DNA of 64,000 nt, taken from the IMG/VR virus record IMGVR_UViG_3300025371_000001; one strand, 5' to 3'. The notes beneath the pieces are model-generated. The model worked only from the letters and a program-made list of their open reading frames with translations. It had not been told where the DNA came from and made no database searches. Positions 1-64,000 of this stretch are shown in pieces. The position numbers were made by a program, and so were the translations under genes. The number at the start of each line of letters is the position of its first letter. Position 1 is the first letter of the stretch. The stretch is from an uncultured virus (IMG/VR IMGVR_UViG_3300025371_000001). Its lineage: Adnaviria; Zilligvirae; Taleaviricota; Tokiviricetes; Ligamenvirales; Lipothrixviridae.

Positions 1-9655: not shown

Positions 9656-10024
9656 AGCCCAAACCCCCCCTAATGTAGAAATAAGGAGTAAAACCTTCAA
9701 GGAATATCTAGAAAAAATAGAGGAATTCGGAAATAAGAAACTGGTCGACATTTATATTACCTACTTTAGGTCACTGGCATACTTCTTTGGTAAGGTTAAT
9801 GCAAGAACCTTAGGAATATTTGTGGGACCGGTAAAAGTAAGAAGGCTTAGAGTACCCATAGACGAAATATTAAAGGAGCATTTAGAATCATTAGGCTGGA
9901 AGCACGAAGTAACTTTCATAGACAAAATAGTATCTAGGCGAATGAAGAAAGTGAATAAGAACCCTGCTACAAAGTTAGAAGATGAACGCACACCGACAGA
10001 GCATTTAGTTATTATGAGGAAAAA

Positions 10025-10933
10025 TTAATTTCTCCTCCCTCTCAATAACATATTCAAGTTACTTAATCCTTTATTTAATTTATCTTCAAACTCTTTCTCT
10101 GTAGGAAATTCGCTTAAAGTTGGAATTATAACTTTCTCAAGGAAATTAATATATCCGTCAAATAGAGGTTTATCTCCATATATTGTTAAACTCCCTGGGA
10201 CGACATTGTAACCTTTCTCTATGAAAGACTTGCGTGTTGCTTCAATAAACTTATCCTTATTATATATTTTATTAAACAGAGTGCCAAAGTTAAGGAAAGA
10301 GTTCAGCCTTTCTACAGCCTTTTTCTCTACGTCAGTGTTTCTCGGCGAAACCTTCCTCAAGAACTTTATCATAACAGAAAGAAACGACCTAATATCGTTA
10401 GTTGAAAACGCTATAATTTTATCTACGTCATAAATGCGTGAATCGAGAGAGCCTATTGCAAGGTATTTAACTCCTTCAAGAGATAACACGGGCTCAAGGT
10501 TTAATTTAACCCTCTTAAATAATTCGTCAAAACCATCAAAGTCGTTATTATAAGCATAAATCTCTATGTCACCGTAATCTCTCCTATCTTTCCCACATCT
10601 AATAGTTAGGATAAAAACAGCTTTTATGTCGTTGACGCTTCCTATGAATTCTACTCTCAAATATGATTCTCTCCAAGTTAATTTTGAAATATCAACACTT
10701 TTCTCATAACCTACAATTTTAAAGTGTTTGTCTAATGAAATGATAATAACTTCTGGATTAATAACGCGAACAAAATAAGACCTGGGAAGAGCAGTAATCT
10801 TAGCGTAAAGAATTTTCTCAACGTTTATTGATAAACTGTCAAGGATCTTCTGGGATAGTTCCAGAAGCCCTTGATATCTAGTAATCAAGTCCGCAAAAGG
10901 GTAATATTTTTGTTGTTGGAGTATTACTTTCAT
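10025..10933 (-). CDS. Hypothetical protein, possible restriction endonuclease
   Basis: 302-aa ORF convergent with the MTase genes; call from context only. Confidence 0.35.
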   Translation of the reverse strand: MKVILQQQKYYPFADLITRYQGLLELSQKILDSLSINVEKILYAKITALPRSYFVRVINPEVIIISLDKHFKIVGYEKSVDISKLTWRESYLRVEFIGSVNDIKAVFILTIRCGKDRRDYGDIEIYAYNNDFDGFDELFKRVKLNLEPVLSLEGVKYLAIGSLDSRIYDVDKIIAFSTNDIRSFLSVMIKFLRKVSPRNTDVEKKAVERLNSFLNFGTLFNKIYNKDKFIEATRKSFIEKGYNVVPGSLTIYGDKPLFDGYINFLEKVIIPTLSEFPTEKEFEDKLNKGLSNLNMLLRGRRN

Positions 10934-11034
10934 TGTATGTATTAAAGAATAGAAAAGCTTAAAAATGTTTTATAGTTGACGAGTAGGAGGTTAGAAGATA
11001 AAATTTTTTATAACAAATATAAAAGATTTCTATC

Positions 11035-12153
11035 ATGGCAACAAAAAATTATTGTATGATCACCGAAGGCAGGTTTGTAAAAACTTGGTTACCAACCCAT
11101 CTAAAACTAGCATCTCCTTACGTGGATAGGTTTGTTTTAGTAGATGACGGTACTTTCCCTCCAGATGCCAAACAATACCTCTCTCAATTTACCGATAAAG
11201 AAATAATAATATTAACGAGGAAATGGGACAATTGCCATGTATGTCAAAGAAACGTATACGTCGATTATTTAAAGAAACAGCAAGGTATCCAATGGTGCTT
11301 GGTAATGGATAGTGATGAGTTCCCTTCGAAGCAGCTTCTGGAATTTTATAGTAAGCTCGGCGATGATGTAACAACTGGTTATGCAACCCCATCTCATGAT
11401 ATAAGGATAGGATACAGAATACGTGTTGACCCTATTTTCACGTATTATTTTGGTGGCGATGGATATTTAGAAGAAAAGGTAAGTGGTGGAGAGGAACCGC
11501 CAGATGAAGTTAAGAAGTTAGCAGAATCTTTAGGAATTACAGAATATGCCTTCTTTAGGCAGTTCGACTTTAAGAAATTGAATATATTCCCGATCTTAGA
11601 CCAGGTTAGGTATGAAGGCACAGTCCATGAAATGTTAGTAGGTATAAATAGTTCACCTTTAAATTACCCTTACTATCATATTAAAGCGTTATGGGAGGTA
11701 CATAGAGACGGGTTCAGGAATTATGTAGAAGGAGGGAGCGGAGTTAATCTTGGTGATAAGAACCCGCATTACGTGGAAATGAAGAAAATGTTCCCATCTA
11801 TGAATTGGCACGACGTAAGAAAATTAGAAGACTTAACTCCGATTTTATTATGGTTATATATGAACGCTGGTGATACGGGACATGATTGGTCGTCAGAGAC
11901 GTTTGATGCCTATATGTACATTCAGTATGCGACGAGGTCTGTACTACCCTTCAAATACGAGAAAACTTGGATATTAGAATGTCCCCCATACCACGAAATA
12001 AAAGTTTTATACAACAGAATTCTGCATAGAGATCCAGATGCAAGCGGGTTAGCTAGCTACTGCAATGAGTGGTACAAACAAAGCTTAACTCAACTAATAA
12101 ACGGTATGTTAAACAGTGAAGAATTCAAAAATAAATATGGAAAATTATATTAA
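11035..12153 (+). CDS. GT2-like glycosyltransferase with C-terminal DUF4214-like motif
   Basis: VLVDDG, MDSDE, VHE; C-terminal LYNRILHRDPDASGLASY. Confidence 0.75.
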   Translation: MATKNYCMITEGRFVKTWLPTHLKLASPYVDRFVLVDDGTFPPDAKQYLSQFTDKEIIILTRKWDNCHVCQRNVYVDYLKKQQGIQWCLVMDSDEFPSKQLLEFYSKLGDDVTTGYATPSHDIRIGYRIRVDPIFTYYFGGDGYLEEKVSGGEEPPDEVKKLAESLGITEYAFFRQFDFKKLNIFPILDQVRYEGTVHEMLVGINSSPLNYPYYHIKALWEVHRDGFRNYVEGGSGVNLGDKNPHYVEMKKMFPSMNWHDVRKLEDLTPILLWLYMNAGDTGHDWSSETFDAYMYIQYATRSVLPFKYEKTWILECPPYHEIKVLYNRILHRDPDASGLASYCNEWYKQSLTQLINGMLNSEEFKNKYGKLY

Positions 12154-12163
12154 ATTAAAAATT

Positions 12164-12484
12164 TCATTTTTGTTCGTTAGGAAGTTCTATATACCTTATA
12201 TAAGCTTTATTCATGAAAATCGATTTACCATCTTCGGTTTTTAACATTAACCAAAACTTTGAAGTTTTATATACTTTAGCCTTTATCTGCATACCCTTAT
12301 CATCGTGAATTATTACATCCTTATTAAAATATTCATCATCAAAGCCCTCTCTTTTATTATGGTCTTTTCCTTTTTTCTTTTGTTTTGGTTGGTTTTGTTT
12401 TGGTGGATATGGATCTTTTTTACCAAAGTTTGGAGGTATAGGAGGTAGAGTTTTTGACATATGACTATGTATAAATAGGTTCAT
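12164..12484 (-). CDS. Hfq/Sm-like protein with basic N-terminal extension
   Basis: IKAKVYKTSKFWLML ... IFMNKAYIRYIE resembles Hfq Sm1/Sm2 motifs. Confidence 0.5.
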   Translation of the reverse strand: MNLFIHSHMSKTLPPIPPNFGKKDPYPPKQNQPKQKKKGKDHNKREGFDDEYFNKDVIIHDDKGMQIKAKVYKTSKFWLMLKTEDGKSIFMNKAYIRYIELPNEQK

Positions 12485-12507
12485 ATAAAAAACTTTCTTG
12501 TATTTAT

Positions 12508-13281
12508 CTATAAACCTTTAAAATATTCCAGATAGGATTCTGGAGTTCCTATATCAAACCATTTATCAATAAATTCTACTTTCACTTCATAATTTTGTGC
12601 AAAATTGGATATAGCAGGAGTTATTTGAATCTCACCGTTTTTGTCTGGTTTCAAACTGTTTAAGTAATCAAATATCCTCGTTGATAATAATGCGTAACCT
12701 AAAAATATATAATGAGTAACTGGATACGTAGGTTTTTCGATAATTTCTGTAACTCTAAAATCTGTACTTATTTGTACCACACCGTATTTTTGTGGCTCGT
12801 TAGAATAAGATACGAATATTGCATTATCTTTTGGTATGTATTTCAAATCTATTATCATATCTGGTGCAGCTATGAACACTTTATCCTTATCTACAACGTC
12901 TTTAGCGGATAATACAGCACCACCGAACCCTTCGTATTTTTGTGTTACAAATTGTATTCTACTATCTTCAATTTTTTTAAATAACCCAGCCAATCTTTCC
13001 GCTTCCTTATATTTTTCTTTTTTAGTTAACATATTAACATAGCTCCAGTCTATAGAAAAATGGTTAATTATCGCGTCTTTATTCTTCCTAATAACAATTA
13101 CAAAGTCCCTAAGACCGAGGTCGTATAATTGTTCAAACACGTATTGTATAGCAGGTACAAAAAACGAACCGTTGTAAACAGGGAGCATCTCCTTAGGCAT
13201 TACATATGACCAAGGAGTGAACCTAGTCGCGTAACCTGCAGCTGTTAATATAGCTTGCACGTTATTGCTGTTCATGTTCAT
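12508..13281 (-). CDS. Sugar-1-phosphate nucleotidyltransferase (GalU/RmlA family)
   Basis: AILTAAGYATRF...PKEMLPV; EKP; WFDIGTPESY. Confidence 0.9.
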   Translation of the reverse strand: MNMNSNNVQAILTAAGYATRFTPWSYVMPKEMLPVYNGSFFVPAIQYVFEQLYDLGLRDFVIVIRKNKDAIINHFSIDWSYVNMLTKKEKYKEAERLAGLFKKIEDSRIQFVTQKYEGFGGAVLSAKDVVDKDKVFIAAPDMIIDLKYIPKDNAIFVSYSNEPQKYGVVQISTDFRVTEIIEKPTYPVTHYIFLGYALLSTRIFDYLNSLKPDKNGEIQITPAISNFAQNYEVKVEFIDKWFDIGTPESYLEYFKGL

Positions 13282-13395
13282 AGCTCTTATAGTTCAAAAA
13301 CTTAAATTTTTTCTGACAAAACAAACGACAAACCTATCCCTTCAGGGCGGGGAGGAGGTCAGTCCGACCTAAAGCACGAGTAGTACACATACACA

Positions 13396-13598
13396 GAAAA
13401 CTTTAAATTCTACTGCGTTATTTATGTACTTAGGCGGGGTTCCCCGAAAGGGGTAGACCCGCGATCTGTGGGGCACGCACCCCCACGTGAATAAGCGACG
13501 ATGCGGAAGATAGCGAGTGAATGCGGACGATTAGAGATCGGAAAAAGTGCGGGTAATGAACTTTCATATTTCCTGTTGAAGTTCTGTAAAAGTGCGGT
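13396..13598 (+). CRISPR. Cassette copy 3: promoter, scaffold, variant repeat, 21-nt spacer, repeat
   Basis: Variant repeat ATTAGAGATCGGAAAAAGTGCGGG 13530-13553; repeat GTTGAAGTTCTGTAAAAGTGCGG from 13575. Confidence 0.75.
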
Positions 13599-13612
13599 CT
13601 TCTTCTGTTGGG

Positions 13613-14221
13613 TTAATTAATTTTGTCTTCTTCTGTTGGGTTAATTAATTTTGCTTTCTCGGACACTGATTGTATAGTCTTGACCAGCATCTCATTGAAA
13701 GGCCTTATAATAGACCCATTAGGTGAAGCGTGAGTTACATACCCTATTATTTTCCCCTCCATGTCCAATACTGGAGCACCACTTTCACCTTTAGTTACTG
13801 GGATATTTGTAAGCCAAAAGAAGGCGTTAAGCGGTTTTATTAACCTACCATATTTTACTGTATCTCCCTTTATCATAATTTGCATATTATAATCAAGCGG
13901 TTCTATAGCTATTGTTGCACCCATTCTAATCGGTGCAACGCCTATGTAATAATCCATAATTTTTGCTATAGAAAATGTCTTTACTGGTATTCTATTCTCA
14001 ATTAGGACTGGCTCACCTCTGTAGAAATGCCCCACAGTAAACACAACACCTTGAGACGTTATGAACGTAACTGTTGCTTCTCTACCCTTAGAATATATTT
14101 TCATCTTTTGACACCAGATGCCCAACGGAAGAGTGGTTTTCAAGATGAAATTTATTATAATAAATATAAAAAGATTTCTATTAACATGAAAAAATGTGAA
14201 ACTTGAAAAAAGGAAGTTCAA
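13613..14221 (-). CDS. Trypsin-like serine protease (true start probably downstream, MKIYSK)
   Basis: FTVGH and GESGAPV motifs. Confidence 0.7.
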   Translation of the reverse strand: MNFLFSSFTFFHVNRNLFIFIIINFILKTTLPLGIWCQKMKIYSKGREATVTFITSQGVVFTVGHFYRGEPVLIENRIPVKTFSIAKIMDYYIGVAPIRMGATIAIEPLDYNMQIMIKGDTVKYGRLIKPLNAFFWLTNIPVTKGESGAPVLDMEGKIIGYVTHASPNGSIIRPFNEMLVKTIQSVSEKAKLINPTEEDKIN

Positions 14222-15591
14222 ATAAAGAATGAGACAATTGCAAAATTTGGCAGCGGAATTTCTCTAACTCCATGTTCTGGATGTTTTACAATTATTCTGC
14301 TCAATTTTGTTACGGCGAACTCTCTTTGATCTAACCTGACAGCGTTACTTATGCTGACTATATGTGGGTGAGGAGGTCTACCGAGGTATAATTTATAGTT
14401 GCTTATATGCCTTGAAATGAATTTGTTTACTATGTTCGGGTAATATTTGATCAGATCCATTATGAAGTCCTCCATTAATTTTGGTTCATCGAAATACGAT
14501 TTCTGCCCTATTAAATTCCTGAGAGATATTGGCATAGGCGACATTATATATTTTTTAAGTAACCTCATTGCTACTTTCTTTTTATACAAGTACCAAACTA
14601 ATTCATCAAAGTACGTATATAATATCCTCTCCGTTACCCATCTTTCGTAAGTATCGAATATTCTCATTTTTAAATCTCCTTGTATTCTTACTATTCCATC
14701 AGCAGTACCGTTTTCTTGAAGGTGTTTCACATATTCATCAAACTCTGTTGTATATTCCAATAGAAACCTAACAGTATCATCAACATTGGTCGCATCTACA
14801 GCACCGTCAACTATGTCTACAAATAATTTACCGCTAGTGTCATCAGTGCCTATTATTATATTTGCAGCGGACGTATCACCATGTTCGTCTCTATAGCTTA
14901 CTTGTTGGATTATATAGTTCTCAGATTCTCTATACTCTATTGGGGACAATTTATTCTTAAGCATGCTTTTCTTTATTACCCAATACCTAAAGAAGTGATT
15001 TTTATCCATGAAATCCTCAGGCTTCATCTTATGTAGGAAAATCGGGTGGATTTTATCGAGTATCTGCTGTTGTACTATATTTTTCCTCCTTATATTCTCC
15101 AGTTTTCTCTTCAACCTTATTTCTCTATATATATTTTTAGCCTCACGTTCAAGGTAAGTGTTTAATGCAACAGAATTAATATACGCGTATGAAAGAAGCT
15201 CGGAAATTATCTCCTGTTTCGTATTTGGTATTTTCTGAAGAAGTTCTTCCACTGTCTGTATTATAGATTTGATCGTAGTTCCTATCAAAATATTGTCTAC
15301 TGGAGGGACAAGTACGGGATTAGAAATAACACCATTATTCATGCTCATAACTATTGTACTATTAAACGTAACGTTTGTACTATTAAGCATAACATTACGA
15401 GCAAACATTGAATTAGCAACAATATTATTAAGGGTCAATAATAACTCGTTTAATGTTTTTATTAGATATGTATTAACTCCATTTTCATTACATTCCAGTA
15501 AAGTCTGTATATTTTTATTTTTTAGTAACTTTTCACATTCTAAAACTGTAAAATAAAAATCTATATCAGAATTAGATAAAAAATTATTCAA
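14218..15591 (-). CDS. Hypothetical protein
   Basis: 457-aa ORF. Confidence 0.7.
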   Translation of the reverse strand: MNNFLSNSDIDFYFTVLECEKLLKNKNIQTLLECNENGVNTYLIKTLNELLLTLNNIVANSMFARNVMLNSTNVTFNSTIVMSMNNGVISNPVLVPPVDNILIGTTIKSIIQTVEELLQKIPNTKQEIISELLSYAYINSVALNTYLEREAKNIYREIRLKRKLENIRRKNIVQQQILDKIHPIFLHKMKPEDFMDKNHFFRYWVIKKSMLKNKLSPIEYRESENYIIQQVSYRDEHGDTSAANIIIGTDDTSGKLFVDIVDGAVDATNVDDTVRFLLEYTTEFDEYVKHLQENGTADGIVRIQGDLKMRIFDTYERWVTERILYTYFDELVWYLYKKKVAMRLLKKYIMSPMPISLRNLIGQKSYFDEPKLMEDFIMDLIKYYPNIVNKFISRHISNYKLYLGRPPHPHIVSISNAVRLDQREFAVTKLSRIIVKHPEHGVREIPLPNFAIVSFFI

Positions 15592-15851
15592 TTTTTTACA
15601 CCCCGTATTTTAGTGGGTTAATCGACACTTCTTTTGTATGTTACTGAGTCTAGGTAAATTACTTCTTCCCTATACTTTTTCTTTGTTTCTGTTTTTTCTG
15701 CTCTTTTTTCGACCTTTAATTGTTCGTACATATTAACTTCATAGTTATCTATATTTATAAATTTTACGCCCATATGGAACTTTGGCATATCTTGTTTTCC
15801 GTAAACCGAAAACTTTATTAGTACCACCGTGTAATAGTGTTCGGAGGAAAC

Positions 15852-16097
15852 ATGCCACAAAATATGTATCCCCTATATTATATCCAAGTCTTGAAACAGC
15901 TAGAAAAAAGTGAAAGTACAAAAAGAGAATTGTTACAAAAACTAAATTTAACTCACAACAAGCTCTACAGAGCATTGGACAGGCTGCAGTTAGATGGAAT
16001 AGTAACAAAAGAAGTGAAAGATGGTAAAGAATATTATAAATTAACTGAGAAGGGGAAAGAATACTTAGAACTCTTGAAAAAACTGGTGAACGCATAA
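15852..16097 (+). CDS. aspA: AspA-like winged-helix centromere-binding protein
   Basis: wHTH pattern (LDRLQLDGIV...YYKLTEKG); GGAGG SD before ATG 15852; first gene of the aspA-parB-parA order. Confidence 0.75.
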   Translation: MPQNMYPLYYIQVLKQLEKSESTKRELLQKLNLTHNKLYRALDRLQLDGIVTKEVKDGKEYYKLTEKGKEYLELLKKLVNA

Positions 16098-17440
16098 TGG
16101 CTAATCTAATTGCCATAACCAAGGTCAGTATTGATAGCATTAAAGAAGTACCTGAGTATAAGGAGTTGATGCCAGAGAATAACAAATACGAGGAGCTTAA
16201 GGGATCGATACAACAGTTGGGATTCCTAGACCCTATCACGGTCAATAAAAACTATGAGATTTTAGATGGCTACACTAGGTTTAGGATAGCTAAGGAGCTA
16301 GGAATCAAGGAGATACCAGTTGAAATTTATGAGACTTCTGGTAGGGAAGAGGAACTAGATATGATCGCGAGCTTTAATTTGAAGAGAAGGCAGTTAAGCA
16401 ATGATGAGATAGTTGCATTAATTGATAAAATCGCAGAAAAAAAGAAGGCTCTCAAAACACAAATAACTGAAAAATTTGAAGAACAGAAAAATGAAATCAA
16501 AGACGAACAAAATTTGGTCTCCCCAGACCAAATTTTGGTAAAAGATACTGATAAAATTTCAACAAAACAAGAATCTAGAGAAATAAAGGAAGAATTGAAA
16601 AGACTGGTACCAGACGTTCAGATAAATGAAAAGACTATTGAAAAATATCTTCAAGTTAAGAAAGAAATACCATGGCTGGTTCAATACATTGGGGACGAAA
16701 AGAAGGGTAAAATAGGGATCCAAAAGGCTTACGATATTTATCGATTATTAAAAGAAAAGAACTTACTAGACCTAGACAAACGCCTCCCTAAATCGGAACT
16801 GTCTAGCTTAATTACTGATAAATACGGTAGGAAAGTCTTAGATAGAGACGATCTACTTCAATTAATTTTGGATCATAAAATGGCAGTAAGCCAGGCTATC
16901 AATAAGATTAAAATGGAAAAGAAAGCATCTAGGTCAAAGAAGAAGTCCAATGCAGAGGAGAGTAAAGAGATAGAAAAGGAGAAAGAAGGAGAGGAGTTAG
17001 AAAGTGAGGTGGAACAAAAAGAGGATAGCGAAAATGAAGAATATCCTTTCGCCGAGGAATGGCAGAAAGCTGAAGAGGAAGAGACTAAACAACAGCCAAC
17101 TCCTCAGGAAGAAGCACCCCCAACCAAGACTGAGGTTTATATCCCCAAGGCTGATTTAGATTCCCTTTATAAAGCAATGCCTTCAATTAAGAAATTAGTA
17201 GACGAGGGGAAGCTTACCGAAAAAGATGCAGAGAAGGTTTACGAAATATGGCGTAATATGGAGGCAATCTTCAAACAAGCTTCTCTGCTTTGGTACAACA
17301 CGGTTGACATAATGCTAAAGAAAGCTGGTCTATCCGAGGAGGAAAGAAAAGAGATATTCCTCGAAATGGTTCGACCTTATTTCAGGTTATTCTCTAGGGA
17401 GGAAGTATTTCCCAAAGAGGTTTTGGAGGGGAAGTTATGA
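16097..17440 (+). CDS. parB: pNOB8-type ParB
   Basis: ParB N-domain (GFLDPITV...ILDGYTRFR), acidic linker, C-terminal domain. Confidence 0.85.
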   Translation: MANLIAITKVSIDSIKEVPEYKELMPENNKYEELKGSIQQLGFLDPITVNKNYEILDGYTRFRIAKELGIKEIPVEIYETSGREEELDMIASFNLKRRQLSNDEIVALIDKIAEKKKALKTQITEKFEEQKNEIKDEQNLVSPDQILVKDTDKISTKQESREIKEELKRLVPDVQINEKTIEKYLQVKKEIPWLVQYIGDEKKGKIGIQKAYDIYRLLKEKNLLDLDKRLPKSELSSLITDKYGRKVLDRDDLLQLILDHKMAVSQAINKIKMEKKASRSKKKSNAEESKEIEKEKEGEELESEVEQKEDSENEEYPFAEEWQKAEEEETKQQPTPQEEAPPTKTEVYIPKADLDSLYKAMPSIKKLVDEGKLTEKDAEKVYEIWRNMEAIFKQASLLWYNTVDIMLKKAGLSEEERKEIFLEMVRPYFRLFSREEVFPKEVLEGKL

Positions 17441-18384
17441 TGGCTAGAGTGATTACCATCCACAACTTTAAGGGAGGAGTTGGAAAGACTACTACGACTG
17501 CAATAATAGCTATGGGCTTAGGTGCATTAGGAAAGAGAGTTTTGTTAATTGACTTCGACGCACAGATGTCGCTGACACAAATCTTCGTAAAAGAAGAAGA
17601 TAGGCTGAAAATCCTCGAATCATCCCACGATGTTACTCAAGACAAGAGTGCTTTTGCCTTATTACGAACTATGGAGCCTGCAAGGATAAAATTTGTTCAT
17701 GAGGGTAATGGAATAAAGTTCGATATTGACATAATCCCTGGCTCTTATATGAGCATATTTAAGCTGATGTTTGAGGGCTATATCCCTATACAATCGGAGT
17801 GGAACATCCTCAGAATGTTAGACCTCTACAGAGACCAATACGATTACATTCTAGTAGATACTGCTCCTTCGGACACTGTAACAATTAAGCCCATCCTGAG
17901 GGCTTCACATTATCTCTTAATACCAGAGGACGGAACTCCTGAAGCTTTTACTGCGATGAGGGTCTTTATGAACGAAGCTCTGCCTAAGTATATACTACCC
18001 AAACCAGAGGGGGGACTATACAGGTACCCACGAATATTAGGAGCTATACTGACCAGGGTTAGGAGGAATTCTACTACCATACTGATGAAACACAATAAGA
18101 TCTTGGAAGATGAACTGATGAACTCAGAGCTCAAAGATCACGTAATTTACCCGCCATACTTCGGTGCTGATAAAAAACATCCTGAGGACTATATATTATC
18201 CTCAAAAAAAGAATACCTATCAGATCTAATTTGGAGAGACGAAAAGCGGGCTCCCATCTCTGAAGTATTTGATAAGCTATTCTTAGTAGATGATAAGATC
18301 CAGAAAGACCTCTATGCATTCTTCTCAAAGGTGTTTGTGGAAATTCCGAAGGAAGTAATAAGGAGAGTTGAGAATGACAAATAG
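17437..18384 (+). CDS. parA: ParA partition ATPase
   Basis: Deviant Walker A KGGVGKT; DFDAQ; ILVDTAP. Confidence 0.92.
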   Translation: MMARVITIHNFKGGVGKTTTTAIIAMGLGALGKRVLLIDFDAQMSLTQIFVKEEDRLKILESSHDVTQDKSAFALLRTMEPARIKFVHEGNGIKFDIDIIPGSYMSIFKLMFEGYIPIQSEWNILRMLDLYRDQYDYILVDTAPSDTVTIKPILRASHYLLIPEDGTPEAFTAMRVFMNEALPKYILPKPEGGLYRYPRILGAILTRVRRNSTTILMKHNKILEDELMNSELKDHVIYPPYFGADKKHPEDYILSSKKEYLSDLIWRDEKRAPISEVFDKLFLVDDKIQKDLYAFFSKVFVEIPKEVIRRVENDK

Positions 18385-18832
18385 CTATTCTAACTTGGTA
18401 TATTTACATGACTTGTTAGAGAGTATAATAGAACACGACGTAACTTTCGTAATGACTCTACTGCAGACTCATATTAAAGATGACTGGGTTAGGAAAATTA
18501 CTTATGTTAGTTACACCAGTAAAGAAGAGCTTTTACCTAACGGCAGAAGGATAGACGTGTTTTATAAAGCTAGGGACTTCAAAAGGAACATATGCTTAGG
18601 TTTTGAGGTAAAGAGTGGTAATGAAGTAGATGAGAGACAACTGCGAGAAGAATTAGAGGGGTTAAAGAGTATGAAGGAATGTGATGAAAGCTTCCTAGTA
18701 CTAGTAGCTCAGGAGGATCCTAGTTATAATATTCCTTATTATTTTATTTCTCTCTCCACATTCAAGCAGAAGATTAGTGATGTGAATAAAATACTGCACA
18801 AGTTTGTTAAGGAGTTTGAAAAAAGAGATTAA
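18368..18832 (+). CDS. PD-(D/E)xK nuclease-like protein
   Basis: E..LPNGRRIDVFY...FEVK. Confidence 0.6.
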   Translation: MRMTNSYSNLVYLHDLLESIIEHDVTFVMTLLQTHIKDDWVRKITYVSYTSKEELLPNGRRIDVFYKARDFKRNICLGFEVKSGNEVDERQLREELEGLKSMKECDESFLVLVAQEDPSYNIPYYFISLSTFKQKISDVNKILHKFVKEFEKRD

Positions 18833-18850
18833 GCTTTTTGTTTGAATTTC

Positions 18851-18874
18851 TCAGTAAACTGGGGAGTTTACTGA
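18851..18874. other. TAAACTGGGGAGTTTA palindromic motif of Sulfolobus conjugative plasmids
   Basis: TCAGTAAACT-GGGG-AGTTTACTGA perfect inverted repeat. Confidence 0.75.
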
Positions 18875-19299
18875 ATTTTTCTAACTGGAATAGAAATCTG
18901 GGATCCCATATATGCACTTATACTGCTTACTTAACAATTTTTCAAAATTCAATGGAAAGAAACTCTATTAGCATATCGTTTTATTAACCTCTTTGAGAAG
19001 TTTATATATATATATGAGAATTGTCGAGGACAAGTACGGTAATAGGTTTCTAGAGATCGAGAGTAAGGAAGATTTAGAAGAGTTTAGGAAAATGTTGATT
19101 GAGGCTTATTATGAGCTTAATCCCGACCGTAAACGTCCTTGTGAGACCCGATCTCCCAAATGAATACTATACAATTTTTTGAATCCACTATGCCTTATGA
19201 AGCCTCGCCCTTCAAGGCGGGGATGAGGTCAGAAGAACGTGGAAACCAGTGCTGAGTTAATCGAAAAGTTTAAATACCCCTTTCCATTTTCTCTTAGGT

Positions 19300-19722
19300 A
19301 TGAGTCTACTCATAATCATACTTCAAATCATAAAATATATTGCTTTTATTGTGGGGTTCATCGGTGGTTTCTTTATAGGAATAGGTATTGTTGCTGGATT
19401 ATATTTGTTTTACATGACGTTTAGGACTTTACGGTTTAGATTTGAATATATTAAAAAACTTAAAGAATGTAAAAGAGATCCTAGTTGCAGTATGTCAAAA
19501 ATATATGATTGGTGCTGTAGTGTTGCTGTCTGGGGGGACTGGGATGATGCATACGTTGTGGATCATATTTGCGAACCGTATTTTAGGAAATATGCGAAAC
19601 AGAATGCGAATGGCAAACCTCGCCCATTAGGACGGGGAGGAGGTCAGAAGATGAGACAATTTCTTGTAATACCGTACGGTGATGTTATTGAAGAGAACGT
19701 TAAGATACATTGGACTAGGTGA
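19300..19722 (+). CDS. Membrane protein; C-terminus reads through an IS605-end hairpin
   Basis: N-terminal [13 protein letters not shown] encoded by the hairpin. Confidence 0.55.
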   Translation: MSLLIIILQIIKYIAFIVGFIGGFFIGIGIVAGLYLFYMTFRTLRFRFEYIKKLKECKRDPSCSMSKIYDWCCSVAVWGDWDDAYVVDHICEPYFRKYAKQNANGKPRPLGRGGGQKMRQFLVIPYGDVIEENVKIHWTR

Positions 19723-20012
19723 AACTTATGGTAGAACTAAAAGTACGTCTAACAGGAAAAAGAATCGTATTTGAAGAACACGATGGAAATAAAGTAACAG
19801 TTGAAGGAAATATTCATAGAATCTATTTTATGACACCAGCAGAAGATAGCCAAATGATTTGGGAACTTAATAGGGAGAATGATGTATGGATTACTTTTCG
19901 TGGTAGATTATTATGTGTTGAAGGTTCTCAAGAAAATGAAGTAATAATAAGGGGAGACATAAATTCTTTTGAAGGTAATATGTTAGATGGTAGTATAAAA
20001 AATTTAATGTAA
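19719..20012 (+). CDS. Hypothetical protein
   Basis: 97-aa ORF. Confidence 0.55.
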   Translation: MKLMVELKVRLTGKRIVFEEHDGNKVTVEGNIHRIYFMTPAEDSQMIWELNRENDVWITFRGRLLCVEGSQENEVIIRGDINSFEGNMLDGSIKNLM

Positions 20013-20059
20013 CACCACATGGTATTTTTCTATCTTTTCCTATTAGTAAGGTGGGATAA

Positions 20060-20548
20060 ATGAGGATAAGTTTAAACGGTACAGAAATTGAGGTTTACAA
20101 CTTAAATAAGGTTTATTTCGACCAAGATGATATATCTGAAATACTTAATGAATATAAAGAAGAAATTTTCTATCAGCTTGTTAATTATCATATCGAGGAA
20201 CTAGCTGAAGAGTTATTAAAATATGGGATAGTATTATGCAATCATAATTTAGACGAGGTTTATTTAAAATATTTTGATAAATTATTTGATGAAATTTCAT
20301 CTATTAAACAATATTACGAAAAAGAAGGCAGGGAATTAGAAGAAATGCTAATAAAGGCTATGGATAAATTCTTCAAAAATCACGACGCTAATGAGTTAAG
20401 GGAATTGGAAAACAAAATATATGATCTACAATCAAAAATAGGACATCTTAAATTGAACGCAACAATCGCAGGTATAGGGTCTATCATTGCAGCATATTTG
20501 TCTTCTCGTGGATCCAAAGGAGACGAAAGACTCCGTCCGTGGAGATGA
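20060..20548 (+). CDS. Hypothetical coiled-coil protein
   Basis: 162-aa ORF, GGTGG SD. Confidence 0.6.
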   Translation: MRISLNGTEIEVYNLNKVYFDQDDISEILNEYKEEIFYQLVNYHIEELAEELLKYGIVLCNHNLDEVYLKYFDKLFDEISSIKQYYEKEGRELEEMLIKAMDKFFKNHDANELRELENKIYDLQSKIGHLKLNATIAGIGSIIAAYLSSRGSKGDERLRPWR

Positions 20549-20602
20549 ATAACTATCCTATAGAAAACTTTAAATTTTGGGTTCAGAAAACATGTTGAAA
20601 AC

Positions 20603-21481
20603 ATGCAAAATGTTCTCATTACTGGTTCTTCAGGTTTTATAGGCAGTTCTCTTTTAGAGAAGTTAAAAAGTGAAGGTTATTATGTAATAGGAGTTTCAAG
20701 AAAAGACGTAGACGTTAAAGATTGGTGGAAACTCCTTAACATTCTCAATGAGAATAATATAGACACAATTTTTCACTTTGCCGCTACTTCTATCGTAGCT
20801 GAGGGCCATCAAGCACCGTATGAGACTATAGAAAACAACGTTATGGGAACTGCTGGTGTATTAGAGGCTGCAAGGAGGAGTTTGTCAGTTAAGAGAGTTA
20901 TAGTAATGGGGACTGATAAGGAATATGGAGAAGTGGAAAATGCGGACGAGAACGCACCGTTAGCTAAAAATAGCGGTATTTACGGTACTTCTAAGCTGGC
21001 ATCCTCACTTATTGCTCTTGCCTACAGGCAAGAATTCGGTATGAAAGTTACAGTAGTTAGGTCGGTGAATATATACGGCCCCAAAGATCATAACCTAACA
21101 AGGATAATACCTAAAGCTGTTTACAGTTTTAAGCACGGACAACCTTTTACGGTATACGTGCCTACTGGGCAGAGGGGGTATATATTTATAGACGATGTCA
21201 TAGAAGCGTTTAAGATTATTGAGAAACACGATGAATTAGACGTAATAAATATATGCAGTAAAGACGTACTAACTTCAGACCAGTTGGCTAAAATGATAGC
21301 GGAATTCATGCAGGCTAGGTACGGCGTTAATCCACAGATAACTTACAAAAAATCCCCATATCCAGAAATAGTTAAACAGTCACTTAACTGTGATAAATTG
21401 AAATCGTTAGGCTGGGAACAAAAATATGGAATTAAAGAAGGATTAGAAGCAACAATACCCAGCATTTTTAATGAACTTTAA
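20603..21481 (+). CDS. NAD-dependent nucleotide-sugar epimerase/dehydratase
   Basis: TGSSGFIG; YGTSK; NIYGP. Confidence 0.92.
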   Translation: MQNVLITGSSGFIGSSLLEKLKSEGYYVIGVSRKDVDVKDWWKLLNILNENNIDTIFHFAATSIVAEGHQAPYETIENNVMGTAGVLEAARRSLSVKRVIVMGTDKEYGEVENADENAPLAKNSGIYGTSKLASSLIALAYRQEFGMKVTVVRSVNIYGPKDHNLTRIIPKAVYSFKHGQPFTVYVPTGQRGYIFIDDVIEAFKIIEKHDELDVINICSKDVLTSDQLAKMIAEFMQARYGVNPQITYKKSPYPEIVKQSLNCDKLKSLGWEQKYGIKEGLEATIPSIFNEL

Positions 21482-21499
21482 CAAAACAAGCCTTGCTCT

Positions 21500-21937
21500 T
21501 CAAGATAAGGAGTATTTAAAATACTCTTGATATTTGTTGTAAACATAATTTAATATTTCATCTCTACTTTTTCTAACCCATTCTCTGAAAAACGTCATGA
21601 TCTCCTTTTCCTCTTCCTCAGGCTTAACCTCGCCTTTTAAAACGTAATTCCTTATGTACCCTATTACTGCTTCACTCAATGGATCTCTTACTTCCTCCTT
21701 CTCTTCAACATCAACCTCTCCTAACTCGATTAGTTTATTGATGTAATCCTGTAATTTCGACGAATAAGGACCGAAGAACCAAGGCTTAAAATTTAGGCCT
21801 AGATTAATTCCCTTCTCTTTCTCTAGGAGGAAAAAGATTTTCTGAAGTTTAGTAGCAGTAACCTCAACATTGTCCAACTTAGCTATATACAATAAAAGTT
21901 TGATAAAATGATAAACCTTATCGTCACTGCAAGTCAT
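21500..21937 (-). CDS. SocA/Panacea (DUF4065)-like antitoxin
   Basis: TKLQKIFFL ... FGPYS signature. Confidence 0.6.
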   Translation of the reverse strand: MTCSDDKVYHFIKLLLYIAKLDNVEVTATKLQKIFFLLEKEKGINLGLNFKPWFFGPYSSKLQDYINKLIELGEVDVEEKEEVRDPLSEAVIGYIRNYVLKGEVKPEEEEKEIMTFFREWVRKSRDEILNYVYNKYQEYFKYSLS

Positions 21938-22076
21938 ATCTATTACAGCCTAATTAGCAGTTAACGTAGTACAATTTAAACTTTTCAGTGTGTAATATGA
22001 AGCTCAACCATTCAAGGCGGAGAGGAGGTCAGAATACAGAAAACTTTTTAAATTCCTCTTCTCTTTTTCTCTTATT

Positions 22077-22475
22077 ATGGCGGAGAAGCATATCAGATAT
22101 ATCATTGACGGCTATACTACACAGAGAGTTGAGGATATTAAGAAGGCGTTAGAGTCTAATTTAACTAACTTAGACGATGATATAAAGATAAGTAAGAATG
22201 GTTATAAGGTTTCACTGTCTTTCAGAACTCCAGCTAACGTTAGAGTGATGCAGTGTGAGGAGATTGATGAGCTATTGTCAAAAGTAGGAGTATTGGCGAC
22301 GAGGATAATAGTTTCAAAAGTAGTAACCCACGAATCTGCGACAGATACTGAATCGAATAAGAGATTTAATGTTAACCTCATTATAGCGGCTCTTTCTGGC
22401 GGAGAAACAGTTGAGAGAGGTGAGGGGATAATTCTTTCCTGTAAGAAAAGGGATGGAAGATGGGTAAGAATTTAG
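22077..22475 (+). CDS. Hypothetical protein
   Basis: 132-aa ORF with promoter. Confidence 0.6.
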   Translation: MAEKHIRYIIDGYTTQRVEDIKKALESNLTNLDDDIKISKNGYKVSLSFRTPANVRVMQCEEIDELLSKVGVLATRIIVSKVVTHESATDTESNKRFNVNLIIAALSGGETVERGEGIILSCKKRDGRWVRI

Positions 22476-22633
22476 GAAGAAAGAATAATGAGGAATTGTA
22501 TATATTATACCAAGAAGGAAAGAAACTTAGACTTAGTAACAACATTTTAGCCTTCTTACTTCTTTCTGCTATTGAAAAGGCGAGTAACTATTTCACCGAG
22601 CTTTTGCTAAGCAAATGTGGGAATCCTACACTA

Positions 22634-22790
22634 CCCGCACTTTTGCAGTACTTCAACCGTCCGCACGTAGTTGCTATCGTCCGCATCGTCTCTTATTCAC
22701 GTGGGGGTGCGTGCCCCACAGATTGTGGGTCTACCCCTTTCGGGGAACCCCGCCTAAGTAGTAGTTAGTGCAGTAGGATTTAAACTTTTC
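22634..22790 (-). ncRNA. Cassette copy 4, overlapping the 3' half of ORF 22460-22768
   Basis: Repeat 22634-22657; scaffold to ~22760; promoter 22778-22790. Confidence 0.8.
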
Positions 22791-22849
22791 GATATGTAGC
22801 ATGACCTCCAACCGTTCAAGGCGGGGAGGAAGTCAGAAAATTTTTAAGT

Positions 22850-23824
22850 ATGTCCATTTATACTATCAGCATGGTTCTAAGGAGAGTTGACGAAAACGTT
22901 TACCAATCCAATTTTAGATATGCGTCTTCTAATCATCAAAATTACGATGTTATAATTTCTGTTGCAATTGAACATAATTATCCATGGAATACACTTTACA
23001 TACCACAGCCAGACGCCGTTCCGATAGATTTTTGGAATTTCTTAAGAGTCGTCTCTCTTATTCACGTCTCAACTGCTTATAATAAGAAAGTGTTGGTTTA
23101 TTGTAGTGTAGGCATTTCACGTTCAGTTACTTATTCCCTAGCATATCTCATTTCCAAGGGCTATTCGGTGGAAGAAGCAAAGAAAACAATGGGGGTTAAT
23201 TATCCTCTTCACCCAGATATGGAGAAAAGTCTACGTCTATTCGAAAGTAGGATGAAAGACAAATTCTTCAACAAATTATTCAGATATGCACTAATACAGA
23301 TGGAAGCATTGCAGAACGATTCACCAGTACCAGAAGACAGAGTACAAACTATTAAAAAATACGTGAGTAACGGTTCTAAGGTTCTTATTTTAGGTTGCAC
23401 CTCTCCAGAATACGAGATATTTAGTAAACTTTATGACGTTGAATGCATTCATTTAAACGCGTTAGGTAAAGTGGGGAAATTCATGATGTTTGAATATAAC
23501 GACTACCCTGATAACTATTTCGACGCAGTCCTCGCATTCGATACATTAGAACATATGTATGCTCCGTTTATTACGATAGGTGAAATCAGGAGAGTGCTTA
23601 AAGAAGGAGGAATATTTTACCATTCAACGCCTACTATTAGTGAAGATATGAAAATACCCTGGCACGTTTCACTATTTTCTGTTGATACGTGGAAGTGGTT
23701 ACTCGAATGGTGGGACTTTAAGGTTTTGGAAGAAAAAGTAGACCCAGACAGGATAACACAAATACTTCGCAAAGAGAAGTATACAAAATTTGAATCTTAT
23801 CATAAATTAGTTCAGATTTCCTAA
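22850..23824 (+). CDS. Dual-specificity phosphatase fused to a class I SAM methyltransferase
   Basis: CX5R YCSVGISRS; VLILGC, FDAV...DTLEH, RRVLKEGG. Confidence 0.8.
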   Translation: MSIYTISMVLRRVDENVYQSNFRYASSNHQNYDVIISVAIEHNYPWNTLYIPQPDAVPIDFWNFLRVVSLIHVSTAYNKKVLVYCSVGISRSVTYSLAYLISKGYSVEEAKKTMGVNYPLHPDMEKSLRLFESRMKDKFFNKLFRYALIQMEALQNDSPVPEDRVQTIKKYVSNGSKVLILGCTSPEYEIFSKLYDVECIHLNALGKVGKFMMFEYNDYPDNYFDAVLAFDTLEHMYAPFITIGEIRRVLKEGGIFYHSTPTISEDMKIPWHVSLFSVDTWKWLLEWWDFKVLEEKVDPDRITQILRKEKYTKFESYHKLVQIS

Positions 23825-23905
23825 AGAGATTTTTAATCTTCGTGAAACGAACGACGAACCTCGCCCTTTAGGGCGTGGAGGAAGTCAGAAAAGTTTTTAT
23901 ACCAG

Positions 23906-24640
23906 TTGTATTTATCTATAATCATGTCCACACAAAATGAAATTGTGAACTTGGAAGAATACTGTAGAATGTTACAACTTACGTACAACGGGGATAATTG
24001 TTGTGAGTCGTGTAGCCAAGCTGGACAAGTAACTATATTAAAACATACTCCTTTCTTTTCAAGAGAATATTTGGCAAAGGAGATAACATACGATGTTTCG
24101 TTTAGCGTAGGAAATATATCTTTAGATATATATCCTTTTGTCTATCCAAAATCTTGGGAGCTTCAGAGAGAAAACACATTAAAAATGGCTATAGTTCTTG
24201 CATCAAAAGTCTACAATACACTAGCTAACCGCTTCGAATTCCTAAGATTGGAGCCACATAGAATATTTATAAACTGGGACAAAATTTATATGCAATCTTT
24301 TCGTCTTAGTGAAGGTTTTGGTACTGAGGTAGTCTTTGGAGAAAAAGGAATTCATATGATAAATTGTGAAAGGGACGAGAACGACTGTCCATATATTTCT
24401 ATATGTAAGAAAGAAATATTTTATGATGGAGATAAAATAATTTGTAATGGAAAAACTATAGAGAAGACCGATGCCACATATAGAGACATTTACACAGAAA
24501 TAATGAAATTTGATGTTCCAGCACCTACAGTATATAGGTGGATAATTGATAATATAAAGATAATATCACAAGAGTTAGGAATTACTTTAAAAATTCTAAA
24601 TCCAAGTCGTTCATCAGAATTAACAAACCTCACCCATTAG
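23906..24640 (+). CDS. Hypothetical protein
   Basis: 244-aa ORF. Confidence 0.6.
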   Translation: MYLSIIMSTQNEIVNLEEYCRMLQLTYNGDNCCESCSQAGQVTILKHTPFFSREYLAKEITYDVSFSVGNISLDIYPFVYPKSWELQRENTLKMAIVLASKVYNTLANRFEFLRLEPHRIFINWDKIYMQSFRLSEGFGTEVVFGEKGIHMINCERDENDCPYISICKKEIFYDGDKIICNGKTIEKTDATYRDIYTEIMKFDVPAPTVYRWIIDNIKIISQELGITLKILNPSRSSELTNLTH

Positions 24641-24702
24641 GGCGTGGAGGAAGTCAGAAAAGTTTTTTATTTTGTTCGCCTAATATTTTAGCTGAAGAAA
24701 AT

Positions 24703-25083
24703 ATGAGTGTACAGCCTAGTTCAACTAATAACATGAGTGCTGGTTCGGGTGGAAGACTAATAAGGATGCTATTAATTCTATTCAGTGCAGTTGCTCTTGT
24801 AGCATTGCCTATTGCTGGGTTCTTCATAGGCAATTTCATCGGGACACATATGGCCGTCACTGATATTGAAAATGGGTATGCATATGGCGGATTGTTAGCT
24901 ACGGTAGCACAAGCAACCCATAACTCTGTATATGCACAAGAGGCTAATATCAGCCAAGCACTCGGTATCACATTAGGACAATCTGACGTAAATACACTCG
25001 CTATTTTAGGTCTTGTTCTAGGGCTAATATTGGACGCACCGTTAGCATATTTAGTCATCAGTGAATATGAAAAGTTAACCTGA
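24703..25083 (+). CDS. Two-TM membrane protein
   Basis: Hydrophobic segments near both ends. Confidence 0.6.
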   Translation: MSVQPSSTNNMSAGSGGRLIRMLLILFSAVALVALPIAGFFIGNFIGTHMAVTDIENGYAYGGLLATVAQATHNSVYAQEANISQALGITLGQSDVNTLAILGLVLGLILDAPLAYLVISEYEKLT

Positions 25084-25207
25084 TTTTTTTATAAAAAATG
25101 GGGGTTAAGGGAACGGAAAGCCTCGCAGGCGGGGATGAAGTCAGACGGTAAGAAAACAGAAAGATATGTTTTTAACCTCTTATGTAACTCATTTAAAGTG
25201 GTAGGAA

Positions 25208-25693
25208 ATGTTAGATAGAACAAAAGTTGTTTTGCTTTCAGTAATAGCGGTTCTGTTGGCAATCATATTGTATTTTATTTATATACAAGTTAAATTAGCA
25301 TATACACTAACTCAACCTATTATTACTGCTACAAGTACAGTACCTCAACCTACCACTACTATTACAAACACGATATCCAGTTCATTACCACAAAGTCAAC
25401 AAGCACCACTAGTAATATCTCAATCTGCAAATGGACAAGTAATTTTACCATTAATTACAGACAAATGGGCTGTTGTAGTTTCGCCTACTACTTCTAACCA
25501 ATACTTTTCTGTATATTTAAGTATGACAGGAAAAGTAGATGATACAGCAATAGAAATAATATCCCCTACTGTTATACCAAATACCAGTTTATTAACAACC
25601 AGTGCTAACTTTAGTCAATATGCAGGTTATCCATACTTGATAGTGAACTCTTCTGCACCTTTCACCGTGTACGTAGGGTTTGCAAAAGATTAA
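25208..25693 (+). CDS. N-anchored Thr/Ser-rich surface or virion protein
   Basis: N-terminal TM, T/S linker, beta-rich C-terminus. Confidence 0.65.
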   Translation: MLDRTKVVLLSVIAVLLAIILYFIYIQVKLAYTLTQPIITATSTVPQPTTTITNTISSSLPQSQQAPLVISQSANGQVILPLITDKWAVVVSPTTSNQYFSVYLSMTGKVDDTAIEIISPTVIPNTSLLTTSANFSQYAGYPYLIVNSSAPFTVYVGFAKD

Positions 25694-25700
25694 ACTCTTC

Positions 25701-25800
25701 CCCCGCATTTTTTCTAATTTCTGACCGTCCGCATCTGTCCGCATCGTCGCTTATTCACGTGGGCTAATGGACATCCTTTTCACGTAAATAGAAATATTTT
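25701..25800 (-). ncRNA. Short-variant cassette lacking the 5' hairpins
   Basis: Degenerate repeat plus CATCGTCGCTTATTCACGTGGG core; 5' part shared with 28150-28255. Confidence 0.55.
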
Positions 25801-25863
25801 TATATTTGCTATAATAAATTTCATCTTGTAATCTGCTCCTACGGTTGATCAGGTGTTGAAGAG

Positions 25864-26769
25864 ATGAAAATCCAAGTTTGTATTCTTAATCCTAAAAAAA
25901 CAATCGAAAATCCTTCAATAAAAATTTTACAGAAACATTTCGATGAAATAACTGTGTATACACATAATTTTTATTCATTTAGCGATGCGAGAAACAAATG
26001 TATAGATCGTACTGCAGACTATGTAATAAGGTTTGATGCGGATGAGGAAATCGATGAAAACAGTGTTGTTCAGTTAAAACAAGATATATTGGGATCCTTA
26101 GTTTATGCTAAATTCCAGTTTATAGTAGGTGAATATTCGTGGGTTGACGGCTTTAAACTGATTTCCCACCCTACTACTTGTTCGTATGTAGGGCCAGCAC
26201 ATGAAACACTGGTATGCGACGAAGTAATAAAGAGAATTTATGATGATAACGTCGTATTAATACATAAGAAGAGTATATACGATTATTATTATTCAATGGC
26301 TAGGACGTATTATCTAACTGTACCAGATATAGAGCTCAGGAAAATTATAGGCGGAGAAGTAACTGTAGATAAATTCAGAAAGATTATTAAAAGTCCTACA
26401 AAAGAACTAAAGAACTGGGCAGAGAAACAAACCAGTTGCGATGAACGTAGAGCCTTTTACTACCTAATTTTCGGTGATATACCCAACAACGGTTGTGCAC
26501 TAGATCCTCCATATTATGCGGAAATTGCAAATAAATTGTATGAGAAAGTGAAAATATACGACCCATACCTAGTATATTATGTAGCAACTCACCCACAATT
26601 AAACATAGACAGGATAGCCGAATTGAACAGGATATATATGCACTTATTAGGCAGACCTATAGATATGAGTGGGCTAAATATTTATTACAATATGCCGAAT
26701 GATAAAGTAGTAGAAGCTATAATTAACTCAATTTATAGAAAAATTGAAAACATGCCACTTACATCTTGA
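25864..26769 (+). CDS. GT2-like glycosyltransferase with DUF4214-like motif
   Basis: FSDARN, FDADE, AHE; IYMHLLGRPIDMSGL. Confidence 0.75.
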   Translation: MKIQVCILNPKKTIENPSIKILQKHFDEITVYTHNFYSFSDARNKCIDRTADYVIRFDADEEIDENSVVQLKQDILGSLVYAKFQFIVGEYSWVDGFKLISHPTTCSYVGPAHETLVCDEVIKRIYDDNVVLIHKKSIYDYYYSMARTYYLTVPDIELRKIIGGEVTVDKFRKIIKSPTKELKNWAEKQTSCDERRAFYYLIFGDIPNNGCALDPPYYAEIANKLYEKVKIYDPYLVYYVATHPQLNIDRIAELNRIYMHLLGRPIDMSGLNIYYNMPNDKVVEAIINSIYRKIENMPLTS

Positions 26770-27434
26770 AAGTGCTGGGAAAAATTTTTAAACCCATTTT
26801 CCTTTTTTCTTTTATGGCAGTACAACTTCCTCAAAAGGAGGAGGACATCGTTACGTTTTTATACCATGTTATTCTAAAAAGAGATCCAGACCAATCTGGT
26901 TTATCTACATATGCAGAAAAACTCAGGAAAAAAGAACTTACTATACCAGATTTAATCAGAATATTATATTTAAGTGATGAGAATAAATCAAAAAGGGAAC
27001 TCTTTAGGCAGGCTGCTAACCTTGCGTTGTATGATTTCTTACAAACGATAAAAGATACACCTATCTACAAACAACTTAATTCTCTTGCGTCTATGGGGTT
27101 GAGAATAAAAGACGGATATGACGACACATTATTCGTGTACCAATTTAAGCCAGATTCATTAGTTGTAACAAACAAGTTTATAAATCAAAAGGATGTCACA
27201 ATTTACACAACAAACAACTCAATGAAGACTTTATTTATAAATAACGGTGCAAAACTAATTGATATATTCACAGAAGATTTAAAGTTTGAATTCTGCTATT
27301 TTATTAACCCATCTATGTTTGATATTGTAGGAGTTATTGCCAGACGATTGGATGAGATATGTGATGTAATTTATGCTAATGAAATGTTAGATTACCTAAA
27401 AATGAGGTCGCAAAAATTTGAAACCCTCCCTTGA
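26766..27434 (+). CDS. DUF4214-like domain protein (start probably ATG ~26814)
   Basis: LYHVILKRDPDQSGLSTY. Confidence 0.65.
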   Translation: MKVLGKIFKPIFLFSFMAVQLPQKEEDIVTFLYHVILKRDPDQSGLSTYAEKLRKKELTIPDLIRILYLSDENKSKRELFRQAANLALYDFLQTIKDTPIYKQLNSLASMGLRIKDGYDDTLFVYQFKPDSLVVTNKFINQKDVTIYTTNNSMKTLFINNGAKLIDIFTEDLKFEFCYFINPSMFDIVGVIARRLDEICDVIYANEMLDYLKMRSQKFETLP

Positions 27435-27497
27435 ACCCACATCCCTGCATTTGGAACAACAACGAAAATTTTTAAACTCTTAAGTATCTATAAACAT

Positions 27498-28130
27498 ATG
27501 CCAAATTTTAAGAAGATTTTATCAAATTTAGTTACTTCCTCAGCTATATCTACAGATCCTACTGCTTCATTAACTATAGAAGCCAACGGTGTAGGACAGC
27601 TGCAGATAACATTTGGCACATCTGTACCACCGTCTCTTCAACAATATGCCACTAGTTCTAATACAGTCGTAATTCCAGTTCAAGGTAGTTTGAAACTTTC
27701 TGGATTAAACGGAGTTATAAATGTGTCGCCAGTTAATGTCACAGTAAATGTATCTCAACAGTTAACTGGTATAATTAACACTGTTCCAGCAATATCACCA
27801 AAGAAAGTGAAACATGTGTCAGTAACAGTATCGAATGGTACAATCACATCTCTTATACAAGACGGTAATCAAGTAACCCCGCCCACACAACTAATTTATT
27901 ATACTGGATTCGGAGCAGTGCAATTAAGCGGATATGGCGTATCATTAACGATTAGTGATTACGACCCAATAGCAGGTGTACCTACTGGGGAACAAATACC
28001 AGTAACGTTAGTAGGCAGCACGTCTCAATACGCAGAAGCGTTTACTACAATCCATAGAAGTGCAACAGGATTCATTATTCTGCAGAACATATCTGGAACC
28101 GGGCAATTCGATATATTTGTAGAAGATTAA
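27498..28130 (+). CDS. Beta-rich putative structural protein
   Basis: 210-aa S/T/V/G-rich ORF. Confidence 0.55.
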   Translation: MPNFKKILSNLVTSSAISTDPTASLTIEANGVGQLQITFGTSVPPSLQQYATSSNTVVIPVQGSLKLSGLNGVINVSPVNVTVNVSQQLTGIINTVPAISPKKVKHVSVTVSNGTITSLIQDGNQVTPPTQLIYYTGFGAVQLSGYGVSLTISDYDPIAGVPTGEQIPVTLVGSTSQYAEAFTTIHRSATGFIILQNISGTGQFDIFVED

Positions 28131-28149
28131 TTATAATACAAAATATAAG

Positions 28150-28255
28150 CCCGCACTTTTTTCCGATCTCTAACCATCAGCATTCTGTCGCTATCTTCCG
28201 TAGCGTCGCTTATTCACGTGGGCTGAATCCTTTTTCATGTTAATAGAAATCTTTT
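28150..28255 (-). ncRNA. Short-variant cassette with variant repeat
   Basis: CCCGCAC-T-run-CCGATCTCTAAC (same variant as 13530) plus GCGTCGCTTATTCACGTGGG. Confidence 0.6.
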
Positions 28256-28289
28256 TGTCTGTTTATAACAAATTTTTGTTGATAAATAA

Positions 28290-28452
28290 TGATCTCTCAC
28301 GCCGATGTGGGCTAAAGGGTGGGAGTGATTGCAGAGATGTGAGCCCCGTGCCGTTGGAGTCCCATGACCCACCTATGGTTGAGGGCTAAGTCCCTATACT
28401 CGATCATGAACGAACATAAAATGATTGAAATGAAAGTGTAGGGACAAACGGG
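28290..28452 (+). mobile_element. Probable IS607 right-end/omegaRNA remnant
   Basis: GC-rich non-coding island ending ATGATTGAAATGAAAGTGTAGGGACAAACGG. Confidence 0.45.
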
Positions 28453-28508
28453 CAAGGCTTGTAGCTTGTTTTGTCAGAAAAGTTTTTAACTTCGATGTAT
28501 CTAACATT

Positions 28509-28781
28509 TTGGGCAACATGGGTGGGTTAACGATAGCACTAATAGTTGCATTAGTAATAATAGTTGCACTAATAGTTTACTTCCTACTAATTAAGAAACA
28601 ACAACCCTCGGCTCAAGCTATAAGCGGTTGCACTGTCATTACTACCATACCAACAACAACTTACGTACCATCATATACTTATACACAAACTGTAACATAT
28701 ACTTTACCAATTCAAACAACAACTTATGTTATCACTAACACTCAAACGTCTCGACCAATCGTAACATATACTTGTCTCTGA
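28509..28781 (+). CDS. N-anchored Thr-rich protein
   Basis: TM then Thr-rich; ends PIVTYTCL. Confidence 0.65.
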   Translation: MGNMGGLTIALIVALVIIVALIVYFLLIKKQQPSAQAISGCTVITTIPTTTYVPSYTYTQTVTYTLPIQTTTYVITNTQTSRPIVTYTCL

Positions 28782-28796
28782 CACTAGTGAAATAAA

Positions 28797-28988
28797 ATGA
28801 CAAAAAAAGATTATATTCTTATAGCTATTATTTTATTTTTCATAATTATTCTACTGTTATTACTTTATTTCACAAAAGTTTCACATAATCGATCTGTCGC
28901 ATCTACTACCACATGTACTTATACCACGACTTATACTGTTACGAATACGCAAACAACTCAACCAATCGTAACATATACATGTGCATAA
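28797..28988 (+). CDS. N-anchored Thr-rich protein, paralog of the preceding gene
   Basis: Ends PIVTYTCA. Confidence 0.65.
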   Translation: MTKKDYILIAIILFFIIILLLLLYFTKVSHNRSVASTTTCTYTTTYTVTNTQTTQPIVTYTCA

Positions 28989-29070
28989 CTGTTGACGACG
29001 GCAGTTCGTCATCCGTATTCGGTCGTTATTTTTAGTAAGATTTTTTAACCATTCATGTATCATATTTTCT

Positions 29071-30003
29071 ATGGAACGTAAGACACTCATAATCATTCTC
29101 TCAGCAGCATTAGCAATAATCATAGCAGTACTCATTTACTATTTCTTCATACTGAAGAAACCAGTAGCACAAGTGAGCGGAGTAATATCAATAGTACTAT
29201 CACCTTCTAACCCGAAACTAACAGAAAATATTACAATACCTACTGGTACACCATTATCATTTAACATTTATTTGAGTAACGCTAAACCAAATAGTACATA
29301 TACTGTACAGTTAGCAGGTAATACGTATCAGATAAACACTGACGGTAACGGTAACGGAGGAATAGCATTAGCTACTTCTCCAATATCTTCAAATACTACA
29401 GTAGTATTAACAATAACTGGGCCTTGTATACCATCTGCTTATGTATTATGTATTAATGTCTCTGTTACATCTACTACCACGACAACTCTAACGTCTACAA
29501 CAGCCACAACTACAACAATATCCACCACTACAGTAACTTCTCCATCGTCCCCACCTAATTATATTATAGTTAAGAACCCCAACTCATATCCAGTTATCGC
29601 ACAGTATATATATTATGACGGTTCATCTACAATTAATTATTATATACCGCCAAATTCTATAGTAAACTTACCTACTGAACCACAATCTTATGATATATTA
29701 TCATTCCTTACACAAAACGCGTATATAGTTAGTTATACACCACCACCAGTGGCTGGGAGTACTGTAACTATACCATCTATAAATGGGTTGACGCTTTATC
29801 AATTTATAAACGATACACCGTACGTTCTAATTTTTGTTGCTACAAACTTAATCAGAACTATTAACGCTATTGTAAAACCAGGAACAGAAATAGAATTTTG
29901 GGCATCACCTGGATGGTCATATGGCGGTTATCAGCTTGGCACTGCAACTGCAATATGTACTGGATCTACAACAAATAACACTACCATTATTTGTCAAACA
30001 TGA
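29071..30003 (+). CDS. N-anchored surface protein, beta domains with poly-Thr linker
   Basis: TM, beta-rich domain, T-rich linker. Confidence 0.7.
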   Translation: MERKTLIIILSAALAIIIAVLIYYFFILKKPVAQVSGVISIVLSPSNPKLTENITIPTGTPLSFNIYLSNAKPNSTYTVQLAGNTYQINTDGNGNGGIALATSPISSNTTVVLTITGPCIPSAYVLCINVSVTSTTTTTLTSTTATTTTISTTTVTSPSSPPNYIIVKNPNSYPVIAQYIYYDGSSTINYYIPPNSIVNLPTEPQSYDILSFLTQNAYIVSYTPPPVAGSTVTIPSINGLTLYQFINDTPYVLIFVATNLIRTINAIVKPGTEIEFWASPGWSYGGYQLGTATAICTGSTTNNTTIICQT

Positions 30004-30054
30004 GCTACCATTTCTAACCTCCTCCCCGCTCTGAATGGTAATATTTATAAACGT

Positions 30055-30744
30055 GTGTGTATTTTCAATAATATGGACAAAAAGATATTTGTAGGCACTA
30101 TTATAGGTATTATAATAGCGGTAGTTGTTGTTTTAATACTTTATTTTAACTTAATTACTAATCAGACGACCATAACAAACATTTCAAATCCAGTAGTTGC
30201 AACTACTTCCACTCAGTACTTGTATAATATACAAACACCTACTCATATACTATCGATCTCTGTTAGTTTTTCTATGACACCAGTACCTAATTCTACACCT
30301 CCAGCAGACGGTATACAAATAATTCTAGGTTCTAATAATGTCCAGTTTACTGGAGGAGTATATCAATGTAGGATACAGAACAACTGTCCACCTGGGGTTG
30401 GTGCACCGATAACATTTAACGGTATAATGGCTGGATTTGAGTTATATTATAACACATCAAATCCTGCCATGGCAGGTGCACCATATTTATTCATCTGTAC
30501 AAGTAATGGACAATGCTTTACTACACCAATACCTCAGATCAATCAATCAATATCTGGTACTTTAACAGTAAATATATCGTCTAGTGAGATACAAGCGTCT
30601 CTGCAGTTAAGCAACGGTTCTTTATACACTGTCACCGCACCGTTAAGTATAAAAACTAACTTTGCGGAGGTTAGCGTAACTACTGGTAATAATTACGCTG
30701 TATGGAATCTAAATTCTATCAATGTTAAATACGCTATAGCTTAG
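30055..30744 (+). CDS. N-anchored lectin-like (ConA-type beta-sandwich) protein
   Basis: TM; PPADGIQI, GFELYYN, SVTTG resemble legume-lectin motifs. Confidence 0.5.
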   Translation: MCIFNNMDKKIFVGTIIGIIIAVVVVLILYFNLITNQTTITNISNPVVATTSTQYLYNIQTPTHILSISVSFSMTPVPNSTPPADGIQIILGSNNVQFTGGVYQCRIQNNCPPGVGAPITFNGIMAGFELYYNTSNPAMAGAPYLFICTSNGQCFTTPIPQINQSISGTLTVNISSSEIQASLQLSNGSLYTVTAPLSIKTNFAEVSVTTGNNYAVWNLNSINVKYAIA

Positions 30745-30762
30745 CAAACTGCCCTAACTACC

Positions 30763-40689: not shown

Positions 40690-41548
40690 GCTAGTTTCTT
40701 ATACGAAAGATGGAGAAAGAGTTGTTGCCATTGCTTCTAAGATGAGCAGGTCTAGAAAGGGTTGGGATTACCACGAGAAGACAATGACGGATGAGGAAGT
40801 AGAAGTATGGATTCGCGACGCTATCATTCACGGCTACTGGTCGCCCCTAGAGCACTCTTCTTACACTTTCTCCATTGAAGGAATTTCCAGAGTTGCCTCT
40901 CATCAACTAGTGAGACACCGCATTGCATCATACACTCAAATGAGCCATAGGTTTGCTAAGCCCGTTGATGAGTACTATCAGCCCGTTATACCACCTTCTG
41001 CAGAAAGGAGGACAAAAGATGCTATTGAGGAGGCGTATAGGGATGCGTACAACCACTACTACAAACTCCTGGAGGCTGGAGTACCAGAGGAAGATGCCAG
41101 ATACGTCCTACCTAATGGAGTAAATACAAACATCGTTGTGACAATGAACGCGAGAGAGTTGTATAATTTCTTTGCCCTCAGACTATGCTCAAGGGCACAG
41201 TGGGAAATACGTCAAGTTGCTTGGAAAATGCTAGAAGAAGTAAAGAAAGTCCATCCCCGCCTCTTTAAGTATGCTGGACCTAATTGCATAATATTAAACA
41301 ATTTAACTAGTGATAGACCAATGACTGTAGAGAATGTCCTTAACGGAATATGGGGTTTTGAAATTAGCAGATGTCCAGAAGGCGTATATCGTGACGGCAT
41401 ATCTAAATGCATACTTTTTGGCATGGGTCTTGCCGACTTATGGCAGTGTATTCATGATTGCAAGGTTCATTTTAGCGACCCTGGCGATGACGATAGTGGT
41501 TGTATAGCCTGGTGCAAGAAAAACTACGCTGATGGCTCCCCGCCCTAA
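40679..41548 (+). CDS. thyX: Flavin-dependent thymidylate synthase
   Basis: [35 protein letters not shown]. Confidence 0.95.
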
Positions 41549-41581
41549 AGGGCGAGGCTTCATAAGGTATGGTGACCGCCC

Positions 41582-42097
41582 GTGATTCTTGGAGATAGAG
41601 ATTTAAAATACTACCTAGAAAAGGGTTGGATAGTAATTTCTCCTCTTACTCAAGATACTATAAGAGAGAACGGGGTCGATTTAAGAGTGGGCGAAGAGAT
41701 AGCCCGCTTTAAGAAGACTGACGAAATATATGAAGATGGAAAAGATCCGCGTTCATTTTATGAGATAGAGAAAGGCGATGAATTCATCATTTACCCTAAC
41801 GAACACGTACTGTTAGTTACTGAGGAATACGTTAAACTGCCGAACGACGTAATGGCTTTTGTCAACTTGAGGTCATCTTTTGCCAGGCTAGGTCTTTTTG
41901 TACCACCTACAATAGTAGATGCAGGCTTTGAAGGTCAGCTCACAATAGAAGTACTAGGTTCCGCTTTTCCAGTAAAGATAAAGAGGGGGACTAGATTCCT
42001 TCACCTTATTTTCGCCAGGACATTAACACCAGTTGAGAACCCCTACCATGGCAAATACCAAGGACAACAAGGCGTAACTTTACCGAAAAATTTTTAA
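41582..42097 (+). CDS. dcd: dCTP deaminase / trimeric dUTPase family
   Basis: [36 protein letters not shown]. Confidence 0.9.
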
Positions 42098-42149
42098 ACA
42101 ACCCTTCTAGAAAGTAAAATTTAAAAGATCTATAATATTAGACTAACAT

Positions 42150-42782
42150 ATGAGTATGAATATAGATCAGTTGGTAAATAGGGCAATGGATTTATATGAT
42201 CAATTGAAAGCAGATGAAGAATTAAGGAAAAAAGCGATAAGTTTCGCTACACATGTTAAGGGTATAGATATAGGTCAACCAGAAATAGATGAAGATAAGG
42301 GAATAATAAGGGAATATATAAAAGTAATCACAGATGTTGGGGACATTCATATACCAATGCAGCTATACGTTACAGATTCCACACAGATACACGATACTGC
42401 GGTAAATCTGCACGAGTTTATCAACAAGTCTATGATGCCGATTATAAAGGATATGTACGAGTCGATAAATAAGAAGAGCGAAAGCTTAAAAAATGTAAAT
42501 GACGACAGCTTCCTTTCAGTTTTGACCGATGCGATAGGCAAAGCATTACTTATAGTTACAGACGAAAAGATAGTAGACGTTGCAGGCAAAATAGGCGAGA
42601 ACACATCAAATATAGAATTAATAGCCGATACGTCTGATGATAGAACGTTTGAGTTAGTGAAAATTGAGAACGTGAAGAATATGGATATAATAAGTAATAT
42701 AACTATAGATTTATTAGATTTTATAAACAAAATGTGGAGTTCCATAATTTATCCTTTCATCGCGTCAATGATCCATTCATAA
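42150..42782 (+). CDS. Hypothetical protein
   Basis: 210-aa ORF. Confidence 0.65.
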   Translation: MSMNIDQLVNRAMDLYDQLKADEELRKKAISFATHVKGIDIGQPEIDEDKGIIREYIKVITDVGDIHIPMQLYVTDSTQIHDTAVNLHEFINKSMMPIIKDMYESINKKSESLKNVNDDSFLSVLTDAIGKALLIVTDEKIVDVAGKIGENTSNIELIADTSDDRTFELVKIENVKNMDIISNITIDLLDFINKMWSSIIYPFIASMIHS

Positions 42783-42789
42783 TATATCG

Positions 42790-43191
42790 GTGTTATGGAT
42801 GAGTGAGAAGAAAGATGAGGCACCTAAGATTACCAAAAATATTGAAATACCTAAGGAAGAATATTGGTCTTTTATAAAAGTTGCACGTGAATCGGTAAAG
42901 TTTGTAGATGGCACATTATATCCAATGTTAGAAAGAAGAGGAGTAGGTAAAGAAACTATTGCTACGTTATCTGTACTTTTCGCCTCAGCGTTACAGGAGG
43001 TAATGATAACACAAATGAGCATAATGAGGACTGGTATAGAGCCAACAATATCTTTATCTCAAGTAGAGAAGGCGGTAAACGAGATATACAAGCAGTATAG
43101 TAGCGGTGCAATAACACCTAAAGAGGCAATAGACTCTATATTTAACGTTTTAAGTTCACTTAGTAAGAAAACAAAAAATGAAAATAAGTGA
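42790..43191 (+). CDS. Hypothetical protein
   Basis: 133-aa ORF. Confidence 0.6.
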   Translation: MLWMSEKKDEAPKITKNIEIPKEEYWSFIKVARESVKFVDGTLYPMLERRGVGKETIATLSVLFASALQEVMITQMSIMRTGIEPTISLSQVEKAVNEIYKQYSSGAITPKEAIDSIFNVLSSLSKKTKNENK

Positions 43192-43244
43192 GCTACCTCG
43201 CCCTTCAAGGCGGGGAGGAAGTCAAGCGATAACTTTATAAATAT

Positions 43245-43619
43245 ATGTTACTATTTTCTCTTATGCCTAAGTTTGGAGAGATTGTATCCCCGCCATCTAA
43301 GCCTTCTAAAACAACATTCGATTATCCACTGGAACTGTTATATACTTATATTGACAGTGAAAGGAGACATATAAGACAATCCATAGTTGACGCTGGAAGA
43401 GAAGAAGTACCAAATCCATTAGAACAGTTCACAGAATTACTTAATGCGGCCACGTCACTTGCTAACGCTACTAAGTCAACAGAAGCAAAAGCTGCAGATT
43501 ATACAACTATATTATTACAAGTATTTGGAAAGATGCTAACTACGCCTGAAATTAGAGATAGGTTAGTAGATATACTTAAAGCGTTACAACCAAAACCCAC
43601 AAACCAACGTACTCAATGA
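43245..43619 (+). CDS. Hypothetical protein
   Basis: 124-aa ORF. Confidence 0.6.
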   Translation: MLLFSLMPKFGEIVSPPSKPSKTTFDYPLELLYTYIDSERRHIRQSIVDAGREEVPNPLEQFTELLNAATSLANATKSTEAKAADYTTILLQVFGKMLTTPEIRDRLVDILKALQPKPTNQRTQ

Positions 43620-43638
43620 ATGTCCGACCCCTTAAAGG

Positions 43639-43838
43639 CTGACGGCTCCCCGCCTAAAGGCGGGGTTTCTACGCCCACTGGGGCGTCCCTCATGCTTCAG
43701 GCACCCCTCACGGGCGTGGCATCACAGTTCAGTGCCCGCCGTCAGCTGGGGGCAGTGCATGGCTCATCGTCTGTTAGACTTGCCATGCACCAACATACAC
43801 GAGTATATGTACCAAAAAATATTTAAATGTTTTGGTTA
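43639..43838 (-). ncRNA. Putative omegaRNA with its own promoter
   Basis: GC-rich ~170 nt ending GGCGGGGAGCCGTCAG; CAAAACATTTAAAT promoter; near-identical copy at 44261-44462. Confidence 0.65.
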
Positions 43839-43848
43839 ATCTGATCTT

Positions 43849-43996
43849 ATGGGTGTAGAATTGGTCTTCAGAGCCAAAATATCGAGTCACGGCAAAGGAA
43901 AATACATCATATACATCCCGAAGGAGTTCTCTGAAAAAGCAAAGGAACTCTATAACGATGGAGAGGTGATCGTAATTGTTGCAAGAGAAGGTTGAA
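43849..43996 (+). CDS. AbrB/SpoVT-like small regulator
   Basis: MGVELVFRAKISSHGKGKYIIYIPKEF... (read manually; ends approximate). Confidence 0.55.
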
Positions 43997-45342
43997 GAGG
44001 GGTTTAGGGTCTTAAACTTGGAAAAGGATGTTGATAAGGACGTTCTGGAGTTCGTTAGGAAATATCAGATTCTGGCATCTCATCTCTATTGGTCTAGAAG
44101 ATTAGGTATCAAACCATCAGACATAATTACCGAGAAGTTACAGAGGGATGTGAAAAGTTACTGGCGTTGGCAGGTTATAGATGAGAGAAGTCCAATGTAT
44201 TTATTCAAAAACGTGGAAAGGACATCGAGACCCTATTCAATGCTGATTAGAATACCCTTGCTGACGGCTCCCCGCTCTAAAGAGCGAGGGTTCTACGCCC
44301 ACTGGGGTGTCTCTCATAGTTCAAGCACCCCTCACGGGCGTGGCATCACAGTTCAGTGCCCGCCGTCAGCTGGGGGCAGTGCATGGCTCATCGTCTGTTA
44401 GACTTGCCATGCACCAACATACACGAGTATATATGTACCAAATAGTTTTAAATGTTTCGGTTATGAAAATCATGAAATGCCAGAGATGTGGGTTCAGAGA
44501 AAGTTGATGCACTACATCCCAAGAAAGGTGCATTTGTTCAGGATAATAGGTTAGTTCTGAGACTTAACAAAAAAGTAGAAATCGAAATACCGAAACGGGC
44601 TATTGGATGGTTGAATAAGAGGCTTTCCGAAAATCCAGATAAGAAGTCAATAAGGGTATTTGAAAGAGATAATAAACTAGTAGCACAAATAGTTCTTCAT
44701 AAAAAGAATGTGGTAAAATTACCTGAAAATCCGCTATTGGTTGTCGTAGATTTAAATAGTTCCTATGGTATAGTTGTCCATTATTGGGACAACCGATTAA
44801 TTAGGACAGAAAAATACAGACCACCAAACAGAGATATAAGGTGGAAAAGCGTAAAGAGACTAATGAAAGTTAGAGACAACTTGTACAATCAAGGAACAAT
44901 AACCCAACGTCAGATCGACCTTTATTCTGCATTGATAAGGAAAACGTTGAAAGGGAGTATGAAGAGTTGGATACAAAAAACTGTGGATAAAATAGTCAGA
45001 CGAACAAGACGACTTGCTAAAAGGCACAGGAAGGAGCCACTCGTTTTAATAGATGTGCCAGACGATAATTCGCTGAGAGGAAGTAGTTTACAACGTACAA
45101 TTAGATCGTTCTCTAGGTATTTGGAGAACATATTATCATGGTATGGCATATATTGGGAAGAGATGAGGCTTTACAGTACGATATGCCCCAAATGTGGCGG
45201 AAAGCTAAACTTAGAACAAAAAACTAAACGAATTAGAATCATGAGATGCCAGAGATGTGGGTTCAGAGAAGATAGGGATAACATACCGTTATACTGGGCA
45301 ATTAACAGACTCCCCGCCCCTAGAAGGGGCGAGGCTTCATAA
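43976..45342 (+). pseudogene. tnpB: Divergent TnpB split by a second omegaRNA copy (44261-44502)
   Basis: Frame 43976-44260 (...IRIPL) rejoins 44503 (VDALHPK...); VVVDLN, CPKCG/CQRCG, DRDN motifs. Confidence 0.7.
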
Positions 45343-45379
45343 GACATGGTGGAGGAAAGTTTAAAATAAGTGTTGTAGT

Positions 45380-46084
45380 GTGTATTTTATGAATAATACG
45401 CAGTTCATAATAATAGTTGTTGCTATTACGGTCGTCATAATTGTTCTATTAATCTATTTGATGCATATCCTTGTTGTATCACCTGTAGTTTCAAGTGCGG
45501 TTTCTTCTGCATTAGCAACATATCAACAAGAGTTCCAACAATGTGCTGAACAGTATGCTACCGCGTTTAACAAGTTCATTACAGAATCTCCTGAAGGATT
45601 TAATCAAGCAGAACTCCAAACATTAGCACAGTTACAACAATGTATGAATAATGCAGCACAAGGTATGGCTAATGTTGCGAAGAGCCTAGGTCAGAATCCG
45701 TTAAATATTATTGCACAAGGTGTTGCGGAAGCTTTACTAGCTGTTGGTATTGCATATGGAATAGTAGAGATTATAAAATCACTAAAGACGTTTACTAATG
45801 GCGGTGCAAATAATGGCGGTGCAGCTGCAAACATTTTAAGTAACGCAATAATCAGATACGACTTAGAAAATGGTATAATTACTCCCGATCAAGCAGCAGG
45901 AGTAATTAATTCGCTTAACAACGTATATAACCTCAACGTTTCAGCAGTTTATAGTTTCGCGAATTATTTAGTTCAAATTAATGTTCTAACTATTGATCAA
46001 GTTTCACAGTTCGAAAGTTTTGAAACGAATTTAATGTACGACGATACGTTAGATACTGAAGCGTTGCTAGCCCCCCCGTCCTAG
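45380..46084 (+). CDS. Membrane-anchored helical protein
   Basis: N-terminal TM plus internal hydrophobic helix. Confidence 0.65.
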   Translation: MYFMNNTQFIIIVVAITVVIIVLLIYLMHILVVSPVVSSAVSSALATYQQEFQQCAEQYATAFNKFITESPEGFNQAELQTLAQLQQCMNNAAQGMANVAKSLGQNPLNIIAQGVAEALLAVGIAYGIVEIIKSLKTFTNGGANNGGAAANILSNAIIRYDLENGIITPDQAAGVINSLNNVYNLNVSAVYSFANYLVQINVLTIDQVSQFESFETNLMYDDTLDTEALLAPPS

Positions 46085-46158
46085 CCACAAGTTAGAGATC
46101 GGAAAAAATGCGAGGGCGAAAAGTAAAGTTTTTAACTTATATGTATATCTCTTAATTT

Positions 46159-46455
46159 ATGATAAAGAAGATGTTTGATGATGGATGTCTTGGCGTTAAG
46201 CTTTACGCTCAAGAGGCTTCAGAGAAGGAATTTAAAAAATATCTTCGTAGTGTATCCCCCTTGAATAACGAGGAAAACGAAATTTTGGCCATGCAGATAA
46301 TTGCAAGAGAAGAGGATGTTAGAGTTTTTCCACAATCAGGATATCGTGTTGGATGGAAGCGTACTCCTACTTTTTCCTTTTTGGTTGTTGTCTTTTGTCC
46401 AATTCAAGAGATTCAAGAAGAGGGTAATGGGGTGACGACGAGTGGCTATTTATGA
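46159..46455 (+). CDS. Hypothetical protein
   Basis: 98-aa ORF. Confidence 0.55.
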   Translation: MIKKMFDDGCLGVKLYAQEASEKEFKKYLRSVSPLNNEENEILAMQIIAREEDVRVFPQSGYRVGWKRTPTFSFLVVVFCPIQEIQEEGNGVTTSGYL

Positions 46456-46960
46456 GATAACAATAAATAAGAAGAAAGGAGAGGATTTAACACCCGATTT
46501 ATTGAAGATTATTCACGAGAAACTTAATGATGACCCAGCGTTTGTATCACTTGTTATGGATCCTATCCCAAACAAGGGTATAAACGACGAAGGTAAACCG
46601 TATATTGTATTTATAGGCGAGAACTCCGCAATAGCGATAATAAGAGAGAATGATAAAAAAGTACTAGTCGCGTTTATAAAATCTCCAGCTGGTTTAAAAC
46701 AGATAGACGAGAATCTGAGAAACAGATATAAAATCTTCTTGTTCAGGGGTAGAACTGCACCTTTTGAGTTTGCTATAAAACAACATATTCTTCAGCTTAT
46801 ATCTGAAGAACCAGATATGGATGATATAGAAGTGAAGGAAGAGAAAGATGAGAACGATCAATCTGATAACGAAGATAGTGGTGATAAGAAAGAGAGAAAA
46901 GACGTCGAAAAAGATGAAGTCGAGGAGGACTGGGACAAACTATTCAATCTGAAAGATTGA
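46442..46960 (+). CDS. Hypothetical protein with acidic tail
   Basis: D/E-rich C-terminus. Confidence 0.6.
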   Translation: MAIYEITINKKKGEDLTPDLLKIIHEKLNDDPAFVSLVMDPIPNKGINDEGKPYIVFIGENSAIAIIRENDKKVLVAFIKSPAGLKQIDENLRNRYKIFLFRGRTAPFEFAIKQHILQLISEEPDMDDIEVKEEKDENDQSDNEDSGDKKERKDVEKDEVEEDWDKLFNLKD

Positions 46961-46989
46961 AAGCCTATCTCCACGAAGGATAGATCAAC

Positions 46990-47328
46990 ATGGCAAAGAT
47001 TATAAATATTTGTGACAACCATTATATTATTCCAGACGAATATGAAATAGAACCGATATCCACTACTTCTGTTATTTATATTGATGGTAAGAAAGTCCAA
47101 GTAAGTAACCTTTACAGGATAACAAAATATGAAACTATGGAAGGTATTAAGGTAGAGTCAATGCTGTTCGGCGACTTATATTTATTCGAGTATGCTGGAT
47201 TTTCTTATTTTGTGTTAAGGTATGTACGCAATGACGGTAAGGTTATTAAGAAGGTGTATAAGAAACCATGCTTCAGTAATGTTAATATACAACTTGGCAA
47301 AATATTAACTGAGATTGAGAATTGGTAG
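46990..47328 (+). CDS. Hypothetical protein
   Basis: 112-aa ORF. Confidence 0.55.
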   Translation: MAKIINICDNHYIIPDEYEIEPISTTSVIYIDGKKVQVSNLYRITKYETMEGIKVESMLFGDLYLFEYAGFSYFVLRYVRNDGKVIKKVYKKPCFSNVNIQLGKILTEIENW

Positions 47329-47741
47329 TAGTCGTTCCTGTTAGTGGTGGAATATCTGGTATAATAAACGATGTAATAGTTATAGCAATGGCTTCTATAG
47401 CCTCATATTTTGTGTCTAAGGAAGTAGCGAAGACATCCATAAAATCTATAGCTGCTTCATTTTCAGTTAACGATTTAATTAATATTATAAAGAAGGTGAT
47501 TGACAATGCCTCGCATGACGATGAACTAAAAAAACTTATAAACACTTTTGTATCAAATATGGTAAAATCTATTTTATCTAACCCAGATTTAAGAGATGCG
47601 TCTAGAGCTATAATAAAGGGAATATTAGAAGATCCAGAAATTAGGGATGAAACAAAAAAAGTTTTAAACGACATTGTAAATCAATATCCAGTATTGGCAA
47701 GATTGTTAGGTGTAAACAATGCCAAGGAAAAAAAGACTTGA
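47322..47741 (+). CDS. Hypothetical membrane-associated helical protein
   Basis: 139-aa ORF in an operon. Confidence 0.5.
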   Translation: MVVVVPVSGGISGIINDVIVIAMASIASYFVSKEVAKTSIKSIAASFSVNDLINIIKKVIDNASHDDELKKLINTFVSNMVKSILSNPDLRDASRAIIKGILEDPEIRDETKKVLNDIVNQYPVLARLLGVNNAKEKKT

Positions 47742-50088
47742 TAGACTTGAAGAGGAACGTCAAGTTTATAATGCTTTGTTAGAGCTTATTCCAGGATGTA
47801 GAGATGTTTATAATAAAGCTGGTAAAAAAAATATTATAACACAAGTAAATTTTATCGGGAAACCTGCATTTATAAGCGTGTTAAGAGATTTGACGTTTGG
47901 GAGATGGGAAAAGTTTCTAGAGGAATATAAAGATGTAAGTAACGTATTAAACTCTTCCGCTCCTATTCAAGATAAGGTTGAAGCATGTGATGATTTTTTT
48001 GATGATTATACCACGGTACCACAATTAATAGTTGGTCTAGGGCAGAAGCTATTAGATATATCTGACGACGTTAATTCTGCAGTAGAGGCCGCATATATCA
48101 AAAATTTAAACACTTACAAAAGCATGGGTGGTATTGAGACTCCTTGTGCCGATATGGTGATTTATTTAGTAACACTAGGGCTTCTTCCACCAGAAAAGGT
48201 AACTAAAAATCTCGATGAAGAGGCATACGGAATATTACAGCATGAAAGTGAAAATATAGGGCCAGAAGCTGGTAAGCTTAATGATGAAAACATAACATCA
48301 CGTTTAGTTGTATTACCAGAAGTTTCTGTTTCACCTAAAACAGTACCCAAAGCTGTTACACCTTCAAAGCCCACACCTTTAGAAGGTCTTGCTAGAGACT
48401 TTGCTGAGCAGATTCTATTTCATTGTTCAGATACTATAAAGTCACAAGGTCAATCGATAGACGATATATTGGATAAATTACCTTATGATAGAATAGCAGG
48501 ACAGTTACAACAAGTAATATCTAGTGTACCAGATTTTAGAACGACTCTAGCATCTCTTGTAGACCATATTGACTGCCAAACAGACCTTCTACCATATTTA
48601 CGTTCAAAATCAGGCCCGTTGAAAGGCGTCGCTCTATATAATTCTGTTGCTACCTTTATAAATAAGGTATTTCAATGTGTAGCCGATTCTGGTGGTTCTC
48701 CAGATAAGTTTAAGTCATGTCTTGAAGGCGGAGTTAAAACAGAAACAGCAGAGGAAGCTGCTATTGCTGCAGAATCTCAGCATAGGTCTAACTTGGAATA
48801 TTATACTGTAGAGGGAGTTAATGATATAATCACCAAGACTGGTCAACCGCCATTCGAGTCTTATTCTCAAGTTGAGCAATTCATAACTTACATAGGTAAC
48901 CTAATGAACCAATTCGGTATTACGACAAAGGACTATCAAAAGCTATCAGGTATTTGTCAAGCAAAGAAGTCAGAAATTGAGGAAATTCTTGATAAGATAC
49001 CAGAGGAGGGAAAGAAGCAACTAATTTCCGCACTAGCTTCAATATCGAGCTTACCCAAACCAGCTATGGACTCAGCAATTTCCGCTTTAGATAAAATTGT
49101 ACAAATAGGCAACCAAGTTCCAGACAAGGAAGCATATTATTCAACAATGGTTAAGCTACTTAATAATGTAGTAAGTTTATCTAATGACGTTAACGCGTCC
49201 CTTATGAAGCTTAACGGTTTCCTAAGTTATTTAAACAAGACTATGGCAGAGCCAGAGAAGAGGGAAAGGATATTATCGGCGATTGTAGCGGATGCAGACT
49301 ACGTTATAGACTCTATTACAAGGTTACTAACATCTACTACATCACCACCACCTACTACTGCTCAACCTCCAAAACCAGCTCCGACACAAATGAAGGAAGA
49401 AGTTAGAGAGGAGAGAGAAAAGGCTGAAATAAAGACGATTTCAACACGTGATGACCTAGTGACTCTAATAATGAAAATAAAACAAGCAAGGAACCTACAA
49501 GTTGCGACAACCTTTTTACCTGGGGTAGGCGGTTTAAACGGTTACAGTGAACTATTCCTCTACTTTGTTGATACGGAAAACCCATCAAATTTAGAGAGCG
49601 GTGACCATTATTTAATAAGTCACAGACCAGACGAGATATACCTCATAGACGACTCCACAGAATTCGGCAGGAACCTTATAAGGCAGTTCAATGATATAGT
49701 TATGAGAATTAGGAGCAAATATAAGACGAGAATTATAGGTACAAACGTCGAATTATTTTATGTTACCTTTTCTTATCAATCTCAATATATAGATAAAATC
49801 TTCATATTTCACCCAACCGATGCTGATAAATTCGCCCCAACAGCTTTAATTTATGATAAGGATACATTACCTGCAGAATTTTATTCCGATCTCTTCATAG
49901 ATGTGAACGATATAGACGATATACATGTCTTAGTCGATAAATCTAGGAACCATGTTAGGCAAATTATAGTGATTTCTGCACAGTCCAACCTGGTTAAGGG
50001 ACATATTTACAAAGTAACTAAGGCACCTAACGGCATAGAATTTACAGAATGGGGTGAGTATAGTAGTGGTAGTAAAACCAAAAGATGA
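47719..50088 (+). CDS. Large multi-domain hypothetical protein (789 aa)
   Basis: Long ORF with Pro/Thr linkers. Confidence 0.8.
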   Translation: MPRKKRLDRLEEERQVYNALLELIPGCRDVYNKAGKKNIITQVNFIGKPAFISVLRDLTFGRWEKFLEEYKDVSNVLNSSAPIQDKVEACDDFFDDYTTVPQLIVGLGQKLLDISDDVNSAVEAAYIKNLNTYKSMGGIETPCADMVIYLVTLGLLPPEKVTKNLDEEAYGILQHESENIGPEAGKLNDENITSRLVVLPEVSVSPKTVPKAVTPSKPTPLEGLARDFAEQILFHCSDTIKSQGQSIDDILDKLPYDRIAGQLQQVISSVPDFRTTLASLVDHIDCQTDLLPYLRSKSGPLKGVALYNSVATFINKVFQCVADSGGSPDKFKSCLEGGVKTETAEEAAIAAESQHRSNLEYYTVEGVNDIITKTGQPPFESYSQVEQFITYIGNLMNQFGITTKDYQKLSGICQAKKSEIEEILDKIPEEGKKQLISALASISSLPKPAMDSAISALDKIVQIGNQVPDKEAYYSTMVKLLNNVVSLSNDVNASLMKLNGFLSYLNKTMAEPEKRERILSAIVADADYVIDSITRLLTSTTSPPPTTAQPPKPAPTQMKEEVREEREKAEIKTISTRDDLVTLIMKIKQARNLQVATTFLPGVGGLNGYSELFLYFVDTENPSNLESGDHYLISHRPDEIYLIDDSTEFGRNLIRQFNDIVMRIRSKYKTRIIGTNVELFYVTFSYQSQYIDKIFIFHPTDADKFAPTALIYDKDTLPAEFYSDLFIDVNDIDDIHVLVDKSRNHVRQIIVISAQSNLVKGHIYKVTKAPNGIEFTEWGEYSSGSKTKR

Positions 50089-50389
50089 AATATTAAAGAC
50101 TATAAACAATTTAAAGAAGAAGATACAAGATGGATATTTTGAATTAGAAGAGATGGAAGAGATTAGGAGGGAGATTGAAAGGTTAGGATTAATAGCGTAT
50201 AATAAGATAATGCAACTTGAATTAGAAGAAAAGAACAGTGTTATTGACGCAGATGTATATGTTTGCAAGTTATGTGGTAAAGAATTCATGTCAAAACGTT
50301 CAATAAATTCTCATATAATTACCCATCACCATATGAAGCCTAAGGAAGATTTTATTCAAAGAATAAAATTCCCAGAAACTCCCCGCTAA
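50054..50389 (+). CDS. C2H2 zinc-finger protein
   Basis: YVCKLCGKEF...INSHIITHH. Confidence 0.75.
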   Translation: MSIVVVVKPKDEILKTINNLKKKIQDGYFELEEMEEIRREIERLGLIAYNKIMQLELEEKNSVIDADVYVCKLCGKEFMSKRSINSHIITHHHMKPKEDFIQRIKFPETPR

Positions 50390-50419
50390 TTTTTTAACCC
50401 CCCTTTTTATTTTTAATTT

Positions 50420-51904
50420 ATGCTCACTCCAAGACAGATAAGTGATTTATATGCAAGATTCGGCAATTCCTTTTCGTATAGGAATTTTGCGTTAGCAGCT
50501 AACGCTTATTACCTTATGGTAACAAAGCGGTATACCTTAAGTAAAGCAGTTAGGGAAATAACTGGCAGTCCTATCGGATTTAGGATTTCAGACGCGATTT
50601 CCGCTGGGAGGTATTTATTTAAAAAGGTGAATGGAAGATATGTTCCACTAGGTTATCTAGCTACAGTTACAGCTAATATTCATGGGGGAGGTACACTTGT
50701 CTTCTCCCTATGGTTCCCTTTTTATTATACAGATTTTTATCATGTATTACGCGACGTTGCCCATTTTATTACATCCTCTGCTGGAGCATTTTCTTATACA
50801 GTTAGAGTTTCTCCATTCATAAATCATGGTAGATTCAGAATACAGCAAGGTAACATAGTTTATGAGGGGACATTTAGGTACCAATGGGGAGATTATTTAT
50901 GTTATTTCGAGATAGAAATAGAAAAGAACTGTAGAACTGGGAGAGTAATAAAAAGACATTCTGTTATGGTTAATAAGTGTGCTTTTATACCACCTCTTGT
51001 ACCTCCTCGTATACAAATTTGTGTTGTAGTACCACCTATAAGATTTGTAACAGAGCCATGGATGATAAGCGAGGCTATGATTAGACGTACGTATAACGAA
51101 TTATTGCGTATGCTGGCTGAACCAAATTACGACCTATTTCGAATAGCAATTTTGGCTTATCAATTAATGGTAGAAAGAGATTATTCATTATCTACAGCAA
51201 CAAACTATATGTCCAGGCTTACTGGCATGCCTGCCTCCGCTATTAGGAATTTTATGATAAAATCCAAACTAGTTGTTCCAGGATACCCACGTAGGTATCC
51301 TAATAGGAAATACGACCCTTATGGATACGAGGTAACATATTCAATATTTACCAAGTACCCAGAAGACGTGCGGAGAAAACGAACCAGTGCATCAGCGATG
51401 GAGGTAAGATTTACTATATGGCAACCATTTTACTCCCCAATTCCGTTTACTAATGTTTCAACTGTAGCAGAAGTATTATTTAATTCGTTGGGGAGTCTTG
51501 GCATGCCTGGAGAATCGATAATCTTAGGGATAATTAGAGTAGCTGGTGGTGAAGATATTAGCGATTTGTATCTTATAATGGAAGATGGTATAAAATATGC
51601 AGTAAGAAGGATGTCAGTCTTCAGGAACAGAGATAAATACACGATAACACTTGTAAAAGAGAATGGAGAAGGATGGAGATATGACGGTATAATTAGATAT
51701 CAATGGGAAAAAGACTTGATATGTTATTTATACATTGAGACGCTTAGACTGTGTGCGAAATCACGTACAAAAAAGACTTGGTATCCTAATATCGGAGAAG
51801 AAGCTATTATAACCGATAGAGGCTTTGCTGGTTGCGATTGGGTTTTTGATGAGCATCTCAGATTCTCTACAAATTCATTGAATTTTGATACCGTGTGCTA
51901 TTAA
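50420..51904 (+). CDS. Hypothetical protein with an internal domain duplication
   Basis: AYYLMVTKRYTLSKA / AYQLMVERDYSLSTA; YEGTFRYQW / YDGIIRYQW. Confidence 0.75.
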   Translation: MLTPRQISDLYARFGNSFSYRNFALAANAYYLMVTKRYTLSKAVREITGSPIGFRISDAISAGRYLFKKVNGRYVPLGYLATVTANIHGGGTLVFSLWFPFYYTDFYHVLRDVAHFITSSAGAFSYTVRVSPFINHGRFRIQQGNIVYEGTFRYQWGDYLCYFEIEIEKNCRTGRVIKRHSVMVNKCAFIPPLVPPRIQICVVVPPIRFVTEPWMISEAMIRRTYNELLRMLAEPNYDLFRIAILAYQLMVERDYSLSTATNYMSRLTGMPASAIRNFMIKSKLVVPGYPRRYPNRKYDPYGYEVTYSIFTKYPEDVRRKRTSASAMEVRFTIWQPFYSPIPFTNVSTVAEVLFNSLGSLGMPGESIILGIIRVAGGEDISDLYLIMEDGIKYAVRRMSVFRNRDKYTITLVKENGEGWRYDGIIRYQWEKDLICYLYIETLRLCAKSRTKKTWYPNIGEEAIITDRGFAGCDWVFDEHLRFSTNSLNFDTVCY

Positions 51905-51986
51905 AAAGGCGGTTGAGGGAACCCTCGCCAAGGGCTGGAGGAGGTCAGAAAAGCTTTTTTCTTTCATTTCATAAAATAATATATCA

Positions 51987-52271
51987 GTGATGCAGATGCT
52001 ATCCGCAATAGTGTCTATCTATATCATCTTAGTAGAACTAATATTTGGTGTTTTAGCTATATTTACTCAGCGTGCTGCTCTTAGTAGCAAGAATCAATAT
52101 TCGATAATAGTTCACGGATTAGCATGGTCCGTTGAAGTGCTTCTTTCAGTATCGTCATTCTTTATCATTTCATTGTTCTCAACAGTAGGATTTGCAACAC
52201 TCTCGTTCATTATAGGACTTATCTTAGTGGTAGTCGGCATAACATACATATTCAAACATTTGAATTCCTGA
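51987..52271 (+). CDS. Small multi-pass membrane protein
   Basis: Three hydrophobic segments. Confidence 0.6.
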   Translation: MMQMLSAIVSIYIILVELIFGVLAIFTQRAALSSKNQYSIIVHGLAWSVEVLLSVSSFFIISLFSTVGFATLSFIIGLILVVVGITYIFKHLNS

Positions 52272-52391
52272 AAAGTTATTTATTTTTTCGATAATCTATT
52301 TTTTACAAAATATTTAAAACCTTTTAATAAAAGTGTGGGTGAATAAAGGAAAACTTTTTATTTTCTTGTGTTTCGTAACTAATGATATACA

Positions 52392-52616
52392 ATGAGTGAA
52401 AACAGTGAAAACGCTTCAATTGGTAAAAGTGTTTCAAATTTGGTAGATTCAATTACATCTTCACCATATGGAAAGGCAGCAATAGCGGCTATTGCTGTAG
52501 TATTTATAGGACTAGGAGGATATATGATAATAAAGAATTTAGTAGGTCTACTAGAAGGTTTCGGAGGTCTAGTTCTAATAATTATTGGTATATTCTTACT
52601 ATCTCTTGTAGCCTAA
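52392..52616 (+). CDS. Small two-TM membrane protein
   Basis: 74 aa, hydrophobic. Confidence 0.6.
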   Translation: MSENSENASIGKSVSNLVDSITSSPYGKAAIAAIAVVFIGLGGYMIIKNLVGLLEGFGGLVLIIIGIFLLSLVA

Positions 52617-52658
52617 AATTTCCAAGAAATTCTTTTTATATTTAATGTTTCCATATTA

Positions 52659-53306
52659 GTGATGGCTATCATACATAAACTTAAGATATTTTATAGGCAA
52701 AGAATACCTTTTCACATACATCACAAATTACCAAAACCAATACTTATCTCTAATCCATCAGCTCAAGGACTTACATTATCTGCCAACGTGGATCAAAGTA
52801 ATGGTATAGTAAATTGGGTAATCACTAACGGTACATCTGAAACCAAATATGTAGTGATTTATAGGGGTGCAGTATTTGAAAATTTCACGGTAGAACCATA
52901 TCCATTTGGTAATGCGTATTATCCAGATTACGCTGGCAAAATATGCGGGCAAACAGTCAGCTTTCCAATACAAAACCTTAATAATATACCTCCATATTCG
53001 CTTGGTATGATTAATAATAAGATAGTAGCTTTCGTATTTCAAGTACCGCCTAACTCCCAACTCACTATTGCAGAAGGCGGTTTTAATGGTGTAAAACAAC
53101 TGATATATACTTTAGTTGAAGTAACTCCAGAGAATTTACATACATATCTGGTATTCTGGTGTTTATTCCAATGGTTCGATTATATGGCACAAACTGGTTT
53201 CAACGTTACACCAGTTACTCTACCGTGGGTAGTGAAAATGTACAATTTCACAACAAACGTTAGTATGCCGACGGCGTTCCCTAACTTAGTCATAAAGGTG
53301 GTGTAA
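52659..53306 (+). CDS. Hypothetical beta-rich protein
   Basis: 215-aa ORF. Confidence 0.65.
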   Translation: MMAIIHKLKIFYRQRIPFHIHHKLPKPILISNPSAQGLTLSANVDQSNGIVNWVITNGTSETKYVVIYRGAVFENFTVEPYPFGNAYYPDYAGKICGQTVSFPIQNLNNIPPYSLGMINNKIVAFVFQVPPNSQLTIAEGGFNGVKQLIYTLVEVTPENLHTYLVFWCLFQWFDYMAQTGFNVTPVTLPWVVKMYNFTTNVSMPTAFPNLVIKVV

Positions 53307-53645
53307 ATGTCTGATACGAATGATTTGAGAAATAGAATAGAGAAACTAGAGAGAATAATATATGGTTCTGGAGTGAGTAATGGGTTAATATACAACATAG
53401 CATCAATTCAACAACAGTTGAAGGCTACCAGTGAACAATTAAACGAGTTACATAACCAAATTTCCACGCTTAATAATATTCTTAATAGCGAAATTAAAGA
53501 AATGAATAAGAGGATTGAAGAATACGATAAGCGTATATCACATTTAGACAGTATGATATTAAAGCTAATATCTATATCCGCAGGTATCTCGTCTGCTATC
53601 AGTTTAACTATTGGTATAATAATTTCAGCATTACTACATATTTGA
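53307..53645 (+). CDS. Coiled-coil protein with C-terminal TM
   Basis: Heptad-rich region then hydrophobic tail. Confidence 0.65.
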   Translation: MSDTNDLRNRIEKLERIIYGSGVSNGLIYNIASIQQQLKATSEQLNELHNQISTLNNILNSEIKEMNKRIEEYDKRISHLDSMILKLISISAGISSAISLTIGIIISALLHI

Positions 53646-53768
53646 CAAAATGAACGACAAGCCTCGCCCTTCAAATGAAAATGCTGACGATAGCGAGTGA
53701 ATGTGCACAGTAGAAGATTAGCAAAAGTGCAGAGAAAACTTTAAATACACACTCTTTAAATTTCGTTT

Positions 53769-54131
53769 ATGAGACTATTAAAGTTAGATTTTGATAAGCC
53801 TACACAACTTCAAGTCATGAGGGCATATTTTCTTCTTAAATATATCGGTTGTAAAGTCTACACGTTTACTACAAGAAAGGGTTGGCATATATATGCAATT
53901 CTACCTAAGGACATAGATATATATAAACAGCTCGCATTACGTATGATGTTAGGTGATGACGAACGCAGAATTATTTTCGATGAAGTGAGGGAGAAGCTAG
54001 GTCTACAAGCATGGGAAGACACTTTATTTGCCGAGAAATATGTTATTTCAGAAAAAGGAATTAGGAAACTTCATGAAGAGATACCATCTAATCCGTTATA
54101 TGAACCTTTTCATATTAAGAGAATAAAATAA
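53769..54131 (+). CDS. Minimal AEP primase-polymerase-like protein
   Basis: LKLDFD and TTRKGWHIY motifs. Confidence 0.5.
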   Translation: MRLLKLDFDKPTQLQVMRAYFLLKYIGCKVYTFTTRKGWHIYAILPKDIDIYKQLALRMMLGDDERRIIFDEVREKLGLQAWEDTLFAEKYVISEKGIRKLHEEIPSNPLYEPFHIKRIK

Positions 54132-54132
54132 G

Positions 54133-54366
54133 ATGGGTGGAAATATGAGCGACAAGGAATATTTAGAAGAAATCGGTTTTATAGTAAAGCTAGGAGAGTA
54201 CATAGAAGTGTGGGTAGAAGGCGGGAGAAAAATAGAAGGTAAGCTTGTGAGATACGACGTTAAGTTTAAAAACATGGTACTAAGGACTAACGATAATAAA
54301 GAAGTTTTTATCCCAAGAAGGTATGTTGTAGCCATATTGAAAAATAGAGTTCAGCCTTCATCGTGA
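54133..54366 (+). CDS. Sm/Lsm-like protein
   Basis: GRKIEGKLVRYDVKFKNMVL...VFIPRRYVVAI. Confidence 0.65.
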   Translation: MGGNMSDKEYLEEIGFIVKLGEYIEVWVEGGRKIEGKLVRYDVKFKNMVLRTNDNKEVFIPRRYVVAILKNRVQPSS

Positions 54367-54408
54367 CAAAACGAACGACAAGCCTCGTCCTTTAGGACGG
54401 GGTAAAAG

Positions 54409-54798
54409 TTAAGTAGTAGTATATTTTGTTGTCATTTTAATACCCAAAATACCTGCGAAGAAGCCTATCAGTGTGCTAAGCATCAATTGATATTGTGTAC
54501 TATCGAAAAGTGTTGTGTTTTCCACACCTTGTATGATTAACAGTAAAAATGCTATACCTTCAGCGAGTATTATTGCTAAATCTTTTATTTCTTCTAGTAT
54601 CTTATCCTGATATGTTTTACCGAAATTAACACTATAAAGGGTGTTTATTATAACCGTGACAGAATAAAATAGGGAGAAATACTGCTGAGTATTAGAAAGT
54701 GAAGGGTTGAAAGTGAAACCAATGATTATCGTTAATTGTACTGCTAGTAACACCATCGTTGTTACTACATCATTAACAAAATCGTTTTTCTCACCCAT
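54409..54798 (-). CDS. Four-TM membrane protein
   Basis: Four hydrophobic segments. Confidence 0.6.
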   Translation of the reverse strand: MGEKNDFVNDVVTTMVLLAVQLTIIIGFTFNPSLSNTQQYFSLFYSVTVIINTLYSVNFGKTYQDKILEEIKDLAIILAEGIAFLLLIIQGVENTTLFDSTQYQLMLSTLIGFFAGILGIKMTTKYTTT

Positions 54799-54947
54799 TT
54801 TACAACACCGCTTTCTTCTAACCCCACAAAGTTAAAAGTTTTTGGAGTCAAATAATTGTGGGCAGTTCATTAATGCAAACAAAAAATTTAAACTATAGTA
54901 CATTATCACGTTATTTTGAAGAAGTGGCAGGTAAATATAATTTTGAT

Positions 54948-56442
54948 AAAGCGAACGGCAAACCTCGCCCCTTCTAGGGGCGGGGTAAAGTTTTTAAACT
55001 TAACATCTATTTCTCTTTCAGATGTCCTCCTCTGGTCAACTCTTAGGACATGAGGAGCGGGAGCCGATTTCTCCCGCAATACCAGAGGAGGGCGTCTACG
55101 AAGTTAAATATGAAAATAAGAGGACAAACGTAATTCGTCTTCTCCCAAACGGTTTTCAGGAAAGGAAGTTAAGGAAGTTAGCCGATGCCTCTGCCAGGTT
55201 GTTCAACGAAGTTAACTATGAGAGGAGGCAACAGTTCTTCCGCGGAGAGGAAGTGGACTTCAAAACAACATGGGACAAATACTACGAGAAGTACAAGGAC
55301 GTACTGGGTGTTAACGCACAGGCTGTGCTTCAGAAGAACAATGAGGCATGGTCGTCATTCTTCTCCCTCCTCAATCTAAAGAAAAAAGGAAAATTACCAC
55401 CGCATATTAATCACGTTTCACCACCTCGTTACTGGAAGAATGAGGAGAAGAAAAGGAAGTTGATACTAGTTATTAGACAGGATAGATACGAAGTGGATGA
55501 GAAGAACCACAAACTCATCCTCAAGGACTTCGATCTAGAAATAGAATTTGCTGGTAGGTTGAGGTGGTACGGTAAACAAGGCAGGTTGGAGATATACTAC
55601 GACGACACAGAGAACGCTTGGTACGCTTCAATACCAGTAGAAGTAGGTGTAGAAGTAACAAAGACTGGAAAGAAGAGTAAGTGGATCGTACGCGGTGAAA
55701 GGAAGTCAATCCAAGTTGAAGCTCCGAAGGGGAATAAGGTCGCGTCCATCGACTTAGGTATAAACATCCTAGCTAGCGTTGTAGTAGACGACGGTACCTG
55801 GCTACTTTATAAGGGCGTTAGAGCTAAGGAAGACTACTTCTACCTTCAGAAGAAGATAGCCGAGGTTCAGTCTCTCGCGGACAAGGCAAGAAATCTAGGA
55901 GAGTATGAAGCTCAGGAAGAACTAAACAGAGAGAAGAGGAGGTTATTCAAGAAACTAACTAGGCGTCTGCTTCATCTGTACAGAACTCTGGCATCTCATA
56001 TGGTTAAAAAACTTCATGATCAAGGAGTTTCAACCATTTACCTAGGCTACCCCTTCAATATCGCACAGGACAAGGGAAATAAATTCACCGTGAATTTGTG
56101 GTCTTACCATAAGTTGATGAATATCATCGAGTTAAAGGCTCAAGAGTACGGTATGAAGGTGTACGAAGTCGTTGAATATAACACGTCAAAGTACTGTGCT
56201 TATCACGACGTCGAAGTTAAGAGACAACCGAGAGGAGTAGTCACTTGTCCTAAGGGACATAAACTGCATTCAGACCTTAACGGTGCATTGAACATCCTGA
56301 AGAAAGCTGTTGGTATCACAATTTCAACAGTGAAAAAACCTTTGTCATTCCTAGTGCTGCATAACGGAGTAGCACCCGTAAAAGGGGTGTAACACCTAAG
56401 ACCTCGGGGAACCCTCGCCCTTTAGGGCGGGGAGGGGGTCAG
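54948..56442 (+). mobile_element. IS605/IS1341-group tnpB-only element
   Basis: TTGAT target immediately 5'; left-end hairpin; right-end hairpin ending TCAG; removal restores a reading frame. Confidence 0.85.
55022..56392 (+). CDS. tnpB: TnpB
   Basis: ASIDLG; YLGYP...VEYNTS; HSDLNGALNI. Confidence 0.92.
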   Translation: MSSSGQLLGHEEREPISPAIPEEGVYEVKYENKRTNVIRLLPNGFQERKLRKLADASARLFNEVNYERRQQFFRGEEVDFKTTWDKYYEKYKDVLGVNAQAVLQKNNEAWSSFFSLLNLKKKGKLPPHINHVSPPRYWKNEEKKRKLILVIRQDRYEVDEKNHKLILKDFDLEIEFAGRLRWYGKQGRLEIYYDDTENAWYASIPVEVGVEVTKTGKKSKWIVRGERKSIQVEAPKGNKVASIDLGINILASVVVDDGTWLLYKGVRAKEDYFYLQKKIAEVQSLADKARNLGEYEAQEELNREKRRLFKKLTRRLLHLYRTLASHMVKKLHDQGVSTIYLGYPFNIAQDKGNKFTVNLWSYHKLMNIIELKAQEYGMKVYEVVEYNTSKYCAYHDVEVKRQPRGVVTCPKGHKLHSDLNGALNILKKAVGITISTVKKPLSFLVLHNGVAPVKGV

Positions 56443-56654
56443 TACATTAATCTTGGAACAGTATTTGAGGTCAATCAGATACCCTCAGAGCGGAACAGTA
56501 TCATCCAGCCTGGAATAAAAGTTCATTCTTTTTTGACCGAGCAAATGTTTTATACCCTCATAGATCCTAAACTTTTAGAGATACTTAAGCAGAAAAAGAT
56601 AGATGGAATAAAAATTTATGAAAAACCCAGCTATAAACAAGTTACTTTTTACAT

Positions 56655-56813
56655 CCCGCACTTTTGCAGTACTTCAACCGTCAGCACATAGTCGCTATCG
56701 TCGGTAACGTCTCTTATTCACGTGGGGGTGCGTGCCCCACAGATCGCGGGTCTACCCCTTATCGGGGAACCCCGCCTAAGTACATAAATAATGTAGTAGG
56801 TAAAAAAGTTTTC
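56655..56813 (-). ncRNA. Cassette copy 7
   Basis: Repeat 56655-56678; promoter region identical to copy 1. Confidence 0.8.
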
Positions 56814-56900
56814 TGTAGTTAAGGGAGCGGAAAGCCTCGCCCTTCAGGGCGGGGAGGAGGTCAGCGAAAAGTTTAAAACCCATTTTTCTTATTTTGAAGT

Positions 56901-57734
56901 ATGCCAATCATTTCAGTCTACACGATAAAAGGTGGAGTCGGTAAAACTACTATGATAGAAGTATTAGCTTTAGGTCTTCTCTCTGCAAGAAAAAGAGTGT
57001 TAGTTGTTGATGCTGATTTACAAGCTGATATCTCGTACAGATTACTTGGAGAAACATTATCAACATTTTCAGTTTTTTCTAAGACGAATTATGGAATAGG
57101 TGCAGTCACGCTTGGTAATTTACCTCCATTGCCACAAAAGGTTGTAGACGAATTATATTTATTACCAATGGAGCCAGATACTATAGTTAAGGCAGACGAA
57201 AGGATAATAACCAATTTTGAGTTTCTAAGAGATGAAGATTTTATAAAAAAATTTGATTATATTCTGATAGATACTCCACCTTCTTATGATTTTGTTGTAG
57301 CCGAAAATATAATGAAAACATCCGACTTTATATTTACTGTAGTCACTCCATCAATACCAGTTATTAGAACTGTAAATATGGAATTACTGAGAACTTTACC
57401 CGCTGTTATGTCAACGCTTAAACGTCCAGCGAAGCTTGTAGGTATAATCAGAAATATGGTACACACAAGCAGATTTGTAACAACAGAGCAGATTAATCTC
57501 CTTATGGATAATTTAGAGAAGGTATGCCAACAAACAAAAATACCTAAATATACACCATGTTTCTTTACAACAGTCGTACCGCAAAGAGGTAATGTATTCG
57601 AGTATGATAGATTAAGGGAAATTATACTCTCACCGCAGTTGAGAAAGAAGTTATATTCTATTAAAACACAGTTAGCAATACGTCAGCTTACAACAGAATT
57701 TTTAAGTAGGGTGCAATATCTCTCTGAACACTAA
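56901..57734 (+). CDS. Second ParA/MinD-family ATPase
   Basis: KGGVGKT; DADLQ; ILIDTPP. Confidence 0.85.
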   Translation: MPIISVYTIKGGVGKTTMIEVLALGLLSARKRVLVVDADLQADISYRLLGETLSTFSVFSKTNYGIGAVTLGNLPPLPQKVVDELYLLPMEPDTIVKADERIITNFEFLRDEDFIKKFDYILIDTPPSYDFVVAENIMKTSDFIFTVVTPSIPVIRTVNMELLRTLPAVMSTLKRPAKLVGIIRNMVHTSRFVTTEQINLLMDNLEKVCQQTKIPKYTPCFFTTVVPQRGNVFEYDRLREIILSPQLRKKLYSIKTQLAIRQLTTEFLSRVQYLSEH

Positions 57735-57765
57735 CTAGGATGAGGCTTTCTAACCCTTAACTGCC

Positions 57766-57923
57766 GAAAAGTTTAAATTCCACTATGTTAACTACTAGTT
57801 AAGCGGGGTTCCCCGATGAGGGGTAGACCCGCGATCTGTGGGTCACGCACCCCCATGTGAATAAGCGACGATGCGGACGATAGCGACTATGTGCTGACGG
57901 TTGAAGTACTGCAAAAGTGCGGG
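57766..57923 (+). ncRNA. Cassette copy 8
   Basis: GAAAAGTTTAAAT at 57766; repeat 57900-57923. Confidence 0.8.
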
Positions 57924-57973
57924 GAACATTAATGAGGGTAAAATTTATTAATACTCTTTTTTATGTTACACAT

Positions 57974-58408
57974 ATGTGTGTTGATGTAAACGTTTTAGCT
58001 AAGAAATATTCTATCCCAGCTAAAAAACTACTTATTATTGCCTCTCTCAGCGGTGCGTATATAGAAGGGGAAAAGGTTTGTGGAGATATTGACGAAGTAT
58101 TAATTAAAAAATATAAAGAGATCGAGAATAGGATAAATAACGACGAAATAGTTGAGATCGATAACGAATTGATGGCTGATTTATTCAGAGAATATAATAT
58201 TATCAAAGCATATGGCACATTATTTGTAACAAGGAGAATACCAGTATCTTCAGACATTTTAGCAAAATTTCCTTGTATCAGACGTACCGCAGTAATATTG
58301 GGTAATATATATTATATTACACCAGCTCAGTATCTAAAACTAAAGATTTTGATGCAGAAAGAAAAAGAAAGAGTAGAGACTATAGTTATCGACGTCGATA
58401 ACGAATAA
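57974..58408 (+). CDS. Hypothetical protein (start likely MCVDV)
   Basis: The upstream part of the ORF-track call overlaps the cassette and a TATA box. Confidence 0.55.
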   Translation: MCVDVNVLAKKYSIPAKKLLIIASLSGAYIEGEKVCGDIDEVLIKKYKEIENRINNDEIVEIDNELMADLFREYNIIKAYGTLFVTRRIPVSSDILAKFPCIRRTAVILGNIYYITPAQYLKLKILMQKEKERVETIVIDVDNE

Positions 58409-58435
58409 TAAGTCCATAAATGAGGTCAGTGGAAA

Positions 58436-58657
58436 ATGTATAGTTATGCGATAACTGAAAGGCATGAGAATGGGAAGGATGTATATATTTTTGTGGTTGA
58501 TAGTGAGACAAATCCATTAGAATCTTACATAGTTAAGATAGAAGTGGGGAAAGGAAAAATTAGAGCTTCGTGTAGTTGTAAAGGTTTTGCACTAAGGGGA
58601 TATTGTAAACATATTAAATTATCACTTAAAAAGCTAAGAATTTATAGAAAAGTTTGA
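58436..58657 (+). CDS. SWIM zinc-finger protein
   Basis: SCSCKGF...CKHI. Confidence 0.8.
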   Translation: MYSYAITERHENGKDVYIFVVDSETNPLESYIVKIEVGKGKIRASCSCKGFALRGYCKHIKLSLKKLRIYRKV

Positions 58658-58768
58658 ATATTTCTTTCCCAAGTTATAAAAATTGGGGGCCAAAGGGCTG
58701 AATCCTCGCCCTTTAGGGCGGGGAGGAGGTTAGAAAAGTTAAAAAGTCTGCATGTATCAAACTCACAC

Positions 58769-59671
58769 ATGGATAAGAAAACACTAATCGTTTTGGTTTT
58801 ACTTTCAGTTCTTCTAGTTCTTATTATTGTCATCTTGTATTATAAATTTATAGTCAGCGGGACAACGGTTTCATCTTCAACTTACACTTTACCATCGACT
58901 TCTACATCATCAACTTCTACTACGTCGTCATCATCATGTAATAATATTTCGTGCCCTCCTGGCTATGAGGTAGACCCACTCACATGTCAATGCTCTCCTC
59001 TTGTCCCTGCAGCGATACAAGTACAGCCAAACCCATTTTTTAACATTAGTTTATGGCTAGCAATTGGTACTAATTGCCCTGGTTCAGCTTGCTCAACGGT
59101 ATTAACGCCACCTTCGAATTGTATTTACTTTGGCAAAGCTTGTATGGGCTTTCACCCTGAATGGTCGAGTTGTTGTCCACCTGCACCTAGTGTACCTTGT
59201 ACGTATTGTGATCCGAACTATGGTTGTAATCCAGAAACTGCAGAAACTTCAGGCGTCTTAACATTCACGGGGAAAGTAATATCATCAAATGGTACACCTA
59301 TACCAAATACACAAGTTATTGTACAATCACCTTTCCCTAAGACATATACTTTAAATGGTTACATTTCGGATGTTTATGCTTTCACAGTTACACTTACCCT
59401 TTATCCACCACCATCAACAGTGACAACGGATGGAAATGGGACATTTACAGTCACTGTACCGTTTAAAGCTGTGCTTACAAGTCTATCACCTAACGCATTT
59501 GCTAATCCATTTCTCTGTTTGTCGGGTGGTCAAGCTCCATATACATACAATATTGGGCCACCTTTTGAATTTAATTTATCAATACCAAACTCAACGATTT
59601 CAACAACTGCCGTCGTTCCTTACAATTTAAGCATTTGTGTGAATCAGCAATCTAATTCTCCAATTATATAA
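58769..59671 (+). CDS. N-anchored Cys-rich surface protein with Ig-like region
   Basis: TM, S/T linker, many Cys, TTDGNGTF motif. Confidence 0.7.
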   Translation: MDKKTLIVLVLLSVLLVLIIVILYYKFIVSGTTVSSSTYTLPSTSTSSTSTTSSSSCNNISCPPGYEVDPLTCQCSPLVPAAIQVQPNPFFNISLWLAIGTNCPGSACSTVLTPPSNCIYFGKACMGFHPEWSSCCPPAPSVPCTYCDPNYGCNPETAETSGVLTFTGKVISSNGTPIPNTQVIVQSPFPKTYTLNGYISDVYAFTVTLTLYPPPSTVTTDGNGTFTVTVPFKAVLTSLSPNAFANPFLCLSGGQAPYTYNIGPPFEFNLSIPNSTISTTAVVPYNLSICVNQQSNSPII

Positions 59672-59755
59672 AATGGGGGTTAAGGGGGTGGAAAACCCCG
59701 CCTTGAAGGGCGGGGTAGCTCATAAATTTAAATCTTTCTGAATATCTTCAAATGT

Positions 59756-60919
59756 ATGGAATTAAGAGATTATCAGAAAGAAGCTTTAGACGCTATTCTT
59801 GAACGTAAACGTGGGTTAGTAGTTCTGCCCACTGGAGCGGGAAAAACATTAATAGGTATAGCTTTACTCAAATATTTACAAAAACATTACGATGAAGTGG
59901 AATATTATGTACTTGTACCAACACTAGCGTTAGTTAGGCAATGGTATACAGCTATAGTAAAGAACGGCGTGTCGCTTACATTGGGTAATGTAATGACTTA
60001 CGCTTCCTTCATATCTATATCGAATAGGTCTTCTTCAGTCTTTGGTAAAACTACAATAGAGCATGCGATCTCTGGGAAGAATATTAGGCGTGTAACTGTG
60101 ATAATAATCGATGAAGCACACCATGCACATCTAGCTACAAAGCTTTGGGAAGCCGTAGTAAAGGCAAACCCAAACTATTTAGTAGGGTTCACGGCTACGC
60201 CCAATCCATTTAAACAATACGCGATACCAGTTATTTTCAAACGTAGTCTAACAGAGTTAGCCAAATACATTGCAAATCTAGAAATAAACGAAGTACCAGT
60301 CACTTTAATTGGTGAAAATAGGGAAAGTTTCTTATTTAACACGAAGGAGTTAGGTAAACTGTTCGAACAGAGAGAAATCGCAGTAAAAAGAGGTGATATA
60401 GAGAAAATAGAGGCAATAGATTTAAAAATACAAGATATTTTAGCAGTTTTACCTACCATTATTGCTTTGGATGACAATATAATTAAAACTACAGTAGATA
60501 TTGCAGTCGAGTTATATAGGGAATCAAAAGATAGAATATTAATAAAAACACAGAGACATGCAGCAGCATGGAGCATAGCTAACTACATCATAAGTGAGTT
60601 AGGTATACCATCAGACCAAGTACTAGTATATAAAGGGAAACAAGATGTAAGTAAGTTGTATGAACAAAAATGGAGGATATTGATAGCAATAAAGGCATTA
60701 AGCGAAGGAATAGATGTACCAGATCTAACATACGCCATATTGTCTAGTTATGATTATGGGAACATAATAAGTATGGTTCAAACTATAGGGAGAACTCTCA
60801 GAAAAACACCTACAAAGAATAAAGCAGTAGTATATATACTTGTACCTAATTTACCACAGTATAAGAAGGCATACCAGAGGTTGTTGAAATACATAAAAAC
60901 TGCAGAGATAACAAAATGA
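59756..60919 (+). CDS. Superfamily 2 helicase
   Basis: LRDYQ; PTGAGKT; DEAH; TAT; EGIDVP; QTIGR. Confidence 0.92.
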   Translation: MELRDYQKEALDAILERKRGLVVLPTGAGKTLIGIALLKYLQKHYDEVEYYVLVPTLALVRQWYTAIVKNGVSLTLGNVMTYASFISISNRSSSVFGKTTIEHAISGKNIRRVTVIIIDEAHHAHLATKLWEAVVKANPNYLVGFTATPNPFKQYAIPVIFKRSLTELAKYIANLEINEVPVTLIGENRESFLFNTKELGKLFEQREIAVKRGDIEKIEAIDLKIQDILAVLPTIIALDDNIIKTTVDIAVELYRESKDRILIKTQRHAAAWSIANYIISELGIPSDQVLVYKGKQDVSKLYEQKWRILIAIKALSEGIDVPDLTYAILSSYDYGNIISMVQTIGRTLRKTPTKNKAVVYILVPNLPQYKKAYQRLLKYIKTAEITK

Positions 60920-60937
60920 CTTCCTCGCCATCCTTCA

Positions 60938-61153
60938 CCCGCACTTTTGCAGAACTTCAACTTGTTTAGCTCATTCCACGAATATTTACTTTTAATCCCG
61001 CACTTTTGCAGAACTTCAACCATCCGCACGCAGTCGCTATCTTCCGCATCGTCGCTTATTCACGTGGGGGTGCGTGCCCCACAGAACGCGGGTCTACCCC
61101 TTTCGGGGAACCCCGCTTAACTAGCAGTTAGTACAGTAGAATTTAAAGTTTTC
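60938..61153 (-). CRISPR. Cassette copy 9: promoter, scaffold, repeat, 35-nt spacer, repeat
   Basis: Identical repeats 60938-60961 and 60997-61020; promoter 61141-61153. Confidence 0.85.
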
Positions 61154-62028
61154 TATAATGAAGTGGAAAGTGTCTGCCACACATCTGGAGACGCAGCTAC
61201 CCATTCGTAGCTAAACATTATAACTCCCTTTTTAAGTATAAGTCCACAACCTATTTCAGCCTTAAAGTCGTTAGTATATATTACTATGTAGTCGAGATAA
61301 AGCGGCACCGCACCAGTCCCACCAATACTTACTATATCATTGCCTTTGAAGTTTGCTAACGTATCTTCAGTTATGTAGAATTTATCTTTAAATTTCATGA
61401 ATATTTGAATTAATTCTTTTAAGTTGTTTACCTTTATTCCGTTTAGCTCGACAATATATTTTGCTGCAAAATTTAATACATCCTTATCACCTGTATAAAT
61501 AGAACCGTTTACATAAAAGAAACCCTTTTCTGGAAGCATATTACCGTTTACCTTTACCTCATCTGTGTAATAGATGATTTTGCAGTCAGGAGGATGTGCC
61601 ATGCTATAATAATAATAGTGAAACAGTTTCACTATGAAATTGTCCTTTTCTTTCTTCGTAACAGCTTCTTGTATAATTTTCTTAAGCATTTCAATCTTAT
61701 TTGTATTATTTATAATTACTATCTTTTCAATGTATTTAAGGATTTCAGTTTCATCTATCCACGGAATAGGAATAGCTATACGAACTTGATTTTTGTCGTC
61801 TTCATAAACTATTGCTACGTCTTCTAGGACATAATTACCACCTTCTTCAACTAAGTCACCAAGATCACTAAGTTTTACTACACCGAGTATTTTTTTAACA
61901 GAAGAGCGAGGTATAGAGTAAGTGAACACAACCTTAGCATCCTCATACTTCTGTTTATATTTGAGTAAAGTAGTGAACACGTACCCTTTATTTTTAAATT
62001 CCTCAGCCATATAAGCTATCCTAATCAA
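61153..62028 (-). CDS. Hypothetical protein
   Basis: 291-aa ORF. Confidence 0.65.
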   Translation of the reverse strand: MIRIAYMAEEFKNKGYVFTTLLKYKQKYEDAKVVFTYSIPRSSVKKILGVVKLSDLGDLVEEGGNYVLEDVAIVYEDDKNQVRIAIPIPWIDETEILKYIEKIVIINNTNKIEMLKKIIQEAVTKKEKDNFIVKLFHYYYYSMAHPPDCKIIYYTDEVKVNGNMLPEKGFFYVNGSIYTGDKDVLNFAAKYIVELNGIKVNNLKELIQIFMKFKDKFYITEDTLANFKGNDIVSIGGTGAVPLYLDYIVIYTNDFKAEIGCGLILKKGVIMFSYEWVAASPDVWQTLSTSL

Positions 62029-62148
62029 AAAGAAATAAACTTTTTCTTCTCACACTTTCCCGCACTTTTACTAAAGATTAAAAGCCCCACCCTTCAAGGC
62101 GGGGAGGAGGTCAGAAAAGTTTTTAGATTTCCTACCAGCTTTAAACAT

Positions 62149-63585
62149 ATGTATATTAAGCCCATTATAAGATTTCCATACACTGTTTTAGTTCAGCCCA
62201 ACGTTGGTAATGGTATGCCGCAACCTATGGTTGTTGACAGCAAAGGTCGTATCATAGTAGATAGTGAAGGAAATATATTGTCACCAGAAGCATGTTCGCC
62301 TGGAGTGAATTGTGTAGGTCAGAAAACACAGACTGCTGGAATACAAGAAGCAATAAATTATGCTAAAAATACTGGTGGGCTTTTTGTTCGTCTTAAATCT
62401 GGTTTATATACTATTAATTCTCCGCTATCAATACCCTCGTATATTGGTATAGATTTTTCTGACGCACAAGTTGAACTTTCTTCATCCTTCTCATCTCCAT
62501 ACGCAATACAGATAAATGGTCAGTTTGTAAAATTATATAACCTCGACCTTAACATGAATAACGTGCCAAATGTCGGAGCAATCACAATGTCATCATCGTT
62601 ATCAAATAATTTTGCTTACCTAACTATGAAGAATATAAACATCTATAATTTTGCACAAGGGCCACCATATAACCAGATAGGGATATATTTAACTGGATAC
62701 AATTCGTTTATCGAAGACTTACAGCTAGCGGGTAATCCAACGATGGCGATGGTAATAGAATCTGGTGCAGACATTTATGTTAATAATGTATTAATTATCA
62801 ATGCATCGTCAGCACTGCAAATATACGGTAGTGAGCACATCTTCCTTAATAATATAGATCTCGACTCTAATGGTTCTCAATATGCACAATCATCGATCAT
62901 GATTATTGACACCTCACATTCAGTCTTAATAAACAACCTATCAATATGGTTCAATGGTACAGTATACAATTATCAAAACTATAGCGGTACTGTCGGGTTA
63001 CAGATAGGTAGTCCAAACACTTCATATACTTCTAGTACACATAATAGTGATATCGTAATAAACAACCTAAACATCATAGATGCGAACGTAACATATGGGT
63101 TAGTTATATATGATGGTATAGGACTTAGGATAAAAGGTTTCATAGGTAATCCTCCGCTTTACACTACAATTTACCCTGTAAATACTGGAATAAGTTTTGG
63201 TACGAATTCAACAGCAGTAATCCAAAATAGTGCTATTGATATAGATTATTATAATTTACAAACTATAACTTCCAATTTCCCCCCAATTAACAGTTACAAC
63301 ACATTAATCGTTAGGCCGCCATATAATCCCACAACCCCAACAGTACCAGCTAGCGGTACTGCAACATATAACTACAATCCTTTCCCAGTATTAGTATATT
63401 TATATGGTGGTAGCGTGACCGAGATACAAGTCACAAAAGCGTTTAATGGTATTGTATATACTGTATTTTCAGCATCGTCTGGTACAGCATTAATGGGTAA
63501 TCCTATACGTCTTGACCCTGGTGATTCAATAACGATAACTTATTCATCAGCACCATCATGGATATGGGTACCAGCTATTAGCTGA
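62149..63585 (+). CDS. Right-handed beta-helix (pectin-lyase-like) protein, possible fibre or depolymerase
   Basis: TAGIQEAINYA...G.Y.I N-terminal motif; N/I-rich coil repeats. Confidence 0.7.
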   Translation: MYIKPIIRFPYTVLVQPNVGNGMPQPMVVDSKGRIIVDSEGNILSPEACSPGVNCVGQKTQTAGIQEAINYAKNTGGLFVRLKSGLYTINSPLSIPSYIGIDFSDAQVELSSSFSSPYAIQINGQFVKLYNLDLNMNNVPNVGAITMSSSLSNNFAYLTMKNINIYNFAQGPPYNQIGIYLTGYNSFIEDLQLAGNPTMAMVIESGADIYVNNVLIINASSALQIYGSEHIFLNNIDLDSNGSQYAQSSIMIIDTSHSVLINNLSIWFNGTVYNYQNYSGTVGLQIGSPNTSYTSSTHNSDIVINNLNIIDANVTYGLVIYDGIGLRIKGFIGNPPLYTTIYPVNTGISFGTNSTAVIQNSAIDIDYYNLQTITSNFPPINSYNTLIVRPPYNPTTPTVPASGTATYNYNPFPVLVYLYGGSVTEIQVTKAFNGIVYTVFSASSGTALMGNPIRLDPGDSITITYSSAPSWIWVPAIS

Positions 63586-63607
63586 CAAAATGAACGACAA
63601 GCCTCGC

Positions 63608-63900
63608 CTTTGTCAACAGTTTCAGATAACCTGTAAAGTTTATGTCATTTGATATCATTTAACATTACTAACTATCCCTTAACGAAAATTTATAAACTTT
63701 TCCATTAACATTAACATGTAGAAGAGAGCCCTACAGTGAACCCGAGGAGCAATGTGAGGGGGAGGATGGGTTCGATGAGGCTCCCCATGTCGTGGCTGGG
63801 AGTCCATACTCCCTAACCTAGGCGTGGGGAGCCAGACAAGGGGAATGAGGACGAGGGTTGATATGAAATATCATGAAACTCTATGAAAGTCCGACCCCCG
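63608..63900 (+). mobile_element. Non-autonomous IS607 derivative (MITE) retaining an omegaRNA-like segment
   Basis: Left end resembles 7737-7780; right end resembles 9620-9667; internal GAAAATTTATAA promoter. Confidence 0.65.
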
Positions 63901-63974
63901 TCAAAGCATGGAGGAGGTCAGAACGTTAAGCGTTTTTAGTAAGATTTTTTAACCATTCATGTATCATATTCTCT

Positions 63975-64000
63975 ATGGAACGTAAGACACTCATAATCAT
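63975..64000 (+). CDS. Start of a paralog of the 29071 surface protein (cut by window end)
   Basis: MERKTLII and its promoter nearly identical to 29029-29096. Confidence 0.7.

Follow-up and report, generated by a model that had tools for sequence, protein, structure and literature searches.

A 64,000-nucleotide stretch of DNA from an uncultured virus (the window) contains an open reading frame, starting at 56443, that runs straight into a 24-nt repeat at 56655. Why does a single CRISPR-like repeat lie against a coding sequence, and how did it get there? A reading of the sequence alone had proposed that single-repeat cassettes such as this one are mobile, that they abut coding sequence so that flanking DNA becomes the spacer, and that repeated capture of flanks could build arrays without Cas1.

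Cassette K cuts a conserved viral gene

The frame does meet the repeat: the stop-to-stop frame at 56365-56691 enters the minus-strand repeat at 56655-56678. Positions 56443-56654 encode residues 26-96 of a conserved viral protein of ~260 amino acids. We found 13 longer homologues (12 of 259-266 amino acids and one of 131; 60-94% identity), and all 13 continue beyond the junction. About 165 codons (~500 nt) of the gene are lost at the repeat of this cassette, which we call cassette K. The features of this region are:

54873..54947, plus strand: codons 1-25 of the ~260-aa gene (MQTKNLNY...NFD), from the translation and the N-termini of homologues; ends in the IS605 motif TTGAT
54948..56442, plus strand: IS605-type element with TnpB at 55022-56392; clean insertion between codons D25 and Y26
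56443..56654, plus strand: relic of the gene, residues 26-96; homologues are longer
56615..56654, minus strand: predicted guide of cassette K, probably the first ~20-40 nt of the flank
56655..56678, minus strand: the one repeat (24 nt) of cassette K; matches the pKEF9 repeat at 17/24 positions and the host-type pNOB8 repeat at 13/24
56679..56776, minus strand: scaffold of cassette K, ~95 nt conserved, with two GC-rich stems and the core CACGTGAATAAG; predicted 5' part of the guide RNA
56777..56813, minus strand: promoter of cassette K, conserved among cassettes, which we take to be an archaeal BRE/TATA-like promoter
56816..56864, plus strand: hairpin resembling an IS605 end (miniature element); the window has 20 of these

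In record 18 of run X4, 56443-56654 is followed by ~560 other bases, after which the sequence resumes at 56865; an allele with the 3' end of the gene intact and no cassette K would look like this. At the junction, 11 of the 13 homologues have the residues Ile-Gly. In intact homologues, these codons place CCN immediately 5' of the junction, whichever Ile codon is used. We had forecast CCN at this junction ahead of the homologue search, and the forecast was borne out.

Related cassettes are dispersed across the window

The window contains about eleven dispersed cassettes; the core 16-mer has 11 matches, compared to a mean of 0.01 in shuffled sequences. A full cassette has a BRE/TATA-like promoter, a scaffold of ~95 nt with two GC-rich stems, and a 24-nt repeat that ends in GTG(C/T)GGG. 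Where there is an array, its repeat unit is exactly the last 24 nt of the cassette. Covariation in the scaffold is near nil (1 of 17 pairs), and the single-strand fold of the cassette K scaffold has z = -1.43. Besides cassette K, we identified:

3693..3716, plus strand: lone degenerate repeat without a scaffold
4083..4506, minus strand: cassette A, scaffold with five repeats and a degenerate end; spacers of 25, 35, 25, 34 and 29 nt
6365..6523, plus strand: cassette C, single repeat, divergent from the effector gene
13396..13598, plus strand: cassette D, two repeats and a 21-nt spacer; locus L004 has the same upstream context and another flank
22634..22791, minus strand: cassette E, single repeat
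25702..25765, minus strand: cassette F, degenerate, without the 5' stems
28150..28224, minus strand: cassette G, degenerate, without the 5' stems
30763..30978, plus strand: cassette H, two repeats and a 35-nt spacer
35501..35652, plus strand: cassette I, single repeat
57726..57923, plus strand: cassette L, a 198-nt insertion
60938..61154, minus strand: cassette M, two repeats and a 35-nt spacer; locus L026 has the same upstream context and another flank

By scanning metagenomes for a pattern, we obtained 34 loci, most of them short contigs, and an effector search added L035. Before counting, we excluded L021 (a likely chimera with Ns), L007, L013, L014 and L015 (the window's own genome), and L036 (a duplicate of L035). 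This left 52 cassettes, some of which are duplicate assemblies.

Decayed or scaffold-less repeat ends, like the one at 3693-3716, also occur at 53681-53736 and 62059-62082, and 1.1 kb of homology to L026 is bounded by the end at 62059. A second type of scaffold (in L003, L016, L030, L035, and pKEF9, L037:3493-3510) has a 16-nt motif directly before the first full repeat. This motif reads as a promoter-like element in reverse orientation and may be where the host's integration machinery acts. Spacers next to the second scaffold type are 36-44 nt long, and those next to the window's type are 33-35 nt.

A TnpB-like effector is linked to the arrays

Between cassettes A and C lies a gene for a candidate effector:

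4547..6127, minus strand: predicted TnpB/Cas12f-like effector of 526 amino acids, with RuvC residues D220, E455 (shifted) and D491, a zinc finger, and an insertion of ~85 amino acids

This protein has 16 close relatives at 74-90% identity. Its predicted structure (mean pLDDT of 71.7, with the insertion poorly predicted) best matches Cas12f and TnpB. The RuvC-II glutamate is shifted in the Sulfolobales IS605 TnpB at 55022 as well.

Among the 34 metagenome and viral loci, the effector is present in one independent locus (L035) besides the window's genome, and its gene and array are arranged there as in the plasmid pKEF9. When we ran tblastn against plasmids, we found one full-length homologue, in pKEF9 itself (a conjugative plasmid of Sulfolobus islandicus, NC_006422; 43.5% over 91%), where it is split into two ORFs. 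The six-repeat CRISPR array of pKEF9 is upstream of this homologue and divergent from it (head-to-head). In this array, the repeat ends in GTGCGGG and matches the repeat from L024 at 18 of 24 positions; the second stem, the core, and the pre-repeat motif of the viral scaffolds recur in the leader. The five spacers of pKEF9 are 39-43 nt long, and four of them match viruses (SIRV2, SSV4, YNP1 and YNP2, the last with 9 mismatches), at targets that lie behind TCA, CCT, CCG and CCT, respectively. Thus, the effector and an array are linked in three independent cases (the window, L035 and pKEF9). Judging by sequence features (RuvC motifs, a zinc finger, and linkage of effector and array), the viral system is a V-U-like candidate. 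The effector clade had no match to V-U6 through V-U45 in the one supplement that we searched.

Empty alleles show that the cassettes are mobile

Cassette E also cuts a gene. As described in the sequence-only reading, ORF 22460 runs into the repeat at 22634, and its first 58 amino acids match 24 homologues of 153-167 amino acids, all of which are longer:

22460..22633, plus strand: 58 initial codons of a gene for ~155 amino acids; the rest is cut off by cassette E

ORF 3752 was thought to be another such case. It does abut a degenerate repeat at 4083, but this is the end of the five-repeat array of cassette A rather than a single-repeat cassette. ORF 3752 is nearly whole, as full-length homologues end within about 5-30 amino acids of the same point, and a junction forecast for this ORF failed. 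The generalization that single-repeat cassettes abut cut genes holds for K and E but not for F, G, I and L, which cut no gene: F and G are just downstream of natural stop codons; I is turned toward a promoter, and L lies where a stop and a start codon overlap.

Natural gene ends at these points, with no empty alleles, would have argued against mobility; at K and E this is not what we found. Looking for empty sites in related genomes, we found that cassette L is missing from Logan contigs of two runs (X4 record 19, with the joint at 57725-57924, and X3 record 13), which skip 198 nt. Conversely, the window is empty at 36150-36158, where L018 and L019 are filled:

36150..36161, minus strand: empty site, CCA and then the target; L018 and L019 carry a ~310-nt insert with a 9-nt duplication

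Because empty alleles exist, the cassettes are mobile, as had been proposed. Cassette L has an imperfect duplication of 5-9 nt, where the stop codon of ParA overlaps the start of the next gene, and the triplet upstream of it is TCT. Cassette E recurs in L029 with the same upstream context, joined to an epimerase gene that is 1.2 kb further along, after CCA (window 21426).

Many targets lie behind CCN, and only the right junctions are exact

To define guides, we took the 30 nt after each repeat-like end, which gave 102 ends and 87 unique guides (the pattern is loose and includes false ends). We compared these to sites with no preceding repeat in the cassette-flanking DNA and the window, a search set that favors local matches. 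Of the 87 guides, 25 had an uninterrupted match and 62 had none. For 14 of the 25, the best uninterrupted match was preceded by CCN, compared to a background of 4.3% (binomial p = 2e-13, with rows that are not fully independent). The other 11 include weak matches, an IS-end motif, a tandem duplication, and some clean matches, such as a spacer from L008 behind TTG and the flank from L019 behind GTT. At the cassette E junction, the homologues continue with Met or Arg, which would make the triplet at this site CAT or YCT/NCG; a forecast that the next residue would be Trp failed. The targets of the pKEF9 spacers give independent support for the CCN motif. Intact alleles of the targets of relatives' cassettes are present in the window, for example at 21426, 23248, 36158 and 39588.

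The right junctions are exact and the left junctions are ragged, with short duplications or deletions. In 10 of the 23 pairs that we tested, homology extends far beyond the junction (105-1220 nt downstream), so the cassettes at these sites are joined to genomic DNA rather than merely to an orphan spacer. Five filled/empty pairs retain co-oriented DNA from upstream of the motif, to within about 114 nt of the junction, and the point at which it stops varies: a 9-nt duplication (L018), -7/-12 (L001), -20 (L006), -114 (L019), and the 5-9-nt duplication at cassette L. Left junctions thus span +9 to -114. The inserts in filled/empty pairs are about 310, 1630, 290 and 440 nt, and 198 nt for cassette L. 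Because each of the two short duplications also keeps overlapping genes intact, selection might be responsible for them.

Arrays vary next to a constant flank

The arrays look like CRISPR arrays, with 24-nt repeats and unique spacers of 19-44 nt that match related contigs or, for pKEF9, named viruses. Most spacers are 33-44 nt; a minority are 19-29 nt and may be deletion products. The CCN motif and most of the spacer lengths fit acquisition by the host's type I-A machinery, which in Sulfolobus islandicus selects CCN and takes spacers of mostly 39-41 nt, according to the portion of the study available to us (bioRxiv 486738). The window's own spacers (21-35 nt) are short for type I-A and count against this origin. 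For array A of the window and for the array in L024, we found no convincing phage protospacer.

If arrays were built from captured flanks without Cas1, as suggested by the sequence-only reading, then spacers should match the flanks of other insertion sites. None of the 20 internal spacers corresponds in register to the terminal flank of another cassette, and the spacers that do have matches have targets separate from the terminal flank. Instead, the arrays vary while the flank stays constant: L008 and L030 have a common flank with different spacers, and one site has a single repeat in L002 and L027 and a repeat-44 nt-repeat arrangement in L028, with an identical flank, which fits the gain or loss of a spacer. 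These results do not support the building of arrays from captured flanks without Cas1; rather, the arrays grow or shrink between the scaffold and the flank, like CRISPR arrays. By analogy to the guide RNAs of TnpB, the flank would occupy the position of the guide.

For seven guides, a match with 2-7 mismatches or an altered motif lies on the same contig, no more than about 620 nt away (again, the search set favors local matches), and five of the seven also match relatives. The last "spacer" of array A (4107-4135) matches sequence upstream of the promoters of other cassettes (in L032, behind CCA), so the cassettes may target each other's upstream arms. Also, ORF 13613-14221 has at its 3' end a tandem duplication of 27-28 nt that forms the flank of cassette D (13599-13655), and the triplet before the second copy is TGT instead of CCN.

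How might a cassette move onto its target?

CCN is found both at spacers and at genome junctions, and the simplest account of this is that the junctions are former spacers. We give about even odds to the view that each cassette is a guide-RNA gene belonging to a virus-borne, V-U-like TnpB system of the pKEF9 type and that the single-repeat forms are arrays that recombined onto their targets. Each cassette would give rise to a scaffold-repeat-guide RNA, which the 526-aa nuclease would use in trans. Cas1, Cas2 and Cas4 of a host type I-A system, as the presumed source of spacers, would insert 33-44 nt from the 3' side of CCN and duplicate the 24-nt repeat. The nuclease would cut the protospacer, which often might be in a neighboring gene of a co-infecting relative. 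Then, the PAM-distal broken end would pair with the spacer DNA and copy back the repeat, the scaffold and the promoter; the PAM-side end would be rejoined after variable resection, so that the target would either have a few of its bases duplicated or lose some. Repair by this route would produce the pattern that we see, with an exact junction between repeat and protospacer and a ragged left junction. The flank would be the new guide, and the cassette could home without a transposase. The carrier would be immune because GGG replaces CCN, and the intact alleles of relatives would stay cleavable, so the cassette could home into them. The asymmetry of the junctions and the local matches of seven guides favor this account. 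Against it weigh the 62 guides that have no match, the 11 best matches that are not behind CCN, the short spacers of the window, the near lack of covariation in the scaffold, and the split of the pKEF9 effector gene into two ORFs.

It is unlikely, but well worth weighing, that the junctions are the direct work of host Cas1. After Cas4 had trimmed a long DNA end at CCN, this end would be half-integrated as a giant spacer, at the spacer side of the repeat, and recombination would resolve the other side; the flank could then serve as a guide without there having been an earlier spacer or a cut by the viral nuclease. Host enzymes alone would then explain both the exact junction between repeat and CCN and the ragged left end. 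Also, the repair of a cut protospacer from a spacer predicts precursor arrays, which we did not see: none of the 20 internal spacers equals a terminal flank. On the other hand, the co-oriented upstream DNA that is kept in five pairs would need a second event if Cas1 acted directly, while it is natural if a single break was repaired. Furthermore, in the part of the pKEF9 study that was accessible (PMC4872121), the array acquired no spacers in culture, which also weighs against acquisition by the host in our first account.

The cassettes do not behave like IS605 elements

We think it improbable that each cassette is a non-autonomous element, either IS200/IS605-like or a one-ended rolling-circle element, whose GCGGG right end inserts after CCN and whose repeated capture of flanks builds arrays without Cas1. 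The sequence-only reading had likened the GCGGG end to a transposon right end, and a transposon would account for the mobility, the exact right end and the truncation of genes (at K and E). The effector descends from the TnpB of IS605, and IS605-end hairpins precede 16 of 44 distinct cassettes. However, the same hairpins precede 12 of 54 other promoter-like sites (raw counts). Hairpins of this kind are a genome-wide feature, with 20 across the window and 0-1 per shuffled sequence. Thus, the IS605 end-like sequence noticed beside the promoters of several cassettes is indeed there for 3 of the 11 in the window (D, E and K) but is not specific to cassettes.

Other evidence argues more directly against a transposon end. 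The left end and the insert size of the cassettes are not fixed; what they share with a non-autonomous IS200/IS605 copy is the exact right end. IS605 elements do not combine an exact right end with a ragged left one. The true IS605 in the ~260-aa gene, which serves as an internal control, inserted cleanly after TTGAT, and the same element is found elsewhere after TTGAC or GTGAT (L017, L029 and L031). The junction motif of the cassettes, CCN, is neither the TTGAY of these elements nor TTTAA. In the available portion of a study of S. islandicus, TTTAA is the target motif of IS605, whose TnpB cleaves 15-28 nt away from it (bioRxiv 2023.03.06.531077). If the cassettes captured flanks, one would also expect spacers to be contiguous with flanks, which they are not. 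Finally, there is no Y1 transposase among the 98 ORFs of the window or among 92 of the 154 listed ORFs of related loci, although a host copy could act in trans.

The 20 hairpin sites (from 6623 to 63921) fill intergenic gaps, often after TTGAY and often before a promoter, and in several homologous ORFs the hairpin is apparently translated into a terminal, TSSPP-like tail. The hairpins may be recombination points for the shuffling of genes. We speculate that in some cassette insertions they provided the left-hand homology.

The viral repeats differ from a host-type repeat

There is also little chance, in our view, that the cassettes are ordinary mini-arrays or single-repeat units that serve the host's Cascade, or that they encode an RNA anti-CRISPR, with the TnpB-like gene as a bystander and the junctions due to passive recombination between spacer and protospacer. 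Viruses of the Sulfolobales carry mini-arrays without cas genes (as described in the accessible part of PMC6858448), CCN is the host's interference motif (similarly, from PMC3737332), and, besides the window's genome, we found the effector in just one independent locus (L035) among 34. However, most of these loci are short contigs, and known mini-arrays have repeats that are identical to the host's, as far as the available text of PMC11656645 describes them. The viral repeats end in AGTGCGGG, not ATTGAAAG, and are accompanied by a conserved scaffold of ~95 nt. In register, they match the host-type pNOB8 repeat at 13 of 24 positions (shuffle p of 0.0025 and 0.0014), a resemblance that we count in favor of spacer acquisition by the host, and the pKEF9 repeat matches it at 10 of 24 (p = 0.044). 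The linkage of scaffold, repeat and effector across a virus family and a conjugative plasmid also argues against a bystander.

Relationship to known systems

The closest known counterpart of the cassettes is the homologous CRISPR locus of pKEF9, which has a similar 24-nt repeat ending in GTGCGGG, the same scaffold core and pre-repeat motif, an adjoining homologue of the effector, and targets behind CCN or TCA. Unlike the viral genome, with its dispersed cassettes, pKEF9 has one array of six repeats. The accessible part of Liu et al. 2016 (PMC4872121) reports that the pKEF9 array is transcribed and processed, that it collapsed by repeat recombination, and that it gained no new spacers during active host adaptation. 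There, the array is termed leaderless and is assigned to host Cas effectors, which are assumed, and is not linked to the adjoining TnpB-like gene. We found neither this link nor dispersed, target-seated cassettes in the literature, though supplements or subscription papers may hold them.

In type V-U systems and CRISPR-associated TnpB (Altae-Tran 2023; Makarova 2025), a single TnpB-derived effector lies by an array, with no adaptation genes, as in the virus. About 50 independent origins of this association have been inferred, according to the excerpts available (PMC12669027; PMC10691335). The viral system differs in that the scaffold is fused 5' of the first repeat (the arrangement of a TnpB guide RNA), there are many cassettes distant from the effector, the motif is C-rich, and there are units with the flank in the place of the guide.

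In their predicted action, the cassettes also resemble IS200/IS605 TnpB systems such as SisTnpB1, in which the guide is DNA that flanks a conserved RNA end, a displaced motif makes the carrier immune, and the element spreads by cutting and recombination (from the available part of PMC10705468). In contrast to these, the cassettes have no defined left end, CCN instead of TTTAA or TTGAY, arrays with 24-nt repeats, and an effector with an insertion of ~85 amino acids. In its predicted activity, a cassette is like a TnpB guide RNA when its repeat is single and like a CRISPR array when the repeat is repeated.

Viral mini-arrays and single repeats were already known (PMC6858448, PMC11656645 and PMC7099407, each available in part). 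From the accessible text of the first of these, the mini-arrays of SPV1 and SPV2 and the single-repeat units (SRUs) of phages are similar to the cassettes in having 1-2 spacers, a promoter-bearing leader, targets in adjacent genes of related viruses, and mismatches in the carrier, along with adaptation by the host, which we presume for the cassettes. Unlike the cassettes, they have host-identical repeats, no viral effector, and stand-alone repeats without leaders. The single repeats in the window have a promoter and a scaffold and are seated on the target, the genome encodes an effector at 4547-6127, and the match to the host-type pNOB8 repeat is partial (one host repeat type was compared).

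The free-standing homing endonucleases of T-even phages cut a neighboring gene in a relative and spread by repair. Recombination between spacer and protospacer (spacer-mediated phage-CRISPR recombination) was reportedly seen in staphylococci by Varble in 2019. Unlike either of these, targeting by the cassettes would be RNA-guided and reprogrammable, and the product would be a stable, heritable guide gene.

Somewhat more tentatively, with less than even confidence, we suggest that a Cas12-like CRISPR system has partly returned to life as a transposon, with no transposase: host Cas1 would write the spacer, the viral nuclease would cut, and spacer-templated repair would seat a TnpB-style, flank-guided gene on its target; by driving itself through populations of co-infecting viruses, this gene would reshuffle or prune their genomes. 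If so, both of the transition states between TnpB and Cas12 interconvert within one genome, the long-known orphan array of pKEF9 is a type V system with a C-rich motif, and archaeal viruses contain a natural RNA-guided homing system that requires no transposase. This bears on how a flank-guided TnpB RNA becomes a CRISPR array and on where type V arrays that lack Cas1 get their spacers. Because flank-guided and arrayed forms co-occur, at the same sites across strains and with a readable motif, both steps could be tested in culturable Sulfolobales with pKEF9. The effector is also a candidate for a compact thermophilic nuclease whose motif is CCN rather than T-rich.

The genome and other searches

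The window is AT-rich and gene-dense, and it encodes ParA/ParB, ThyX, a dCTP deaminase, sugar enzymes, and several TnpB proteins. Because related contigs encode the ATV_ORF273, MoxR/VWA and P131 families, the source, as far as its sequence indicates, is a hot-spring archaeal virus, most likely a large bicaudavirus-like virus of the Sulfolobales. ORFs 32137 and 32559 had been guessed to encode capsid proteins of a filamentous virus; this guess gained no support, and the relatives have the three families just named instead. These two adjoining ORFs (32137-32990; 135 and 143 amino acids) look like paralogs, with basic N-termini and no family match, and are possibly a capsid or DNA-binding pair.

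We found no Cas1, Cas2 or Cas4 in the same sets of ORFs that were checked for a Y1 transposase. Pattern scans of viral contigs gave either no match or just the L035 contig, and a scan of genome contigs with two repeat patterns gave no match in Sulfolobales. The lone hit in that scan, a Ruminiclostridium contig, has no array or scaffold, and we took it to be due to chance. Rfam gave no family at the gathering score in the window, and chance matches only around two arrays. No array was seen in positions 1-50000 of ATV. The virus SMV1 has a stretch (L038:2236-2259), between two convergent genes, that is identical to the L024-type repeat at 16 of 24 positions, with no scaffold in the 200 bases examined.

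The window also contains a complete IS607 (7795-9655), with a serine recombinase and TnpB, and another TnpB that is split (43976-45342). In ORF 2598-2960, a 45-nt tandem repeat (3 x 15) at 2598-2770 encodes glycine-rich units.
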